Positions 1 through 64,000 of a DNA stretch of 64,000 nucleotides are shown one piece after another. The translations under genes were made by a program, and so were the position numbers. The stretch is from Candidatus Omnitrophota bacterium. GTDB taxonomy: Bacteria; Omnitrophota; Gorgyraeia; Gygaellales; JBFMHM01. The DNA lies in assembly GCA_040753015.1 (NCBI GenBank), contig JBFMHM010000001.1:147157-211156 (forward strand), in the 5' to 3' direction. The notes under the pieces were generated by a model. The model saw nothing but the letters and a program-made list of their open reading frames with translations. It was not told the origin of the DNA and did not search any database. Each line of letters starts with the position of its first letter. The first letter of the stretch is position 1.

Positions 1-8904: not shown

Positions 8905-9995
8905 ATTGTTTTATTTGATACCCCTGCGCTATCAAATGTTGCCATTTGTGTTAAAATTTTTAATGCCGCCTCAGCTAAATTTATACCTAAGGCTGCGCCT
9001 GTGCCCTCACCAAGCCGTAAATCTAAATTTAAAAGCGGTCTTAAGCCAATATGCTCTAATATAATTTTATGCCCTCTTTCAACAGAACAATGCGAAGCAA
9101 TCATATAATCTTTTACTTTCGGTTCTAATTTATAAGCAATTAATGCTGCCGAACCTGAGATAAAGCCGTCAATTAATACCGGCACTTTATGTAAGGCCGC
9201 TGCAAAGATAATCCCTACTAATCCACCAATTTCAAAACCACCAACCTTAGATAACACATCTATTGCATCATCTGGATTTGGTTTATTTATTTCAAGCGCT
9301 TTTTTAATAATTTCAATTTTATTTTTTAAACCTCTATCGTCAATACCTGTGCCGCGGCCTGTAATATCTTCGACGCTAGCACCAGTAAAACATGCGGTTA
9401 TAGCGCTTGCTGATGTAGTATTACCAATACCCATCTCACCTATGCCAATAATATCTATGCCGTTTTTTAACTCATCTTCAAATATCTCAATCCCACACTC
9501 AATAGATTTAATTGCTTCCTCTTTAGTCATTGCCGGGCCTATTGCCATATTCTTTGTGCCTAAATTTATTTTTTTTAATATAAATTTGGTCATTGGGATT
9601 TGGGATTTGCTTGGAATTTGGTCATTGGGATTTGGGATTTGTTCTGCCACTCCCATATCAACCACTACAACTCTCGCACCAATATGATTAGCTAGCACAT
9701 TAATTCCTGCCCCACCATTCAAAAAATTATAAACCATCTGCGCTGTAACTTCTTTTGGGTAAGCGCTAACCCCTTCTTCTGTAACGCCATGATCACCTGC
9801 TAAAGTAAAGATAACTTTATTTTTTAATTCCGGGTTTCCTTTCTCGGTTATTCCGACGATTTGTTTTGCCAAATCTTCTAAAACCCCTAAGCTGCCTAAC
9901 GGTTTAGTAAGATTATTTAGCTTGTTTTGAGCCTTATTGATAAAATTATAATCAATGCCTACAATGTTTTGAATTATTTCTTCGATTTTGCCCAT
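8901..9995 (-). CDS. cobT: nicotinate-nucleotide--dimethylbenzimidazole phosphoribosyltransferase
   Basis: 364 aa. Motifs LGSLGVLEDLA, AGDHGV and GEMGIGNTT. Contains a low-complexity insert encoded by a TGGGATTT-type tandem repeat. Confidence 0.85.
   Translation of the reverse strand: MGKIEEIIQNIVGIDYNFINKAQNKLNNLTKPLGSLGVLEDLAKQIVGITEKGNPELKNKVIFTLAGDHGVTEEGVSAYPKEVTAQMVYNFLNGGAGINVLANHIGARVVVVDMGVAEQIPNPNDQIPSKSQIPMTKFILKKINLGTKNMAIGPAMTKEEAIKSIECGIEIFEDELKNGIDIIGIGEMGIGNTTSASAITACFTGASVEDITGRGTGIDDRGLKNKIEIIKKALEINKPNPDDAIDVLSKVGGFEIGGLVGIIFAAALHKVPVLIDGFISGSAALIAYKLEPKVKDYMIASHCSVERGHKIILEHIGLRPLLNLDLRLGEGTGAALGINLAEAALKILTQMATFDSAGVSNKTI
9588..9641. repeat. tandem direct repeat of ggtcattgggatttgggatttg (2 copies plus degenerate TGGGATTT units) inside cobT
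   Basis: Direct reading: copies at 9588..9609 and 9620..9641. On the coding strand they encode QIPNPNDQIPSKSQIPMTK. Confidence 0.8.
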
Positions 9996-10007
9996 ATTAC
10001 CCCTTTA

Positions 10008-11348
10008 CTATTTTTTAACCGCGCCAAGATTATAATTATATTTAAAACTATTAGAAGATTCATCCCTAAGAAGATATTTAACTTTATCTTCGGCTATTAA
10101 TTTAAAGGCATAGCGAATAATTTCTTTATAAAAATCGCAAAATACTGCCTTCTGATGCATATTTCCAAATGAATGTAATTCTGCAGGGCAAGGTGCGCCA
10201 CAAATATTTCTAAAATTACAAATATCACATTCTTTAATTCTTTCTACAACTCTTGACCTAATCCGCTTAAATGGCTTAGACTCCATTGCCGTATTAACTG
10301 ATGTTTTAAAAATATTGCCTCCAGAAAAACCCTTAAGTCCGATAAATTCCCCACAGGGAATCATGTTGCCGCTTGCCGTAATCGTAAAAAAACACCTACC
10401 CCCGCCACAAGGAGAAATATCACACATTAATCTACGAGCAACTGGTGCAATTATTGCCAGTATCGTGTTAGAAAAATTACCAATAATAATTTTATGCTTT
10501 GAATTTATTGATAGATTAATCGCAGTATCAACTGCTTTTTTAAAATATTTGGCCATAATTTTATCTTGTGGTTTTAGAGCGCGCATAGATACTTTTGTAA
10601 ATCTAACTGGATTCATTAAAACACATGGCACTTTTTTTGTATGTAAAAATTTTACTATGCGCGGCAAATCCTCTACATTAAATTTTGTAACTGTTGTAAT
10701 AACGTTAAGCCCCTTATACCCATCAAACCATTCTATAGCCCTAACAGCATTAGCAAAATTGCCGCCTACTTGTACAGCTGGCCTTAATCGATTATTCCGA
10801 GAAAGAGAATATGAGTCTAAAGATATTCCCACGCCAACTTTATGCTTCTTTAAGAATTCAACATCCTTTTTCTCAAGCAAAATGGCATTAGTTTGAAGCC
10901 CAAATTTAAAAATCTTATTATATTTAATTATTGCATAAAATATTATTTCCTTAACCAGCAAAGGCTCGCTAGCGTGGAATATGATAACTTGTTTTCTTTT
11001 ATTATTTTGAAAATGTTTTGCAAGCTTATTAAGAATAAAATCGAGTTCTCCTCTAGTCATTGAGCGGCCGTTTTTTCTAATATGATGCGGAACATAACAA
11101 TAAGAACAATTTGCATTGCACTTATCAGTAGGATCTACATAGATAGCAGTCAAGCCTTGACTAAACCTAAAATCATTAATTTCCTTGCTTATCTTGTCTT
11201 TGATTTTCTCATAGAGAGTAAGCACATCTCTAGATATAAATAATCCCGCCTTATCTTTATTGTACGTAACTGCCCAAAAAATATTATCAGGATCTAGTAA
11301 AATGCTATTATGACTGTTGCTGTCAATACTTAAGCCCTGCTTATTCAT
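10008..11348 (-). CDS. radical SAM enzyme with C-terminal SPASM domain and N-terminal RRE-like region (peptide-modifying-type maturase)
   Basis: CxxxCxxC motif CNANCSYC after a ~75-aa N-terminal domain. C-terminal Cys cluster CDISPCGGGRC...PCGEF...CDICNFRNICGAPCP is typical of SPASM. Preferred start is ATG at 11348 (MNKQ), with GGAG 6 nt upstream. The ORF track extends it to 11384. Confidence 0.75.
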   Translation of the reverse strand: MNKQGLSIDSNSHNSILLDPDNIFWAVTYNKDKAGLFISRDVLTLYEKIKDKISKEINDFRFSQGLTAIYVDPTDKCNANCSYCYVPHHIRKNGRSMTRGELDFILNKLAKHFQNNKRKQVIIFHASEPLLVKEIIFYAIIKYNKIFKFGLQTNAILLEKKDVEFLKKHKVGVGISLDSYSLSRNNRLRPAVQVGGNFANAVRAIEWFDGYKGLNVITTVTKFNVEDLPRIVKFLHTKKVPCVLMNPVRFTKVSMRALKPQDKIMAKYFKKAVDTAINLSINSKHKIIIGNFSNTILAIIAPVARRLMCDISPCGGGRCFFTITASGNMIPCGEFIGLKGFSGGNIFKTSVNTAMESKPFKRIRSRVVERIKECDICNFRNICGAPCPAELHSFGNMHQKAVFCDFYKEIIRYAFKLIAEDKVKYLLRDESSNSFKYNYNLGAVKK

Positions 11349-11374
11349 TATATCTCCTGCCATATGCGGGCACG

Positions 11375-11398
11375 CCGGCGCCATACCTTTAGCGCCGG
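11375..11398 (-). other. GC-rich hairpin (7-bp stem CCGGCGC/GCGCCGG, 10-nt loop) between the small peptide gene and the radical SAM gene
   Basis: Inverted repeat read directly. No T-run follows it. It is the only GC-rich element in an AT-rich operon. Confidence 0.5.
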
Positions 11399-11415
11399 GT
11401 GTAATTTATTTAAAA

Positions 11416-11580
11416 TTATAATACTGTTTTTTCTTTCGGAACATCTCCATACATTACAAAATGAGATAACCCATTAGCTGTTTTAGCGCACTTTAAACGA
11501 TAAGACATGCTCTCTGCCTTACCTTTGCTTTTCATTGTGCTACTGTTTCTACTACAAGCTTTACTCTTTGACTTATTCAT
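11416..11580 (-). CDS. small basic 54-aa peptide, candidate substrate or precursor of the adjacent radical SAM/SPASM enzyme
   Basis: Absent from the ORF track because it is shorter than 60 aa. ATG at 11580 is preceded by a perfect AGGAGGTGA Shine-Dalgarno embedded in the last codons of cobU. Translation: MNKSKSKACSRNSSTMKSKGKAESMSYRLKCAKTANGLSHFVMYGDVPKEKTVL. TAA stop at 11416..11418. Confidence 0.55.
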   Translation of the reverse strand: MNKSKSKACSRNSSTMKSKGKAESMSYRLKCAKTANGLSHFVMYGDVPKEKTVL

Positions 11581-11582
11581 AA

Positions 11583-12113
11583 CTAATCACCTCCTAGCAT
11601 TTTTAAAGGTATTCCTGAAACCATAAAATATGCTTCACTTGCCTCTTTTGCAACAATTTGATTAACGCGTCCGGCAATATCGCGAAAATCTCGTGCTAGT
11701 TTATTTTGCGGAACAATTCCTAAACCAACCTCATTCGAAACAAACACACAATCGCTTCTATTTTTTCCAACAATTTTCAAAATACTTCTTACCTGATTTT
11801 CAATATCTTTTTCCCTAGTATTGGCTAAAAATAAATTGCATACAAACAACGTCAAGCAATCAACAATTATTAAATCAAGCTTGGGTGTTATTCTTTTAAA
11901 TAACGCGGATACATCTTTCGTTTCTTCAAAAGTTTGCCAATGGCTTGGGCGTGATTTTTTATGAATAGCAATACGCTTTTCCATTTCTTTATCCAAACCC
12001 TCAGCCGTTGCCACAAAAGCAACATTTTTATATTTTTTAGCAAGGCTTAAGGCATAAGTACTTTTTCCGCTTCTTGCTCCACCTAAAATAAAAGTGATTT
12101 TCCCCACAAGCAC
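11583..12113 (-). CDS. cobU: bifunctional adenosylcobinamide kinase / adenosylcobinamide-phosphate guanylyltransferase
   Basis: 176 aa with P-loop GGARSGKST. Size and cobalamin context fit CobU/CobP. Confidence 0.8.
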   Translation of the reverse strand: MLVGKITFILGGARSGKSTYALSLAKKYKNVAFVATAEGLDKEMEKRIAIHKKSRPSHWQTFEETKDVSALFKRITPKLDLIIVDCLTLFVCNLFLANTREKDIENQVRSILKIVGKNRSDCVFVSNEVGLGIVPQNKLARDFRDIAGRVNQIVAKEASEAYFMVSGIPLKMLGGD

Positions 12114-12126
12114 CTCAAAATAAAAT

Positions 12127-12762
12127 TTAGCGATATCCCGCCAAAGGCGGGATCAAATGTGAAACATCATTAAATAAATTTATTTTTATTTTTTTATTTT
12201 TATGTTCCACAATGCTTAAGCTTGCTGATTTTGGAATTGTATTCCAAAAATCGCGCGTTTTTAAAAGGTGGTTAAGAAATACACTAATTACACCACCATG
12301 CGTAACAATAGCAACAGTTTTTCCGCCCGAGGCGGATCCGCCTTTGGCGGAATTCATTATTTTTTTAATCGCCCTTATTACTCTTTTTTTAAGATCGCTT
12401 AAACTTTCTCCTTTGGGCACTGTTATCTTATAAGGGTTTTTAAGCCATCTCTTATAGATTACAGGATACTTCTGCAAAATCTCTTTATAGGTTAACCCTT
12501 CAAACACACCGAAATGTATTTCTCGTAAATCACTAATCTTTTCAATTTCCCTATTCTTGAATAATATTTTTGCAGTTTGGATAGCGCGCTTTCTGTCGCT
12601 TGCATAAATTTTATGAATTTTTTCTTTTTCTAATTTTTTTACTAATCCGCGAGCTTGCTGTTTACCAGTTTTATTCAACCCAACATCAGCAAAACCGCTA
12701 TAGCGCTTTTTAAGGTTATAATTTGTCTGCCCATGCCTAATTAACAATAATTTCACTGCCAT
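12127..12762 (-). CDS. cobC: histidine-phosphatase family protein, likely alpha-ribazole phosphatase
   Basis: RHGQT motif near the N-terminus. Assignment to CobC rests on the cobamide gene context. Confidence 0.65.
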   Translation of the reverse strand: MAVKLLLIRHGQTNYNLKKRYSGFADVGLNKTGKQQARGLVKKLEKEKIHKIYASDRKRAIQTAKILFKNREIEKISDLREIHFGVFEGLTYKEILQKYPVIYKRWLKNPYKITVPKGESLSDLKKRVIRAIKKIMNSAKGGSASGGKTVAIVTHGGVISVFLNHLLKTRDFWNTIPKSASLSIVEHKNKKIKINLFNDVSHLIPPLAGYR

Positions 12763-13550
12763 TATCTTTCTTTTCCAGATAAAAATACATATGGTTTTGC
12801 GCTAAAAGGATGCTTATTAACCACAACAACAGTCTTATATACCGCTTCAATATTTTGATAGGTTAACACTTCTTCGGCTGTGCCCTCTTTAAAAATTTTC
12901 CCTTCATTTAACAAAATTATGCGGTTGCAATAAAGACTGGCTAAATTCAAATCATGCAAAATTAAAACAATCGTAAGGTTGTTTTCTTTGTTTAACTTCT
13001 TTAGAAGATTTAGTATCTGTATTTGATGGCCAATATCTAAATGCGAAGTTGGTTCGTCTAAAAATAATAATTGCGGGCATTGTGCCAATGCCTTAGAAAT
13101 AAAAACTCTTTGCCTTTCCCCCGAGCTAAGTTCATCAATCATCTTGTGGCGCAACATCAACGAACCTGTTAACGAAAGCGAGTCTTGAGCTACCTCAATA
13201 TCATCTTTACTTTCAAATTCAAACCTCTTCATATGCGGGATACGGCCTAAAAGAACAAACTCTAAAACAGTAAAAGGAAAATTTAGTTCTGTGTTTTGCA
13301 GACAATATGCAGTTTTTTGGCAAAATTCTTTTAGTGCCATCTTAAAAATATTTTTTGAATCAAAATTTATCGTGCCTGTTTTGGGAATTAATACACGGCT
13401 AAGCAACCTAAACAACGTTGTTTTACCAGAGCCGTTTGGGCCAATAATGCCAAGAAAATCACCACTTCTTATCTTAAATGATATATCCTTAATAATTAAA
13501 CCTTTATCATAACCACCGCTTAAATTATTTACTTCTAATAAAACACTCAT
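12762..13550 (-). CDS. btuD: ABC transporter ATP-binding protein (cobalamin/iron-siderophore type)
   Basis: Walker A GPNGSGKTT, signature LSSGERQR and Walker B LLFLDEP. Confidence 0.8.
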   Translation of the reverse strand: MSVLLEVNNLSGGYDKGLIIKDISFKIRSGDFLGIIGPNGSGKTTLFRLLSRVLIPKTGTINFDSKNIFKMALKEFCQKTAYCLQNTELNFPFTVLEFVLLGRIPHMKRFEFESKDDIEVAQDSLSLTGSLMLRHKMIDELSSGERQRVFISKALAQCPQLLFLDEPTSHLDIGHQIQILNLLKKLNKENNLTIVLILHDLNLASLYCNRIILLNEGKIFKEGTAEEVLTYQNIEAVYKTVVVVNKHPFSAKPYVFLSGKER

Positions 13551-14515
13551 TATTTAACCAATTGCCTTCTTTTTAACAATAATATAAAAACCGGAGCGCC
13601 AAAAATTGCTGTAATCACTCCAATAGGAATTTCTAATGGTTGAAACGCGGTGCGTGAAACAACATCACAAATAACCATAAATATTGCTGCAGAAACCGCA
13701 CTTAAAGGAATCAACATTCTGTGATTTATTCCAATGGCTAAACGCACCATATGGGGAATCATTAACCCAACAAAACCAATTATCCCACAAATACAAACAA
13801 GGCTTGCGGTAATCAGAGAACAAACAACAATCAAAATCTTTTTTACTCTTTCTATATTTATTCCTAAATGAATTGCATCTTCCTCACCTAGAGAAATTGC
13901 ATTTAAATCTTGCCAAAATGCATAAACCACTCCACTTCCTATAAGCACAATAAAAGAAACGAGAATTACTAACTTAAAGTCATAAACACTAAAACTGCCC
14001 CATAGCCACCAAGTTAATTCGTGCAATGACTGATTTCCTGATATTGAAACCAAAAAAACAATAACTGCAGAAATTGCAACAGAAACAATTACCCCGGAAA
14101 GTATTAATGATTGTTCGTTAATTTTATTACCTTGCGTTGCAATTGCGCACACAAAAATAACCGTTAATATTGCCCCTATAAATGCAAATAAAGGCATATA
14201 TAGGCCAGATAATCCTAGCATTATTGCAATTATTGCCCCTAGCCCTGCGCCGCTTGATGTACCTAAAAGATATGGCTCGGCTAAAGGATTACGTAGAATC
14301 ACCTGCAAAACGATGCCAGAAACCGAAAGGCCAATCCCGCTAATTATTGCAACTATAACGCGCCAAATCCTCAAATTTAGAATTGCAGAATTTTGCGCAA
14401 AAAACAATTCTTTTACTCCAAGATTTACTGAACCTTTAAAGATTGCAATAAGAATACTGACTATCAGAATAGAAATTAATACCAAAATTAAATTTCTAAA
14501 ATATTTATTCGCCAT
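13550..14515 (-). CDS. btuC: FecCD/BtuC-family ABC permease
   Basis: 321 aa polytopic membrane protein of the FecCD type. Lies between the ATPase and the binding protein. Confidence 0.8.
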   Translation of the reverse strand: MANKYFRNLILVLISILIVSILIAIFKGSVNLGVKELFFAQNSAILNLRIWRVIVAIISGIGLSVSGIVLQVILRNPLAEPYLLGTSSGAGLGAIIAIMLGLSGLYMPLFAFIGAILTVIFVCAIATQGNKINEQSLILSGVIVSVAISAVIVFLVSISGNQSLHELTWWLWGSFSVYDFKLVILVSFIVLIGSGVVYAFWQDLNAISLGEEDAIHLGINIERVKKILIVVCSLITASLVCICGIIGFVGLMIPHMVRLAIGINHRMLIPLSAVSAAIFMVICDVVSRTAFQPLEIPIGVITAIFGAPVFILLLKRRQLVK

Positions 14516-15344
14516 ATAGCTTATTGTGTAACTTTTTTAAACCCTGCACTATGCGCGGCCCTGGGCGCAAAAGTACGTCGGGATTAATATCGTTATAAAT
14601 TTGACTATTTTTTACCGCATTGATCTTACCCCAGCCAATTCTTTTAGCTACAACCTCTTTATCACTTTTACTTGCCATATAAGCAAGAATAATGCAATCG
14701 GGATTTTGCGCAATCACCTGCTCGGAGCTATAAATGCTATATGGCCGCTTTGTATTTTTAGCAATATTTATTCCACCCGATAAGGTAATTAATTCATCTA
14801 CAAAAGAAGCTTCTCCGGCGGTAGTTAAAGGATCATGCCAAATTTCAATAAATACTTTTTTTCTCTTATCCAAAGGCAATAATCTAACTTTTTTGGCTAC
14901 ATCGTTTATATTATTTTCTATATCATCAATCAATTGCCTTGCAACTTGCCCTGTATTGGTAATTTCACCAATATCAGAAATTGTCCTAAGCAGCTCGCTA
15001 AAAGACTTTGGGTCTGCTACATAAACTTTAATATTAAGCCGTTTTAGCTCTTCTACAACTATAGACTGCTCTAACCCGGTGCAAAAAACATAATCTGGCT
15101 TTAAAAATATTATTTTTTCAATATTAGGCTGGCTAAAACTTCCAACCTTCTCTTTACCGCTAACTTCTTTTGGGTAATTGCAGAAACTGCTAACTCCAAC
15201 AATTTCTTTTTCAAGCCCTAAACTAAATAAAATTTCTGTTGTTGAAGGAGCCAAAGAAATATAGCGGCTACAAAATGCATCATTTGTAAAAATAGATGTA
15301 AATAAAATTATAAGTAATAGTTTCTTCATATTTATATCCGCCAT
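14505..15344 (-). CDS. btuF: periplasmic cobalamin-binding protein (ABC substrate-binding, BtuF-like)
   Basis: Signal peptide and class III periplasmic binding protein features (SLAPSTTEILFSLGLEKEIVGVS). First gene after the riboswitch. Confidence 0.75.
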   Translation of the reverse strand: MADINMKKLLLIILFTSIFTNDAFCSRYISLAPSTTEILFSLGLEKEIVGVSSFCNYPKEVSGKEKVGSFSQPNIEKIIFLKPDYVFCTGLEQSIVVEELKRLNIKVYVADPKSFSELLRTISDIGEITNTGQVARQLIDDIENNINDVAKKVRLLPLDKRKKVFIEIWHDPLTTAGEASFVDELITLSGGINIAKNTKRPYSIYSSEQVIAQNPDCIILAYMASKSDKEVVAKRIGWGKINAVKNSQIYNDINPDVLLRPGPRIVQGLKKLHNKLYGE

Positions 15345-15379
15345 AAAATATTTGGCGGGATTATTTATCCGCTGCGAAT

Positions 15380-15409
15380 AAATAAAAAACCCCGACGAAT
15401 TGGTCGGGG
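15380..15409 (-). terminator. intrinsic terminator / riboswitch expression-platform attenuator (CCCCGAC-loop-GTCGGGG followed by a T-run on the minus strand)
   Basis: Stem 15390..15396 with 15403..15409 and loop gaattg. The minus strand then reads TTTTTTATTTATT. Confidence 0.65.
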
Positions 15410-15600
15410 TTGCGCCCTTTTTAGCTTCTTGGCCCTTTCCACGAGGTAAAACTTATAGATTAAAAGGTATTCTGACTTATGGCCTAAACCTAATTACTTT
15501 TGCCTTCCCGACTCAAAACTTCAGAGCAGTGGCTTTATTAAGCTTTCGTAGCCAATTACAGCAGCGGGACTGTGGCTGAATTTCACAGCCTTCCCCTTAA
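15410..15600 (-). promoter_or_regulatory. cobalamin (B12) riboswitch 5' of the btuF-cobS operon
   Basis: Minus strand carries AAGGGGAAGGCTGTGAAATTCAGCC...CCCGCTGCTGTAA and a B12 box AAAGCCACTGCTCTGAAG (15519..15533). It is followed by the terminator hairpin. Confidence 0.7.
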
Positions 15601-15640
15601 ACCTATATTACAAATTTTACTTATTATAATACAGCTTCTA

Positions 15641-16144
15641 TTAAAACTCAATACCTTTTCTTGCCTTAATACCTTTTTTATAGTAGTGTTTTATTTCTTT
15701 AATCTCGCTAACTAAATCTGCCAATCTAATGAGCTCCTTAGGTGCATTCCTACCGGTAAGAATAATTTCCTTATTCTTGGAAGCGCTCTTAATGCTATTT
15801 AAAAAATCTGCAAGATTTATCATCTTTAAATCTAGGACAATATTTGCTTCATCAAGAATAATTACATCATAAAATTTTTCTGATATAATTTTTTTAATTT
15901 TAGCAAAACCTTTACTGACTAACTTCATCTCTTTTTCTGAGGGTGTTTGCCTTATAAAACAACCAAGCCCAAATTGCTCAATTTCTATATTCTTTAGTGT
16001 TTTAATGGTTTTTATCTCGCAAAAAGAGCCATTCTTAATAAACTGGGCAACATAAACTCTTAGACCTGCGCCCAGCGCTCTTAAAGCAAGTCCAAAAGCT
16101 GCGGTAGTTTTTCCCTTACCTTCTCCTGTATAGACCTGAATCAT
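15641..16144 (-). CDS. cobA: cob(I)yrinic acid a,c-diamide adenosyltransferase
   Basis: N-terminus YTGEGKGKTTAAFGLALRALG is characteristic of CobA/BtuR. 167 aa. Confidence 0.8.
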   Translation of the reverse strand: MIQVYTGEGKGKTTAAFGLALRALGAGLRVYVAQFIKNGSFCEIKTIKTLKNIEIEQFGLGCFIRQTPSEKEMKLVSKGFAKIKKIISEKFYDVIILDEANIVLDLKMINLADFLNSIKSASKNKEIILTGRNAPKELIRLADLVSEIKEIKHYYKKGIKARKGIEF

Positions 16145-16605
16145 TTCGCTAGATGGTTATATGTTAAAATGCCAAAATAAGTTAACAAACTAACTATAGT
16201 TGCTGCAATAATAACACCAAGGACAATTGCCCAAAAGGCATAGCGAAACCTAATTTTAAATAAGCTTGCAATTATTGCCCCAGTCCAAGCACCTGTCATC
16301 GGAAGAGGCACAGCAACAAATAACGCAAGGCCAATTGCTTCATACTTTTCAATTAATTCTGCTTTATCTTTTGCGCGCTTAAACAACCAATCAAAGAACT
16401 TTTTTAAAATAGGAATTTTTCGTAATTTTTCTGAAACAGGCCTCAAGAATAAAAGCAGCGGAATAATCGGGATCATATTACCTAAAATAGACAATAATGT
16501 TGTTTTAATTAATGGCACCCCTTTTATTACACCCAAGGGGATTGCTCCTCTTAGCTCTGAAACAGGCAAACTTGCAGTTAAAATTACTAATAGTTCATTA
16601 CTCAT
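16141..16605 (-). CDS. small polytopic membrane protein (COG2426-like, putative small multidrug-export family)
   Basis: 154 aa, four TM segments, motif ELRGAIPLG. Confidence 0.4.
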   Translation of the reverse strand: MSNELLVILTASLPVSELRGAIPLGVIKGVPLIKTTLLSILGNMIPIIPLLLFLRPVSEKLRKIPILKKFFDWLFKRAKDKAELIEKYEAIGLALFVAVPLPMTGAWTGAIIASLFKIRFRYAFWAIVLGVIIAATIVSLLTYFGILTYNHLAK

Positions 16606-17294
16606 TATTTCCTTTCAATAAGCATTTTATGAAGCATAAAACGAGCGAATCGAAATGCATCAATTATGGGATTAATTTTGCTAAGCGAACCAGTATAAAT
16701 TGTATCAATTGGGCAGCTGCCTATTTTAAAACCTTTGCGATGCGTTTGAATAATAATCTCTGAATCAATCTGAAAATTCTTACTTTTTAAATAGATAACC
16801 TCTAATACTCTCTTCTTAATCAATCTAAAGCCGCACTGAGAATCTGGAATATGCTGACGACAGACAAATGACACAAAAAAAGACATAATATTATTTGTAA
16901 GCCAGCGCTCAAGCGGCATGCCCTTTGGCTTATGCATTCTGTTTCCAATAATCAAATCGGCATGGGAATTATTTAATTCTCTGATAAAATTTTTAATATT
17001 TGATGGAGCATGCTGGCCATCACCATCCATAATTATAATAATATCATAACTATGTTTTAGAACATAGGCAAATCCCCGTCTTAAACTCATGCCCTTACCT
17101 TGATTTATCTCTGTTTTTAATACCACAGCTCCTGCTTCCTCGGCAAGACTTACTGTGCTATCAATAGAGCCATCATCTATCACTACAGTATCAAACCCAA
17201 GCTCTTTTATTTCTTTAACTAATGGCCCAATAATCTTTGCTTCGTTATATGTTGGTATTAGAACACAAATTCCCATATGTTTTCTCTCTCCCAA
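16605..17294 (-). CDS. family-2 glycosyltransferase (polyprenyl-phosphate sugar transferase-like)
   Basis: Motifs VLIPTYNE and DGDGQH. A more likely start is ATG at 17276 (MGICV), with GGGAGAGAG upstream. Confidence 0.75.
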   Translation of the reverse strand: MGERKHMGICVLIPTYNEAKIIGPLVKEIKELGFDTVVIDDGSIDSTVSLAEEAGAVVLKTEINQGKGMSLRRGFAYVLKHSYDIIIIMDGDGQHAPSNIKNFIRELNNSHADLIIGNRMHKPKGMPLERWLTNNIMSFFVSFVCRQHIPDSQCGFRLIKKRVLEVIYLKSKNFQIDSEIIIQTHRKGFKIGSCPIDTIYTGSLSKINPIIDAFRFARFMLHKMLIERK

Positions 17295-18139
17295 AACCTC
17301 CTAAACATAAACCATTGCTCTGGATAAAGCCGTATATATTTTGCAATCAAATATGAATATTCTGTTATTAATTTACCGATTGCTTCTGGGCTTACATCAG
17401 AAGTATTAGGAATGATTGCTTTCTCAAAAATTAATTTAAATTTATCGTTAGGCTTTCTAATCATCAGGCCTAAAATAATCGGAGAACCGCTTTTTAATGA
17501 GAAAAACGCCGGACCCTTAGGAAAATATATGTCTTTACCAAAAAAATTTATTATCTGTCCTGTTTTAGTAAAATCCCTATCGCCAAGAATTGCAACAATA
17601 TAATTTTGTGCTAAGCACCTAATAATACGTATTGGGCTTCTGCCTACCGCAATAACATTAACACCTTTTGAACTACGTTGACGGTTAAAAAAATTGTCGA
17701 CTTTTTTTTCTCTATGAGGAAGCGCTACAGCATAAAAATTATATCCTAAAGTTCCTAACACAGCCCCACCCAATTCCCAATTGCCAATATGCGCTGTTAA
17801 AGCAATAACGCCTTTATTTAATTTAAGCGCTTCATCTAGGTATTCTAAATTCTTGATCTCTACGGACTCTAATATATTTTCTTTATTTAAAAGTTCGAAT
17901 CTAAAAAAATCTACAAGATATTTTGCAAAATTTCTAAAAGCAGCTTTTGCAATAACATTAATTTCTTCTCTATTTTTATCGGGAAACACTGCTCTTAAAT
18001 TATCCCTAAAACAATCTCTATCTTTTTTTGAAACAGAATAATGTATATCAGCTAAAAAAACAGCTACTCCATAGAGAAACTTTAAAGGTAGTCTTAAGCT
18101 TAAAAATTTACCTGTATTATATAGAGCAATGCCTAACAT
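17258..18139 (-). CDS. lipid A biosynthesis-type (HtrB/MsbB family) lysophospholipid acyltransferase
   Basis: HIGNWE catalytic motif. 293 aa. Confidence 0.65.
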   Translation of the reverse strand: MLGIALYNTGKFLSLRLPLKFLYGVAVFLADIHYSVSKKDRDCFRDNLRAVFPDKNREEINVIAKAAFRNFAKYLVDFFRFELLNKENILESVEIKNLEYLDEALKLNKGVIALTAHIGNWELGGAVLGTLGYNFYAVALPHREKKVDNFFNRQRSSKGVNVIAVGRSPIRIIRCLAQNYIVAILGDRDFTKTGQIINFFGKDIYFPKGPAFFSLKSGSPIILGLMIRKPNDKFKLIFEKAIIPNTSDVSPEAIGKLITEYSYLIAKYIRLYPEQWFMFRRFWERENIWEFVF

Positions 18140-19248
18140 AAACCTAAAGTAAAGCTTGCAATATCTACTGAGGCATTGGGTTTACTTATACAAAGTGCAT
18201 TCTTACGCATATTCTCAAGCCTATCTTTATCATTCAATAAATTTTCCACTACTGTATTTATAGCATTTATTCTTTCTACGTAAATAGCAACACCTTTTTT
18301 TACTAAATAATTAGTATTAAAAATTTCCTGGCCGGGAATCGGGCTCACTATAATCAGAGGGACTTGTTTAGCCAAGGCTTCTGATGTAGTCAGGCCACCG
18401 GGTTTTGTAATAATTAAAGTAGCTACACTCATCAGCTCATCAATATTTCTTGTAAAACCAAAGATTATGATTTTATTTCTATGCTTTTTCTTTAACCTTT
18501 GTGCCTGTATCTCTAACTTTTTATTCGTACCACAAACTAAAATAATTTGAAGATTCAAATGTATGCCTTTGAGAGATTTTATTATTTTTTTAATAGGGCC
18601 TATACCTTGTCCGCCACCCATAATTAAAATTACCGGCAGATTTCTGTCAAGTTGTAATTTTTCAAAGACAACACTAGCATTAATTATATTTTTAAATTTT
18701 GAATCAATGGGGATACCGAATACTTTTATATTATTTTCTGCAATACCTTTTTTAATCAAATCGCATTTTAACTCTTCTGAACCAACAACATAATAATTAA
18801 CTTCATTTTCAAACCAATAGGCATGCGGTGCATAATCAGTCATCACGGCAACTAGCTTAAATTTATCTCTAAAACGCCTCTTATATTCAGCGCACACACC
18901 GCAAGGAAAAGCCTGTGTAGCCACAACAACATCCGGCTTAAACCCCTCGATCAAACGCCTAACTCTTCGATAGCTTCTAGAATATACATATTCTTTTATT
19001 TTTTTTGTACCATTAATAATTCTTTTGTTATCATAAAGAAACCCCCAAATAGCCGGGGTGTTTTTTATTGCCTTAAGATAGATTTTAGTAACGATTTTTG
19101 AAGTTGTTTTGCCAACATAATCAAATATATTTATTGATAATGTTTCTGCGGTTGGAGAAATGCTTTTGATGGCCTGCTCAATTGCAGAGCTTGCCTCTTT
19201 ATGCCCGGAAATATTTGATATATGCATTAAAAGTATTCGACGCGCCAT
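18133..19248 (-). CDS. GT28-family glycosyltransferase (MGDG synthase / diacylglycerol glycosyltransferase-like)
   Basis: 371 aa. N-terminal MGDG-synthase-like domain and a C-terminal GT28 (MurG-like) domain with GGGQG. Confidence 0.6.
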   Translation of the reverse strand: MARRILLMHISNISGHKEASSAIEQAIKSISPTAETLSINIFDYVGKTTSKIVTKIYLKAIKNTPAIWGFLYDNKRIINGTKKIKEYVYSRSYRRVRRLIEGFKPDVVVATQAFPCGVCAEYKRRFRDKFKLVAVMTDYAPHAYWFENEVNYYVVGSEELKCDLIKKGIAENNIKVFGIPIDSKFKNIINASVVFEKLQLDRNLPVILIMGGGQGIGPIKKIIKSLKGIHLNLQIILVCGTNKKLEIQAQRLKKKHRNKIIIFGFTRNIDELMSVATLIITKPGGLTTSEALAKQVPLIIVSPIPGQEIFNTNYLVKKGVAIYVERINAINTVVENLLNDKDRLENMRKNALCISKPNASVDIASFTLGLC

Positions 19249-19363
19249 AATGAATATAATTATAGCAAAACAAAGGTAATTAGAAATAAAAAAAATAAGA
19301 AACTACCGGTTTGATTTGCTAGACAAAACTTATGCTTTGACTAATAAAGAATAAACTATTGCC

Positions 19364-20578
19364 TTAAACTTCTAGTAAAGATTCGGAAACACTAGGATGA
19401 GTAAAAGCTAACTTTTTGAACTTATTTAAATCTAGGTTAGAATTTATAGCAGTTACTAAAATATTAACTATCTCAAAAGCATTTGGACAATATAAAACTC
19501 CACCTAAAATTTTGTCTGTTTTATCTTCAATAAATAATTTTATAATACCGCCTGTTTCGCCTAATATATTGCAAATACCGTTGGCTTTTAGGCTAAACGT
19601 TTTAGCCTTGCCCGAAGTAACACCGACGGCAGCAATTTCAGGATAGACAAAAATTGAATTAGGAATCAAATTATAATTAATACTCTCTTCTCTGATATTA
19701 TTTTGCAAATTATAAATATTAGTCGCACAGGTTTTGCCTTCCTTGCTAGCTGCATGAGCAAGTAAAAGTTTTCCGTTAACATCGCCAGCTAGATAAATAT
19801 TTGGTTCCTTTACAAAGCTAAGCCAATCTGAATCCAAATTCGGCATTCTCCCAATAGTTACTAATACTTTTTCAAAATTATCTATGTTTATTTTACTAAA
19901 ATCACATGAAGTAATGATATCAATGCCTATTTTCTTAAATTCAAGCCCTACTTTCTTTGATATTTCAATATCGAGTTCTGGTAGGATATAAGATTTGACT
20001 TCAATAAGGGTTACATTAATACCAAAATTCGAAAAAATCCAAGCAAATTCACAGCCAATTGCCCCTGCACCAATTATTAATAAATTTTTTGGTAAAACCT
20101 CTAAATTTAAAATATCAGTCGAAGAAAGTATTTTTTTACCATCAAATTCAAGATTATTAAGTTCTTTCGGCATAGAACCGGTTGCTAAAATCAGATTTTT
20201 TGTCTTGAGAATCTTCCCGTCGATAATAATCTCACTGCAAGACTTAATTTCTGCGTTTGAATAAAATAAATCAATATTTTTTAATTGATACTTAAGCCCT
20301 TGTGCGATATTTTCAATAATCTTCTCTTTTCGCTTGAAAATATCAGAAAAATTTATACTAAAATCTTTAGTATTTATACCAAATTCTTTAGATTTTCTTA
20401 TCTGATGAATAAGTTTTGCGCTTTGAAAATATACTTTGGTAGGAATACAACCATAATTAAGACAAAGCCCGCCTATTTTATCTTTCTCAACCAGAGCTGT
20501 CTTTAAACCAAGATTACTTGCAGTGATTGCAGCATTTATTCCTGCCCAACCACCACCTATAACTACTACATCATACAT
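19364..20578 (-). CDS. dihydrolipoyl dehydrogenase-like FAD/NAD disulfide oxidoreductase (short form)
   Basis: FAD motif VVVIGGGWAG and redox-active disulfide GGLCLNYGCIPTK. 404 aa, shorter than typical Lpd. Confidence 0.65.
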   Translation of the reverse strand: MYDVVVIGGGWAGINAAITASNLGLKTALVEKDKIGGLCLNYGCIPTKVYFQSAKLIHQIRKSKEFGINTKDFSINFSDIFKRKEKIIENIAQGLKYQLKNIDLFYSNAEIKSCSEIIIDGKILKTKNLILATGSMPKELNNLEFDGKKILSSTDILNLEVLPKNLLIIGAGAIGCEFAWIFSNFGINVTLIEVKSYILPELDIEISKKVGLEFKKIGIDIITSCDFSKINIDNFEKVLVTIGRMPNLDSDWLSFVKEPNIYLAGDVNGKLLLAHAASKEGKTCATNIYNLQNNIREESINYNLIPNSIFVYPEIAAVGVTSGKAKTFSLKANGICNILGETGGIIKLFIEDKTDKILGGVLYCPNAFEIVNILVTAINSNLDLNKFKKLAFTHPSVSESLLEV

Positions 20579-20579
20579 T

Positions 20580-21497
20580 TTATTTAGGAAGGGAGTTTTT
20601 TATTACACTTGCTGCTTTTTGAAATAATTCTTTTTCTTCTAAATTTAAGTCTAGTTCAATTATTTTCTCAATACCATCCCTACTAAGAACCACCGGAACA
20701 CCGAGACAAACATCTTTTAAACCATATTCTCCATTTAAAAAACAAGAAGCAGTGGTTTGTTTTTTTTGATCATTCAATATTATCTCAATTAATTCAAGGA
20801 GCCCTGCAGATGGCGCATAATAAGCGCTTCCTGTCTTATACAAAGAAACAATCTCAGCGCCCCTATTCATTGTTAGCTTAATAATTTCATCAATAATTGT
20901 CTTATTACAAATTTCTGTAAGCGGCTTACCACGAACAAGGGTAAATCGCGCCAAAGGAAGCATTTCTTGGCCATGGGATGCAACTACAAGTGGATTAATC
21001 TCTGTAACAGAAACTGACAATTTTTCTGAAATAATATTTGCAAAGCGCGAAGCATCTAAATTCATGCCAAAGCCAATTATTTTTTCGCGCATAAACCCAA
21101 GCTCTTTGTAAGCAATGTAAGTAATAATATCAAGCGGATTTGTAACAATAATTACTATTGTATCGTGAGAACAAAATTGCTTTATTTGGGCAGAAATATC
21201 CTTTATAATTTTTGAATTTATCAAGAGTAAATCTTCGCGTGTCATACCAGGTTTTCTGGCGACTCCCGCAGTAATCACAATAACATTCGAATCTTTTAGA
21301 TATGAAAAATCAGTTGTGCCAACAATATCAAATTGTTTATTTAAGGATTTTTGGCTATCTTTTATATCAAAAGCCTTTGCGCATGCAAGGCTACTAGCAA
21401 TATCTATTAAAGTAACACTTGCAAATTGCCTTTCAACAATTCTTAGGGCAAGCGTACCGCCAACATTTCCTGCACCAATTATGCTAACCTTAGGCAT
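20580..21497 (-). CDS. mdh: malate dehydrogenase (LDH-like type)
   Basis: N-terminus KVSIIGAGNVGG plus VIVITAGVARKPGMTREDLL. Confidence 0.8.
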   Translation of the reverse strand: MPKVSIIGAGNVGGTLALRIVERQFASVTLIDIASSLACAKAFDIKDSQKSLNKQFDIVGTTDFSYLKDSNVIVITAGVARKPGMTREDLLLINSKIIKDISAQIKQFCSHDTIVIIVTNPLDIITYIAYKELGFMREKIIGFGMNLDASRFANIISEKLSVSVTEINPLVVASHGQEMLPLARFTLVRGKPLTEICNKTIIDEIIKLTMNRGAEIVSLYKTGSAYYAPSAGLLELIEIILNDQKKQTTASCFLNGEYGLKDVCLGVPVVLSRDGIEKIIELDLNLEEKELFQKAASVIKNSLPK

Positions 21498-21498
21498 A

Positions 21499-22581
21499 TT
21501 ACTTAAGTTTGTTAATTACAGCATCAGCCATTTCTTGTGTGCCGACAGCCTCATTAATTTTGTTATGTGGCTTTAAATCGTAGGTTACAAATTTTCCTTC
21601 GCGGATAACATCACTAACTGCCTTTTCAAGACGGTTTGCCGCATCTTCTTCATTTAAATACCGTAACATTAAAACCGCAGAAAGAACCATAGCTGTAGGA
21701 TTAACTTTATTTAGGCCTTTATATTTTGGCGCGGCCCCGTGCACAGCCTCAAAAACTGCAATCCCTTCTCCAATGTTTGCTCCTGGCGCAATACCAAGCC
21801 CGCCAATTAGGCCCGCGCAAAGGTCAGATACAATATCGCCATAAAGATTTGGCAGAACTAGCACATCGTAATTTTGTGGTTTTGTCACTAGCTGCATTGT
21901 CATATTATCCACAATACAATCGGAAAATTCAACTTTACCTTCATATTTTTTTGCAATTTCACGGCCAACCTTTAAAAATAGCCCGTCGGTAAATTTCATA
22001 ATGTTTGCTTTATGTACAACGGTTACTTTTTTACGATTATATTTAAGCGCATATTTAAAAGCAAAATCAATAACACGGGCTGACGCGAAATTAGAAATTG
22101 GCTTAATTGAAATTGCAGAATCTTGGCGAATTTTTTTAGGTTGAAGGCGTTCAATTAATGTAATTAGTTCTTTTACTTCATTTGAATTAATATCAAATTC
22201 AATACCTGCATAAAGGTCTTCGGTGTTTTCGCGGACAATAACTAAGTCGATATCTTTAAAATTACTTTTTACTCCCTCATAACTTTTTGCCGGCCTTAAA
22301 CATGCATACAAATCAAGTATTTGCCTTATTCCAACATTTACAGAACGAAAACCTGTGCCTATAGGAGTAATTATTGGGCCTTTTAAAGCAATTTTATTTT
22401 TTTTAACTGATTGAATTGTAGAATCAGGAAGGATATTTCCGTGTGTTTTAATTGCATCTTCACCAGCGGGATGTTCTTCCCATTTTACGCCAAGACATAA
22501 CGCATCAACGCATCTTTTTGCAGCAAGACTAACCTCTGGGCCAATGCCATCACCGGGGATAAGCGTTACTATATAGCTCAT
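21499..22581 (-). CDS. isocitrate / 3-isopropylmalate dehydrogenase family enzyme
   Basis: Motif NLYGDIVSDLCAGLIGGLGIAPGANIG. Substrate not resolvable from sequence; context includes both leuCD and mdh. Confidence 0.8.
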   Translation of the reverse strand: MSYIVTLIPGDGIGPEVSLAAKRCVDALCLGVKWEEHPAGEDAIKTHGNILPDSTIQSVKKNKIALKGPIITPIGTGFRSVNVGIRQILDLYACLRPAKSYEGVKSNFKDIDLVIVRENTEDLYAGIEFDINSNEVKELITLIERLQPKKIRQDSAISIKPISNFASARVIDFAFKYALKYNRKKVTVVHKANIMKFTDGLFLKVGREIAKKYEGKVEFSDCIVDNMTMQLVTKPQNYDVLVLPNLYGDIVSDLCAGLIGGLGIAPGANIGEGIAVFEAVHGAAPKYKGLNKVNPTAMVLSAVLMLRYLNEEDAANRLEKAVSDVIREGKFVTYDLKPHNKINEAVGTQEMADAVINKLK

Positions 22582-23078
22582 AGATCAAAACTTCCGTGTT
22601 TCTTTAGATATTCAACCGCGCCACCCTCGGCTAAAATTTTACGCATAAACAATGGCAACGGCTTAATATCAATAGAAATATTTTTATCTTTAACTAATAT
22701 CTTACCAGTCTCTAAATCAATATTTAAATAATCATTGTCGTTAATTTTATCTGTATCAGCTTCAATTAAAGTTAAACCAATATTAATTGCGTTACGATAA
22801 AAAATTCTAGCAAAACTCTTCGCCACAACCGCATTAATACCGGCGGTTTTAATAACCCATGGGGCTTGTTCGCGCGAAGACCCGCAACCAAAATTACCTC
22901 CAGCAACAATCAAAGAATCACCCTTCTTTACCTTTGAAAAAAAATCAGGACAAATATCTTCAAATAAATGTTTAGATAATTCATTCATATCTGTAATTGA
23001 AAATTTATACCTTCCGGATATAATCAAATCTGTATTAACGCTATCGCCAAATTTAAAAACTATGCCATTTATTTGCAT
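22578..23078 (-). CDS. leuD: 3-isopropylmalate/homoaconitate dehydratase small subunit
   Basis: 166 aa with motif GGNFGCGSSREQAPW. Confidence 0.8.
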   Translation of the reverse strand: MQINGIVFKFGDSVNTDLIISGRYKFSITDMNELSKHLFEDICPDFFSKVKKGDSLIVAGGNFGCGSSREQAPWVIKTAGINAVVAKSFARIFYRNAINIGLTLIEADTDKINDNDYLNIDLETGKILVKDKNISIDIKPLPLFMRKILAEGGAVEYLKKHGSFDL

Positions 23079-23084
23079 ATAATT

Positions 23085-24131
23085 CTAAAAATGTTTAAAC
23101 TCTTCCGCGTTTTTGACTTTTGCCATAGCTGTATCTAGCGAAATAAGCCCTGCTTCAAGTAATTCCCTTAAAGACTTATCCATGGTTTTCATGCCAAATT
23201 GGCCGCCTGTCTGCATTAATGTTGGAATTTGCTCAATCTCTTGTTCCCGGATAAGATTACGAATACCAGGCGTACCAATCATAATCTCAGTTGCAATAAC
23301 TCTTCCCTTGCCGCCTGCTTGCGGCAGTAGAAGCTGTGAAACAACTGCCTGTAAACAATCTGCTAATTGAAGACGCACCTGTTGTTGTTGATGCGGAGGA
23401 AAAACATCAATTATACGCTCAATTGTTTGTGGCGCATCAGGCGTATGTAAAGTTGCTAAAACTAAATGCCCTGTTTCTGCGGCAGTTAAAGTAGTAGAAA
23501 TAGTCTCTAAGTCGCGCATCTCACCAACAACAATAACATTAGGATCTTGCCTTAATGTATGACGGAGCGCTTCAGCAAAAGAATGCGTATCTGAATAAAC
23601 CTCGCGTTGCTTAATTATACTCTTCTTATTCTTATGAATGAATTCTATGGGGTCTTCGATACAAACAATTATAGACTCCCGCTCAGAATTAATTAGATCA
23701 ATCATCGCTGCAAGCGTAGTAGTCTTACCAACACCCGTAGGCCCTGTTACTAAAACTAGCCCGTTTGGCTTTCGTGCTAAAGTTGATACTATGGAAGGCA
23801 AACGTAATTGTTCAAGTGATGGAATTTCAAGAGGAATCCTTCTAAAAGCAGCTTCTACAGAACCTTTTTGCATATGAACATTAACACGAAATCTATCAAG
23901 CCCGGGTAAAGCTAAAGATAAATCTAATTCTAGCTCTTTTTCAAATTCTTCCTTTTGGGGATTAGTAAGTATAGTATAAATAATCCTTTTTATCTCATCC
24001 CGTTTTAATTTACCCAGATCTGTACGAATCAATTTTCCATCAACCCTAATTATCGGCGGCTCTTCTTCTGTAAGATGTAAATCTGATGCGCCCTCTTTTA
24101 TAGTCATCATAAATAAATCTTTTAGATCCAT
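23085..24131 (-). CDS. pilT: type IV pilus retraction ATPase PilT
   Basis: 348 aa. Walker A GPTGVGKTT and conserved PilT C-terminal region. Confidence 0.8.
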   Translation of the reverse strand: MDLKDLFMMTIKEGASDLHLTEEEPPIIRVDGKLIRTDLGKLKRDEIKRIIYTILTNPQKEEFEKELELDLSLALPGLDRFRVNVHMQKGSVEAAFRRIPLEIPSLEQLRLPSIVSTLARKPNGLVLVTGPTGVGKTTTLAAMIDLINSERESIIVCIEDPIEFIHKNKKSIIKQREVYSDTHSFAEALRHTLRQDPNVIVVGEMRDLETISTTLTAAETGHLVLATLHTPDAPQTIERIIDVFPPHQQQQVRLQLADCLQAVVSQLLLPQAGGKGRVIATEIMIGTPGIRNLIREQEIEQIPTLMQTGGQFGMKTMDKSLRELLEAGLISLDTAMAKVKNAEEFKHF

Positions 24132-24139
24132 AATACCCC

Positions 24140-25396
24140 CTATATGAATTTTCTTGGATCAGTAATTTTGCCTGTTACAGCACTTGCTGCTGCTGTTAAA
24201 GGCGAAGCTAAATAGATAAATGCATTCGTATTACCCATTCTACCTTTAAAATTCCTGTTTGCAGTAGAAACTACCACTTCGTTATCTGCCGGGACTCCTT
24301 GATGAGTACCTACGCAAGGCCCGCATCCTGGCGGCACAATAACGCAGCCAGCATTTATAAAATCTTTTATCAAGCCAAGCCTTAAAGCTTCTAGATAAAT
24401 ATTTTTAGACGCGGGAGAAATTATACATCTAATATCATTCTTAACCTTATATTTCTTTAAGATTGAGTGCGCTTGTTCTAAATCCTCTAACCTACCATTA
24501 GTACAAGTACCAATGTAAACTTCATTAATTTCGGTATTCTCTAAATCTTGAACTTGGCATGTGTTATCAACAACGTGCGGCTTGGCTAACATTGGGCTAA
24601 TTTCGGACACATCATATTCTAGAATTTTTTCGTATATCGCATCTTTATCTGGGGCAACTATATTAAATTTTGATTTAATATTATACTTCTTGAGCCAGCT
24701 AGTTGTTTTCTTATCTACAGGCATAAACGCGCATTTTGCACCCATCTCAATAGCCATATTACAAATTGTAAAACGTCCGGACATATCAACTTTATCAATA
24801 TAGCTGCCATTAAACTCAACTGCTTTATAAGTAGCTCCATCGGCAGTTAATTTTCCGATTATATAAAGTATGATGTCTTTTGCAGTAACCCCTCTTTTTG
24901 CCTCGCCTGATAATATAATTTTAAATGTCTCTGGAACCTTAAACCAATTTTTACCGCTTGCGGCAGTTATTGCAAGATCTGTGGAACCAACGCCTGTTGC
25001 AAAAGCACCCAATGCACCATAAGTACAAGTATGCGAATCTGCCCCTAAAACCATATTACCCGGTAAAACATTCCCGCCTTCAGGAATTACCTGATGGCAC
25101 ACCCCACAGCCAATATCATAAAGTTTCATACCAAATTCTTTAGCAAAATCACGCATTCTTTTATGAACAGCTGATGCGCCCTCTTTTGAACTTGGAGCAT
25201 TATGATCGATAACAAATGCTATTTTTTGACTATCGAATAATTTCTTTACGCCTAATTTATGAAGTTGATCAATTACTATATTACTTGTGCCGTCCTGACT
25301 AAAACAAAAATCTATACGGCAAAGTGCGAGATCACCCGCCTTGACATCGCCTGAGGAATGCTCGCTCATTATCTTTTCAACTATTGTTTTTGGCAT
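24140..25396 (-). CDS. leuC: 3-isopropylmalate/homoaconitate dehydratase large subunit (aconitase family)
   Basis: 418 aa. Aconitase-family Cys ligands and a GTCTNGRLEDL-like motif. Confidence 0.8.
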   Translation of the reverse strand: MPKTIVEKIMSEHSSGDVKAGDLALCRIDFCFSQDGTSNIVIDQLHKLGVKKLFDSQKIAFVIDHNAPSSKEGASAVHKRMRDFAKEFGMKLYDIGCGVCHQVIPEGGNVLPGNMVLGADSHTCTYGALGAFATGVGSTDLAITAASGKNWFKVPETFKIILSGEAKRGVTAKDIILYIIGKLTADGATYKAVEFNGSYIDKVDMSGRFTICNMAIEMGAKCAFMPVDKKTTSWLKKYNIKSKFNIVAPDKDAIYEKILEYDVSEISPMLAKPHVVDNTCQVQDLENTEINEVYIGTCTNGRLEDLEQAHSILKKYKVKNDIRCIISPASKNIYLEALRLGLIKDFINAGCVIVPPGCGPCVGTHQGVPADNEVVVSTANRNFKGRMGNTNAFIYLASPLTAAASAVTGKITDPRKFI

Positions 25397-26544
25397 ATAA
25401 ATTTTTTAAGTCTTGTGATTCCTTTTTCTATTTCTGACTCGCTGGCTGCGAAACTTAAACGGATAAATTCATCGAAACCAAATGGTGCGCCCGGAATAAC
25501 CGCAACTTTTTCCTCAATTAAAAATTTCTTTGCAAATTCTGCAGATGGTAAACCAAATTTTGAAATATTACAAAAAAGATAAAATGCTCCCTCGGGATTA
25601 ATATATTCGATTTCAGAAACATTTCTCATTAATTCAACTATCAGGTTTCGCCTTTTTTCAAAAATTCGACAAAATTCTTTTGTTATCTCGCTATTTTTTA
25701 AAGCACAAAAAGCAGCTTTTTGGCTAATTGAACACGGGTTTGATGTTGCATGACTTTGTAAATTTGCAACCGCCTTCATAACTGCCTTTGGGCCGCAGGC
25801 ATAACCAATGCGCCATCCTGTCATAGAATATGACTTGGACATACCATTCACAGTTATCGTTAAATCATTAATCTGACTGCCCAAAGAAGCAATAGATATA
25901 TGAGGCTTATTATCAAAAATTATTTTTTCATAAATTTCATCACTAATAACAAGTATGTTATGTTTAACACAAACATCTGCAAACTGTTTAATTTCTTCTT
26001 TTGAATATACTTGACCGGTTGGATTCGACGGACTATTTAAGATTAATAATTTAGTGCGTTTCGTGATATGCTGCTCTAGAAGCGCTGGCGTTAATCTATA
26101 ATTATTCTCTTTTACTGTCTTGATAATTATGGGTTTAGCTTGAGCAAGCTTCACCATTTCTGGATAACTAAGCCAGTAAGGCGAAATAATTAAAACTTCG
26201 TCGCCTTGATCAACTAAAACTTGAATAATATTATAAATAGAATGCTTAGCGCCGTTTGATACGACAATTTGTTCAGGCAAATACTCTAAATTATTATCTT
26301 TCTTAAGTTTTTGGCAGATTAACTCTCGTAATTCAAGTATGCCTTGGGCAGGAGTATATTTAGTAAAACCACCTTCGATTGCTTTAATAGCTTCTTTTTT
26401 TATAAAATCGGGCGTGTCAAAATCAGGCTCACCTGAAGCCATACTTACAACATCATGCCCTTCCTGTTTCATCTTCTTGGCAATGCTCGTAATTTCAAGA
26501 GTTTCGGAAGGGCTAACCTCTAAAATTCTCTTGGCGAAATTCAT
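25381..26544 (-). CDS. aspC: class I PLP-dependent aspartate aminotransferase
   Basis: 387 aa with motifs SNPSNPTG and VNGMSKSYSMTGWRIGY. Confidence 0.8.
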   Translation of the reverse strand: MNFAKRILEVSPSETLEITSIAKKMKQEGHDVVSMASGEPDFDTPDFIKKEAIKAIEGGFTKYTPAQGILELRELICQKLKKDNNLEYLPEQIVVSNGAKHSIYNIIQVLVDQGDEVLIISPYWLSYPEMVKLAQAKPIIIKTVKENNYRLTPALLEQHITKRTKLLILNSPSNPTGQVYSKEEIKQFADVCVKHNILVISDEIYEKIIFDNKPHISIASLGSQINDLTITVNGMSKSYSMTGWRIGYACGPKAVMKAVANLQSHATSNPCSISQKAAFCALKNSEITKEFCRIFEKRRNLIVELMRNVSEIEYINPEGAFYLFCNISKFGLPSAEFAKKFLIEEKVAVIPGAPFGFDEFIRLSFAASESEIEKGITRLKKFICQKQ

Positions 26545-26551
26545 TTGATAA

Positions 26552-27103
26552 TTATAAGGAATCTCTTTCTTTCTTAAAAATCCCCTTTATCCCTTTTAAA
26601 AAGCCTTTTTGCTTAGGCTCTTTTTCCTCTCTAGGCTTATGTTCTTTCTCTTCTAACGGCGGAGCAGAATGGTGATGCTCGTGAATCTCTTCTTCCTTTT
26701 TATGCTTATGTATTTCTTTTTTTGATTTTTTAATTTTTTCTTTTATTTCCTTCTTAGTTAATTCAAATATAACAAGCTCTGCACCGTCTCCACGCCTTGC
26801 TCTATAAGGAATAATTCTCGTATAACCACCTTTTATATCTTTATAACGTGGGGCTATCGAATCAAATATTTTTTTTACTAGGCTTTCATCTCTTAAAACA
26901 CTAAACGCGCGACGCCGCTTTGCAATTGTACCTTCCTTAGCATAAGTAATCAATCTTTCACAGAGAGATCTTGCGGCTTTCGCTTTAGTCTTCGTCGTTT
27001 TGATTGATTCGTATTTAAACAAAGCCCTGCTAAGCGCTTCTAATGTTGCCTTCCTTAAACTTGTAAACCTTCCTAATCTAAATTTACGTTTTGCGTGTCT
27101 CAT
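26552..27103 (-). CDS. rplQ: 50S ribosomal protein L17 with ~65-aa K/E/H-rich C-terminal extension
   Basis: N-terminal 118 aa is canonical L17. The tail reads KKEIHKHKKEEEIHEHHHS.... Confidence 0.9.
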   Translation of the reverse strand: MRHAKRKFRLGRFTSLRKATLEALSRALFKYESIKTTKTKAKAARSLCERLITYAKEGTIAKRRRAFSVLRDESLVKKIFDSIAPRYKDIKGGYTRIIPYRARRGDGAELVIFELTKKEIKEKIKKSKKEIHKHKKEEEIHEHHHSAPPLEEKEHKPREEKEPKQKGFLKGIKGIFKKERDSL

Positions 27104-28095
27104 TTTTCTTTCTGATTTAATTTAACAAGATCAATCTGCATTCCAAGGTTTAATCCCATCCCACTCAAAAGCTCTTTGATCTCAGTTAATGATTTTTTAC
27201 CAAAATTCCTAAACCCAAGCATCTCTTCTTCGGACTTAGTTACAAGTTCTCCGATTGTTTTTATATTAGCCTCTCTTAAGCAATTTGAACTTCTAACAGA
27301 AAGCTCAAGCTCAGAAATAGGAAGCTTAATTTTTTCTAGAAGCGCCCTCTCTTCTTGAGTCAACTCAAGACCTTGCTCCTCTTCTTCGGGTAATTGGCCA
27401 AAATTTACGAATATTTCCAAATGCCGTTGTAAAATATTAGATGCGTATAACAATGCATCTTTAGGAGAAATTGCGCCATTCGTAAAAATTTCTAAAATAA
27501 GTTTTTCATAATCAAGCCTCTGCCCTACCCTGGTATTTTCAACAGTGAAATTAACTTTCTTCAGTGGACTAAATATAGAATCAACTGCGATTGTGCCCAC
27601 TGAATGCTCTTCTTTTTTATTTAATTCTGCAGGATAATAGCCCCTGCCGCGCCCAACCTCTAACTCCATTTTAAATTTTACATCTTTAGTCAAAGTTAAT
27701 AAATGTAGTTTAGGATTAATAACCTCTACCGTCTCATCAGTAATTATATCGCCGGCTGTTATCTCGCCCTTTGTATTTTTTTCAATACTAATTGTAGTGG
27801 GGGTCCTTGTATGCGAACGCAATATCAGATTTTTTATATTTAGGACAATCTCTGTAGCATCTTCTAATACACCGGGCAATGCAGAAAATTCATGGCTTGC
27901 GCCATGAATTCTTATCGCGGTAACGCTTGCTCCTTCTATAGATGAAAGAAGCACTCTTCTTAATGAATTTCCTAAAGTAACCGCATAACCTTTTTCAAAC
28001 GGCTCTGCGATAAATTTACCATAAGTATCGGTGAGGCTGGATTCTTCACATTCTAATCTTTTCGGTAGAACAAAATCTCTCCATTTAATACCCAT
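27100..28095 (-). CDS. rpoA: DNA-directed RNA polymerase subunit alpha
   Basis: 331 aa with conserved alpha NTD and CTD. Confidence 0.95.
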   Translation of the reverse strand: MGIKWRDFVLPKRLECEESSLTDTYGKFIAEPFEKGYAVTLGNSLRRVLLSSIEGASVTAIRIHGASHEFSALPGVLEDATEIVLNIKNLILRSHTRTPTTISIEKNTKGEITAGDIITDETVEVINPKLHLLTLTKDVKFKMELEVGRGRGYYPAELNKKEEHSVGTIAVDSIFSPLKKVNFTVENTRVGQRLDYEKLILEIFTNGAISPKDALLYASNILQRHLEIFVNFGQLPEEEEQGLELTQEERALLEKIKLPISELELSVRSSNCLREANIKTIGELVTKSEEEMLGFRNFGKKSLTEIKELLSGMGLNLGMQIDLVKLNQKEK

Positions 28096-28121
28096 TCACT
28101 CCTCCTTGAATAACTGCTATA

Positions 28122-28748
28122 TTACTTTGAATATAACTCGACAATAAGTTGTTCTTGGATTGGAAGCTGTAAGTCTTCTTTCTCCGGAAGCCTAACTACC
28201 TTTGCTGTTAAATTATCCTGATCTAATTCAAGCCATCCAGGCTTTACTACATCTTTAGTCTGCTCTAAATTCTGTTTAAAATTTTCTTTAGTCTTATCTT
28301 TAGCCCTAATTTCTATAACATCACCTGTCTTAATTAAATAAGACGGAATATTCACCCGCCTTGAATTTACGTAAACAAAATTATGCCTTACTATCTGCCT
28401 TGCCTGATTATGAGAAACTGCAAAACCAGTTCTTAAAATAACGCTATCTAAGCGCCTTTCTAATAATTGAATAAGAACTTTTCCCGTAACACCTTTTGTT
28501 TTTGAAGCAAGCTCAAAATAATTACGAAATTGCTGTTCAAGTAAACCATAATATCGCTTTACTTTTTGTTTTTCTCTCAACTGTATACCATAATTAGAAA
28601 GTTTTGTTCTTGCTTGGCCATGCTGTCCCGGTGCATACGCACGTCTTGTAACCGCACATTTAGGGCCGTTGCAACGAATACCTTTTAAAAAAAGCTTCAT
28701 ACCCTCTCTTCTACATTTTCTACATGTTGCTCTTAAGTCTTTTGCCAT
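28122..28748 (-). CDS. rpsD: 30S ribosomal protein S4
   Basis: 208 aa with N-terminal zinc-ribbon Cys residues. Confidence 0.95.
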   Translation of the reverse strand: MAKDLRATCRKCRREGMKLFLKGIRCNGPKCAVTRRAYAPGQHGQARTKLSNYGIQLREKQKVKRYYGLLEQQFRNYFELASKTKGVTGKVLIQLLERRLDSVILRTGFAVSHNQARQIVRHNFVYVNSRRVNIPSYLIKTGDVIEIRAKDKTKENFKQNLEQTKDVVKPGWLELDQDNLTAKVVRLPEKEDLQLPIQEQLIVELYSK

Positions 28749-28750
28749 AA

Positions 28751-29164
28751 TTACACCCTTCTTTGTTTCTTAGCCCGGCAGCCATTATGAGGAATCGGGG
28801 TTGTATCTTTTATAGAGGTGACATTAAGCCCGGCTGCCTGCAAAGCTCTAATTGCGGATTCTCTGCCTGAACCTGGGCCTTTCACAATAACATCAACTTC
28901 TCTTAAACCCATATCTTTAGCACGCTTAGCGGCATTATCAGCTGCAACCTGTGCTGCAAATGGAGTAGATTTTTTTGACCCGCCAAAACCAACTATTCCC
29001 GGGGACGACCATACTAATACATTACCAGCCTTATCAGTTATTGAAATAATCGTATTGTTAAAACTTGCCTGAATAAAAACAATACCCGACGTTGAACTTA
29101 ATGTTCTTTTCTTTTTCGTCTTGGGTTTATCTTGTGCTGGTTGTACAGGTTGTTCTTGAGCCAA
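28751..29164 (-). CDS. rpsK: 30S ribosomal protein S11
   Basis: 137 aa with a conserved S11 core. Confidence 0.95.
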
Positions 29165-29178
29165 TTTATCTTCTCCTT

Positions 29179-29565
29179 TTATTTAGTTTCGGTCTTTTTA
29201 ACTATTGCCATATTCGTTTTTCTAGGCCCTTTACGAGTCCTTGCATTCGTACGGCTTCTTTGCCCCCTCACAGGAAGGCCTCGCCTATGCCGAAGTCCGC
29301 GCCAACTGCCAATATCAATTAACCGCTTAATACTTTGAGATATATCTCTTCTTAAATCCCCCTCTAACTTATAACCACTTTTTTGTAATGTAGAAGTTAT
29401 ACGAGAAACCTCTTCTTCAGTTAAATCTTTAGCCCGTTTGTCAGGTGATATCCCTGCAGTCTGTAAAATTTTATTTGAATTATGCCTACCAATACCATAA
29501 AGATAGGTAAGAGCAATCTCCATTCTTTTTTCTCTCGGTATATCAACACCTAAAATTCTTGGCAC
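29179..29565 (-). CDS. rpsM: 30S ribosomal protein S13
   Basis: Motif ILGVDIP. Confidence 0.95.
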
Positions 29566-29589
29566 CTAAATCCTCCTTCAACCCTATAT

Positions 29590-29703
29590 TTATCCTTGTT
29601 TTTGTTTATGTTTTGAATTAATACAAATAACGTGAACTATGCCGCGTCTTTTAATAATTTTACACTTATCACAAATTTTTTTAACAGATGCTTTAACTTT
29701 CAC
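29590..29703 (-). CDS. rpmJ: 50S ribosomal protein L36
   Basis: Not in the ORF track. GTG start with GGAG upstream. Translation: (M)[36 protein letters not shown]. Confidence 0.85.
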
Positions 29704-29727
29704 CCTGTTACATCTCCTTTACGTAAA

Positions 29728-29940
29728 TTAAACTCTATAGGTTATACGCCCTCTACTTAAATCATAGGGCGAAAGCTCAACCTTTACTTTGTCGCCGGCA
29801 AGTATTCTAATAAAATGAACTCTTATCTTCCCAGATATATGCGCGAGCACCTTGTGCCCATTGTCGAGTTCAACTCGAAACATACCATTAGGCAAAGTTT
29901 CCAAAACTGTTCCTTCGGTCTCTATTAACTCTTCTTTCAT
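29728..29940 (-). CDS. infA: translation initiation factor IF-1
   Basis: Motif [29 protein letters not shown]. Confidence 0.95.
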
Positions 29941-29944
29941 GTCT

Positions 29945-30688
29945 TTAACTTGTTAATATTTTTGGCCCATCAGATGTTACTGCTATCGTATGCTCAAAAT
30001 GTGCTGAGGGCAGCCTATCTTTTGTAACCGCTGTCCACCCATCATCTAAAATTTCGACTTCTGGTTTGCCTAAATTAATCATTGGCTCGATCGCCAAAAC
30101 CATTCCCTCTTGTAAAATTGGGCCACACCCAGCTTGGCCATAATTTGGTATTTCGGGATCTTCATGCAATTCTCTACCTATACCATGCCCAACAAAATCA
30201 CGCACAACTGAAAATCCATTCTTTTCAGCATGCCCTTGAATAACATTAGATATATCAAAAAGATGATTGTCTTTTTTTGCCTGATTAATTCCTAAATACA
30301 AAGCTTCTCTGGTTATATCAATAAGATGTTGCAATTTTGGATTAATTTTTCCTATCCCAAACGTCGTTGCAGTATCAACAAAAAAACCATCGATCTCCAT
30401 ACCTATATCAAGGCTCAATATATCGCCATTTTCTAATTTACGTTCATCTGGTATACCATGCACTATAACCTCGTTTACCGATGTACAAATATTCGACGGA
30501 TACCCGCGGTAATTTTTAAAAGCTGGCCTAGCACCGGCATTATTTATCAAAACTTCAGCCCACATATCAATCTCTGAAAGCTTAATGCCTGCTTTAATCC
30601 TAGAACAAAGAATTTCAATTATACGGGATAGAACTATACCCGCCTTTTTCATTTTGGCGATTTCTTCTTTTGTTTTAAGAAAAACCAT
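29945..30688 (-). CDS. map: type I methionine aminopeptidase
   Basis: 247 aa with conserved metal ligands. Confidence 0.9.
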
Positions 30689-30701
30689 TATAATTCAAAG
30701 A

Positions 30702-31346
30702 TCAAGATTTGAGAACAGCAATAAGCTTATTAAATAATAATTTAGCGTCAATGTTAGCATCAACTGTCAAAAGTTTATTTTTATTTTTATAATAATCGAT
30801 CAAATCCAAGGTCTTTTCTTCATAAACTTTTAACCTATTTAAAATAACTTCTTCTTTATCATCGGCTCGTTGAAAAAGTTTCTCATTACATAAATCACAA
30901 ACGCTATCTTTTTTAGGAGGCATATTAATTATATGAAAATTCGCCCCGCATCCTTCACATACGCGCCGCCCAGAAAGTCTTTTAACAACCGTATCTTTAT
31001 TTACCTCAAAATAAATCACTCTATCTATAATAATATTTGAATTAATAAAAAACTTATCTAAATCTTCGGCCTGTATTATATTTCTTGGAAAACCATCTAA
31101 GATAAAACCATTTATGCATGCTTGATTTTTTAATTTTTCAGTAGTTATCCGCGTAACTAAATCATCTGGTACAAGCTGGCCGCCCTCTATATATTTTTTT
31201 GCTTCTTTTCCAAGCTGAGTATCATTCTTAAGTTCTTCTCTTAAGATATCTCCGGTTGATATATGAGGAATATTAAATTTAGCGGCAAGCATTTTTGCCT
31301 GCGTGCCTTTACCTGCTCCAGGCGCACCTAATAAAATTAGCCTCAT
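30702..31346 (-). CDS. adk: adenylate kinase
   Basis: GAPGAGKGTQ P-loop and a zinc-lid CxxC...CxxC. Confidence 0.95.
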   Translation of the reverse strand: MRLILLGAPGAGKGTQAKMLAAKFNIPHISTGDILREELKNDTQLGKEAKKYIEGGQLVPDDLVTRITTEKLKNQACINGFILDGFPRNIIQAEDLDKFFINSNIIIDRVIYFEVNKDTVVKRLSGRRVCEGCGANFHIINMPPKKDSVCDLCNEKLFQRADDKEEVILNRLKVYEEKTLDLIDYYKNKNKLLTVDANIDAKLLFNKLIAVLKS

Positions 31347-32680
31347 CGTCTACCCCTAAGAGTTCCTTTTTGCATAAATCCTTCGTAATTTCTGAGTAAA
31401 AGCTGTGATTCAATTTGTTTCATTGTATCAAGCATAACACCGACAACAATCAATATACCTGTACCGCCAAAGAACGATGCAACTAAATAAGGAATCTTGA
31501 GCCAGGCCATAATAAAATCAGGAAATATTGCTATAAAAACAATAAACAAAGCTCCTGCTAACGTAATTCTTGTCATTACAAAATCTAGAAATTCTACTGT
31601 CGGTTTACCTGGGCGGATTCCCGGGACAAAACCGCCGTATTTCTTTAAATTTTCTGCAATTTCATTTGGTTGAAATACAATGGCTGTATAAAAATAACAA
31701 AAGAAAATAATTAACAAAGCATAAACAAGTGTATATAAAAAATGTCCTCGCGATAGAGCTTGGGCAAATTTTTGAAATGCTGGATTTGGAATAAACGTAC
31801 CGAGCGTTGCCGGGAATAGAATTATCGACTGTGCAAAGATAATCGCAATAACACCGGCAGTATCAACCTTTAAAGGTATATAAGTCTGTCCGCCTCCGTA
31901 AACATTCCTACCAACTACACGCCTTGCATATTGAACTGGTATGCGACGCTGGCCTTGAGTAATAAGTGCAACCGCCCAAATAACTCCAACTAACAGAACA
32001 GCCATAATTAAATAACTAAAAGGTTGGATTTGCTGCCTTACTGATATCAATTGGTTTACTGCCGAGGGGAGCCGTGAAACAATACCTGCAGTGATTATTA
32101 AAGAAATTCCGTTACCAATGCCTCTTTCTTGAATTTGCTCACCTAACCACATTATAAAAATTGTACCACAGGTAAGCGTAAGAACAGTTAAAATTCTAAA
32201 TCCCCACCCTGGATGAGGAACAATCGCAAACCCTTGGCTAAATCCTTCGAATCTAGTTGGATGCTCAAGCCATAAAGCAATAAAAAAAGATTGAACCGCA
32301 GCCAAAACTACTGTCCCATATCTGGTATATTGATTAATTTTTTGATAACCAGCTTTACCCTCTTTAGATAATCTTTCAAGAGCAGGAATTACAGCTGTTA
32401 AAAGCTGCAAAATAATTGAACTCGAGATGTAAGGCATTATACCTAAGGCGAAAATAGTTAGTCTTTCCATAGCACCACCGGAAAACATATTCATTATGCC
32501 AAAGAGCGCACCCCCCTGTCCACGGGAAATATAATCGAAGAGCTCGCCTAATGCAATAGCATCAATCCCTGGAGTAGGAACAAAACATCCAATTCTATAA
32601 ACTATAAGCAGGCCTAATGTAATTAAAACACGCTTTTTTAAATCTGGTATTTTAAAAATGCTTGCGAAGCCTTTAAGCAT
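31343..32680 (-). CDS. secY: preprotein translocase subunit SecY
   Basis: 445 aa with 10 TM segments. Confidence 0.95.
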   Translation of the reverse strand: MLKGFASIFKIPDLKKRVLITLGLLIVYRIGCFVPTPGIDAIALGELFDYISRGQGGALFGIMNMFSGGAMERLTIFALGIMPYISSSIILQLLTAVIPALERLSKEGKAGYQKINQYTRYGTVVLAAVQSFFIALWLEHPTRFEGFSQGFAIVPHPGWGFRILTVLTLTCGTIFIMWLGEQIQERGIGNGISLIITAGIVSRLPSAVNQLISVRQQIQPFSYLIMAVLLVGVIWAVALITQGQRRIPVQYARRVVGRNVYGGGQTYIPLKVDTAGVIAIIFAQSIILFPATLGTFIPNPAFQKFAQALSRGHFLYTLVYALLIIFFCYFYTAIVFQPNEIAENLKKYGGFVPGIRPGKPTVEFLDFVMTRITLAGALFIVFIAIFPDFIMAWLKIPYLVASFFGGTGILIVVGVMLDTMKQIESQLLLRNYEGFMQKGTLRGRR

Positions 32681-32681
32681 A

Positions 32682-33125
32682 TTATTTTATAATTTCTGGT
32701 TTTCCGCCTGCCTCTGTAATTTTTCTCAAAGCAGGGCCTGAAAAATAATGAGCCTTTATTGTTAGAGCTTTCTTTAACTGGCCATTACCTAAAATTTTAA
32801 CTTTCAAATTTTGATTTTTAATCAATCCGACTTGCTCTAATTCTAAGGGCGTTATTATTTCGCTTTTTTTAATTTTTTTCAAATCTTCTAGATTAATAAT
32901 TTCATATTTTTTGGATGCCTTTGACCTAAATCCTCTTTTCGGAATTCTCCTTATTAAGGGTGACTGACCGCCTTCAAAGCCAGTATAAAAATGACGCCCT
33001 GATCGCGAATTCTGCCCCTTAACGCCACGACAAGAAGTTTTGCCGTGCCCAGACCCAGAACCTCTCCCAACAATTTTCCTCTTTTTTACTGCACCATGGG
33101 GCCTAACTAGGTTGTTCATCAACAT
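32682..33125 (-). CDS. rplO: 50S ribosomal protein L15
   Basis: Conserved L15 motifs. Confidence 0.95.
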
Positions 33126-33594
33126 TTTGCTTTACCTCTTTTTGGCCAGAAACAGCTACTTTTAAATTTAATAAACCATCCATTGTTGCCTTAATAACAT
33201 TTACGGGATTATTTGATTTTAAACATTTTGTTAAAATATCTTTTATGCCAGCGGCTTCCAGAACTGCCCGGACGCTTCCAGATGCAATAATACCGGTACC
33301 TTCGCTTGCTGGCTTAAGCAAAACCTTTGCCGCGCCAAAATGGCCTATTATCTCATGAGGTATTGTTGTGCCTACCCGATGTATCTTTACCATCGCTTTT
33401 TTTGCTTTAGACAAACTTTTCTTAATTGCATCGGCTACTTCGCCTGCTTTTTCCAAAGCAAAACCAACTCTGCCGTTGGTATCGCCAATAACTATTAATG
33501 CACTAAAAGAAAGTTTTTTACCGCCTTTTGTAACTTTGGCTACACGACCGATCCTAACAATTTTTTCATATAATTGAACCTGTTCTTCTTGCAT
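33103..33594 (-). CDS. rpsE: 30S ribosomal protein S5
   Basis: Conserved S5 domains. Confidence 0.95.
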
Positions 33595-33596
33595 AA

Positions 33597-33959
33597 TTAA
33601 AATTCAATGCCTCCCTTTCTTAAAGCATCGGCAAATGCTTTTATTCTGCCATGGTATAAATAACCGCCTCTATCAAAAGCGATTTGTTTAATATTTTTTT
33701 CTTCCATCTTTTTAGCTAGCTCTTGCCCCAAAATGGTTGCAGCTTTTATATTTCCACCATAAACAAGTTTACCTTTTAGATCTTTTGATAATGTAGACAT
33801 AGAAAGAACTGTTGTATGCACATTATCATTAATCAGTTGAGCGGAAATATTCTTTAGACTTCTATGCACAACTAAACGAAGTCGCGCCTCTGTGCCTTTT
33901 AAATTAATCCTAGATCTGTTATGCCTCTTAATGCGTCGTGACTCGCTATTTAATCTCAT
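33597..33959 (-). CDS. rplR: 50S ribosomal protein L18
   Basis: 120 aa, L18. Confidence 0.95.
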
Positions 33960-34495
33960 TTTGTAGCAGCCTTTCCAATTTTCTTCTTAACATATTCACC
34001 TTTATATCTTATACCTTTGCCCTTATAAGGCTCTGGTGGAAAAATTGCCCTAATTTGAGCCGCAATTTCACCAACCCTTTGCTTATCAATACCGCTAATA
34101 ATTATTGTTTGCGGCTTTGGAGTAGTAATATTTATATCATTAGGGATAGGGTATTCCACAGAATGCGAAAAACCTAAATACATAGTTAATTTTTTTCCCT
34201 TAATTTCTGCGCGAAAGCCAATACCAACAACTTCTAATTCTTTAGAATAACCCTCTGTAACACCACAAATCATATTTGCAATCAATGCTCTTGTTAAACC
34301 ATGTAATGACTTAGCGATTTTTGTATCTGATTTTCGCGTTACTTTTATATGAGAACCCTCTACTTGTATATCAATCAATGGTGAAAATGTTTGTATTAGT
34401 TTTCCCTTCGGTCCTTCAATATTTGCAACTTTATCAGAAATTGCAATTTTAACACCCTTGGGTATTATAACTGGTTTTTGGCCTATTCTTGACAC
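33956..34495 (-). CDS. rplF: 50S ribosomal protein L6
   Basis: 179 aa, L6. Confidence 0.95.
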   Translation of the reverse strand: MSRIGQKPVIIPKGVKIAISDKVANIEGPKGKLIQTFSPLIDIQVEGSHIKVTRKSDTKIAKSLHGLTRALIANMICGVTEGYSKELEVVGIGFRAEIKGKKLTMYLGFSHSVEYPIPNDINITTPKPQTIIISGIDKQRVGEIAAQIRAIFPPEPYKGKGIRYKGEYVKKKIGKAATK

Positions 34496-34513
34496 AAAAA
34501 ACTCCTTTGATTT

Positions 34514-34909
34514 TTAATAAATACTACAGACAACTTCACCGCCAAGCCCCTTTTCTTTTGCTTCTTTGCTACTAATAATTCCAGATGGGGTTGATAAAAT
34601 AGCTATCCCTTGCCCACGTAAAACAATAGGTATTTTATCTTTTTTTACATATACTCTAAGCCCCGGTCTAGATACTCTTTTTAGGCTTGTAATTGCGGGA
34701 TTTTTTTCTTGATCATACTTTAAATAAACGCGCATCTTATTATATTTAGAATCTAGTGCTTGAAAATTTTCAATATAACTCTCTTTCTTAAGTATCTCTA
34801 AAATAGATTTAACTACCGAATTAATCATTATATCAACATTTTCTTTTTTAATTTTGGATGCATTCATTATTGCTGTTAATGCATCGGCAATCATATCACT
34901 TCTACTCAT
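34514..34909 (-). CDS. rpsH: 30S ribosomal protein S8
   Basis: 131 aa, S8. Confidence 0.95.
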   Translation of the reverse strand: MSRSDMIADALTAIMNASKIKKENVDIMINSVVKSILEILKKESYIENFQALDSKYNKMRVYLKYDQEKNPAITSLKRVSRPGLRVYVKKDKIPIVLRGQGIAILSTPSGIISSKEAKEKGLGGEVVCSIY

Positions 34910-34921
34910 AATATTCCTTTC

Positions 34922-35107
34922 TTACCAGCTAGCTTTTTTAACACCCGGAACCTCGCCTTTCCAGGCAAGTTCCCTAAAACAAATCCGGCATAATCTAAAT
35001 CTCCTTAGATAACCTCCAGACCTGCCACAGATACTACAACGATTATAACCACGGCTACTAAATTTAGGTGTCTTTTTCCAACGCTCTATTTGAGATTTTT
35101 TTGCCAT
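34922..35107 (-). CDS. rpsZ: 30S ribosomal protein S14 type Z (zinc-binding)
   Basis: 61 aa starting [12 protein letters not shown], with CxxC...CxxC. The track ORF starts 9 codons upstream. Confidence 0.9.
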
Positions 35108-35146
35108 TTTATTTCCCTTACCCCGATAGCACAAGCCTTTTCGAGG

Positions 35147-35689
35147 TTATTTCTTAAATGGTATACCAAACAATTTTAATAATTCTCTTGATTCGTCCTT
35201 TGAACTATTGTTTATTACAAAGGTAATATCCATGCCCTGTGCACGGCTAATTTTATCAAATTCTATTTCTGGAAAAATACCTTGCTCTTGAATTCCTAAA
35301 GTATAATTGCCTTTCTTATCAAAGGAGTTATCTTTCACACCTCTAAAATCTCTAATTCTTGGCAAAGCTACACTAACTAATCTGTCTAAGAATTCATACA
35401 TTATATTTTTTCTTAATGTCACTTTGCAGCCAATAACAGTATTTTCTTTAACTTTAAAATTTGATATTGATTTCTTTGCTCTTGTATATACTGGCTTTTG
35501 CCCTGTAATATGAGATAATTCTTCTAAAGCTTTATCAACAATTTTTATATCGGTTATACCTTCGCCAACACCCATATTAACTACAATTTTACTAAGACTA
35601 GGCACCTGCATTGCATTTTTATAATTAAATGTTTTTTGCATAGCTGGTATTATTTCTTTGCGGTATTTTTCAAGTAAACGAGGTGTCAT
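35147..35689 (-). CDS. rplE: 50S ribosomal protein L5
   Basis: 180 aa, L5. Confidence 0.95.
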
Positions 35690-35691
35690 TT

Positions 35692-36009
35692 TTATAAAAC
35701 CTCCTTACAAAGCTTACAAATCCGCTGCTTCTTGCCCTCTTTATCAAAAATAAATGTGTTTCTAACAGCCCTGTTGCATTGTTTGCAAAATAATTTTAAA
35801 TTAGATATATGTATTGGACGCTCAACTTGAATCACGCCGCCTTGTTGATTTTCTTGGCTGCGGCGCGTATGTTTCTTTACAATATTTACGCCCTCAACGG
35901 TTGCTCTTTGAGCCTTAGGAAAAACTCTTATTACCCGCCCGCTTTTACCTTTATCTTTTCCAGCTATTACATAAACATTATCTTCTTTTCTTATTCTCAT
36001 TTTATACAA
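35692..36009 (-). CDS. rplX: 50S ribosomal protein L24 with C4 zinc-ribbon-like C-terminus
   Basis: KOW motif GKDKGKSG. C-terminal CKQC...CKLC. Confidence 0.9.
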
Positions 36010-36370
36010 CCTCTGGTGCTAAAGAAATAATTTTAGTGAATCCTCTATCACGTAACTCCCTGGCCACCGGGCCAAATACTCTAGTGCCGCGGGGATTTAA
36101 TTGCGCATCAATTATAACAACAGCATTACGATCAAATCTTAATATAGAACCGTCGTTCCTCCTTATCGCATTTTTTGTCCTTACTATAACTGCTTTTGCG
36201 ACCTGCCCCTTCTTAACAACAGCGTTTGGCGTAGACTCTTTAACATTTACATTAACAATATCGCCTACCTTAGAAATAAGTTTTCCTCTTTGACCGATTA
36301 CACCGATAAAAGAAACTTTTCTTGCGCCAGTATTATCTGCTACGTCTAAAATTGTACGAATCTGGATCAT
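36002..36370 (-). CDS. rplN: 50S ribosomal protein L14
   Basis: 122 aa, L14. Confidence 0.95.
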
Positions 36371-36615
36371 TTCAAAACCTCAATTAGCCTAAAACGCTTA
36401 TCTTTTGATAACGGCCTCGTCTCTTCAATTAAAACCTTATCACCAATTTTAGCTTGGTTTTTCTCATCATGCGCTTTAATTTTTTTATACTGTTTTATTA
36501 TCTTGTTATATTTCGCATGTTTTGTAAGACGCTCAGTTTTAACTACAATGGTCTTTTGCATTTTATTGCTTACAACTATACCCATCTTTTGCTTTCTTGC
36601 TATTGAACTGCTCAT
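36367..36615 (-). CDS. rpsQ: 30S ribosomal protein S17
   Basis: 82 aa, S17. Confidence 0.95.
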
Positions 36616-36812
36616 TTATTTTCCTTTTTTGTTTCGCGAGATAAAAGCGTTTCAATTCTAGCTAAATCTTTTTTTATCAATGAAAATGCGTGTGGTTTTT
36701 CAACTCTACCAGTCTTCCTCTGATAATTTAGCTTAAAAAGCTCTGCTTTTAAATTATCTCTTTTCTGCATCAACTCTTCTTTAGTTAGATCTATTAATTC
36801 TTTGAATTTCAC
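36612..36812 (-). CDS. rpmC: 50S ribosomal protein L29
   Basis: 66 aa, L29. Confidence 0.9.
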
Positions 36813-36849
36813 TCTACTATTTTCTCCTAATTTCTCAATTAATTAATTT

Positions 36850-37263
36850 TTAGTGCGCCCTTGTAATAAACTTCGATTTAATTGGTAATTTGTAAGCGGC
36901 TAATCTAAATGCCTCACGGGCTAAATCTTCAGGAACACCGCCTATTTCAAACATAATCATTCCGCGCTTCACAACACAAACCCAATGATCTAATTCACCT
37001 TTGCCTTTTCCTTGGCGTGTTTCAGCCGGTTTTTTTGTAATCGACTTATCAGGAAACACTCTAAGCCAAAGCTTACCGCCGGCTCTAAGCTGCCTTGCAA
37101 GAATAACACGCACAGCTTCTATATGCGTATTCTTTAACCAACCATTATCTAAAGCTTTAAGCCCATACTCTCCGAAAGAAAGACTCGACCCTCTTGTTGC
37201 AATCCCTCTACGTTTGCCTTTCTGAAGCTTGCGATATTTTACACGTTTTGGCATTAAAACCAT
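36850..37263 (-). CDS. rplP: 50S ribosomal protein L16
   Basis: 137 aa, L16. Confidence 0.95.
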   Translation of the reverse strand: MVLMPKRVKYRKLQKGKRRGIATRGSSLSFGEYGLKALDNGWLKNTHIEAVRVILARQLRAGGKLWLRVFPDKSITKKPAETRQGKGKGELDHWVCVVKRGMIMFEIGGVPEDLAREAFRLAAYKLPIKSKFITRAH

Positions 37264-37265
37264 AA

Positions 37266-37946
37266 CTAACCTTCCTTGTTATCTACGATTTTATTACTGT
37301 CAGAATCTACGGGCTTTGAAAAAATATCCCCTTTATAAACCCAAGTCTTGACGCCGATATACCCATATGTTGTGGCGGCTTGTGCAAAACCATAATCAAT
37401 ATTCGCACGTAAAGTCTGCAAAGGAACCTTGCCTTGTTTATATGTTTCAGTCCTAGACATTTCGGCTCCGCCTAAACGCCCCCCGCAGCTTACTTTAATG
37501 CCCTCGCAACCTGCATTTAGCGCCTGTTCCATAGCCCTCTTTATTGCTCTTCTGAAAGCAATACGTTTTTCAAGCTGTAAAGCAATATTTTCAGAAATTA
37601 ATTGTGCGTCTAACGCTGGTTGTTTAATATCTTCTATCTCGATAATTAACTCTTTGCTAGTTATTTTATTTATTTGCGCCTTTAGCTGCTCAATTTCCGA
37701 ACCATGCCTACCAATAAGAACACCCGGCCTTCCTGAACAAATTCTTACCTTAATTTTATCTCCACCAAGACGCTCTATAATTACTCTTGCAATTGATGCT
37801 TGCCTATAATTAGTAGTTATCAATTTTCTAATTTTATAATCCTCTTCTAAATTCTTTGGAAATTCCTTCTTTTTTGCAAACCAAAGGCTTAACCAGCTTT
37901 TATTTATTCCTATACGCTGTATAAATGGATGAACTTTTTGTCCCAC
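37266..37946 (-). CDS. rpsC: 30S ribosomal protein S3
   Basis: 226 aa with a KH domain. Confidence 0.95.
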   Translation of the reverse strand: MGQKVHPFIQRIGINKSWLSLWFAKKKEFPKNLEEDYKIRKLITTNYRQASIARVIIERLGGDKIKVRICSGRPGVLIGRHGSEIEQLKAQINKITSKELIIEIEDIKQPALDAQLISENIALQLEKRIAFRRAIKRAMEQALNAGCEGIKVSCGGRLGGAEMSRTETYKQGKVPLQTLRANIDYGFAQAATTYGYIGVKTWVYKGDIFSKPVDSDSNKIVDNKEG

Positions 37947-37947
37947 A

Positions 37948-38298
37948 TTACCTCCTTAAATCCAACTCTAACTTTATATGAGATGTTCTCTTTAAAATCC
38001 CTGTTGCCCGGCCAAAACTTGCCGCTCGGAATCTTTTCCAAACTGGGCCGTTATCAGCCGTTATTTTCGATATATAGAGATCCTTCTGGTTTAATCCCTT
38101 TGCCTTTAAATTACTAATTGCCGAATTTATTAATTTAATTATTGTCTTAGAATAACGCCTGTCATCTAATGCTGATAAGATATTTTTTGCTTCTAAAACA
38201 CCTTTACCTCTGACTAAATTAATTAAAGGCCTCATCTTCGAAGCTGAACCCCGGACAAATCTTAATTTTACTTGTGTTAACATATTATGTCTTCTCAA
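37948..38298 (-). CDS. rplV: 50S ribosomal protein L22
   Basis: 116 aa, L22. Confidence 0.95.
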
Positions 38299-38572
38299 CT
38301 GCTTTCTTGGCTTTTACGCCACCGTGCTTCTTAAAAATTCTCGAAGGAGCAAATTCACCTAATTTATGCCCTACCATATTCTCGGTAACAAATACCGGTA
38401 TATGCTTTCTGCCATCATAAACACCAAAAGTTAAACCAACGAAATCAGGTATAATTGTTGAACGCCTTGACCAGGTCTTAATAACTTCCCGCTTGCTGAT
38501 TTTTTTAGATTTTTCAACTTTTTTTAATAAACTTTCTTCGACAAATGGACCTTTTTTTAATGACCTTGGCAT
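38285..38572 (-). CDS. rpsS: 30S ribosomal protein S19
   Basis: 95 aa, S19. Confidence 0.95.
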
Positions 38573-38579
38573 CTATCCC

Positions 38580-39410
38580 TCATTTTCTATGTTTTAATAT
38601 ATATTTATCCGAATATTTTTGCTTCTTGCGTGTTTTGTAACCTTTTGTCGGCATACCCCAACGGCTGACAGGGTGAGGATTTCCTTGTCCGCTCTTACCT
38701 TCGCCTCCACCGTGTGGATGGTCAACTGGATTTCTCACAACACCACGTGATCGTGGATGACGGCCTAACCAGTTTGACCGGCCAGCCTTACCTATCGACA
38801 TAGCTTTATTATCAGGATTGCTTACTTGCCCTAGAGTAGCAAAACAATCAATAGCAACTAAGCGCGTTTCACCTGAAGTAAGCTTAATATGCGCATAATC
38901 GCCTTCCTTTGCCATTAATTGCGCACTAGAACCAGCTGCCCTTATAATCTGCCCACCTTTACCCTTTGATAATTCAATATTATGTATGGATGTTCCTAAG
39001 GGAATATGTCTTAGAGGCATACAATTACCGATCTTTATATCTATTGGATTACGTGAACTTAATACCTCATCACCTAGCCTTATTCCAGATGGTGCAATAA
39101 TATAACGCCTTTCCTTATCTGGATATTCGATAAGAGCAATTCGGCTTGTTCTGTTTGGATCATATTCAATAGCAATAACTTTACCTAGAGCATCAAATTT
39201 ATCCCGCTTAAAATCAATAACGCGGTACATCCTTTTATGCCCGCCAGAATGCCTATATGCTGTAATCCTACCGTGGCAATTTCTGCCCCCACTTTTTTTC
39301 AAAGGTTTTAATAGTGATTTTTCCGGATATGATTTTGTTATTTCCTTAAAATCAGAAATAATCGTCCAGCGTAAACTCGGTGTTGTTGGTCTATAGTTTT
39401 TCAATCCCAT
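38580..39410 (-). CDS. rplB: 50S ribosomal protein L2
   Basis: 276 aa, L2. Confidence 0.95.
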
Positions 39411-39412
39411 GA

Positions 39413-39694
39413 TTAAGTAACCTCTATCTTAGAGCCTTCTTTTAAACTAACAAGCGCCTTTTTCCAATCTGAAGTATATCCTTCCTGGTAACGCACTCGT
39501 TTTAATTTTCCAGGCATATTAATTGTATTCACTGAATGAACTTTCACCTTATAGATTTCCTCTATTGCTTTCTTAATCTGCAATTTATTTGCATTATTAG
39601 CCACAAGGAACAAATATTTATTAAGCGGTTCTTGTAAACTACTTTTTTCGGTTCTTAATAAACTTTTTACTATATTGTAATTAGATACTTTCAT
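39413..39694 (-). CDS. rplW: 50S ribosomal protein L23
   Basis: 93 aa, L23. Confidence 0.95.
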
Positions 39695-40319
39695 TTTTTA
39701 TAAATTTTAATAGCGCCTTTAACGCATCTTCAACGACAATTATTTTTTTATTTTCTAGAATAATCTGAGCGTTTAATTTATCTGGTTCGATTAATGTTAC
39801 ACCTTTTATATTTCTTATTACGCGCTCTAGATTATCGGTCTTTTTGTTAACAATAACTAATATAGAGCTACCGATTAATTTTAATTTTTTGAATAGATTA
39901 TGTGCTTCTTTTGTTTTAGCAGAATTAAATTCTATTTTCTCCAATAACATAACGTTGTTATCTTTTAATTTTGCATTAATACTAGAAATAAGAGCGGATT
40001 TTCTTATCCTCTTAGGTAGACCTTTAGAAAAATCTCTTGGGTGCGGCCCGAATACTACGCCTCCTTTACGCCAAAGAGGCGAACGAATTGACCCGTGGCG
40101 AGCCCTGCCTGTACCCTTTTGCGCCCAAGGCTTCTTTCCTCCACCAGAAACTTCACCTCTGGTTTTTGTAGCAGCGAGCCCCCTGCGGGCATTTGCTTGA
40201 TAAATATTCACGGCTTGATAAATAACCGCCGTGTTCACTGAGCCATCAAAAATATTTTTATCAAGCTCTACATGCTTCAATTCTTTACCTTCTTGATTAT
40301 ATAAATTTAACTTAAACAT
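39681..40319 (-). CDS. rplD: 50S ribosomal protein L4
   Basis: 212 aa, L4. Confidence 0.95.
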   Translation of the reverse strand: MFKLNLYNQEGKELKHVELDKNIFDGSVNTAVIYQAVNIYQANARRGLAATKTRGEVSGGGKKPWAQKGTGRARHGSIRSPLWRKGGVVFGPHPRDFSKGLPKRIRKSALISSINAKLKDNNVMLLEKIEFNSAKTKEAHNLFKKLKLIGSSILVIVNKKTDNLERVIRNIKGVTLIEPDKLNAQIILENKKIIVVEDALKALLKFIKNESI

Positions 40320-40343
40320 AATTTATCAGTGTAGTCTGTTTAA

Positions 40344-40949
40344 TCATTTCTTCTTCGCTCTTTTTACAATAACATAATGATTTTTAGGCCCGGGGATTGC
40401 GCCTTTTACACAAATAATATTTTTTTCTGGCAACACTTTAATAATCTCTAAATTTTGGACTGTTATTTGTTTATTCCCCATATGGCCCGGCATATGATGC
40501 CCGCGGAATACGCGGCTTGGAGTTGCGCTTGAACCTACAGAACCAACGCGTCTTTTTGAAGTAGAACCATGTGTGCGAGGCCCACCTTTCCAATGCCAAC
40601 GCTTCATACCTCCCTGAAAACCTTTACCGATAGATCTCCCACTAACATCAACAAAATCACCTTGTTTAAAAAAATCTACGGTTAATTCTTGGCCTATTTT
40701 ATATTCTTGGCTATCTTTAATAAATTCTTTAATAATTTTCCTCGGCGGAGTGTTTAATTTTTTAAATATACCTAATTGTGGTTTTTTTACATTCTTTTCT
40801 TTAACAGAACCAAAACCGATTTTTACTTTTTTCTCTGATAATCCCAAAATAATACAAGGCCCGGCCTCAATAATACTAATTGGCATAATCTTGCCGTCTT
40901 CCTTGAAAATTTGCGACATCCCAATTTTTTTACCAATTAAACCCATCAT
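40344..40949 (-). CDS. rplC: 50S ribosomal protein L3
   Basis: 201 aa, L3. Confidence 0.95.
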
Positions 40950-41245
40950 CTTATTTCTACGTCCACGCCACTAGCTAAATTCATTTTCTTTAAAGCATCG
41001 ATTGTTTTTGCAGTTGGATTAACTATCTCTATCAGGCGTTTATGAGTAGCTATACCAAATTGTTCCCTAGATTTTTTATCTATAATAGGAGACCGCAATA
41101 CCGTATAGATTTCTTTTTTTGTCGGTAAAGGAATGGGCCCAGAAATTAAAGACCCAGTCCTTTTAACCGTGTCTACTATCTCTTTAACTGCCTGATCTAA
41201 TAACCTATGATCGTATGCCTTTAATTTAATTCGTATTTTTTGCAT
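40946..41245 (-). CDS. rpsJ: 30S ribosomal protein S10
   Basis: 99 aa, S10. Confidence 0.95.
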
Positions 41246-41251
41246 GTGTTT

Positions 41252-42457
41252 TTATTTAATTATTTCACTAACAACACCCGCGCCAACCGTACGGCCACCT
41301 TCACGGATTGCAAAGCGTGACTCTTTCTCCATAGCGATAGGCACAATTAACTCAACTTCTAAATTAACATTATCACCAGGCATAACCATTTCAACGCCTT
41401 CTGGCAAAGTGACATCTCCCGTAACATCCGTAGTACGGAAATAGAATTGTGGCCTATATCCTTTAAAAAATGGAGTGTGTCTGCCACCTTCTTCTTTAGT
41501 TAAAACGTACACTTGAGCTTTAAATTTAGTATGAGGTGTTATAGATCCCGGTTTTGCTAAAACCATACCCCGCTCTAAATCATCCTTTTCGATACCACGA
41601 AGAAGCAAACCTACGTTATCACCGGCTTGGCCTTCATCGAGAAGTTTCCTGAACATTTCTATACCTGTAACAACTGTCTTGCGAGATTCTTTTAAACCAA
41701 TTACCTCAACTTCATCATTGACTTTAACAATTCCTCTTTCAATCCTACCTGTAGCAACTGTACCACGGCCAGAAATAGAAAACACGTCCTCAACAGCCAT
41801 AAGAAATGGCTTATCTAAATCGCGAGTAGGTTGTGGAATGAATTCATCGCAAGCCTTCATTAAATCCAAGATTGGTTTGCAATTAGGACAATCATCTTTT
41901 GCACAGGCACATTCTGTTGCCTTTAAACCAGATCCTCTAATAATCGGGGTCTTTGCACCTGGAAAATTGTATTTTGTAAGAAGCTCTCTTACTTCCATTT
42001 CAACAAGATCAATTAATTCTTTATCGCCTTCGGCAACCATATCAACCTTGTTTAAGAATACAACAATTGCCGGAACATTTACCTGGCGAGCCAAAAGAAT
42101 ATGCTCTCTTGTTTGAGGCATCGGACCATCAGGGGCAGAAACTACTAGAATCGCACCATCCATCTGAGCTGCACCAGTAATCATGTTTTTAATATAGTCG
42201 GCATGGCCCGGACAGTCTATATGAGCATAGTGACGGTTTGCTGTTTGATATTCAACATGTGAAATATTAATCGTTACACCACGCTCTTTTTCTTCTGGAG
42301 CATTATCAATAGTATCATAAGCGCGCGCTTCAGCTAATCCTTTCTTATGAAGAACCATAGTAATTGCTGAAGTTAAAGTAGTCTTACCATGATCAACATG
42401 GCCAATTGTCCCAATATTCAAATGTGGTTTACTCCTAACAAACTTTTCTTTACTCAT
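41252..42457 (-). CDS. tuf: elongation factor Tu
   Basis: [14 protein letters not shown] and NKVD motifs. 401 aa. Confidence 0.97.
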
Positions 42458-42480
42458 TTAACACCTCCAAATTATAATCT

Positions 42481-44553
42481 CTATTTTCTTGTACCTATTA
42501 ACGTTTGTGCTATATGTGAAGGCACCTCAGCATAATACGAGGGCTCCATTGTATAAGTAGCGCGGCCTGCTGTCAATGATCTTACTGCGGTTGCATAATT
42601 AAAAACCTCTGCTAAAGGAGTATTTGCTTTAATAATCCTTAAACTACCGCGTTCAGAAATTGTATTAATTTTAGCACGCCTTGAATTTAAATCTCCAATA
42701 ACTGCACCCATATGATCTGCGGGCGTGATAACTTCCATATCCATAATTGGTTCGAGTAAAATTGGCTTAGCAATTCTTAAAGCCTCTGAAAAAGCGATAG
42801 AAGCTGCCATTTGAAATGCAATCTCTGAAGAATCTACTTCATGATACGAACCATCGACTAAAGTCACAATCACATCCACAACCGGATAACCCGCGAGCAC
42901 CCCGCTTTTTGAAGATTCATTGACACCTTTTTTAACCGCGGGAATAAATTCGCGAGGTATTGCACCACCTCTAATTTTATCTACAAATTCTATCCCCTTA
43001 CCCGGCGTATCCTGTGGTTCCATCTCAATTACAACATGACCGTATTGGCCGCGGCCGCCAGATTGTTGAACAAATTTACCAGTTTGAGTAACCTTCTTAG
43101 TGATAGTTTCTTTATAAGCAACGTTAGGCTGGCCTACACGAGTAGCAACATTAAACTCTCTTAATAATCTATCAACCATAATTTCAAGATGCAGCTGGCC
43201 CATACCTGAAATAATAGTCTGCCCCGTTTCCTGATTATATTTGACTCTAAAACTTGGATCTTCATCTAATAATTTACGAAGGGCAATACCAAGTTTATCC
43301 TGATCAATCTTCTTGTCCGGCTCAATCGACTGAGATATAACCGGTTCAGGAAATTTCATCGACTCTAGAAGAATCGTGGAGTTTTCGTTACATAATGTAT
43401 CACCTGTAATCGTATCCTTTAAACCAACCAACGCCACAATCTGTCCTGCTTCAGCTTCATTCAATATTTCTTGTTTATTAGCATGCATTTGAACAATTTT
43501 TGCAACACGCTCTTTAGTTCTTTTTGTTGCGTTATAAATATAAGTCCCGCTTGAAATAACACCAGAATAAATACGAGTATAATTAAGCCTTCCTACAAAA
43601 GGATCAACTGCTACCTTAAAACATAAAGCACAAAGTGGGGCTTCGCGGGAAGGAATCCTCTCCTGAAATTCACCAGTATCTGGATCCTGTCCTTTTACTG
43701 GAGGCATATCCAATGGCGAAGGTAAATATTCTGTAACACCATCGAGTAAAAGCTGCACCCCTTTATTTTTAAATGCGCTTCCGCAAAATACTGGCACAAG
43801 CTGGCTTTTAATAACAACTCTGCGAATCGCTTTTTTAATTTCATCATTTTTTATCTCTTGGTTATTAAGAAATTTATCCATTAATATATCATCAACTTCT
43901 GCTAATTTTTCGATTAAATGAGCCCATCCTTTAGCTGCTTTTTCCTGATACTCATCAGGTATACCAACAGCCTCCATTTCTTTACCTAACTCATCTTTAA
44001 AAATAAAAGACTTCATTTCAATTAAATCAACAACACCAATGAATTTATCGCCTACACCATAAGGAAGCTGAACTGGTACGCATGGCACATGAAATCTTTC
44101 ATTCATTTGCCCTATAGTCATATCAAAATCCGCCTCTGGCCTGTCCATTTTATTTATAAAAGCGATCCTTGGAACATTATATCTATCAGCCTGGCGCCAA
44201 ACAGTTTCAGATTGAGGTTCAACCCCATTAACACCGCAAAATACGACTACCGCGCCATCTAATACCTTCAAAGATCTTTCTACTTCAATTGTAAAATCAA
44301 CGTGCCCTGGTGTATCAATTATATTAATCTCGCAATCGCGCCAATGGCATTTTGTAGACGCGCTTGTTATGGTGATACCGCGCTCTTTTTCCTGCTCCAT
44401 CCAATCCATAGTGGCTGCGCCATCATGAACATTGCCTATCTTATATATTCTGCCGGTATAAAAAAGCACACGTTCGGTTGTTGTTGTCTTACCAGCATCA
44501 ATATGCGCTATAATTCCAATATTTCTTACTTTTGATAAATCTGTCTTAGCCAT
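42481..44553 (-). CDS. fusA: elongation factor G
   Basis: 690 aa with GTPase motifs AHIDAGKTT and DTPGHVDF. Confidence 0.97.
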
Positions 44554-44558
44554 TTAAT

Positions 44559-45029
44559 TTACCACCTAAAGTGAGCAAAAGCCTTATTAGACTCTGCCAT
44601 CTTATGGGTATCATCTCGTTTTTTAATTGCTGACCCTTCTCCTTTATAAGCAGAAATGATCTCGTCAGCCAGCTTTTCCTCCATTGGCTTACCCTTTTTA
44701 ATACGGGCAAAATCTCTAATCCATCTAAGCGCAAGACTAATGCCCCTTAATTCTTTTACCTCAATAGGTACCTGATAAGTCGCTCCTCCTACCCGCCTTG
44801 GTTTTACTTCAAGCCTAGGCCTTGCGTTATCAAGCGCTTTATTTAATATTTTTATAGCATCGTTTTCCCCGAGTTTCTCACTAGTAATATCTAAAGCGCC
44901 ATAAACAATATTTTCTGCTAAAGATTTTTTACCATCAGTCATAACCATATTAATAAATCTAGCAATAATTTTATTTTTATATTTTGGATCTGGTATTATT
45001 TCTTTATCAAATACTCTTTTTCTTCTCAT
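44559..45029 (-). CDS. rpsG: 30S ribosomal protein S7
   Basis: 156 aa, S7. Confidence 0.95.
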   Translation of the reverse strand: MRRKRVFDKEIIPDPKYKNKIIARFINMVMTDGKKSLAENIVYGALDITSEKLGENDAIKILNKALDNARPRLEVKPRRVGGATYQVPIEVKELRGISLALRWIRDFARIKKGKPMEEKLADEIISAYKGEGSAIKKRDDTHKMAESNKAFAHFRW

Positions 45030-45032
45030 AGT

Positions 45033-45404
45033 TTATTTTGGTTTTTTTGCTCCATATTTAGAACGCGATCTTTTTCTATTTGCTACTCCCGCAGTATCAA
45101 GAGTGCCTCTAACAATGTGATATCTAACGCCCGGTAAATCTTTTACTCTTCCACCACGAACAAGAACAATTGAATGCTCTTGCAAATTATGGCCTTCTCC
45201 AGGAATATAACCTGTAACTTCGATACCAGTTGTTAAACGAACTCTTGCAATTTTACGGAGTGCTGAATTTGGTTTTTTAGGTGTCATAGTCCTAACTTGC
45301 AGGCAAACGCCGCGCCTTTGAGGACAATTCATCAACGCTGGTGATTTTGACTTCTTGGCTTTTGACCTTCTAGAATTCCTGATTAACTGTGAAATTGTTG
45401 GCAT
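45033..45404 (-). CDS. rpsL: 30S ribosomal protein S12
   Basis: 123 aa with a [10 protein letters not shown] motif. Confidence 0.97.
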
Positions 45405-45406
45405 TT

Positions 45407-48400
45407 TTACCCCGCGCTCGCTTTTTCTTCTTGTTTTTCTTCTGATCCCATAATAGTATCGAGAATCCCATGTTTAACCAATTCAATATCTCTATGCTGC
45501 TTTAGGCCGGTTCCTGCTGGAATTAAATGGCCAACAATAACATTTTCTTTCAAACCAAATAATTCATCTTTCTTGCCTGAGGCCGCGGCCTCAGTTAAAA
45601 CCCTAGTTGTTTCTTGAAAACTCGCAGCTGAAATAAAACTTTCTGTGCTAAGAGATGCTTTTGTTATACCTAAAAGCATCGGCGTTGCAGAAGCAGGCTT
45701 GCCTTTTTTCTTTAAAACCTTTTCATTTTCTTTTTGAAAAACCCACCTATCGACTTGTTGTGCTGGTAAAAACTGAGCATCTCCAGGATCTTCAATTCTT
45801 ACTTTCTTAAGCATTTGCCTAATAATAAGCTCTATATGTTTGTCATTTATACGTACGCCCTGCAAGCGGTATACTTCCTGAACTTCATTCACAAGGTATT
45901 CTTGGAGAACTTTATCACCGCAAACACGCAGTATATCTTGAAGAACAATCGGGCCATCAGTTAACTGTTGGCCTGCTGTTACTCTATCGCCCTTATAAAC
46001 ATTAGGATGCTTTCCATGCGGAATCGTATATTCTCTCTTCATTCCTGTAGGCGAGCGTACAATTATAACACGTTGTCCTTTTTTTGTCTCGCCAAATTCT
46101 ACATATCCATCTATTTCAGAAATAACTGCCGGATCTTTTGGACGACGAGCCTCGAAAAGCTCTGCAACACGAGGCAAACCACCGGTAATATCCCTTGTTT
46201 TTCCTACAAGCCGCGGAATCTTCGCAAGCAAATCTCCAGCATCAAGCTCTTGGCCATCTTTAACCATAATATGCGCACCAATAGGAATGGGGTATATTCC
46301 TAATACCTCTTTTTCTTTATTCATAACAATAATCTGAGGATGATAATCCTGCTTATATTCCACAACAACTCTCTCTGAAATATTTGTAACAGGATTTAAT
46401 TCTTCCTTTACCGTAACATCTTCAATTAAGTCTTCATATCTTACTATACCTTTTACTTCTGTCAAGATAGGAAGTGTATAAGGATCCCAATGAACAAAAT
46501 TTTCACCTTTAGCAATAACTGTACCTTCGGCGGCCGCAATAAATGCGCCTTGGGGAATCGTATACCTTTCAAGCTCACGCCCATCTTCGTCATTAATACT
46601 GATTGCGCCGTTACGATTCAAAACAATAAATTCTTTAGCTTTAGCAACTGTGCGTAAGCTATGATATTTAATAATACCTTTATTTTTACTTTTCAGCGAA
46701 GATTGCTCAATAATACGAGAAGCCGTGCCGCCGATATGGAAAGTTCTCATTGTTAACTGCGTTCCAGGTTCGCCTATACTTTGTGCGGCAATAATACCCA
46801 CTGCTTCGCCAATTTCTACCATACGCCCTGACCCAAGATTTCTGCCATAACACTTACAACAAACACCGCGCTCTATCTCACAGGTTAGAACACTTCTAAT
46901 ACGAATTCTTTCCATGCCTAATTTTTCAATTCTATCAGATGCTTCTTCAGATATCTGAACACCCGCTTCAACAATCACTTCATCAGTAATAATATCAACT
47001 ATGTTATCAAGAGCAACCCTGCCAATAATGCGCTCTTTCAAACTTACAACAACTTCATCGCCTTCAATAATTGCAGAAACAGTAATTCCGTTTAATGTAC
47101 CACAATCTTCTTCGGTCACAATTATTTCTTGTGCTACATCAACTAAGCGGCGCGTTAAATAACCTGCATCAGCAGTTTTAAGTGCTGTATCGGCAAGCCC
47201 TTTTCTTGCACCATGCGTTGAAATAAAATACTCAAGCATTGTCAAACCTTCTCTAAAATTTGCGGTTATCGGAGTTTCCATAATCTCTCCTGATGGTTTA
47301 GCCATAAGCCCTCTCATGCCCGATAATTGCCTAACCTGCATACGTGAACCACGAGCACCCGAATCAACCATCAGAAATAACGGATTAAACACATTCATCT
47401 CTTTAAATAAAAGATCTGATATCTTATCCGTTGTATGCGTCCATACATCAATGATCTTATTATATCTTTCCCGCTCTGTAATTATACCTTTGCGATAACG
47501 ATCCTCTACCCTGCCGACTTCTTGTTTTGCTTCTTTTAAAACAGATTCTTTTTCCTTTGGAATTTCTAAATCGGCAATTGAGATAGAAATACCCGCTAAA
47601 GTTGCATATTCAAAACCCAACTTCTTCATCTCGTCTAAAAGCTCTACAGTTTTTTGATGTCCAAAACGCTTATAACTTGCAGTTACAATATTGCCAATTT
47701 TAGATTTTGATAGTTCGCAATTTACAAAACCAAAATCTTTATTCAATAATTGATTAAAGATAACCCTTCCGCACGTCGTAGTAACTAATTCTTTATTCTC
47801 AACGGCCTGTAGAGTTTCAAAATCAAATAATAAATTAACCCTCAACTTAATCTTTGCCTGAAGATCTAATTCCTTATCATCATAAGCAATTATAACTTCC
47901 TCTAAATTCGAAAAGATCTTATTTTCTCCCTTAACACCTTTTTTCTCTTTAGTAAGATAACAACATCCAAGAATTATATCTTGGGTTGGAGATATAATCG
48001 GCCGTCCATCTGCGGGAGAAAACACATTATTTGAAGCATACATTAATATCTTTGCCTCTGATTGGGCTTCTAAAGATAGAGGAACATGCACAGCCATTTG
48101 ATCGCCATCAAAATCTGCGTTAAATGCTGTACAAACTAATGGATGTATTTTAATAGAATTGCCTTCAATTAAAATTGGCTGAAATGCTTGGATGCTTAAA
48201 CGATGTAGAGTGGGTGCGCGGTTTAAAAGTACCGGATGATCTTTAACTACCTCATCTAAAATGTCCCATACTTCTATCTTTGCGCGTTCAACCATGCGAC
48301 GAGCACCTCTAATTGTATGTACAAAACCTTTTTCGCGAAGTTTTCTAATTATAAATGGCTCGAATAACTCTAGTGCCATTTTCTTCGGAAGGCCGCACTG

Positions 48401-49498
48401 ATAAAGTTTTAAATCAGGACCAACAACAATTACCGATCTTCCAGAATAATCAACGCGCTTACCGAGTAAATTTTGACGGAATCTGCCTTGCTTACCTTTA
48501 AGCATATCGGAAAGCGATTTTAACGGCCTAGAATTAGCGCCAAGCACAGGCCTTCCATGCCTGCCGTTATCTAAAAGCGCATCAACCGCTTCCTGAAGCA
48601 TCCTTTTCTCATTACGAATAATTATTTCTGGTGCATTTAATTCTATTAATTTTTTAAGCCTATTATTCCTATTAATTACCCTGCGGTATAAATCATTTAA
48701 ATCAGAAGTTGCAAATCTACCACCGTCGAGTGGAACAAGTGGCCTTAAATCTGGAGGAATCACAGGGATAACCTCTAAAATCATCCATTCAGCTTTATTA
48801 CCAGAATTCTTGAAATCTTCGATTAGTTTTAATATTTTTACATTTTTACGGGCATTTGCAGAATCTTTGCTTTTATCTAGATCTGCTCTTAATTTTTTAC
48901 AAAGAGCATCTAGATCACTTTCTTTTAATAGGTCTAACACGGCTTCGGCACCTATTTTAGCTTTAAAATTCTGGCCATATTTAGCAGCGAGCTCTTGATA
49001 CTTATCTTCATTTATAAGCGATCTTTTCTTTAAAGGGGTAGTGCCGGGGTCAATTATAACAAATTCTTCATAGTAAATTACTTTTTCTAAATCCCTTAAG
49101 GTCATATCTAAAATTGCGGCAAGACGTGATGGAACAGCCCTAAAAAACCATATATGAGTTACAGGACAAGCTAAATCAATATGCCCCATTCGCTCACGTC
49201 TTAAAACTGATTTTTCAATTATAACACCACAACGATCGCAGATTACACCTTTAAACTTAATACCTTTGTATTTACCACAATTACATTCATAATCACGCAC
49301 AGGGCCAAAAATCTTTTCACAAAAAAGCCCATCTTTTTCTGGCTTAAGCGTACGATAGTTTACGGTTTCTGCTTTTCTAACCTCTCCCTTTGACCAAGAA
49401 CGAATAACTGCAGGTGAAGCTAATTTTATAGAAATACTATCAAACTGCTGCGGCTCTTGTGGTTTGTTATCTTTTTCTCTTAATTTATTCTTTGACAT
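45407..49498 (-). CDS. rpoC: DNA-directed RNA polymerase subunit beta'
   Basis: 1363 aa. N-terminal zinc finger and NADFDGD catalytic motif. Confidence 0.97.
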
Positions 49499-52400
49499 AT
49501 TCTTTTTCCGTTTTTATGTCTAGGCACAAGCCCTGTAATTCTCTTAATAAAACATTAAATGATTCTGGCGTGCCAGAATAGAGTCTCTGTTCACCTTTTA
49601 CAATTGCTTCATAGATCCTCGTACGCCCTGCAACATCGTCACTTTTTACAGTCAACATCTCCTGTAAAGTTGCGGCTGCACCGTAAGCCTCAAGCGCCCA
49701 AACCTCCATTTCACCAAAACGTTGGCCGCCAAATTGCGCCTTACCGCCCAGCGGTTGTTGAGTAACTAAAGAATAAGGTCCTATGGAGCGAGCATGAATT
49801 TTTTCGTCAACCATATGAATCAATTTCATCATATAAATATAACCAACAGTAACTTTTTGATCAAATTGCTCTCCGGTATAGCCATCATAAAGATACACTT
49901 TGCCTGTTTCAGGAAGATTTGCATCTTTTAACATCTGTCTTATCTCTTCTTCACTGGCGCCATCAAAAATTGGCGTTGCAATTTTTAAACCCAGTATTTT
50001 TGCCGCCCAGCCAAGATGTGTTTCTAGGATTTGCCCAACATTCATACGTGAAGGAACGCCAAGCGGATTTAACACCACCTCTACTGGTGTCCCGTCTTCC
50101 AAGTATGGCATATCTGCTTCTGGTAAAATTCTTGCAACCACGCCTTTATTTCCATGCCGGCCAGCTAATTTATCGCCTTCAGCAAGTTTTCTTTTTGTCG
50201 CCACATAGACAACTACCCTCTTTAATACCCCTGGAGGTAAATCATCGCCACGCCTTATATTTTCAATTTCCTGATCTTGCTCTAACTCTAAATCTTTTAT
50301 CTGCTGTTCATATGAAAAAGATGCGATTTTGGCTTCTTCATTATCGTCGAAATTAATCTTATCAACTTTAGCTTTATCAACACCAAGTATCTGTGCAAGC
50401 TTTTTAATTCTTTCTTCATTTACATAATCAATTTCTTGTGCATAATATTTCTTAATCTCTCTGATTTTTGCAAGCTCTTTAGATTTATCTTCTTTAGATT
50501 TTCTACCTTTATCTTTTCGTTGAAAAATATTTACATCAATAACTACACCGTCCACACCTGGAGGCACAACTAAAGATGTATCTCTTACATCTTGAGCCTT
50601 TTCACCGAATATGGCACGAAGCAGCCTTTCTTCAGGAGAAAGCTCTGTTTCGGTTTTTGGCGTTACTTTACCAACCAAAATATCCCCGGGATGAACCTCT
50701 GCTCCAACCCTTACAATTCCGATTTCATCTAAATCTCGTAAGGCCTCCTCGCCAACATTAGGAATATCGCGCGTAATTTCTTCATTACCAAGCCTTGTTT
50801 CCGTAGCTTCAATCTCAAATTCCTCTATATGTATAGATGTAAAGCGATCCTCCCTAGCAACTTTCTCGTTAATCAATATTGCATCTTCAAAGTTACATCC
50901 GCGCCATGGCATAAAAGCAACTAAAAGATCTTTACCTAAAGCCAACTCTCCATCCTTAGTTCCTATACCATCAGCAATAACTTGGCCCTCTTCAATATGC
51001 TGCCCAAGTTTTACAACAGGGCGCTGGTTAATACAAGTATCAGCATTTGTACGTTTGAATTTCATTAATTCATAAGTTTTTGTGCCTATCATAATCGCCC
51101 TAGAATCAACTTCTTTAACTATGCCCGAAATATCGGCTTTTATTACTGCACCAGAATCACAAGCTACTTTTGCCTCCATATTCGTACCAACTAATGGAGA
51201 TTCTGTTATCATTAAAGGCACTGCCTGCCTCTGCATATTCGAACCCATAAGCGCACGGTTTGCATCATCATGCTCTAAAAATGGAATCAAAGAAGCTGCG
51301 ACAGATACAAGTTGCTTTGGAGAGATATCCATATATTCAACTTTTTTTGCATCAATCTTTGGAAAATCTCCTTTATAACGACAGAGAATATCTTTTTCTA
51401 TAAAATAACCTTCGTCGTCAAGTTTTACATTTGCCTGTGCAATAACTTTATTTTCTTCAATATCTGCGGTTAAATATTCGATTTTACGCGTTACTTTACC
51501 ATCTTCTACTTTTCTATAAGGTGTTTCTAAAAAACCTAATGGATTTATTCTAACATATGTTGCCAAAGAAGATATAAGCCCGATATTAGGCCCTTCCGGT
51601 GTTTCAATAGGACAAATCCTCCCATAATGGCTAGAATGTATATCTCTTACTTCAAAACCAGCCCGTTCTCTAGACAGCCCGCCAGGACCTAATGCGCTAA
51701 CCCTTCTTTTATGGGTTGTCTCGGCTAATGGATTAACCTGATCCATAAATTGGCTTAACTGGCTTCTTGCAAAAAAATCTTTAATTTGGCTTGAAAGTAA
51801 TTTTGAATTTATCAGATGATGAATACTTATATCTTTTATTTCTGCAACTAAAGACAGTCTTTCTCTTATTGATCTTTCTAAACGCGTAAGGCCGATTCTT
51901 ACTTGATTCTGCACAAGTTCCCCAACACTTTTAATACGACGGCTGCCAAGATGATCGATATCATCAATATCACCTTCCCCGCGCCTTAATTTTATTAAAT
52001 ATTCTAATGTTTTAATTACAGTATTAATTTCTAATATTCTGTAGTCAATATCTAAATTCATACCTAATTTTCTATTAATAATAAATCTGCCTGCTCTTGA
52101 TAAATCATATCTACGCGGATCAAAAAATAATCTATAAAATAAAGCCTCTGATGCCTCTTGGGTCACAGGTTCAGTAGGGCGCATTTTACGATAAAAATCA
52201 GTTAATGCCTGTTCTTTTGACTTAGTCAAATCTTTCTTTAATGTATTTTGTATTTCGGGGTACTCTTCGGTAAATGCTTTTATAATTTCTTCATCGGTTG
52301 AATAACCAAGTATTCTTAAAATTTGCGTTGCAGGAAAGGAGCGGCGCCTGTCAATATAAGCAACTATAGATTCGCTGATATCATATTTAAATTCAAGCCA

Positions 52401-52898
52401 TGCACCACGCGAAGGAATTATTCTTCCATAAAATATTTTTTTACCTGTCGGATGCCTTTCTTCTTCGAAACAAATACCAGGAGCTCTCTGGATTTGGCTA
52501 ACAACAACCCTTTCATCTCCATTGATTATAAAAGTAGCATTATCTGTCATTAAAGGTATTTCTCCAAAATAAACTTCCTGCTCTTTTATTTCTTCGGGAC
52601 TAATAAGCCTAAGCCTCACCTTCAAGCTTGAACTATAAGTAAGACTACGCCTGCGGCATTCTCCTACTGTATACTTTGGCTTACCTAAAGAATAATCAAT
52701 AAATTCAAGGCGCAATTTTGGATCCTGAATCTCAATAGGAAATATCTCTAAAAATACTTCCTGAAGCCCATCTGTTAACCTATCTTTGGCAGGTATATTT
52801 GCCTGTAAGAAATCTTTATAAGAAACAGTCTGCACTTCCAGTAGATTATTTACTGCGAAAACTTCTTTAAGTTTTGCAAAATTCTTTCTTTTTGTCAT
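49485..52898 (-). CDS. rpoB: DNA-directed RNA polymerase subunit beta
   Basis: 1137 aa with conserved beta-subunit regions. Overlaps rpoC by 14 nt. Confidence 0.97.
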
Positions 52899-52967
52899 TT
52901 TATTTTATCCCCCGCATACTTACATATACGGTATCCATATCCCTCACACATAAATGTGGAGTTATTA

Positions 52968-53375
52968 TTATTTTAATTCTACTTTTGCGCCTGCAGCTTC
53001 TAATTTTTTCTTTATTTCTTCAGCTTCTTCTTTAGAAACACCATCTTTAACATTCTTTGGAGCAGCATCAACTAAATCTTTTGCTTCTTTCAAACCTAAA
53101 TTAGTAATAGCCCTAATTTCCTTAATAACATTTATCTTATTTGCACCGGCATTAGCTAAAACTACTGTAAAGGTAGTTTTCTCTTCGGGTGCGCTAGCTG
53201 TGCCACCTGATGCCCCACTGCCTAATGCTGCGCCACCCATCATTGGCATAGCAGCTTGCACGCCGAATTTATCTTCCAGAGCTTTAATTAAATCTGAAAG
53301 CTCAACAACAGTTAAACCTTCAATACTTTTTGCAATATCAGCTAGTTTTCCTTCTAATTGTGATGTTTGACTCAT
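52968..53375 (-). CDS. rplL: 50S ribosomal protein L7/L12
   Basis: 135 aa with an Ala/Gly hinge and conserved CTD. Confidence 0.95.
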
Positions 53376-53908
53376 TTTATTCCTCCTTTATCTTTTGCTT
53401 CTTTAATTGCTTTTAATACTAAAATAACTTTTGAAATATTTTGATTTAACACGCCGGCTAATCTAAATAAAGGTGATTTTAATTGCATTACAACCTTTGC
53501 CTGCAAGTCTTTTTTAGAAGATAATTTAGACAAAGAAATAACTGCTTCTTTATCAAGAAATTTATCTTTAATCAATCCCCCTTTAATACTAAACACCTCG
53601 TGATCTTTTTGAAAATCTGTAAGGACCTTAGTAACTTTAATGGGGTCATCGTTTGTAAATACAAAAGCGCAACTGCCTAATATTATATTATTAATATTAT
53701 TATTTTTCCCTTCTAATGCTTTTCTGACTATCCTGTTTTTTGTAACAAAAACTGATGCGTTTTTATCTTTTAAAGACTGGCGCAAACTTGATACATCGCA
53801 AGCAACAATTTTGTCAAAACCAATCACAAAAAGATTCTCGTTATTTTTAAAGTTATCGCTAACTTTTTCTTTAAGTAATTTGCGGTATATTTGGCCTATT
53901 CTTTCCAT
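53372..53908 (-). CDS. rplJ: 50S ribosomal protein L10
   Basis: 178 aa, L10. Confidence 0.9.
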
Positions 53909-53909
53909 T

Positions 53910-54590
53910 CTAAAGTAATAATTTTAATCCCGGCCCCATAGTAGTCGAGATTGACGCGCTTTTAATAAAATTCCCTTTTACAGATTGAGGACGAGAAGCA
54001 ATTACAGCGTCGATTATAGATTTAGCATTCTCGTTTAATTTTTCTTCTCCGAAAGAAATTTTACCTACAGATACGTGTATATCTGCTTGTTTATCTAACT
54101 TAAATTCTACTTTTCCCTTTTTAAATTCTTGTATTGCACCTGCTATATTCATAGTAACAGTTCCAGTCTTTGGAGAAGGCATTAGATTTCTTGGGCCAAG
54201 GACTTTTCCAAGCTTAGATACATCCTTCATTAAATCAGGGGTTGCAATTGCACAATCAAAACCAAGAAACCCTTTATTAACTTTTTCAATCAAATCTTCT
54301 GCTCCGATGTAATCTGCGCCTGCTTGTTTTGCCTGCTTCTCAATTTCGCCTTTACAGAATACCGCGATTTTTATCGTCTTACCTGTACCATGAGGCAAAA
54401 CTACAGTGCCTCTTATCATTTGATCGGATTTTTTAGGATCAACATTTAAATCAAAAGATAAATCAACACTTTCATTAAATTTCGCCTTTGGGCTATTTTT
54501 TAAAATTTTTATCGCCTCATCTAAAGAATATAATTTTGTACGATCTATATCTTTATATGCTGCGTTAATTCTTTTAGCTGATTTTGCCAT
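53910..54590 (-). CDS. rplA: 50S ribosomal protein L1
   Basis: Start chosen at MAKSAKR (ATG ending at 54590). The track ORF extends 15 codons upstream into rplK. Confidence 0.9.
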   Translation of the reverse strand: MAKSAKRINAAYKDIDRTKLYSLDEAIKILKNSPKAKFNESVDLSFDLNVDPKKSDQMIRGTVVLPHGTGKTIKIAVFCKGEIEKQAKQAGADYIGAEDLIEKVNKGFLGFDCAIATPDLMKDVSKLGKVLGPRNLMPSPKTGTVTMNIAGAIQEFKKGKVEFKLDKQADIHVSVGKISFGEEKLNENAKSIIDAVIASRPQSVKGNFIKSASISTTMGPGLKLLL

Positions 54591-54591
54591 C

Positions 54592-55020
54592 TTAACCTTC
54601 AACCGTAATACCCATAGAACGGGCAGTCCCTTCAATTATTTTTATTGCTTGATCTAAATTCTTAGTATTTAAATCTTGCATCTTTTGTTTTGCAATTTCA
54701 ATTATTTGTTTACGATTTACAGATGCAATCTTTTCTTTACCAGCTTGCCCAGATGCTTTTGCTAAATTACAAACCCTCTTTAATAATACCGATGATGGCG
54801 GAGTTTTAATTATAAAATCGAAACTCTTATCTTGATAAACATTAATTATAACGGGTAAGATTAAACCACCTTTATCTTTTGTCTGCTCGTTAAATGATTT
54901 ACAAAATTGCATAATGTTAACGCCGTGCTGGCCAAGCGCCGGGCCAACAGGAGGCGCAGGATTTGCCGCACCTGCGGGAACATGAAGTTTTACTATTGCT
55001 GTTACTGGTTTTTTTGCCAT
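54592..55020 (-). CDS. rplK: 50S ribosomal protein L11
   Basis: 142 aa with the PPVGPALG motif. Confidence 0.95.
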
Positions 55021-55023
55021 TCT

Positions 55024-55557
55024 TTATACCTTCTCAACTTGCCAATATTCTAGCTCTACTGGCGTAGATCTGCCAAAAATTGAAACACTAGCTTTTAACT
55101 TGCCTTTATCCGGGCTAACCTCTTCAATAACACCACTGAAATTCACAAATGGCCCATTAGTTATTCTTATTGCTTCGCCCTTTGCAAAGATTACTTTTGG
55201 CGCAGGCTTAGATTCAGATACAACACTTTTTCTCTTAATTTCTTCTACTTCTTTATCTCCCAGCGGCGAAGGTTTTTTACCCATACCAATAAAACCTGTT
55301 ACACCGGAAGTATTTTTAACAACCAAATATGTCTCTTCGTTTAATTCCAGCTCAACTAAAATATAACCCGGAAAAAATTTTCTTTTAGAAATAGATTTCT
55401 TTCCATGGCGGATTTCCGCAATCTGTTCAGTAGGAATAAGTATCTGGCCAATGTAATCTTTTAATCCTGGCGTAGAAAAACTTTTTTCTAATTTTGATTT
55501 TACTTTATCTTCTAAACCGGTTTGTGTATGAACAATATACCACTTCTTCATTATCAT
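55024..55557 (-). CDS. nusG: transcription termination/antitermination factor NusG
   Basis: N-terminus WYIVHTQTGLEDKV and a C-terminal KOW domain. Confidence 0.9.
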   Translation of the reverse strand: MIMKKWYIVHTQTGLEDKVKSKLEKSFSTPGLKDYIGQILIPTEQIAEIRHGKKSISKRKFFPGYILVELELNEETYLVVKNTSGVTGFIGMGKKPSPLGDKEVEEIKRKSVVSESKPAPKVIFAKGEAIRITNGPFVNFSGVIEEVSPDKGKLKASVSIFGRSTPVELEYWQVEKV

Positions 55558-55745
55558 TATCTTTTAATCATTAAACTTAATGCCTTTGAAAAAGTAAGAT
55601 CTAATATACCTATATATATAGCAAGAAATGCCGTGCTTATAATTATAATCATCGTTGAAGCCTTAAGCTCATCCTTCGTTGACCAAGAAACTTTACTAAG
55701 CTCGACCTTAACTTCAGTAACAAATTTTTTTATTTTAGCAAACAT
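55557..55745 (-). CDS. secE: preprotein translocase subunit SecE
   Basis: 62 aa with a single TM segment. Lies immediately upstream of nusG. Confidence 0.85.
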   Translation of the reverse strand: MFAKIKKFVTEVKVELSKVSWSTKDELKASTMIIIISTAFLAIYIGILDLTFSKALSLMIKR

Positions 55746-55793
55746 TTATTTTCTTTCAATTATCCCTTTATTAATTAGCCGCATTAAATTTAA

Positions 55794-55864
55794 CAGGAGC
55801 GGCAGGGCTCGAACCTGCAGTCCTGGTTTTGGAGACCAGTGGTTTCCCATTAACCGACGCTCCT
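55794..55864 (-). tRNA. trnW: tRNA-Trp (anticodon CCA)
   Basis: Minus-strand cloverleaf folded by hand. Acceptor AGGAGCG/CGCTCCT, D arm GGTT-AATGGGA-AACC. Anticodon arm CTGGT-CTCCAAA-ACCAG, T arm GCAGG-TTCGAGC-CCTGC. Discriminator G. No CCA encoded. Confidence 0.85.
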
Positions 55865-55879
55865 AACAGGCTGCCCTTA

Positions 55880-56029
55880 CTATTTTATTTCTTTATGCTG
55901 TGTATGCTTATGACAAAATTTACAAAACTTTTTTAATTCTAATCTACCAACTTGTTTCTTTTTATTTCTTGTATTAGTATAATTTCTATTTTTACAATCT
56001 GAACATTCTAAAGTTATAATTTCTCGCAT
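55880..56029 (-). CDS. rpmG: 50S ribosomal protein L33 (zinc-ribbon type)
   Basis: Not in the ORF track (49 aa). Translation: [52 protein letters not shown] stop at 55880..55882. Confidence 0.85.
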
Positions 56030-56049
56030 TTTTTTATTTTTATTTTTTA

Positions 56050-56122
56050 AGCTGGAGACGGGAATCGAACCCGTGACCCCGTCCTTACCAAGGACGTGCT
56101 CTGCCGACTGAGCTACCCCAGC
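56050..56122 (-). tRNA. trnT: tRNA-Thr (anticodon GGT)
   Basis: Minus strand reads GCTGGGGTAGCTCAGTCGGCAGAGCACGTCCTTGGTAAGGACGGGGTCACGGGTTCGATTCCCGTCTCCAGC plus discriminator T. Standard cloverleaf. Confidence 0.85.
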
Positions 56123-56195
56123 GCAAGATATTTAATCTTACGCATATATAATAATTATCTTAAGTTATTTATTACGGGGGAGCAATAAAATAAGT

Positions 56196-56224
56196 AGTAT
56201 AATTGATTGGTAAATAGTTGTCAA
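56196..56224 (-). promoter_or_regulatory. sigma70-type promoter (TTGACA, 17-nt spacer, TATACT) for the tRNA-Thr/rpmG/tRNA-Trp/secE/nusG/ribosomal-protein/rpoBC gene string
   Basis: Minus strand reads tttatcTTGACAactatttaccaatcaatTATACTactta. This is about 70 nt upstream of the tRNA-Thr 5' end. Confidence 0.55.
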
Positions 56225-56261
56225 GATAAATTTTGATAAATTTTGAAATTATTATAAAAAA

Positions 56262-56612
56262 TTAATATGTTATTTGCACAGCTAAAGATCTGTTATTTAA
56301 GGGACTCTGGCTATTATAATTAATATCAGCAGAAATCATATTATTTCCAGCTATCTGTTCATCTTCGCGATTACGCACTATCGGGTCACCTTCGAGCGAA
56401 TCAACATTGAAATTAGGATTTATTCTCAATCCATCAATAGCGCGCCACATTAAACCTTCAGCAGTGTACATTGCTTTTATACGTCTTACCTGGCTTTCTA
56501 CAAGTCGAGCCTGAGAAGTCATAAGAGTCAAAGAAACCCCCGCGATAATTGTAAGTATAGTTATAGAAATAAGTACAGTAACTAATGCTATAGCTTTTTT
56601 ATTATTTTGCAT
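56262..56612 (-). CDS. PilX/GspK-like minor (pseudo)pilin-type protein
   Basis: 116 aa. N-terminus KKAIALVTVLISITILTIIAGVSLTLMTSQARLVESQ...AEGLMWRAI resembles the PilX N-terminal domain. Confidence 0.35.
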   Translation of the reverse strand: MQNNKKAIALVTVLISITILTIIAGVSLTLMTSQARLVESQVRRIKAMYTAEGLMWRAIDGLRINPNFNVDSLEGDPIVRNREDEQIAGNNMISADINYNSQSPLNNRSLAVQITY

Positions 56613-56821
56613 TAATTCTCCTGTTTTCTTAAAATAACTTTGTAACTATTCACATGCTGCCTCAAGACTACATGGCCTTCTCTTGCAAGCCAGCCTAACC
56701 CCATCAATATAGTATCTCGCGGTTTATCTATAGATGAACAAATTGTATTGAATTCCGACTCTCCGTGTTCATCTAGATATCGCCATATCTCACCGGCAAC
56801 AATCCCTATCTCAGTAATCAT
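56612..56821 (-). CDS. small (69 aa) winged-helix-like protein
   Basis: Start overlaps the stop of the downstream pilin-like gene. No recognisable catalytic motif. Confidence 0.3.
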   Translation of the reverse strand: MITEIGIVAGEIWRYLDEHGESEFNTICSSIDKPRDTILMGLGWLAREGHVVLRQHVNSYKVILRKQEN

Positions 56822-57048
56822 TTTTCTTCCCCTCCTTTATAATAACTTTTACACCGCGGACAGATTAATGAATTCTCTTTTTGATCTATCTGCCAAATAT
56901 GCATACAAATATCACAAGCTGCGTAACTTTGCTTTCTAGTAGCCTGCCTGCTTTGTTTTAAAAAAGAAAGTAACCATAATATAATAAATAATCCGATAAA
57001 TAAAAAAATATAGATCCCGGCAAATACTGAAAAATTAATTTTTAACAT
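56818..57048 (-). CDS. membrane-anchored zinc-ribbon protein
   Basis: 76 aa. N-terminal TM helix followed by CDIC...CPRC. Confidence 0.4.
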   Translation of the reverse strand: MLKINFSVFAGIYIFLFIGLFIILWLLSFLKQSRQATRKQSYAACDICMHIWQIDQKENSLICPRCKSYYKGGEEK

Positions 57049-57655
57049 TAATCAGCTCACACAAATTTATTTTTTTAATCTTTGGGTTTTTGCTAAATCC
57101 AGGATAAAAAATATAATTTAAACAATGTTCCCGAATTAATAAATCCGACTCAAGACTACCGGTTGATTCCAACCTTTGGACAAATTCAACTCTGCCGTTT
57201 TTTGCTATATCCAATCTAACTTTCATAAAATTCGACGGGATATTATTATTCAAAGAAAGCAAAGTTTGTTTTTTTATTGGTTCATATATCAAAGAGCTTG
57301 ATAATTTATATTTATTAATTATATCATTTTCTTTATGCTTTGCTAAAAAAATATTTTTTTCTAAATACTTATCTGTAATTATTGGTTTTTTTATTTTTGA
57401 ACCTACGTATAGATTATCAAAGGAAACATTTATTTTTTTTATAAAAAAATCATCTAGCATTAAATTTCTTTCTTGCCTAATATTTTTACTAGAAATATTT
57501 GAATTTAAAAAATCAATTTTTGATAAGAATGACCCTAAGAACCTGACTTCGTAATGTCTTGAATATGTGTCTGGCAGACTAAATCCGATTATTATAAAAC
57601 ATATACTATGGCAAACTAAAGATATAATAATAGCACTCTTAAATAAATGCGCCAT
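57035..57655 (-). CDS. TonB/TolA-like membrane-anchored protein (divergent)
   Basis: N-terminal TM segment. C-terminal VRLDIAKNGRVEFVQRLESTGSLESDLLIREHCLNYIFYPGF resembles a TonB C-terminal domain. Lies immediately after exbB-exbD. Confidence 0.4.
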   Translation of the reverse strand: MAHLFKSAIIISLVCHSICFIIIGFSLPDTYSRHYEVRFLGSFLSKIDFLNSNISSKNIRQERNLMLDDFFIKKINVSFDNLYVGSKIKKPIITDKYLEKNIFLAKHKENDIINKYKLSSSLIYEPIKKQTLLSLNNNIPSNFMKVRLDIAKNGRVEFVQRLESTGSLESDLLIREHCLNYIFYPGFSKNPKIKKINLCELINVKN

Positions 57656-57658
57656 ATA

Positions 57659-58054
57659 TTAATATGTAGTTGCAATATTTAGCTGTTCGATCCCCGAATC
57701 CCGGCAAATATCCCAAACCTCTACAACTCTACCCAAAGACACTCTCTTGTCTGCTTTTATCAAAACAGTTGAATTCTTGCCAAGTTTTTTTAAAAATTCT
57801 TTTAATTCATTAATACTAAATATTTTATTTTCTAAATAAATTATATTCTCGCTAGAAATCATTATAATTATATTTTTATCTTGTAATATAGAACTCGTTA
57901 CGGCTTTGGGTAATTTAACTTTAATCCCCGGCTGAACTACAAAATTAGATGTCAAAAGAAAAAATATTAAAAGCTGAAATACTACATCCACAAGCGGAGC
58001 AATGTCAATTTGCTTTAAACCATGTTCTAGATGTAATCTGCTTCTAAAATGCAT
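57659..58054 (-). CDS. biopolymer transport protein ExbD/TolR (second copy)
   Basis: 131 aa with motif IAPLVDVVFQLLIFFLL. Confidence 0.85.
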   Translation of the reverse strand: MHFRSRLHLEHGLKQIDIAPLVDVVFQLLIFFLLTSNFVVQPGIKVKLPKAVTSSILQDKNIIIMISSENIIYLENKIFSINELKEFLKKLGKNSTVLIKADKRVSLGRVVEVWDICRDSGIEQLNIATTY

Positions 58055-58059
58055 ACTAT

Positions 58060-58689
58060 TTATTTAAGTAAAAAATTAACTAATTCGGTTGAGCTACGCT
58101 CCATCTCAACAATATAATGCTTCACCTTTGTTACCATAAAGTTATAAGCAACGTATGCCGGAATAGCAACAATTAGCCCGGCAACTGTTGTAATTAATGC
58201 CTCCCAAATACCGCCGGCTAGATCTACCGGGTTTACCGCAACTGCCTTCGCTTCAATCGTCTGAAAACACCTGACCATACCGGTAACTGTTCCAAGCAAT
58301 CCTAAAAGCGGAGATATATGAGCAAGTGTAGCAAGAAAGGATAGGTTTTTTTCTAAATTAGGTATTTCAAAACTTGCAGCATCTTCAATTGCTTCTCTAA
58401 TATCTTCCTTATTATGATCATATTTTAGGATCCCTGCCTTAAGAATTTTTGCAATAGGCGAAGGAGTCCTGTCGCATATATCTATAGCTTCTCTTATTTG
58501 ATGTTTAATTAATTTATCCTTAATTAAATTTAAAAAATTATCTCCATCAATCTTTATCAAACTGAAATAGATAAGGCGCTCGAGAATTATAGCAAAAGCA
58601 AGCACTGAACATAGTATAATAGGCCACATTACTACCCCGCCTTTGATAATCCAATCCCACATACAATCCTCCCAATTTTTTAATAACAA
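58060..58689 (-). CDS. MotA/TolQ/ExbB family protein (second copy)
   Basis: 209 aa with the LAGGIWEALITTVAGL motif. Confidence 0.85.
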   Translation of the reverse strand: MLLKNWEDCMWDWIIKGGVVMWPIILCSVLAFAIILERLIYFSLIKIDGDNFLNLIKDKLIKHQIREAIDICDRTPSPIAKILKAGILKYDHNKEDIREAIEDAASFEIPNLEKNLSFLATLAHISPLLGLLGTVTGMVRCFQTIEAKAVAVNPVDLAGGIWEALITTVAGLIVAIPAYVAYNFMVTKVKHYIVEMERSSTELVNFLLK

Positions 58690-58720
58690 CTATTAATTAT
58701 AGCTTAAAAAAAGAATAAAT

Positions 58721-61201
58721 CTATTTATTCTTTAATAAACTATTGATCCAATTAATTTTTTCTTTTGCAAATTTTGCTTCTTCAAAATCCATACCCGATA
58801 TTTTATTATAAATATTCTTTGCTTGAAGCCATTCTTCTTTTTCTTCAAATAACTTTGCTGCGCGAAGCAAAGATTTCAAAACTAGCACCCTATCATCAGA
58901 ATAGCTATAACTTATTGATAGATATTCTTTTATTGCACTAGAAAAATCTTCTTTTTCTTCAAAGCATTCGGCGATTTGAAATTCAATATAAGGATCGACA
59001 ACCTGATCCTGCAGTTTTCGATAAATTTCCATAGCTTTATCGGTATTATTTTGTTTTCGGTATACATCAGCAAGCTTCAGATAGATTAATTTAGAAAATT
59101 CACTATTATACTCAAGCAATCTACTGTATTCTTGTACGGCTTCCTTAGTCTTACCCTCTTCAGCTTTAATATCAATTAAAGCAATTTGCGCAAGAACTGA
59201 GTTTTTATCTCTATAATCTGCCTTAAGTTTAATAAATATTTTTTTCGCTTCATCAAGATTACCTTCTTGTACATAGGAATATCCGATGTTGTAATAACTT
59301 TCTGAAATAAGCGGGCTTTTCGGATATTTTTCAATTAGACTAAAAAAATATCTACGCGCAAAACTAAACTTAAGTTCTTTTAGAAAATATTCTCCCAGCC
59401 AAAACAAGACATCATCAGCTAAGAATGAATCGGGATAGCGTGCGTTTAAGGCACGGAACCGCCTGAGCGCTTCTTTTTCATCGGAAAGCCTAAGATAGCA
59501 ATCAGCAAGCTCGTATTCCGTTTTGACTAATAAATCATTATCTAGTTTTTTTTCTTTTAAAAGATTTTTAAATATCCTAATAGCTTCGGTAAAATTGGAT
59601 TGGTTATAAAAACTAATACCTGCTAAATATAATGCTTCATACCTTAATTTGCTATCAGGAAAATCCTGATATAAGCTTAAGAAACATTCTTTACTTTTTA
59701 AAAAATCCCCTTCTTTAAAATAAGTGAGGCCTAAAGAATATAAACCTGAATCTCTTAATTTAGAATTTGGAAAATCAGAAATAAGCTTACTAAATGCCAA
59801 AATAGCAGAATCATATTTTTCGGATTTTAATAATGCTACGCCCAATTGATATTGAACATAGTCACTGTAAAAATTATCCGGATAATCCTTAAGAATTTTA
59901 TCATACTTTTCTATTGCTTCGTCAAAATCACCTTGATCCTGATAGGTATCAGCTAATTGACATAATGCGCTTACCTTAATCACTTTATTCGAAGACTCTT
60001 TAATTACTTTTTGAAATTCAGTAATTGCATCTTTAAAATTACCCAACTTTAGATATACCCATGCAAGGCCGTAATACAACTTATCGAGATCAAAACTAGA
60101 TTTATCTGAAAATTTCTTAAGCGCATCCCTATAAACCGAAACTGCCTCGTTAAACCTTGAAGAATTATATAAAAGCTCTCCCTTTGCAACATATGCTTCG
60201 AATAAAACATTATTATCTTTTGATCCAATAATAAGCGAATCGAATAAATCCTTTGCCTCATCTACTTTTTGGGTCTTTGAATAAAGAACTGCTCTACCTA
60301 AAATTAAGCTTTCCTTATTTTTTTGTTCCAAAATTTCCTTATTTACTTTTGCAAATGCTTTATCAGCATCATCAAATTTTTCATTTTTTAAATAAATCCA
60401 ACCAAGGCCTAAATTGCTGCATGATTCTAAAAACTCATCTCCTTGATTAATATTTAAACATAAATTGAAGTCTCTAACCGCATCGCTTAAATTACCTAAA
60501 TAATAATTTAATTCTGCTCGATAATAATAGATATAATTTAATTTTTTGCTTTTAGAATATATTTCTAGAAATTCATTAATGGATAAAGAAAGGTTTTTAA
60601 AATCTTTCAGATTATAAAAACTCTCAATTATTTTAAAACTCGCCTCTTGAGATAACGGCGAATCGGGAAACTGTTCTTTTATATATGTAAAAATATTAAT
60701 TGCATCTTTATAGTTATCATTTATATAAGCACAGAATCCATTAGAATAATAAGCATCGGCTCTATATTTTGATTGAGGAAATTCGAAAATTAATTTTTGA
60801 TAATAATACGAAGCATTCTTGTAATCTCTTGTTTTAAAATATGTTTCGGCAATCCAATATAAAATTTCATCTCTTATTGTATTTGCCTCGGCTATACCCA
60901 TAATCCTTTGGAATTTGTCCAAGCTTTCTTGATATCTTTTCTGAAAAAAAAGAGATTTTGCAATATAGAGCGATACGGCTAATTTCTGGTTACTGTAGGG
61001 ATAATCGATCAGAAATTCTTCAAATAAATTAAGCGAAGTATCATAGAATCCATCTTCGAATGCTTTTTGTGCTACAAAAAAATCTTTTTCCTCCTGTGGT
61101 AAATTCTGAGCGAATGAATGTAGAGACCTTATATTTTGAATCTCTATAAAAATAAATAATAGAATAAAAATTATAAAAAATCTTCGAATGCTAACCATCA
61201 T
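58721..61201 (-). CDS. large secreted tetratricopeptide-repeat (TPR) protein
   Basis: 826 aa. Signal peptide followed by many TPR-like units (repeated Y...A...F..L...P.S). Confidence 0.7.
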   Translation of the reverse strand: MMVSIRRFFIIFILLFIFIEIQNIRSLHSFAQNLPQEEKDFFVAQKAFEDGFYDTSLNLFEEFLIDYPYSNQKLAVSLYIAKSLFFQKRYQESLDKFQRIMGIAEANTIRDEILYWIAETYFKTRDYKNASYYYQKLIFEFPQSKYRADAYYSNGFCAYINDNYKDAINIFTYIKEQFPDSPLSQEASFKIIESFYNLKDFKNLSLSINEFLEIYSKSKKLNYIYYYRAELNYYLGNLSDAVRDFNLCLNINQGDEFLESCSNLGLGWIYLKNEKFDDADKAFAKVNKEILEQKNKESLILGRAVLYSKTQKVDEAKDLFDSLIIGSKDNNVLFEAYVAKGELLYNSSRFNEAVSVYRDALKKFSDKSSFDLDKLYYGLAWVYLKLGNFKDAITEFQKVIKESSNKVIKVSALCQLADTYQDQGDFDEAIEKYDKILKDYPDNFYSDYVQYQLGVALLKSEKYDSAILAFSKLISDFPNSKLRDSGLYSLGLTYFKEGDFLKSKECFLSLYQDFPDSKLRYEALYLAGISFYNQSNFTEAIRIFKNLLKEKKLDNDLLVKTEYELADCYLRLSDEKEALRRFRALNARYPDSFLADDVLFWLGEYFLKELKFSFARRYFFSLIEKYPKSPLISESYYNIGYSYVQEGNLDEAKKIFIKLKADYRDKNSVLAQIALIDIKAEEGKTKEAVQEYSRLLEYNSEFSKLIYLKLADVYRKQNNTDKAMEIYRKLQDQVVDPYIEFQIAECFEEKEDFSSAIKEYLSISYSYSDDRVLVLKSLLRAAKLFEEKEEWLQAKNIYNKISGMDFEEAKFAKEKINWINSLLKNK

Positions 61202-64000: not shown

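Follow-up and report, generated by a model that had tools for sequence, protein, structure and literature searches.

Several described systems pair a small peptide with a radical SAM enzyme that carries a SPASM domain. In PqqA/PqqE (with PqqD) and MftA/MftC (with MftB), a small conserved peptide and a radical SAM/SPASM enzyme occur together in a metabolic, not an antibiotic, context, and the peptide core is strongly conserved across taxa, as it is in the pair described here. Sactipeptide and ranthipeptide maturases, such as CteB and PapB, share the radical SAM and SPASM fold with two auxiliary clusters. Cobamide operons also contain radical SAM enzymes near cobT, namely the lower-ligand enzymes of the Bza pathway (BzaF/BzaAB, ThiC-like), which form a separate branch of the superfamily and are not known to carry a SPASM domain or to have a peptide partner. 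The closest described system is CbpA/CbpB, catalogued as TIGR04164 (peptide, cobo_pep) and TIGR04163 (enzyme, rSAM_cobopep), for which the model name 'cobopep' implies a place in cobalamin biosynthesis or transport operons, in line with the curators' description. Our full-text literature search found neither a paper on CbpA/CbpB nor an experimental characterization of it.

The locus described here lies in the window, which is the whole 64,000-nucleotide stretch of a Candidatus Omnitrophota genome that was analyzed, and it almost certainly encodes a CbpA/CbpB system, as judged from profile matches and gene order. The enzyme scores above the equivalog cutoff, a short peptide gene is located directly upstream, and both genes reside in a cobalamin operon. 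The peptide differs from canonical CbpA in that it scores far below the cutoff, has a Lys-rich leader and extends into a C-terminal tail longer than the 25-position model. Contrary to what an earlier note on this DNA had implied, the pair is not new, since both families are catalogued and the enzyme is already named CbpB in NCBI. The expectations of that note on gene order hold: a 54-residue Lys/Ser-rich peptide gene with a Shine-Dalgarno sequence buried in the cobU stop region is followed by a GC-rich hairpin and a maturase gene, and the whole unit sits between cobU and cobT in a riboswitch-controlled operon in which all genes, including cbpA and cbpB, are on the minus strand (Table 1).

Table 1. 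Features of the cbpA-cbpB operon, with positions counted from the first nucleotide of the window
Feature	Position	Strand	Basis
Cobalamin riboswitch aptamer, operon head	15636..15445	minus	RF00174, 76.3 bits, gathering score 31.5, full-length
Terminator-like hairpin after the aptamer, probable expression platform	15411..15388	minus	9-bp stem, 6 GC pairs, then U-run TTTTATTTAT
btuF-like, corrinoid ABC importer	15344..14505	minus	ORF; syntenic genes of related locus L082 are Peripla_BP_2/FecCD/ABC_tran
btuC-like, corrinoid ABC importer	14515..13550	minus	ORF; L082 synteny as for btuF
btuD-like, corrinoid ABC importer	13550..12762	minus	ORF; L082 synteny as for btuF
CobC-like phosphatase	12762..12127	minus	Pfam His_Phos_1, 183 bits
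cobU, adenosylcobinamide kinase/guanylyltransferase	12113..11583	minus	Pfam CobU, 197.9 bits; NF004469, 193 bits
Shine-Dalgarno AGGAGGTGA of cbpA	11595..11587	minus	Read off the sequence
cbpA-like precursor peptide gene	11580..11416	minus	54-aa ORF
GC-rich stem-loop	11401..11371	minus	RNA fold, 9-12 bp stem
cbpB, radical SAM/SPASM peptide maturase, 446 aa	11348..10008	minus	TIGR04163
cobT, lower-ligand phosphoribosyltransferase	9995..8901	minus	DBI_PRT, 458.7 bits; TIGR03160, 449.5 bits
cobS, cobamide synthase	8904..8155	minus	Pfam CobS, 170.7 bits
Dph6-like ATP pyrophosphatase	8177..7473	minus	PF01902, 193.4 bits; below NCBIfam cutoffs
btuB-like TonB-dependent receptor	7345..5429	minus	ORF; syntenic Plug/TonB_dep_Rec gene in L082
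exbB	5414..4806	minus	ORF; Pfam MotA_ExbB
exbD	4794..4390	minus	ORF; Pfam ExbD
tonB	4421..3768	minus	ORF; Pfam TonB_C

The identity of the enzyme is established primarily by its match to TIGR04163, 'peptide-modifying radical SAM enzyme CbpB' (488.7 bits, cutoff 375, E 1.3e-146), which spans profile positions 5-426 of 428 and is thus full-length; an identical protein in NCBI bears the name CbpB. The radical SAM core and the C-terminal SPASM domain, which had been read from the sequence alone, are both recovered by Pfam (Radical_SAM, 68 bits; SPASM, 26.4 bits, cutoff 21.5). The CNANCSYC segment supplies C77, C81 and C84 of the CxxxCxxC radical SAM motif. Nine further cysteines (C309, C314, C319, C332, C374, C377, C383, C387 and C404) are invariant in 57 homologues, and the SPASM pattern that they contain (C319-x7-G-x4-C332, C374-x2-C-x5-C-x3-C387 and C404) fits two auxiliary clusters, both of which could be fully ligated by this complement, as in the anaerobic sulfatase maturase anSME. 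NCBI places the start of the protein at 11384, which yields 458 residues and falls within the hairpin, whereas the 446-residue start (ATG at 11348, preceded by GGAGA) agrees better with the homologue alignment.

Structural comparison also places CbpB among peptide- and protein-modifying enzymes. In the AF2 model (pLDDT 86.2), the best PDB fold match is the thioether-forming CteB (5WHY/5WGG; E 2e-20, TM 0.70), followed by anSME, TigE, ChlB, SkfB and SuiB, and the best characterized NCBIfam relative is PapB (NF047865; 118.8 bits, cutoff 340), with DynA at 107 bits. Of the 63 NCBIfam matches of the enzyme, the best 25 include no Bza family. The conserved N-terminal extension of ~70 residues had been taken for a PqqD/RRE peptide-recognition fold of ~75 residues, a proposal that found no match in any test: neither the PqqD profile nor the fold indicates an RRE, which is a winged helix of three strands and three helices, whereas the extension is modeled as three strands and one helix. 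CbpB differs in this respect from CteB, which has a winged-helix RRE, and the pair differs from PqqA/PqqE and MftA/MftC in that no PqqD- or MftB-type RRE was found, either fused to the enzyme or encoded nearby in the Pfam-listed loci, and no downstream processing enzymes are conserved. The earlier note had set against its own reading an anSME-like or otherwise non-RiPP enzyme family combined with a missing RRE; the enzyme is not an anSME, and no RRE was detected.

The peptide MNKSKSKACSRNSSTMKSKGKAESMSYRLKCAKTANGLSHFVMYGDVPKEKTVL contains 10 Lys and 9 Ser residues in the translated ORF, and its strong Shine-Dalgarno sequence overlaps the final codons of cobU (GGA GGT GAT TAG), leaving 6 nt between its end and the ATG. 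Its N-terminal part is variable and Lys/Ser-rich, and its conserved core is SYRLKCAKTANGLSHFVMYGDVPKEKTVL. TIGR04164 ('modified peptide precursor CbpA') is the sole NCBIfam match of the peptide, at a score below the cutoff (12.7 bits, E 0.065; cutoff 35), with homology over profile positions 3-19. The same profile is the top, albeit weak, match for 44 of 46 relatives (best E 3.7e-4), and variants with an acidic leader reach 22-29.5 bits and form a bridge to the canonical CbpA family. A database search with an acidic-leader variant for a named canonical CbpA returned only 8 proteins, none of them named. By these profile scores, the peptide is a divergent, unannotated branch of CbpA. The relatives are labelled 'hypothetical protein', and annotation pipelines do not recognize the peptide; in the source genome, cbpA was apparently not called, given that no identical database entry exists.

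Is the small ORF a gene at all? If it were spurious, the enzyme would be an anSME-type protein maturase or a stray radical SAM gene, in keeping with the good fold match to anSME (4K36-4K39; E 8e-18, TM to target 0.80), the 100 bits obtained with TIGR03942 (anaerobic sulfatase maturase) and the uncalled peptide gene. However, the TIGR03942 score is far under the cutoff of 349.45; and, whereas anSME acts on a sulfatase, there is no sulfatase here but a dedicated small peptide, which on inspection lacks the C/S-x-P/A-x-R motif and instead reads C-A-K-T-A. The conservation of the peptide and the selection on its codons are decisive. In 75 of the 80 related loci, which come from several phyla, a peptide gene of the same orientation is located directly 5' of the radical SAM gene, so that the claim survives the check on syntenic loci that had been named as able to refute it; one locus (L008) has no peptide gene despite 3 kb of upstream sequence. 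Across 71 distinct core DNA sequences, dN/dS is ~0.04, a value obtained with saturated synonymous sites. The small ORF is therefore a genuine gene on which purifying selection acts strongly, and the reading of a spurious ORF can be set aside as extremely improbable.

N36, G37, L38 and H40 show no variation across 196 peptide sequences, and C31 is present in 194 of them and replaced in 2; the same comparison identifies conserved Tyr27 and Tyr44. Approximately 22 consecutive residues are conserved, and an acidic residue downstream of the near-invariant cysteine is conserved as well, a combination reminiscent of CteB and PapB substrates. Unlike those substrates, CbpA has a single cysteine rather than repeated cysteine motifs, and its context is primary metabolism. 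A database of 5.8 billion proteins yields 414 homologues of the peptide with E-values down to 3e-15, and the core falls into only 21 clusters at 50% identity.

The GC-rich stem-loop between the two genes completes a precursor-hairpin-maturase layout that, on sequence grounds, is of the RiPP type, and the enzyme family TIGR04163 is curated as peptide-modifying. The hairpin has a GC content of 71%, compared with 35% for the window, its region has a z-score of -2.35 (86-nt fold), and an equivalent stem-loop 3' of the peptide gene reaches z < -2 in 87% of 62 related loci (median -5.2). An intrinsic terminator is rejected because the U-tract is absent here and a U-rich tail follows the stem-loop in only 5 of 66 relatives, and a repeated REP-like element is rejected because the hairpin is unique within the window. 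The stem-loop may instead shield or decouple the cbpA message, in which case the peptide would be made in excess of the enzyme.

CbpA/CbpB is found almost only within cobamide (B12) operons, and this B12 link is robust. Co-directional cob, cbi or btu genes lie no more than 6 kb away in 76 of 80 loci, and these represent three different operon contexts: the pair stays in B12 operons while the operon type (salvage, transport or de novo) and its position change. The operon in the window is of the salvage-only type. Given the cobalamin riboswitch at the head of this operon, expression of the pair is expected at low B12. Riboswitches were also detected in 6 of 11 loci in one scan and 4 of 11 in another, and in one related locus (L011), cbpA follows an AdoCbl riboswitch at a distance of 74 nt. 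Three neighboring genes were rejected as core partners and have no specific NCBIfam name: the Dph6-like ATP pyrophosphatase accompanies the pair in only 15 of 80 loci, and an Asn-synthase-like gene and a second small radical SAM enzyme in only 4 of 80 each.

The RiPP-like layout, along with the relationship of CbpB to the RiPP maturases CteB, SuiB, PapB and DynA, could also be explained if CbpA matured into a secreted antibiotic or signalling RiPP for which B12 availability only gates production and which has no cobamide role. Antimicrobial RiPP cores are usually variable, whereas the CbpA core hardly differs between several phyla, with the low dN/dS and few clusters given above, and the pair keeps its place in B12 operons although operon type and position vary. 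Moreover, a limited set of homology queries and Pfam listings covering 6-10 kb on either side of the pair revealed neither an exporter nor a dedicated protease, and the examined loci showed no peptidase-domain transporter, protease or immunity gene. We therefore regard a secreted product as unlikely. Because no exporter or protease was seen nearby and the core is near-invariant across phyla, the product probably stays in the cell. Of the two possibilities raised in the earlier note, a cobamide-linked product is thus favored over a B12-gated RiPP, although neither is proven.

A cobamide-linked function could take forms other than a modified peptide. CbpB might act on a corrinoid or other tetrapyrrole, as the SPASM enzymes AhbD and NirJ do, or join the peptide to a corrinoid, with CbpA as a scaffold, a carrier or an axial-ligand donor via its invariant His40. 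The tetrapyrrole-related hits AhbD, AhbC, NirJ1 and NirJ2 are indeed among the weaker NCBIfam matches of the enzyme (49-60 bits), and the pair is confined to cobamide operons, including salvage-only ones. However, peptide maturases score approximately twice as high, the best fold matches are peptide- or protein-modifying enzymes, and inspection of the peptide revealed no canonical DxHxxG B12-binding motif, which makes a corrinoid substrate rather unlikely.

Alternatively, the peptide might be consumed to yield a small molecule for cobamide assembly, such as a lower-ligand base or phenolic derived from a conserved tyrosine, by analogy with PQQ from PqqA or mycofactocin from MftA. This fits with the conserved Tyr27 and Tyr44, with cobT, which encodes the enzyme that activates the lower ligand, immediately 3' of cbpB in the window and 9 other loci, and with the observation that neither bza nor bluB was noticed in the Pfam and ORF listing of the operon. 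In ~30 loci, however, the pair follows the cobalt transporter genes cbiMNQO and is far from cobT, and a short peptide variant lacks the MYGD segment. The conserved stretch also exceeds what the excision of a small molecule seems to require, and a two-residue cofactor of the Pqq or Mft type could be cut out of a far shorter core. No conserved peptidase or tailoring enzymes accompany the pair, and the Pfam listings of the examined loci show no equivalents of PqqB/C/D/F or MftB/D/E/F. We consider this route improbable.

We favor, as moderately probable from comparative evidence, the reading that CbpA/CbpB makes a peptide-derived intracellular factor that serves cobamide metabolism. CbpA is quite probably the substrate of CbpB, which would bind the conserved C-terminal core of the peptide. 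The CxxxCxxC cluster would act with SAM to generate a 5'-deoxyadenosyl radical, and CbpB, with its two auxiliary clusters, would introduce one modification within the universally conserved Y-R-x-x-C-x(4-6)-G-L-[S/T]-H-[Y/F] segment of CbpA. Among conceivable products, the most likely would be a cross-link that joins the near-invariant Cys31 to another residue of the same peptide, and such a Cys-based cross-link is itself somewhat unlikely. A thioether from the cysteine sulfur to carbon, as made by sactipeptide and ranthipeptide maturases, is one candidate, to which the fold match to CteB, the PapB score and Cys31 point indirectly. The modified peptide would remain intracellular and, instead of acting as an antibiotic, take part in cobamide assembly or corrinoid handling. 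A role of the pair inside cobamide metabolism is, in our estimate, an evenly balanced call. More tentatively, modified CbpA could have an as yet unrecognized part in assembling cobamides or handling corrinoids, needed at low B12, as a peptide-derived carrier, a ligand donor via its invariant histidine or a cofactor.

Cobamide biosynthesis and salvage belong to the best-mapped cofactor pathways, yet the peptide and its radical SAM enzyme reside in the cobamide operons of at least 573 species' genomes. Current annotation misses the peptide gene or leaves it unnamed, and the CbpA model could be broadened with the peptide sequences gathered in this analysis. If the proposed role is true, a ribosomal peptide would be added to a cobamide pathway thought to be fully enzymatic, and a new peptide-derived metabolic factor would take its place beside PQQ and mycofactocin. 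For anaerobes including Omnitrophota and Thermodesulfovibrionia, the CbpA product would then supply a part of B12 metabolism that has so far been missing.

CbpB belongs to an existing curated, apparently uncharacterised family. The enzyme scores 488.7 bits against NCBIfam model TIGR04163 ("peptide-modifying radical SAM enzyme CbpB"; cutoff 375) and, for the next-best models, PapB (118.8 bits), DynA (107 bits) and anSME (100 bits), falls far under the respective cutoffs. NCBI holds an identical protein named CbpB from a Candidatus Omnitrophota MAG. What is the 54-aa peptide? Its sole NCBIfam match is TIGR04164 ("modified peptide precursor CbpA"), where it scores 12.7 bits and the cutoff is 35. 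Because this model is also matched weakly by 44 of 46 peptide relatives and reaches 22-29.5 bits in more distant variants with acidic leaders, the window peptide is a divergent CbpA branch. No identical peptide occurs in the protein collection searched, and the named relatives are labelled "hypothetical protein". The pair picked out in the earlier note is a rediscovery rather than a newly discovered system. The new elements are an unannotated, divergent branch of CbpA, the extent of the link to B12, the conservation of the stem-loop and the non-RRE N-terminal domain.

In the window, all relevant genes form one co-directional minus-strand array for corrinoid uptake and nucleotide loop assembly, headed by a cobalamin riboswitch. 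Genes for btuF-, btuC- and btuD-like importer components, a CobC-like phosphatase and cobU follow the terminator-like hairpin. Downstream of cobU lie cbpA, cbpB, cobT and cobS, and then a Dph6-like ATP pyrophosphatase gene, a btuB-like TonB-dependent receptor gene, exbB, exbD and tonB. The operon and flanking genes that were scanned include none for the corrin ring. The cobO gene, which overlaps a putative small multidrug export protein gene (PF06695), lies outside the riboswitch-controlled unit. The Dph6-like protein falls below every NCBIfam cutoff; such a gene is found near cbpAB in 15 of 80 related loci (for example, L081 9065-9739 and L082 13193-13867).

Features of the B12 operon and its flank (window coordinates)
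Feature	Coordinates	Strand	Remark
cobO	15641-16605	-	region of corrinoid adenosyltransferase gene and overlapping PF06695 gene; just upstream of riboswitch
Cobalamin riboswitch aptamer	15636..15445	-	RF00174, 76.3 bits
Terminator-like hairpin	15411..15388	-	with U-run, 3' of aptamer
cobU	12113..11583	-	
Shine-Dalgarno of cbpA	11595..11587	-	6 nt before peptide ATG
cbpA	11580..11416	-	54 codons
Stem-loop	11401..11371	-	begins 15 nt past peptide stop
cbpB	11348..10008	-	radical SAM/SPASM
cobT	9995..8901	-	
Dph6-like gene	7473-8177	-	Pfam PF01902
401-aa ORF	2506-3711	-	right after tonB, operon end; no Pfam or NCBIfam match

As the earlier note had described, the peptide gene has a Shine-Dalgarno sequence in the cobU stop region (AGGAGGTGA, overlapping the final cobU codons) and is followed by a GC-rich hairpin. 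This stem-loop (71% GC versus 35% for the window) is present in a single copy in the window and is not followed by a U-tract. It is conserved: 87% of 62 loci with a 25-260-nt spacer fold much better than shuffled sequence (median z -5.2), often with stems of 12-25 pairs, and the stem mostly begins no more than 40 nt past the peptide stop. A U-rich tail follows only 5 of 66 stem-loops. The element may stabilise the mRNA or decouple the two genes, raising peptide output over that of the enzyme. The same arrangement would be expected from other precursor-peptide genes. Public annotation starts CbpB inside the stem-loop, at ATG 11384 (458 aa); ATG 11348 (446 aa) is favoured because it agrees with the homologue alignment and has GGAGA in front of it as a ribosome-binding site.

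Is the small ORF a gene? When a single genome was scanned for each species, at least 573 genomes proved to encode enzyme relatives. Of the 80 loci fetched, most are from Omnitrophota, Nitrospirota/Thermodesulfovibrionia and Planctomycetia-labelled bins, with single loci labelled Bacillota, Hydrogenedentota, Firestonebacteria, Deltaproteobacteria, Nitrospinota or Deferribacteres. In 75 of the 80, a homologous small ORF lies immediately 5' of the enzyme gene and shares its strand, which answers the earlier question of conservation; in four of the other five, the upstream sequence is shorter than 350 nt, and the ORF is clearly absent only in L008. The 71 distinct DNA sequences of the core give a dN/dS of ~0.04 with saturated synonymous sites, and all synonymous codons occur at the invariant Gly and Leu positions. 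This conservation refutes a spurious ORF and marks a real, translated gene under strong selection. Among 196 peptides, N36, G37, L38 and H40 are invariant, C31 is kept in 194 and M43-Y44-G45-D46 in 191. Both the sequence and the charge of the N-terminal half vary; it is Lys-rich in the window, whereas other clades have an acidic one. Peptide lengths group at 48-56 aa, in favour of the first ATG being the start codon. When 1.84 billion cluster representatives were searched with a profile, only 21 clusters matched, which share Y-R-x-x-C-x(4-6)-G-L-[S/T]-H-[Y/F].

Two kinds of variant were also seen. In five fetched loci (L074, L075, L077, L078 and L080), a short CbpA, whose ORF lies 5' of position 6001 or the corresponding position, ends in ...NGLSHYVPAEKKALV, without the MYGD that is otherwise near-invariant; the L075 variant has Gly in place of the conserved Cys. 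The protein P0251 (102 aa) joins a CbpA core to an N-terminal segment with a 2Fe-2S ferredoxin-like Cys motif, perhaps as a true fusion, perhaps through an error in gene calling.

The enzyme carries the CNANCSYC motif and SPASM domain noted earlier, and its AlphaFold model is confident (pLDDT 86.2, pTM 0.89). The best PDB fold match is the thioether-forming sactisynthase CteB (E 2e-20, TM 0.70), and other top matches are anSME, TigE, ChlB, SkfB and SuiB. Nine invariant Cys besides the SAM motif are enough for two auxiliary clusters. Residues 1-63, with invariant D19, F24 and W25, consist of three strands and a single long helix. The PqqD/RRE likeness once suggested for this extension was not recovered, as a Pfam search gave nothing above noise and a PDB sequence search gave no relevant match. 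The domain is not a recognisable PqqD-like element; it may bind the peptide.

The pair travels as a unit yet remains within B12 operons, since its position varies and cob, cbi or btu genes lie within 6 kb, all on its strand, in 76 of 80 loci. It is located between cobU and cobT, after cobS or cbiB, adjoining btuFCD and btuB, or, in ~30 Thermodesulfovibrionia loci, right after the cobalt transporter cbiMNQO in a de novo cbi operon (Pfam annotation of L044). Cobalamin riboswitches turned up in 6 of the 11 loci of one scan and in 4 of the 11 of another. In locus L011 (1538-1911), an AdoCbl riboswitch (RF01482) ends 74 nt 5' of cbpA, which makes cbpA the first gene that this riboswitch controls directly; the locus has another AdoCbl aptamer at 218-354. 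A few loci of Nitrospirota and Omnitrophota, including L056 and L081 (8101-9063 and 11352-12071), have two extra genes beside the pair, each present in 4 of the 80 loci: one is Asn-synthase-like and has only the synthetase domain, and the other encodes a second, small radical SAM protein (239 aa, activase-like). L081, a Nitrospirota B12 operon, also has a REP-associated tyrosine transposase-like gene inserted between cobU and cobT (15785-16339).

We propose that CbpB would make one radical-mediated modification in the conserved CbpA core, most plausibly a cross-link from Cys31, given that the closest characterised relatives (PapB, CteB and QhpD) make Cys thioethers and that an acidic residue is kept 5-6 positions past His40 even in short variants. 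The modified peptide would remain in the cell, because the examined loci showed no gene for an exporter, a protease or immunity. The same observation speaks against a secreted natural product gated by B12, which we consider unlikely; unlike typical antimicrobial cores, the CbpA core is nearly invariant across phyla. Slightly less probable is an action of CbpB on a corrinoid, or its attachment of one, in which CbpA would be the scaffold or supply a His. Least probable is that the peptide is consumed to yield a small molecule such as the lower ligand. The occurrence of the pair in a salvage-only operon in the window and beside cobalt import elsewhere makes it less likely that the role is confined to inserting cobalt or to supplying the lower ligand. 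A modified CbpA retained in the cell would serve cobamide metabolism, as its core hardly changes from phylum to phylum and B12 genes are always near the pair.
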